The notes under the pieces are model-generated. The model was not told the DNA's origin, made no database searches, and was given only the letters and a program-made list of their open reading frames with translations. A DNA stretch of 64,000 bases from Lytechinus pictus (Eukaryota), in assembly GCF_037042905.1 (NCBI RefSeq), contig NC_087254.1, positions 20,460,001 through 20,524,000 of the forward strand, read 5' to 3'. Position numbers and translations under genes: made by a program. Shown here one piece after another: positions 1 through 64,000 of this stretch (position 1 is the first letter of the stretch; each line of letters opens with the position of its first letter).

Positions 1-174
1 TCCACCAATCATCAACAATAAATCAATGTGGTGAATGACTTACTTGCAGAAAACACAAGAGGGCGCAAAATGAAAAAGTATATTGATTGAACGGAGGAGT
101 ATATCGGAAATTATGTATTTTGGTTGAAATTCAATACTGTAATCGCCTTCCGATCGTAAGTGGAGACCTTGGAT

Positions 175-386
175 CTGTGGCGTACGCAGGGACCCCCTTA
201 ATTTTTTTAAATACCCAAACACCCCCCTTAAAAAATGTTGACGAATTTTTTTACTTGTCAAATTTGTGTTGGGTACGAAACGACCTAAAATGTATGATGA
301 TGACCTATTTTCCCCTTTTTTTTTGGTTATCAACGTTCCTTTCATCTTGAACCCCCCCCCTTTCAAAAATCCTCCGCACGCCACTG
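175..386. mobile_element. hAT-like MITE
   Basis: Termini C(T)GTGGCGTACG / CGCACGCCACTG; 8-bp flanks ccttggat / cctaggat (7/8 match, TSD). Confidence 0.7.
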
Positions 387-694
387 CCTAGGATATTGCA
401 TGGGAAGCTATAAACGGATTAATTAAACAAGGTTTCAACCTAATAATTAATTGAGCCATATGACCAAGTTTATTGTTCTAAATATATATGCAGAAAGTTC
501 ATCTAATAATTTTTTTTCCACTAACTTTAGCAATCAGTCTCTCGTTCGTAAAAAGCAAATATAGTGAACATTAATTGTTTTACAAAGTCGGGAGGGTTTC
601 ATGAAGTTCGTCATGGAGATCTATTTTACTGGAGCTAAGGAATTTATCTTCTTCGTTTAATTTTATATTAATGTAGAGCCCTTTGGCTTGCTTG

Positions 695-1213
695 CAGTGG
701 CGGCTTCAGGATTTGTATACTGGGGGGGGGGGGGCAAGTGGGAGACAAGATAACTTTGTCAGGGGAAGCAAAGGCGGGCACAATTTTTTTGCCTGTTTCA
801 CAAAATCGACCGCGAAGCGCAAGCTAAAATGTTTAGGCACTATTGCTTGACCTGTTAAGAACTGTTTCCAGTGACTCGTAAAGATGATATTTCATCAAAT
901 CAATAATGCGAGGAAGAAGCGCGAGATAAACATTTTTAATATCTTGAGATGATTAGTGGACGTTGAAACTTGAACATGATGGGTACTAAACTAAACAATG
1001 CGAGCACATAGCGCGAGCTGATTTTTTTTTATATTCAGCACTTTTTTGTGATTATGAACTGCAGGATGCGTAGCACGCCAAAACGAGTAAATAAAAACTC
1101 GAATCATGAGAAAAATAATTTGTGCATAATGAATCAAACATAAGCCCCATGTTATTTGATTGAGCATAGGCTTATCCTCAACAGCCACTGCTAATAACGC
1201 GAAGCCGCCAGCA
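695..1213. mobile_element. Degenerate hAT-like non-autonomous element
   Basis: Termini CAGTGGCGGCTTC ... GAAGCCGCCAG; poly-G near the left end; no clear TSD. Confidence 0.45.
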
Positions 1214-1509
1214 AGATATTGAATATTATGACCTGAAAGATGGCCGTCAGAGCAGAGGATTATCTTTTGTATAGGGGAGGGGGGGTGCAACAAAAGATGC
1301 CGTCCCATGAAAAAGGGACACGCTATTTTTAAAGGCCCATGCTCGTATTTTTGGAAGCTAACCATGAGTACGGTAAGCCTGCATGAGAAATTCCTCAAAA
1401 TTTGAAGAGTGAAAGCGCTGTTTGGAGCACTTTACAGCTTGACATCATTTACTGCACATCATTTTTTTTTATTTGAAAATTATTTTCTTGCATAAAGTGT
1501 ACTGTGCAC

Positions 1510-1710
1510 GCAAGTGGTTCGGGGCCATAGAGATAGGTATGCATGGTCGGGGGCATTCGGTCGGCAAAATCACTCGTACCGCATACCGTTCCGTCGTACC
1601 GTACGTACCATGCATGTTAGTCTTAATGTTCGGCTCGCATATCGCGATCGGCTAGCTCCGATCCGTACGTACGTACGCACGCATATATTTTCCCGCGCGC
1701 AGATATCGTT
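1510..1710 (+). promoter_or_regulatory. CpG-dense candidate promoter of the PP1-like gene with an E2F-like site
   Basis: Sharp CpG enrichment (CGTACG repeats) in AT-rich DNA ~500-700 bp upstream of the ATG; TTTCCCGC at ~1689-1696. Confidence 0.45.
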
Positions 1711-2205
1711 TCACATCTCATGAAGATGTGATTTCGATGCATAATTTATCTCCTGAAAAGTTGCATCTGTGGATTCATACATTAGGTGGACTTAATAGGA
1801 TTTTACGGAATATTTTAACTGGATTCCTTGGTACTACTGGGTGAGGTGATTATCAGGAGATATGATTCTAAACTACTAAAATATTGACAATTTTTTTTGC
1901 GCCTTGGCCGTGACCGTGTGACTGTGTGAGGCGATTGTGTGACTTCCCATACCGTAGGCATTATCATTGCTTGTTGATGCAGTTTCGATTTAGTTTCAAT
2001 CATTCGCATAGTGTATTTACTATTCTTGTGAGGTTATCGACAAATGAAGTTTATTTATAAATAAATACTACATGAGAATGGATTAAAATACATGATACTG
2101 GAAACTTAAATCTAGAGGAACCTCGTCTTTTCCCTTCATTACTAACTCAGTCTCAACAAGAAGCCCTTTCTGAATAGCGTGACCACGTCCAATGCACAAC
2201 ACACG

Positions 2206-44241
<42,036 letters not shown>

Positions 44242-44989
44242 TGGCGCTCTCTTATTTTGATGGAACTTTTTATTGGGGGAATGTAAACTAAAAAGCTGTC
44301 AAATTTCTATGTAAATGGGCAAGACGGTATTCTACCACTCGGGATATTCTTTAGAAAAACTCATGCAATCTTGATAGTATTTCACAAAACAGTTATTCAC
44401 TGATTTTTCAATGATAACTGTTGCACAATTCTTTGCTTCTGATTGGCTGAAAGCACATGTATCATTGGAAATCATTGAAAAGTTGGTTTGTGGAACGCTT
44501 CACAGAACATAGGCTTGTAGACAGGAAATACATGTTTTTGAAGTGTTGTATTTGATGGAAATCCATTGAATACACATTGCCCAAGATTTATCCTCAATTG
44601 GACTGATTCCAAGATTGTCTTACATCAATAGGACTAAAGAATAATTGGTCTACTTCTACTACTATTTTGTTTAAATTACACCCTCCACCCCCTCCTAGTT
44701 AACAGAAGAAAGAGGCAGTTGCTATGCAATGTATATGCAGTGGCAACTTTCTTCTGAAAGGGGAGGGGGTCTAACCATCATTTTATTCAATACCCATTTA
44801 CAATAACTGCTATTTTTCAAAAATGACTATGGTCTAATTGTAACTTCTGCTTATTTCTAGTTTTTCCCATATAATTCAGTAAATATTTGGTCAATTTTAC
44901 TGAATCTAATCTGAGATAAATTAATTAATGCTAGACACACTGGGTAGCTAAATGAATATAAACAGCCTAACTGAAAATCAAACAACAAT

Positions 44990-45265
44990 GGAAATAATTT
45001 GGTAGTCTGGTTGTATTCAAAACGGTTTAGACCATGTAAGGTGAGATAAGCATCAGACAAAGTCAGATTTAACAAAGTATGATTAGACCAAGTGAAATTA
45101 GGCCAAGTGGGATAAGATGAAGTATGATTGGACCAATTCAAATTAAACAATGTGGGATTAGATCAATTGGGATAATATGAAGTGAAATAAGACCATCTGC
45201 GTTCCGACCAAATGGAATTAGTCCAAGTGGACAAGATGAAGTGTGAATAGATCAAATAGTAATTC
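44990..45265. repeat. Degenerate short-period repeat (gattagaccaagtg-like) downstream of the PP1 stop
   Basis: Many tagacca/ggaccaa/ggccaagtg units; inverted ttggtcta/tggtctaa motifs at ~44645 and ~44830 suggest a decayed foldback element. Confidence 0.55.
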
Positions 45266-48200
45266 ACTGCCAGTACTGCCAATGGTGATGCATCGTGAGA
45301 TGAGCTTAGTTCCCTTGCCTATCGTGGAGAAAGAACCAGTTTTCTGAATTCAAGTAATATCAAGAACCTATCCATCAAGATAGATATATGCCAGTGTGAT
45401 TCCATAGCCTAGTCAACTTCTAACAGTACAAGAAAAAGATATATGTATAACATTCCCCTTGGAAGTACACAGGACCATAAGATATTATAGCCTTTTATAC
45501 AATGCTTGACCTTGAATTAGTGTTTAGAGAGTACATCAAAGTTCATTGTACACATAGGTGGGTTAATTATATTAACCCTTTAGCCTTGTGAATTTCATGG
45601 TTATATTTCCGTGATGCAGCTCGTTAATAAGGTCTTATGATGAATACATGCTTTTTGACAAAAAAAAAATACTTGAATTATGCCAGTTACAATTGCATAA
45701 CCAACAGTACATTTAATAAATCTTCAGTTCATTGTTCAGTAAAAGGGCAACATGGCCAATATTCCACCCCCCCCCCCCCCATTTTGAGGGGTTGTTTCTT
45801 TTCTTTTCTTACATTTTCTAATATGGTAATATTTCAGAGTTACCAAAATCACTATACTTTGTAGGAATTTGATGATGAATAAAAGGGCCCCCAAATGCCA
45901 ATTTTGGCAAAAAGGAAGGGCAATATAAAATGCACCCTTATTCCATTCAGAAATTCACACCAATATATATGCTGTAGAACTAGAAAGGGCATTTCAAACT
46001 GGTATCATTTTTTGCAACCGATAGGGTCATATTGCCTCTTTACTGGCCAAATAAAGAATTGATACATAAATAAACCAAATCACCATAATAGCAACAGGTA
46101 TACAGTAGTACCTTTAAAAAAAATCATGCATTTATCATTTGACCTATTTTATCAAGCAAACCTGGACATGGAATGGCCCTTCATTTACGGTCATTCAACC
46201 CATGAGAATTCAGGCCTTAAGATAGTTTACTTTCTTCCTAATGCTTACTTTTAATACCTTTAACGGTTTTTATCCAAATATGCAGTATCCTTTGATTACA
46301 GAGTACCACTTCGTAAACTTCCGTTTGAAAAAAATCCTTAGTTTTGTTTGTATTGCTTTTACTTAGTGGTGAAAATATGAGGAAAAATACGAATAAGTGG
46401 TTACCAGTGCACCTCCATTGCTTTCAATTTCTAAAAAGAATAGTAAAAACAAAAAATTAGATGCCATTGCTCAACGTTTCTTGTTTAATGAAGATATTTG
46501 AGTTTATTTCATAATGCAAGTGTTTTATGAAGATGAAGTACAGGGAAATCAGATGTGTAAATAGTGTTGTACTTGAAAATATAAATGAAATTCTATGAAG
46601 ATTATAAAAAATGCTTGAATTTTTAAAAGAAAGGAAAGTCTATACGAAGGAAAACATGTCTTTTTAACTATGATTATTACATCATATAGTAAAAAATTTA
46701 GTTTGATTGCAAAGACTTTTTAAGAAGGGTTAATTGTGTAAATAAGTTTTGCCAAACCTTGCTAATAGCTTTAGAGTTTAATACCTGTACTTTCTTAACA
46801 GTTAATATATTCTATGTATGTAAATGTAAGTAATTATTATTCAACTCTCTATGAATATTTTCCTGTCATTCACACCAAATTTGATAATATTTTTTCTCCA
46901 GTCCAAAGTTTATTTCCTCTTCAAATGCAACTCGCTAAATTCACCTTTCTATACAAAACAATTAAGAGACATATATGACAGAGACATAGTGTCTAAGACT
47001 GTTTTCACATATCATTTTGTAAAGTTATGCCATGACTTTAAAAACAACTTGTGTGTGGTATGCCAAAATTTAGGCTCAAAGTTTGCTCAACATTTTCAAA
47101 AGTATGACTCTATTTCTATTAATTAAGGTTAATTTTTGACCAAATTAATGTAATTTATTCCTGAAAATGTGGGATATGTATACATGTTTTTGAATTTTTC
47201 TTGCATTTCCACATTGCATCCCAAGATAAGTCATTAGAAAATTGATTAATAATTTGGCTTGCCTATTCGTTATCATTTTTTAGAGTTTGTAACACAAAGC
47301 TTAGCGATTGTGCGGTCGATTGAAACATTTGATTGTATATTATGATTAATGAGTCAAGCATGAATAAACCCTTCTACCAAGCGCAAGGCTTTGTATGACA
47401 GTCATCCAGAGGTGCTTTACAGTGCTGTTTATAAAATTTGACGTAATACTATGAACACCTCTGTAAGCAAGTCCTGGCGTGAGTTTTGTACGATACTTAG
47501 AATATATTTTATTGAATCATATGACATAATTATCCATGCCCATTACATGTGTAGAATGGACTGGATTTCTGGAGAAGAGTCAAAGGTAGATTTACTGGCT
47601 AGATGGTTGTTGAGCTGTAATTAAATTTCTATACGGGCTAGATTGGAACCTTTGAACAGGCATGAAAGTTATGTCTTCTATGATATGCATAAACTAGTGT
47701 GTGCATGTGAACGAGCACAATAAAAGTATACGGATAGCTTGCTTGGATTTTCCTTTTAACAGACCATGCACATTACTTACATGGACAATTATGTAGCATA
47801 TTGACTTGTACAACTTTGAATGCTCAATCCGTTTGTATCCCTAAGTTGTATAGTCCCCTCTATTGTTAGAATGCTTATAGTCGTTAGAAAATATTATGCC
47901 CTGTCAGGGGTTGACAGCAACTGTTGCATAAGCCCTAATTTATCCAGGATAATTGAATTAAGTAGATGTTTGTTTAGGTCTATCATAATTTTGTTGGTGA
48001 CCTGGGCTTTGTGGCATGTATCATTTGATAATGAATATTTTATGCCTGGAAATCAAGTTATGGTGGCTAAATTTAAAGGTTTCGCCATTCAAAGAGACAG
48101 TCAATCCTTGCTTCAAGTTGGTTTTGAACGCAAGAGATGATTTTGAAGGGAGGGGGGGGGGGAATGAGGGGAAAATTTATTGACGATTTGACCAAAATCA

Positions 48201-49879
48201 ATTAGAATAATAGTTTTGTAATGTCACATGCCTTATATTAAAATCCATACATTGCAATTTAGTTCACAATGACTGAAAGTATATGCTTTTCATTTAAGCA
48301 TGCATGAATGTGTAATGTTCGATGAAAATATTAAAATGGATTCAAACTTGCTGAGAAAATGTCAATTTATGGATATCATGGCATATGGAAATGCTGTGCA
48401 CATGTGACATCACAAAATAAACCTTTTGGCCACTGAGTTCTATAATTCCCATGGGCTTCAGACAGAAACCACCATGTTCTAGTAGGCAATGGGTTAAAAA
48501 CTATTTTTTTAAGTAACAATCTTTTTTCTTTTGTTACATTTTCAACAAACCATCTTAACACATTTCTCTAATTTCTGTGCTTTCACCCAAACCAATTTGA
48601 TGCGAGGATGTGTATTAAACAAAGACAAATGACATTTTTATGGTAATTTCAGTGTGCTACATGATTATATTTAGACATGCAAACACAATGTTTAGGCTGC
48701 AGAAAGAAAGAAAGAATCAGTGATGTAGCTCTAGTCTGGAACTAAGGCTATCATTTTGTCATTTGAAATGTAGATGACAGTTTTAAACTGTGCACATATT
48801 ATTATTCTGTGCATTGTTTATTTCTCGTTTAAGTTTTCCTACTATTCAGGGGGAAAACAGATCATGCTTTAGTATGTCCTTTCATTCATTTTTTATTATC
48901 TGTGTTGCATTTGAAATATACAGATATTACTAAAGCGGTTCATAGCAGTGTATTATGTTTATCTAACAAAGGGGTAGGTAGCCATGTTCAAAGATATTTC
49001 ATTAAAATTTGTTCATTGTTCTTTTTGCTTTCTTGTGTAAATCACCTCAAAGCAATATGATTGCTGTACAAAAAAATATGTATATGTGTGTCTGAAATAT
49101 ATAAAATGTATATTGTCTAAAGATTTTTAATGCAAAAGCATTGGGGGGAAATGCATGTTTATTTAGTTCTTTCCTTTTTTAAGTGCAATTTTGTTGATAA
49201 TTTAACCCTATATTGGACAGGGTGTATTGATGGTATTCAGATGTAACACAATTTAACGCTTGTACATAAACTACAGTGATATTCCTCTCCATTCTTGTGA
49301 TCTTTAGCAGGATATGGTCAAGCTTTAATGAAATATTGCAAGTGTGAGAGAGAGAGGGAGGGGGAGGGAATTTTGAATGCCATAATTCATGTTGAGTGAG
49401 ATAATTCAATATGAGAGTATTTTCAACAAAAGTAGTGTTCACTTCCCAAGTATCAGTTATAAAATACCACAGATCTTTTGATTTCACCCACATCTTAAAA
49501 TTAAATTGCTCTCTTTACATCATTGTTGAACTTCAAATTTGACAACACTGCCACATCTGTTGTCTATCTATTTTCATGTAGGCTTATGCTAGTTTAAAGA
49601 TAATTTGCCGAAATATTTTATTTGTCTTCATTTTAAAGTCTAATATTTCTAGTTGTTTAGTGATATGAAACAACATACATGTGTATGCCATTTGGTTAGG
49701 GTTATAGATTATAAAGATGACAGTTTTCATAGTTTGTACTAAAACATGCTTTTTATGATGGTTTATATTAGAAATAACTTTTGTTTTTTTATTTACAATG
49801 TATAATTCTGTCTCTGTTATCACTTTCGAGTTTCTGGTGCTCCTCTCTCCTCCCCCCCCCCCCCTCCCCCTCCCTGTCT

Positions 49880-50620
49880 CTCTATTTTCCTTTCCAACCT
49901 CTTCACATTTTATCTCTTATCTCTTCATCCCTCTCCCATCCCTTCCTCTCTTTATTTATCCCCCTTTCTCTCTTCCATTTTTATCTCATTCTCTCTTCAT
50001 CTCTCTCCTATCCCTCTTCTCTTTATTTATCCCCCTTTCTCTCTTCCATTTTTATCTCATTCTCTCTTCCATTTTTATCTCATTCTCTCTTCATCTCTCT
50101 CCTATCCCTCTTCTCTTTATTTATCCCCCTTTCTCTCTTCCATTTTTATCTCATTCTCTCTTCATCTCTCTCTCCTATCCCTTCCTCTCTTTAATAATTC
50201 CCCTTTCTCTCTTCTATTTTTATCTCATTCTCTTTTCATCTCTCTCCCATCCCTTCCTCTCTTTAATTATCACCCTTTCTCTCTTCTATTTTTATCTCAT
50301 TCTCTCTCCTATCCCTCTTCTCTTTATTTATCCCCCTTTCTCTCTTCCATTTTTATCTCATTCTCTCTTCATCTCTCTCCTATCCCTCTTCTCTTTATTT
50401 ATCCCCCTTTCTCTCTTCCATTTTTATCTCATTCTCTCTTCATCTCTCTCTCCTATCCCTTCCTCTCTTTAATAATCCCCTTTCTCTCTTCTATTTTTAT
50501 CTCATTCTCTTTTCGTCTCTCTCCCATCCCTTCCTCTCTTTAATTATCACCCTTTCTCTCTTCTGTTTTCATCTCATTCTCTCTTCATCTCTCTCTCTCA
50601 AATCCCTTCCTCTTTAATCA
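49880..50620 (+). repeat. Pyrimidine-rich minisatellite, ~68-72 bp units
   Basis: Unit ctctcttccatttttatctcattctctcttcatctctctcctatccctcttctctttatttatcccccttt, roughly ten copies; almost no G on the + strand. Confidence 0.92.
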
Positions 50621-51296
50621 TCTCTTGGTATGAATATTCATTGGAAGACAGTCTAGTTTCCTGTATACTAAGAACTTTCTTTATTACATTTTAATTACTT
50701 CAATATGTTCATTACACTGTCACCTACCGTTTACATAATAAGAATGCACTATAAGACAAGAGCTCTGCAATATACAAAGCATTACTTTGGTCTAGGTACG
50801 TTTAATTTAGACTGAAAATTCAGCTGTTTCAGAGTAGATTTTTAACATTATCTGATTTTTCAGCCCTCCTATAATAGAGGAAGGGGATGCTGCAAAGCCA
50901 GACAAAGTCTCAGCGGAACATATCCTGACCGAAATAGACTGATTTTTCGGTCTACTACTAAAGCTACTTGTAAAGTCCAATATGTTTTTACCCTGTAAAC
51001 ATGGTCAACCTGGTTATAGCATTTTATTTGGTTTTGATTTAAATCGACAAACCTAACATCCAGTCAACAAATACTATATTTATAAACTTTTCTTGTAATT
51101 CTTCATTCAAATGTGACGAAAGAATGTTCTTTCAAAGAATAACTTTTTTCCAAATCTCAAGCTGGATATATTACTCAGTACCGTGAGTACAATGAAATGG
51201 GATGTAGTTATGCATAATTCTTTGAATCAGACTCTATTATTGAGAACTAATCTTGCTTTGCTACTTCGATTTATCCAAAACCAGATAGTTCATCTA

Positions 51297-51557
51297 CACG
51301 TACTACCAGCTGTTGAATTTGGGTAAAAATTTAACCAGCACGAGGGTAATTATGTGTCCAACCAATTTGGGGCACTATTTTACCCAATGCTGGAAGCATA
51401 TTATCCAGTAAGGTTAAACAATAAGCAGTAATTACTTTCGAATGGGCAAAATTCTCATCACACTGGATAAATAAAAATGCCAAATAGAAATGCCCAATAT
51501 TGGTTGGACACACAATTACACTCATAGAACATTTTTACCCAATATTTTTTTAGAGTG
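51297..51557. mobile_element. TA-flanked CAC..GTG MITE
   Basis: ta|CAC...ttgggtaaaaat ... atttttacccaa...GTG|ta; a related element lies at ~61750-61971. Confidence 0.6.
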
Positions 51558-52232
51558 TACTTGGGGCATTTATACATTTCATTGCATCAATTAATACTTG
51601 TTTTTCATACCGATATTTTACTAATAATTCATTATTTTCTTCTTTTTTAATTTGCTTTTATTTAATGATATATATTTTTTTCATAGCAAAAAAGGTCTTA
51701 TATAATATAGCATAATATAGCACTATCCATCTTGATTGGTACTGATAGATTACATGATGAAACTGATTGAATTATGTTTGTTTAGGTAAGTGGATCTTAC
51801 ATTATTTTTGAGTGAGATGCGAGCTTGTTTTGAAGATAAAGACGGTTAAATAGTTTACTTTATAGAGTTGCATATTTCGTTTTAAAAATGTTATGGTTAC
51901 CTTATCTTGTATTCAGTTATTATTATGGCCAAGTATCCTTCAATCATTATGTTTTCCATGCTATCATATTTGCATGTTATAAGAAATTATATGTAAAGGG
52001 TTTTATATTAACCTTGAAATAGTGTAAATTTGTCATTTTCATGTATTGCTTCATAGCTGTGTTCATATGGAACTGTATAAAAATTCATTTGCAAATAAAG
52101 ATTGTTCTACATAAATACATTTAATTCCATTATAAAGAAAAGGGAGCATGCTTTGCGATTTTGGTTCTTTATTAGGGTGACTTTTTCTGCGTCTAACAAT
52201 GATCGTGATAATGATGACAATGGTGACAGTCT

Positions 52233-52460
52233 CTAGGAGGAGAAGGAAGAGAGAGAGAGGTAGAGAGAGAGGGGGACAGACAGAGACAGAGAAAGTATAT
52301 AGACATGATAGAGGAGATAATAGGTAGAGGGGGAGAGAGAGAGAGAGATGCATACACACACCTCTTCACAGACGGAACGGACAGAGACGAACACAATTAT
52401 GAGAGGCAAAGAGACAGATACAAAAACACTTGGGTAGAGCATGTAGAGAGAAGAAGATGG
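52233..52460 (+). repeat. GA-rich low-complexity tract
   Basis: (GA)n and GACA degenerate repeats. Confidence 0.8.
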
Positions 52461-54126
52461 TGAAAGTTATGGTTAATGGTGAGATTGGTATATGCTAAAG
52501 GAAAATTAAAACCTTGAAAAAAGTTGATTTGTATGAAATTCATTAACACATATTTGTATGTTATGTTGAATTGTACAAGTAAAACGCATTTGCGAGATTC
52601 TTATGTTGTTACTTGTACATTCTTTGAAGGAGATGAACCACCTACTTTATTTTCTTCATTATGTTATTGTAACTTGCAAAATCTCAATAACTTAAGTTTA
52701 TATTACCCATTGAGGACAAATTAGACTTAAAAAATAATGTATATCGGATATATTATCGTTGCAAAATCATACTCCATTTTAACTTTATGATTTGAATGGA
52801 TACAGTTCAATATTTGATAATAGATGAAATAAACGCGAGGTGAAACGGGAATTGTTGGTTCAACTGTTCGAAAGTTCATTACTATTATTACTCTTTTTTT
52901 TTACCCATGGTCACTTGTGTTCCAAGGGTTTCATTCTCCATGCAATATGTGTCCGTGGCAGGGAGAGTGAAGTGGGAAAGTTGGTAATTAGATTTTTACC
53001 CTTCTTACGAATTCCCTTATAAAAATATCTTGTACTTAGTAAGTTAGAAACACCATCATGCCTCATCCCCCACCCGTTTTGCACTGGGGAGGGGATAATA
53101 ATTCAAGAACATTCAATTCAATTCAATTTGCATTTGATAATAATACGCACTAAAACAATACATTCTATCCTATTATTGCAACAACCCGACCTCTTACGAG
53201 CACTTTTCAGTGTACCGGAAAGCTTGCTCAAATCTATACATCTCGACGGCTTACATTCTTAAGGTCGACTGTAAAGCCACGAGATTAACGAGACAAAAAA
53301 ATATGACATGCCATAACCTTGCAATATGATTGGAAATTCGTAAACAAAATGATGTTTCATCCTTCAAAAATTATTGTAGAAAAAAAATCAGTATGAAATT
53401 TAGACATGTTAATGATATCGTCAACGTATCATGGAAGATCTACCTGTAAGAATTTAGTATATATTATTTTTCTTCAATAGGATTATGCCATCGTATATGA
53501 AACTATTCTCACTCAAAATAAAGTCATAATCATTGCTGAGAATAAATTTTACAACGTTTCATTCATTTAAGCATTCTTAAACAATTCAAATATAATTATT
53601 TACAGCCTCCTTTTTTCAACGCTAAAAAAATCCACCAAAAACATTAAAATTCCATTCAAAATACTGGTACTCGTTTTTTACTGGATCCATGAAAATATAA
53701 TACTCAATAAGAGCTATATACATTTAAAACAGAATAATTATGTTTCAACTGGATGCTTTGTCATGTTAACAATCATCAATTGATGTTGATCTTAACCGCG
53801 TCCTGCCAATTTAATCAATAGCAATACATCAATTGATCATTGTATGCGGTGTGTAGACGAAGCCCAGAAAACCTCATATAATATTATGCATATTGAAAAT
53901 AACTTGATATATTTACAATGACCATTGATTATCATACTGTAAAATATGAGGTAGAACGGTGCGATAGATATCATACAGAGAAATATATACAAAATGACAT
54001 TTATAATAATTTGATAAGAGCTACTCTCAAATCCTTTCTTAAACAAAAACATATGTATCTATCTTATAATACAGTCACACCGAAAATTAATGACAGACTT
54101 CGATCAGATGCTTATGTCAGACCAAC

Positions 54127-54268
54127 GGGGTCCAGATTTACTAAAACTTCTTATAATAACAATGAACAATTTCTATAAGAAATTTACCATCAGCCAATCA
54201 GATTGAAATATTGCAGTAGCTTTTAACTTATTTCATTTTTGTTTCCATTATAACAGAGATCGGGCCCC
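54127..54268. mobile_element. Degenerate Harbinger-like MITE with central CCAAT
   Basis: GGGGTCCAGAT ... ATCGGGCCCC termini; CAGCCAATCAG at ~54191. Confidence 0.5.
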
Positions 54269-54295
54269 AGTACCGTTCAAACATGACAGAAGGTC

Positions 54296-54465
54296 GATCA
54301 ATCAATCGATTGATCGATCGATTGATTGTTCATTGATAGATAGATTAAATGATTGATTGATAGATAGATTGATTGATTCATTGATTGATCGATTAATCGA
54401 TTGATTGATATTGAGTGATAGATAGATTGATTGATTGATTGATTGGTTGGGTGGTTGATTGATTG
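54296..54465 (+). repeat. (GATT/GATA)n microsatellite running into the assembly gap
   Basis: Tetramer array. Confidence 0.92.
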
Positions 54466-55016
54466 NNNNNNNNNNNNNNNNNNNNNNNNNNNNNNNNNNN
54501 NNNNNNNNNNNNNNNNNNNNNNNNNNNNNNNNNNNNNNNNNNNNNNNNNNNNNNNNNNNNNNNNNNNNNNNNNNNNNNNNNNNNNNNNNNNNNNNNNNNN
54601 NNNNNNNNNNNNNNNNNNNNNNNNNNNNNNNNNNNNNNNNNNNNNNNNNNNNNNNNNNNNNNNNNNNNNNNNNNNNNNNNNNNNNNNNNNNNNNNNNNNN
54701 NNNNNNNNNNNNNNNNNNNNNNNNNNNNNNNNNNNNNNNNNNNNNNNNNNNNNNNNNNNNNNNNNNNNNNNNNNNNNNNNNNNNNNNNNNNNNNNNNNNN
54801 NNNNNNNNNNNNNNNNNNNNNNNNNNNNNNNNNNNNNNNNNNNNNNNNNNNNNNNNNNNNNNNNNNNNNNNNNNNNNNNNNNNNNNNNNNNNNNNNNNNN
54901 NNNNNNNNNNNNNNNNNNNNNNNNNNNNNNNNNNNNNNNNNNNNNNNNNNNNNNNNNNNNNNNNNNNNNNNNNNNNNNNNNNNNNNNNNNNNNNNNNNNN
55001 NNNNNNNNNNNNNNNN
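54466..55016. other. Assembly gap (551 N)
   Basis: Run of N. Confidence 1.
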
Positions 55017-55145
55017 TACTATGCATGTGCATTGTGCATTAAAAATATGAAGATACACTTGAGTACGTTTCGAACAGTTGGGTAAAACAATTATTTTGAG
55101 TGATCTGTTGTTATCATAGTTGTTTTGGGGAGAACTTCTGACACA

Positions 55146-56285
55146 TTATACATCCGTTTGTAACGAGGTCTGTTTGACGGTCGCCACGATGCTGATATCC
55201 TGATCATCTGGAGGAGTGTTGAAGTTTGGAGTAGGGGTAGAACTTGGAGCCCTGTCTCGAGACCGCTTCAAGAGTCGCTGAAGCCACGCTGACGGCTTTG
55301 GAATCTCCGACCAACGACATCGGACAACGCAGAGAGAAACCTGCTTGAAGATGGGTTGCTTGAAACAGTAGATGTAAGGATTGATGCAAGAGTTGATACT
55401 GTAGATTACAGCTGTATGCTTGAAGTAATATAGGTAACACTCCTCAGCGAAGAGACAGATAGTGTGAGGAAGGATACAGATAAAGAAGGCACAGACCACC
55501 ATGAACAGGTTCTTGGTGATTTCAATTTCGCGCTTGTCGATGTTTGAGAGCATCTTCTTCTTGTTAGAAGCCGGCGCCTTGTTGGAACGCCGCAGAAAGA
55601 ATTGCGTCATGTTTCGATACTGCCTTGTCACGTAGATGTATATTTTAAAGTAACAGAAACTGATGATGCAGAACGTGACGACGAAGAGAATCTCTTCGAT
55701 GACATACATGATCCGAAGCTGCAATCTGGTGCCATCGAAGACGCAGAAATGGTTCTCGGTGTTATAACCCAGTCGTCCGAACCCAAGTGATGTGGGCAAG
55801 ACGATCATCGAGAGAGGTGACAGCCAAGCAAAAGCAACCATCAAGACGACGTTCCTCCGCCGGTAGATACGCAGGTATTGTATTCTTGGTCGGGTGATGA
55901 CAAAGAGTCGATTGATGCTGATCAGCGCCAGGTGAACTATGCTGGCCTTGAAAGCAATTAGAGTCACCCCTCCAACCATTTTACAAACCCAATCCTGCAA
56001 CGGCCATCCTCGAAGGTACAATAGCGCCACCGCGTCAAGACTCAGGGTTGCGCACCCGATTAGATCCGACAGTGTCAGACTTACCACAAAGATATTCGTC
56101 ACCGTCTGTAGCTTTCGGGACAAGGCAAAGAGAAGCACGACGAAACTGTTGCCGAGCACACCGACGATGGTTACCATACAGATGACAGTAGCCAGAATAT
56201 AGTTGGTGATCACCAAGACGCGGTTATCGTAGGGGTCGGTTATGTTGACCACAGCATTCCCGGGAAGTGGTACTGGTAATGCCAT
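55146..56285 (-). CDS. Rhodopsin-class (class A) GPCR, Moody/Tre1/melatonin-receptor-like, single coding exon, 379 aa
   Basis: Seven hydrophobic segments; TM1 GN, TM2 LxxxD, TM3 Cys and NRL (DRY variant), TM4 W, TM6 FxxCxxP, TM7 NPxxY; N-terminal NIT sequon; C-terminal TDV*. A splice acceptor (ttttag|ag) sits just before the ATG at 56285, so the ORF-track start at 56339 is probably intronic. Confidence 0.93.
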   Translation of the reverse strand: MALPVPLPGNAVVNITDPYDNRVLVITNYILATVICMVTIVGVLGNSFVVLLFALSRKLQTVTNIFVVSLTLSDLIGCATLSLDAVALLYLRGWPLQDWVCKMVGGVTLIAFKASIVHLALISINRLFVITRPRIQYLRIYRRRNVVLMVAFAWLSPLSMIVLPTSLGFGRLGYNTENHFCVFDGTRLQLRIMYVIEEILFVVTFCIISFCYFKIYIYVTRQYRNMTQFFLRRSNKAPASNKKKMLSNIDKREIEITKNLFMVVCAFFICILPHTICLFAEECYLYYFKHTAVIYSINSCINPYIYCFKQPIFKQVSLCVVRCRWSEIPKPSAWLQRLLKRSRDRAPSSTPTPNFNTPPDDQDISIVATVKQTSLQTDV

Positions 56286-57739
56286 CTCTAAAACAACCAA
56301 AATTGTAAGAATACAATGATTTTTTTTAAAGAACGCCATTTGCCCTTTTTCAATAAATGCTCAAATGGATTCAAGGTGTAATGTTATAAGAATTTGTTTG
56401 AATAATATAAGGAATCATGAGTTACTGCAAATGAATTGAACTATTGTTGCACAGAATTCAGCAAAACCGATTTGATTGTAAGTATGGTGGTATTATCAAG
56501 TAGTTCATTTATGTATTATATTTGGTATATAATTAAGCATTTATGAATATACCATTTTCTCGCGAAGGATTAAAATATTGATTAAAACCTATACCAAGGA
56601 AACAAAGACAAATATGTGACATCGCCCATGTTGTAAAGGTACGGTTGCAATTTGAATTTCGTATGTTAAATTCATCACGAAGTCCTTTGATGAGCTATGG
56701 AATTATTGCAAATTTACATCTAAAAATATTGTAATTAGCAGATACTACTTTATAAAAAAAATAATAATGTATTAATGAATCTTCAAAATACAAATTTTAT
56801 CCATTTATAATTATAACATTCTTATAAAAACAATTAACGATTTTGTTTGAAGTTTGGTGCAATGTCTAATTTTTCAAGATTTTTGTCAGTAAATCTAATG
56901 AATGTCCCGATTCATGTGAAATTATGTCAAATTTATGCTCACTTATTTCGCTCGATCGCATTTTGCAGAACTAATGACGCATGTGTCATGAAAGGCCGAC
57001 TCAAAATTTTAGCTCATGATGTCACTTGAAGGTCTGACATTATTTAAAGTCATCAAAAAATGTTCTAAGAGGCGAAAATTGCGTTATCACAGGAATTTTG
57101 TGATTTATTGGTTGAATTTTTGAGATTTTTCATCTGCCATAAGGAGATTTTGCTCAGCTCAATTCTGCCAACACTGCTTCGGTAGCATTTGCCGTTATGG
57201 TCATAACTATACTGCTATCAAGCATGTGTAATATTCAAGAAAATTTCTTATGCTATAGTTCTTAGCTTAAATAGACTAATTGTTACTAAATAATTTACAA
57301 AGGAAGAAATTACCTGAGAAGCGAAGAAAAGCGGACACAAGTGAAAATAATGATTATTCCCGGATGCGTTCTGTGATGAAGACAACAGACTTGGAATGAT
57401 TGGATAGATGAATCATTGATGTAAATCTGCATATACTTGGCATTCTTAGAATGGCTTCGTCCGACCACTCGGCTGCTGGGGTTTCGCAAAGAAAATGATC
57501 AATAATTGAGGATGGAGATGACAGTAATACTACGTTCGTTGGATACACGTTATGGATTATTGATATCATGAATCCCAGAAATAGATTTAATCCTCACTTG
57601 ATCTCTTGGTTGATGGGTGTTTGTGGTTTCTCGCAGTTAGATAAGATGAGTTTTCCGTGTATCTATTTTCATTTTTTGTGTTTCATATTGTCACTAGATG
57701 TGGGAGATGATTGAAGTCAGTAATAGTCATGATAGTATA

Positions 57740-57990
57740 CGATGGTGGTGATGGTGATGGTGACGATGATGATGATGATGATGACGATGATGATGGTGAT
57801 AATGATGATGATGAGGAGGAGGAGGAGGAGGATGGTGGGATGGGTCGTCGTGGTGTTGCTGGTAGTGATCATGACAAGGTTGATGACGACTTTGATATAA
57901 TAATGCTGCTTCGGATGAGGATGTAAATGAAGATTATTTATTTATTTATTATTTATTTATTTATTTATTATTTATTTATTTATTTATTTC
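57740..57990 (+). repeat. (GAT)n/(GAG)n and (TTTA)n microsatellites
   Basis: Trinucleotide array ~57740-57835; TTTA array ~57935-57990. Confidence 0.9.
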
Positions 57991-58254
57991 AAATCTTTAT
58001 CCAGAGTAGCCTTGATAGTCACAATAGCCCGGCGGTCAACGCGAAAGATGATGATGACATGGAAACTAAAAAAATAATATAATGGTAAATAATATTCTAA
58101 ATATTGTTTGAAATTCTTTGCTTCCTGAAATACAACCTCCTCAATTTAATTCACTTAAAAACTATTGGAAAAAAAATCCTCCTTCCCAAAGACATTTCCA
58201 TTCCAGTATCGCGGTGAGGTTCGCATCAACCATGGCGTGAGTGTTGTAGCTCTA

Positions 58255-59242
58255 CAGTGCGTATCAAAAACAAAAAAAAGTTTACACTTTACAAAAATCC
58301 TGTAAAATTATTTTTGTAATATCCTGAAGATTTTTCCACATTTTAACATTGTTACAGATCCATTTAAGCAAATGACGATATAACTGTCGAAATATATTTC
58401 CGCTTGAGTGAGCACCACTTACTTTTGAAAAGTTAGTGAAAAATGATTTGCGCAGAACTTTGATTTAGTTATGCGAATAAAAGGAGGCCTTAATCATGAA
58501 GAACACGTGGAATTTAGCTAGTAAAATTGATTTGAAGATATATATTTTACCTTTTTTAACTTGTTTCCTTGCCCAAAACACTTCGAAGAGTGCATTGCGC
58601 CCACCCCACTTCCCCACACATCGAGGCCATCGTGACGATATTTGCTTTACACTGAGCTGTGATTTACATGAAATGGCTCAGGCTTGATTTTTATTTTGTT
58701 AATCATTGTCAAGCATTGGAAAAGTGTGGATAAACACATATTAAATGAAAAATAAATGTAAACCCACTTTAAATGATAAAAACATAGTGAAAAAATGCTG
58801 GAGATGTCTGTATATACTTTTGTTCAGATTCAGTTATGTCCTTATACATCCAGCTGGCACAAAAAGGGTAAAGGTTGTGCTTACTAAGTGTTAAAATTTC
58901 AATTTGGGTGGCAAAATTGTTTCGAAATGCTTGAAAGTATTCGTTTTATTTCTATTGACTAAAAGTGCACGGGAAATGTATGAGAAATGTTTCGCAGGGT
59001 AAGTTTGATTTCGCCTTTTCCTCTTGACACAGCGTGAAAACGAGCATATCTGCGCAAACAGATTTCTGCGAGCTTTACAAAAATGGACAGTGCTCACTCA
59101 AGTGTAACATTCTGTCAAAACTTTTACTTTCATTGGGAGACCCAAACCCAAGAATATATGTTAAAAAGTTACCCACATGTTGTATATTTTTTTTAATTCC
59201 AAGGGCTTTTTCAATGGATAAACTTTTTTTTGATACGCACTG
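58255..59242. mobile_element. Non-autonomous Tc1/mariner-like element, ~990 bp
   Basis: ta|CAGTGCGTATCAAAAA ... TTTTTGATACGCACTG|ta; long imperfect TIRs (ttgagtgagcac / gtgctcactcaa); no transposase ORF. Confidence 0.85.
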
Positions 59243-60112
59243 TATAAAACTGAATCATGTTCTAAATTCTTTTGTTTTATTCTTGGTGATCCCTCTTTTC
59301 AAGCGTTTGAGGTTTTTATGGACTTTTTATTTTAATTCTTTGTATTCATTTTATATTATTATGGATGAGTAGTGATGCCATGTGTGCAAGTATATCATAT
59401 TTGTAGTTTTTATACTCTCCCTCAATTATAATGTACTAGTATACATTAATGCTCATACAACCATTTTATCTCCTTATAAAGCAACATACATACAGATAGA
59501 AACAATTTCTCTATATACATCTCCTTCCATCCCCCTCCCCCCCCCTCCCTCCCACACTCTATCTCCCGCTCTCTCTCTCTCTCTCTTTCCACGTCCTTTC
59601 ACTCTCATACGGTTTTATGTTGCTTTTTTTTTTCATTTTGTATAGTTTTGTTTTAACTGACTTTTGTTCACGTGATGACATTGATTAGGAATCCCGTTCG
59701 GTGTACTGTATTGCTTGAAATCAAAACGTTATAAACGGTATAATAAAATGGAGGTGTTTGTCATTCTTTATGAAATCGAGATTAAAGTGAATTCCATTCA
59801 CAATCAATTCAAACATAAGCAATGAAGGATTCATTCAATAATTCAGCATTTATTCTTCAAACGTATTCATTTGAAATCAGTTCATAAATCGATATGCACA
59901 TATCATCAAAATAAGTAAAATTGTTTTCTATCAGAACCATACGATGTTGGTTCGGGAATTTGAAAGGTCCCATACAAAGTTATATTTTTTGTATGTTGGA
60001 TACAACATCACGCTCGAAAAAGTGAATAATATAACCATTCTCAAATAATGATCACTCTCTTGTGATCCTCTTTTGCTGCAGTGTTAGTGAAATACCGCAA
60101 AGTGAATCTTTA

Positions 60113-60585
60113 TGGCTTGGTCCCACTGGCCGACGGACGCAAAACGTATTCATAAAGGACAAAGCGGACGAGCAAAATTTCGAGGGTCGCTCCATCAGTT
60201 TTCATCCGCTCCAGAAATGGACAAAAATAGCGAAAACATAACGGAAAATAACGGAGGTTTGTAGTATTTAGCCGGAAACATAAACGGATATTCATGGGAA
60301 GCCTAGCGGATAAAAGCGGATGGAAGTGGATGGCAGCTCCGAATGGGTTACCGGGGTTTTGAATACTTAATATACGATATGCCTATGCATATACGCTTAC
60401 ATCCTTTTTATTTCCGCGCTACTAACGATGTATAGACGTTCCATGTACCTTATCTTCCCTCCCTCTTTCCATTGTTCAGCTCGAACGTATGAAGCACGTT
60501 TGCAATGAGTTTTTCATCGAATGGCAAGACTTTCGTATACGTTTTACATCCGCTTTGCATCCGTAATTGCAGTGGGACCGGGCCT
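60113..60585. mobile_element. PIF/Harbinger-like MITE
   Basis: tta|TGGCTTGGTCCCACTG ... CAGTGGGACCGGGCCT|tta (TTA TSD); internal acgga/tccgt repeats. Confidence 0.78.
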
Positions 60586-61002
60586 TTAAGTTGACATAAA
60601 ATTACTCTTAACTGTCATAATTCATAATTGCTTCAGAGTTAATATGACTTCGAAAAGGTCAAACACACAATAATATTATACAATTTTGTAAGCATTGTTT
60701 TTATCAATAAAGAAAAACACGTAATTATATTTGTCCGCCATTCAAACTTCCGCGATATCGCCTATACCCATGCAGGAATTTGAAACAACTGTTATAATAA
60801 TCAACATCGTAGTTGAGTAATGATTCCAGTACAAGATTAGTAACAGTAATTATTAATGATAGCCTCAAATAATATGACAAATCCACATGATTTTTACCCT
60901 GGTTGTTGTTCTATACACCCATGTCAACCCTGTATTATACTAAAGTTGCCTTGTGTTTACAGCGGAAAGCGATACATGCGTCGTTTCTTTGTATACTCTT
61001 AA

Positions 61003-61594
61003 AGGTCGAGTCTACCCCAGCAAAATGCTGACTCGAATAAACAGAGAAAAATCAAACTAGCATAGTGCTGAAAATTTCATCAAAATTGGATGTAAAATAA
61101 GAAAGTTATGACATTTTCAAGTTTCGCTTATTTTTCACAAAACAGTGATATGCACAACTAGGTGAGTCAGTCGATGATGTGCATCACTCACTATTTATCT
61201 TGTTTTTTATTGTTTGAAATATACTATATTTCATTTTTGTTTAGATTTGACAATAAGGACCAACTTGACTGAACCATATAGTATTAAACAATGCTAATTC
61301 CATATGTTCAGGGAGGAATTGATCGTTGTATCACTTGACAATGAGGAGAAAATTAGAATATTTCCTATTTCATATAATAAAATACAAAAGAAATAGTTAG
61401 TGGACGACGTCATAGTCTCTTCATTTGCATACCAGCCAGGATGTGCATCTAACTGTTTTTGTGAAATTAAGCGAAACTTTAAAATGTCATAACTTTCTTA
61501 TTTTACATCCGATTTCGATGATATTCTCCGTTTTATGCTTGTTGGATTTTTCTCTTTTTATTTAAATCAACTTTTTGTTGGGGTGGACTTATCT
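61003..61594. mobile_element. Kolobok-like non-autonomous element (related to A1/A2)
   Basis: ttaa|AGGTCGAGTCTACCCC ... GGGGTGGACTTATCT; shares tgctgaaaatttcatcaaaat with A2. Confidence 0.75.
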
Positions 61595-61749
61595 TTTTAT
61601 GATTTCATTGTCAGATCATTGAACGTGAAGATGTCAAATAATGTTGGATTACACAAATATACCTGGTCCCCATTTGTAAAAAAAAAATATAAAGACTTGC
61701 CTATTGATCTACATTTGAATTGTTAAGAAGATTCAGATTTTTTTATCAA

Positions 61750-61971
61750 TACTCTTAAAATAGTTGGGCAAAAAATGCCCAACTTTTAACCAACCCTGGG
61801 CAACATACTGTCCACACAACTATTGGTTAAAATCTGCCCACATTGGGTAATAAAAACTAATAATCGGGTAATTAATTTGCTCAATTGGATAATAATTGCC
61901 TAGAATATATATATTACCAACATACATTACCCTACACAGAGGACAATATGTTGCCCAACATTTTAAGTGTG
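61750..61971. mobile_element. MITE related to 51297-51557
   Basis: cttaaaa...gttgggcaa ... ttgcccaacattttaag inverted ends. Confidence 0.55.
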
Positions 61972-62279
61972 AACCGTAATTTGATTTTGACTTGAACCTA
62001 TTGCAGCTATTTGTAAGACTGTCCTTTATCATGTTTATGTTCGAGAAAAAAAAAACATTTATTTTTTTAAACGTATTTTGCCATCAAATGTTTCATTGCG
62101 TTGCTGCATTGTTAAAGTATATTTTTCAAACGAAGTGAATAGTAAGGTCAAAGATTATTAAATATGGAATAATACTTATAACAACAGACACGATGCAGTC
62201 AAAATTTTCCTTCCATTAGAGAGAGAGAAAAGAAATTCTTCTTGATTTATTAATGCTGCTATATCTGCTTGAAATATGC

Positions 62280-62505
62280 TTGACCGGGCGTTGTACGAAT
62301 GCCTGTCTCATGAACGGGAGGTCGTAGGTTCGATCCCCGGCCGAGTCAAACCAAAGAATTGAAAGATGGGATCTTCCGTCTTCTCATCAGGCACTAGACG
62401 TATTAGAATGGGGAAGGATAATACTAATTGTATGCAGGGCTCGCTGGAAGAGCAGCTTACAGCTGTAGTGGCTATACCCTGTTTAAAGAAGTTAATATTA
62501 AATCA
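62280..62505 (+). mobile_element. tRNA-derived SINE (Meta-core-like)
   Basis: Pol III B box GGTTCGATCCC at 62327-62337 after a tRNA-like arm, then gagtcaaaccaaaga...aaagatgg and a LINE-like 3' end (ctggaagagcagct...taccctg) with an AT-rich tail. Confidence 0.7.
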
Positions 62506-63374
62506 TATTCCTTAATGATTTCCATGACAATTCTTTATAACGTTTATGAACAACAGTCATAACAGAAACATTTCACCTTGCGTTTTTTTTTAAACTTTGC
62601 TGATTAGCGGGAGGCCATACAGAGTTAAATCCTAGTAGTTAACTTCAATAGGACGGGAGGCATAAATTAGCATAAGTAATTAAGTAATTTTCATGTAAGA
62701 ATTAACTATACAATTCTGTAGATCATGTTCATGGAAACGTGCCTGCCAATTTTCGGCGCGATTTCGTGGTCGACGACCGAGATTTCAAGAGATAGGGGGC
62801 TCTCACCTGCCATCCCAAATTTACTAGGCCTAGTTCGGGGCTAAGGTAGCATCTATACTACACTTGCTTAAAAAACCGCAGCAACTCACCTAAATAATCA
62901 ATAATAAAGGTCATCAACAAGTTAGAGGGCTCGAAGTAAAGCTTATTCTACTATACATTAATGGTTGTTTGACAAGTAGATTTATCATATGAAAAACAAC
63001 ATTATTTTAGCTGGCTATATCAGAATACGATTAACATATTTTCAAGGACTTCGATGAAAATGCAAATAAAGCAAAACTACCTCACATAATCATTAGTAAT
63101 ACTCAGTGAATAATGAAAATTTCGTTTCCCTTCATCTTAAAATATTCCGATAATCGTTTTCACATGTCTTTTCAATATTTCTAACAGTTCAAAATAATAC
63201 CGGAGACAGCTGCTATTATATTCGGTGTACGCCAATATTAAATATTCATAATTTCCTGGTTTCCGAGGAGGTCATGATATAAGGGCAAGTTTCATGACAT
63301 AAAAGCGAGATGGATTAGTCTAGATAGAGAAGCACTCCCAGATAGAAGAGGTTAGAAAACCCTATAGGAAAACC

Positions 63375-64000
63375 TTAAAGGAAACGCTTGAGCCACTTCG
63401 CTGGTTTAGGTATACCGGAAAGATCACCGCGGAATAGACACGAAGAAACCTCCCTGAATGTCGGGTGCTTTAAGCAGTATATGAGTGGATTTGTCATAGA
63501 GTTGATAACTAGAATGGTCGCTGTGTACTTAAAGTTAGTTGTATAACATTTATGTGTAGCAAGACACAGAATATGAGGAAACACAAACACGAAGAAGCTA
63601 CAGACTACCATAAACAGGTTTTTCGTGATGTCGATCTCACGTTTCGTCAAAACTCGACGCATTTCCTGTGCCGACTGGGCGCGTCGTCGCTTTTTGTTCA
63701 CCGATCGAGTTTTATCACCCATTGCATACACTTTGGACCTAATGCTTTGTACGCTCTGCCGGAGTGAATACGCACTTGGTCTGCTATCGATGACACTCTG
63801 TCGTGGCGATGACGCACTTGGTCTGCTGTCAATGACACTCTGTCGCGGTGAAGACGCACTTGGTCTGCTGTCAATGACACTCTGTCGTGGCGAAGACGCA
63901 GTTGATCTGCTGTCAATGATACTCTGTCGTGGCGACGACGCACTTGGTCTGCTGTCAATGACACTCTGTCGTGGCGAAGACGCACTTGGTCTGCTGTCAA
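63375..64000 (-). CDS. Second, paralogous class A GPCR, 5'-partial (ICL3, TM6, TM7, helix 8)
   Basis: KREIDITKNLFMVVCSFF...NPLIYCLKHPTF...IPKPAKWL aligns with KREIEITKNLFMVVCAFF...NPYIYCFKQPIF...IPKPSAWL of the neighbouring GPCR. The same frame stays open from 63731 to the window edge. Confidence 0.9.
   Translation of the reverse strand, partial: DSRPSASSPRQSVIDSRPSASSPRQSIIDSRSTASSPRQSVIDSRPSASSPRQSVIDSRPSASSPRQSVIDSRPSAYSLRQSVQSIRSKVYAMGDKTRSVNKKRRRAQSAQEMRRVLTKREIDITKNLFMVVCSFFVFVFPHILCLATHKCYTTNFKYTATILVINSMTNPLIYCLKHPTFREVSSCLFRGDLSGIPKPAKWLKRFL
63771..64000 (-). repeat. Coding minisatellite, 42-bp unit, at least 5.5 copies, encoding SVIDSRPSASSPRQ
   Basis: Plus-strand unit gacgcacttggtctgctgtcaatgacactctgtcgtggcgaa repeated with few substitutions; no stop codon in the GPCR frame. 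Confidence 0.95.

Follow-up and report, generated by a model that had tools for sequence, protein, structure and literature searches.

To our knowledge, coding minisatellites in G protein-coupled receptor (GPCR) signalling loops occur rarely and have hardly been studied outside DRD4, where their functional meaning is still debated. The DRD4 unit is rich in Pro. In exon 3 of DRD4 the VNTR consists of imperfect units of 48 bp, or 16 amino acids, within the third intracellular loop (ICL3) (PMC3164202; PMC9911804). At the right end of the window, i.e. the whole 64-kb stretch of DNA that was analysed, we found the last part of a GPCR gene with a 42-bp array; judged from sequence, this array corresponds to the repeat of human DRD4 but is specific to its own lineage. 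The two share a coding minisatellite of imperfect units, a unit length that is a multiple of three (42 bp or 14 amino acids in the urchin) and a location in the ICL3 exon of a class A GPCR. The urchin array differs in its independent origin in an unrelated receptor, in a Ser-rich unit that is unrelated to that of DRD4 both in sequence and in chemistry, and in a copy number of at least 13, whereas human DRD4 commonly has 2, 4 or 7 repeats. DRD4 is documented to be polymorphic; in the urchin gene there is just a hint of this. The DRD4-style repeat proposed in an initial annotation of this DNA was correct for the architecture (multiple-of-three unit, ICL3 exon); the urchin repeat is not homologous to that of DRD4.

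A second point of comparison is given by receptors that combine a long ICL3 with a short C-terminal tail. The M2 muscarinic, alpha2A-adrenergic and D2 dopamine receptors are built this way and engage arrestin via phosphosites in ICL3. Arrestin recruitment of tail-less GPCRs through the phosphosites of a long ICL3 is reported in PMC13105114. The urchin receptor resembles this class by its 18-residue tail with one Ser and by a Ser-rich ICL3 containing PXXPXXP and PXPP motifs. Unlike M2, alpha2A and D2, in which the phosphosite clusters are of unique sequence, its putative cluster is copied at least 13 times in tandem.

The array goes on past position 64000, and the sequence upstream of this point was known from a single database protein, P0015, a 560-residue NCBI-nr model of the receptor gene that contains TM1-TM5. 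The Pfam profile 7tm_1 (PF00001) matched P0015 with 92.1 bits (cut-off 30.5) over profile positions 1-228, and this match spanned residues 60-550 with the array as an insertion within it. In the window fragment, residues 104-174 matched profile positions 181-260 with 30.0 bits, just under the cut-off of 30.5 because only TM6-TM7 are present. Class A traits were the NPLIY motif in TM7 and the amphipathic helix 8 (KHPTFREVSSCLF) that follows it. The E/DRY and CWxP motifs occurred as recognised variants, NRY in P0015 and FVFP in TM6, where of CWxP only the Pro is kept. By the profile match, NPLIY and helix 8 the receptor is a rhodopsin-type (class A) orphan GPCR.

Counted back from R3.50 of the NRY motif, position 3.32 of P0015 is a Cys, in place of the Asp of DRD4, and no aminergic signature was present; the receptor is therefore not a classical amine receptor. 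The nearest solved chains to P0015 were GPR50 and 5-HT2 receptors, with E-values from 1e-20 to 1e-15. The best of them, GPR50 (E=2.6e-20), aligned over TM1-TM5 only, as did the melatonin receptor MT1 (7vgy, E=8e-15). Typical of MT1 and MT2 is the combination of an NRY motif in TM3 with NAxxY in TM7. A melatonin receptor identity was rejected, since NRY is present but TM7 carries NPLIY rather than NAxxY. The orthologues of the urchin receptor form an echinoderm group with the automatic RefSeq names 'melatonin receptor type 1B-like' and 'moody-like', e.g. XP_003728196 of Strongylocentrotus purpuratus. They have 74-75% identity to P0015, the same NRY at the end of TM3 and apparently the same tandem partner gene, but carry the unit just once, and their ICL3 has a length of 70-83 residues.

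Translation of the minus strand from position 63998 gave one open frame of 207 codons, in which the array, TM6, TM7, helix 8 and the stop codon all lie in common. The frame starts with a partial unit (...DSRPSASSPRQ, 63966-64000) that is cut by the window end, and P0015, with its 13 units, shows the continuation. Four complete units of 42 bp or 14 residues follow (63798-63965), identified by Tandem Repeats Finder and consensus matching; they are of the SVIDSRPSASSPRQ type and read, in order, SVIDSRPSASSPRQ, SIIDSRSTASSPRQ, SVIDSRPSASSPRQ and SVIDSRPSASSPRQ. A degenerate last unit, SVIDSRPSAYSLRQ (63756-63797), leads via SVQSIRSK... into a non-repeated ICL3 linker, SVQSIRSKVYAMGDKTRSVN (63696-63755), which by alignment is homologous to SRKSVTSKIYTINVKTRSES of S. 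purpuratus. The basic pre-TM6 segment KKRRR...KREIDITK (63621-63695) was placed by translation and alignment as the cytoplasmic extension of TM6. TM6 itself, NLFMVVCSFFVFVFPHILCLA (63558-63620), was assigned by Pfam, paralogue comparison and translation, and its sequence in the window fragment reads ...FVFVFPHILCLA. TM7 (63471-63527, translation and Pfam) contains NPLIY at 63477-63491, helix 8 and the 18-residue tail occupy 63378-63470, and the TAA stop codon lies at 63375-63377. The initial annotation had described an array that is stop-free in the receptor frame, with five Ser per 14-residue unit in S-P-R and R-x-S contexts, and a degenerate copy that runs into the basic pre-TM6 segment; translation bore out each of these points.

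Tandem Repeats Finder reported the array at 63766-64000 with a period of 42 bp, 5.6 copies, 91% matches, no indels and a score of 400. The consensus was matched five times at no more than 3 mismatches, for which shuffled sequences gave an expectation of 0, and no further match at this threshold was found anywhere else in the 64-kb window. The 'MTADQVR' frame is also stop-free across the array, because the 42-bp unit contains no stop in it. As any stop-free 42-bp unit stays open when repeated, a stop-free array alone is weak evidence for coding. Support for coding instead comes from the continuity of the frame with both flanking halves of the receptor and from the substitution pattern. Among the units of the SVIDSRPSASSPRQ type (P-type) every difference was synonymous, a third-position change in a Ser or Pro codon, and the non-synonymous unit variants retained Ser/Thr (P-S to S-T). 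In the receptor frame, 5 of the changes from the consensus were synonymous and 3 were not (ratio approx. 0.2, binomial P=0.026), compared to 2:5 and 0:7 in the two other frames; this excess is based on 8 changes in 5 units and is confounded by gene conversion between units. The LTADQVR... frame of the open reading frame track was rejected as coding, as it has no continuation into receptor sequence and the changes between units are mostly non-synonymous in it.

The other half of the gene is given by P0015. There TM5 is followed by about 60 unique ICL3 residues and then by 13 units, and these share their frame with the linker and with the beginning of TM6. An alignment with the relatives put the array after ...RIYVFINRQHRNL and before KREIDITKNLF, i.e. 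between TM5 and TM6. The alignment to the GPR50 structure 9l9o extends beyond TM5 and enters ICL3, where it stops shortly behind the residues that correspond by homology to ...RIYVYISRQHRDL; from the aligned letters and the molecule name of the chain, our reading is that the fusion partner starts at this point. The AF2 model of P0015, of low confidence (mean pLDDT 39.5) and used for the order of secondary structure only, showed five helices, a coil at 253-476 and the TM6 helix. ICL3 measured 273 residues in P0015, 83 in S. purpuratus, 70 in Diadema and 23 in the neighbouring paralogue. The claim of a GPCR with an array that is coding and located in ICL3 was accordingly confirmed, by the frame shared between TM1-TM5 of P0015 and TM6/TM7 of the window and by RNA reads inside the array; the join of TM1-TM5 in the receptor frame, which had been called for as a check, was seen in P0015.

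P0015 and the window were not identical. P0015 lacks one unit, at a place that follows the last SIIDSRSTASSPRQ unit and precedes the SAYSLRQ unit, and a single 42-bp indel accounts for all differences in the unit region, the remainder of the stretch being the same. The frame of P0015 also shifts in TM6, and its tail was reproduced by the loss of one base at 63585-63588, which truncates the receptor (TM6-TM7 lost). From the differences of one unit and 1 nt, P0015 comes from another assembly or another allele, or is an edited model.

A segment that occurs once in the orthologue (...GTNSPSSRKSV... in S. purpuratus, versus ...SRPSASSPRQSV...) could be aligned to the unit, in protein as well as in DNA. 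This alignment to native ICL3 sequence indicates that the array grew from such sequence in the Lytechinus lineage, without insertion from elsewhere. A mobile or dispersed minisatellite was rejected on the same alignment and on the lack of a second copy in the window. No array was present in S. purpuratus (P0030, P0031), in its close relatives (P0014, from read-derived contigs), in Diadema antillarum (P0028) or in the paralogue. The stretch just before the array (...NASSVGQS...) resembles a decayed unit. The comparison shows that the array arose when a native ICL3 segment of 14 residues was duplicated in tandem, after the split of Lytechinus and Strongylocentrotus and before that of the sister species, with a growth of ICL3 from approx. 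80 to approx. 270 residues.

As comparator we used the intronless paralogue in the same window (55146-56339, minus strand), an ORF of 397 residues (379 in the model P0001) with a 23-residue ICL3, no repeat and a Ser/Thr-rich C-tail of 58 residues. From TM6 to the C-terminus it is 52% identical to the receptor with the array. Its own database relatives are sea-urchin proteins, with an identity of 98% for Lytechinus variegatus and of 86% for S. purpuratus, so that the window is a Lytechinus genome, probably L. pictus. The C-tail of the paralogue holds 13 Ser/Thr, a layout opposite to that of the receptor with the array. A polypyrimidine tract and AG were observed directly before the SLSITDF codons of TM2 in the strongylocentrotid contigs L001 (1-140) and L002. 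The gene with the array therefore has a TM2 intron, unlike its intronless neighbour, and as they carry intron sequence the two contigs are DNA or unspliced RNA.

The initial annotation had assigned the receptor to an expanded, possibly chemosensory family, which was not supported. The window holds two paralogues, 27 relatives were found at E<=1e-10 in a search of 5.8 billion proteins, and the two-gene tandem pair appears to exist in S. purpuratus as well, where P0003 and P0030 are both listed with a longest contig of 37.77 Mb and thus seem to share a chromosome. A phmmer search of 1.84 billion representatives gave no other GPCR with the repeat. Hits with several matching stretches, such as P0043, were rejected as translations of unrelated simple repeats (SILDSRF), and the GPCRs P0059, P0080 and P0143 have a long ICL3 that is not repetitive. 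In the literature we found no paper on tandem repeats in the loops of sea-urchin GPCRs.

Four other features of the window were recorded. A tRNA-like fragment with a B-box (GGTTCGATCCC) is located at 62290-62350 on the plus strand, 1 kb downstream of the receptor gene; ARAGORN called no tRNA at this position, no second copy was found in the window, and the fragment may be a SINE or a tRNA-derived relic. Just downstream of the stop codon of the paralogue, a (GATT)n microsatellite with approx. 40 copies is followed directly by an N block of approx. 550 bp (54308-55020). At 49899-50622 (plus strand) there is a CT-rich complex tandem array, whose periods of 71, 94, 165 and 278 bp are nested and whose GC skew is strongly negative; it yields a spurious ORF of 224 residues. 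At 42710-43035 a unit of 163 bp occurs twice in tandem, with 88% identity between the copies.

With regard to function, we asked what the units could add to the loop. The receptor and its orthologues end 18-20 residues past the Cys of helix 8, and one Ser is found there. Arrestin phospho-motifs have been defined as PPP, PXPP, PXPXXP and PXXPXXP (PMC8795447). When S/T alone are counted, a PXXPXXP (S-R-P-S-A-S-S) and a PXPP (S-A-S-S) occur once in every unit. The whole ICL3 of P0015 holds 12 and 15 of these motifs, respectively, compared to 3 and 5 in S. purpuratus and 0 in the C-tail of the receptor, with the reservation that Ser-rich disordered loops easily match phospho-motifs from composition alone. 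Motif counts were reported not to differ between groups of receptors with different GRK selectivity (PMC8795447). The tiny tail may leave the ICL3 array to supply the Ser clusters, and each unit adds five Ser that make up a PXXPXXP and a PXPP motif. The array would then be a multiplied phosphorylation and arrestin-docking platform in ICL3, or a platform where kinases or scaffolds dock in another way, and with units gained or lost there may be more or fewer docking sites. Of the readings considered, this multiplication of a putative phosphorylation/docking cluster is the likeliest, and we give it almost an even chance.

The main rival of the docking platform is a neutral passenger, an array that grew through replication slippage or through unequal exchange within a disordered, insertion-tolerant loop and is translated, but whose length and sequence are without consequence for signalling. 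ICL3 is the most length-variable region of GPCRs (PMC10033409), and the array is young, absent in S. purpuratus and Diadema and with units that are 91% alike. AF2 showed coil only over the array, with a pLDDT of approx. 25. The orthologous ICL3 of 83 residues is already above a reported threshold of about 45 residues (PMC10033409), so that extra length need not alter the gating class. Neutrality accounts less well for differences between units that lean synonymous in the receptor frame only, for non-synonymous variants that keep Ser/Thr, and for an array that was kept in frame in two species. We regard the neutral reading as a serious possibility, although on the whole somewhat doubtful.

Length itself could also be what matters: the enlarged ICL3 would then mainly gate the G-protein pocket, by steric or entropic means and with effects on selectivity or basal activity, rather than serve as a phosphorylation platform. 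Long ICL3s control the access and selectivity of G proteins (PMC10033409), and the loop here is more than 3 times as long as in the orthologues. The ancestral loop, however, already exceeded the threshold of about 45 residues, and the conserved Ser pattern within the units is left unexplained by such autoregulation, which we find improbable.

Whether the receptor gene is in working order was examined by constraint, transcription and comparison with the sister species. For the final 106 codons, starting at KKRRR, comparison with the strongylocentrotid orthologue (L001) gave a Ka of 0.077, a Ks of 1.29 and a Ka/Ks of 0.06. A DNA contig of the sister species (X16) covers 63048-63837 with 57 differences, of which approx. 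36 fall in the 3' flank (approx. 12%) and at most 21 in 463 coding bases (at most 4.5%). The sole sizeable coding indel in it is a deletion of 21 bp, hence in frame, in the degenerate last unit (reported at 63773). The run of the sister species also contained short array contigs at raised depth; the array therefore predates the split of the two species.

Transcription was followed in X21, the one true stranded RNA-seq run used, of which approx. 6% was read. Four reads fell on the gene, two on TM6-TM7 and the C-terminus and two inside the array, a number that means low expression and is compatible with pre-mRNA. In most stranded libraries a first mate on the plus strand denotes RNA from the minus strand. 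All four first mates were on the plus strand, which is the orientation expected for the gene. No reads were found in 62900-63343 and no joints among the X21 reads, in the same 6% of the run. X1 and X5 were rejected as evidence for transcription, as their contigs continue at flat depth through intergenic DNA and are DNA-like.

The TM6 indel of 1 nt seen in P0015 was absent from the window and from two further read sets of the species, X1 and X5. A -1 shift of the same kind is present in the current S. purpuratus model XP_003728196.2 (P0030), at a T6 run in the homologous spot of TM6. At this site no shift is seen in an older model of S. purpuratus or in L001 and L002, the contigs derived from reads, which points to an error of assembly or model. 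We read the TM6 frameshifts of the nr models as probable errors of this kind. Candidate causes of the shared shift are a homopolymer error, a faulty model spread by protein-guided annotation, or real null alleles.

These results point to a working gene. They show the 42-bp array to be a coding minisatellite, located in the ICL3 exon of a class A GPCR gene that is intact, transcribed and under selective constraint. A decaying gene, in which the array would mark relaxed constraint on a receptor that is no longer functional in the lineage, is suggested by the truncating shift of P0015 and by the very low expression, but is very improbable in view of the indel-free window, X1 and X5, the Ka/Ks value, the orthologous positions of NPxxY, helix 8 and stop codon, and the similar shift in S. 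purpuratus next to an intact older model and read contigs, which indicates an assembly or model error.

The array contains at least 13 units, and 13-14 when the difference between P0015 and the window is considered. This difference is a hint of length polymorphism within the species, P0015 having one unit fewer than the window, either as an allele or as a difference between assemblies. Short-read contigs collapse the array, and in the X1 run array words occurred at 6-20 times the single-copy depth. An X1 contig in which the pre-array DSGINASSVG is joined directly to the last two units was rejected as a short allele, because graph assembly collapses arrays. That the docking platform is moreover a dosage series, in which the number of complete arrestin phospho-motifs varies naturally and alleles segregating in Lytechinus populations would set the strength and duration of arrestin binding stepwise, is in our judgement unlikely. 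If true, it would offer a natural system for mapping the number of ICL3 phosphosite clusters onto desensitisation.

The urchin array provides an independent example next to DRD4, in which the repeated element is a compact Ser cluster that matches published arrestin phospho-motifs. It is located in a receptor without a C-tail able to compete for arrestin, and close relatives have 1 copy where this species has 13-14. Should the number of units affect arrestin binding, the locus would be a graded series of constructs made by evolution; should it have no effect, the array would be a measure of how far ICL3 tolerates insertion in a receptor under otherwise strong purifying selection.
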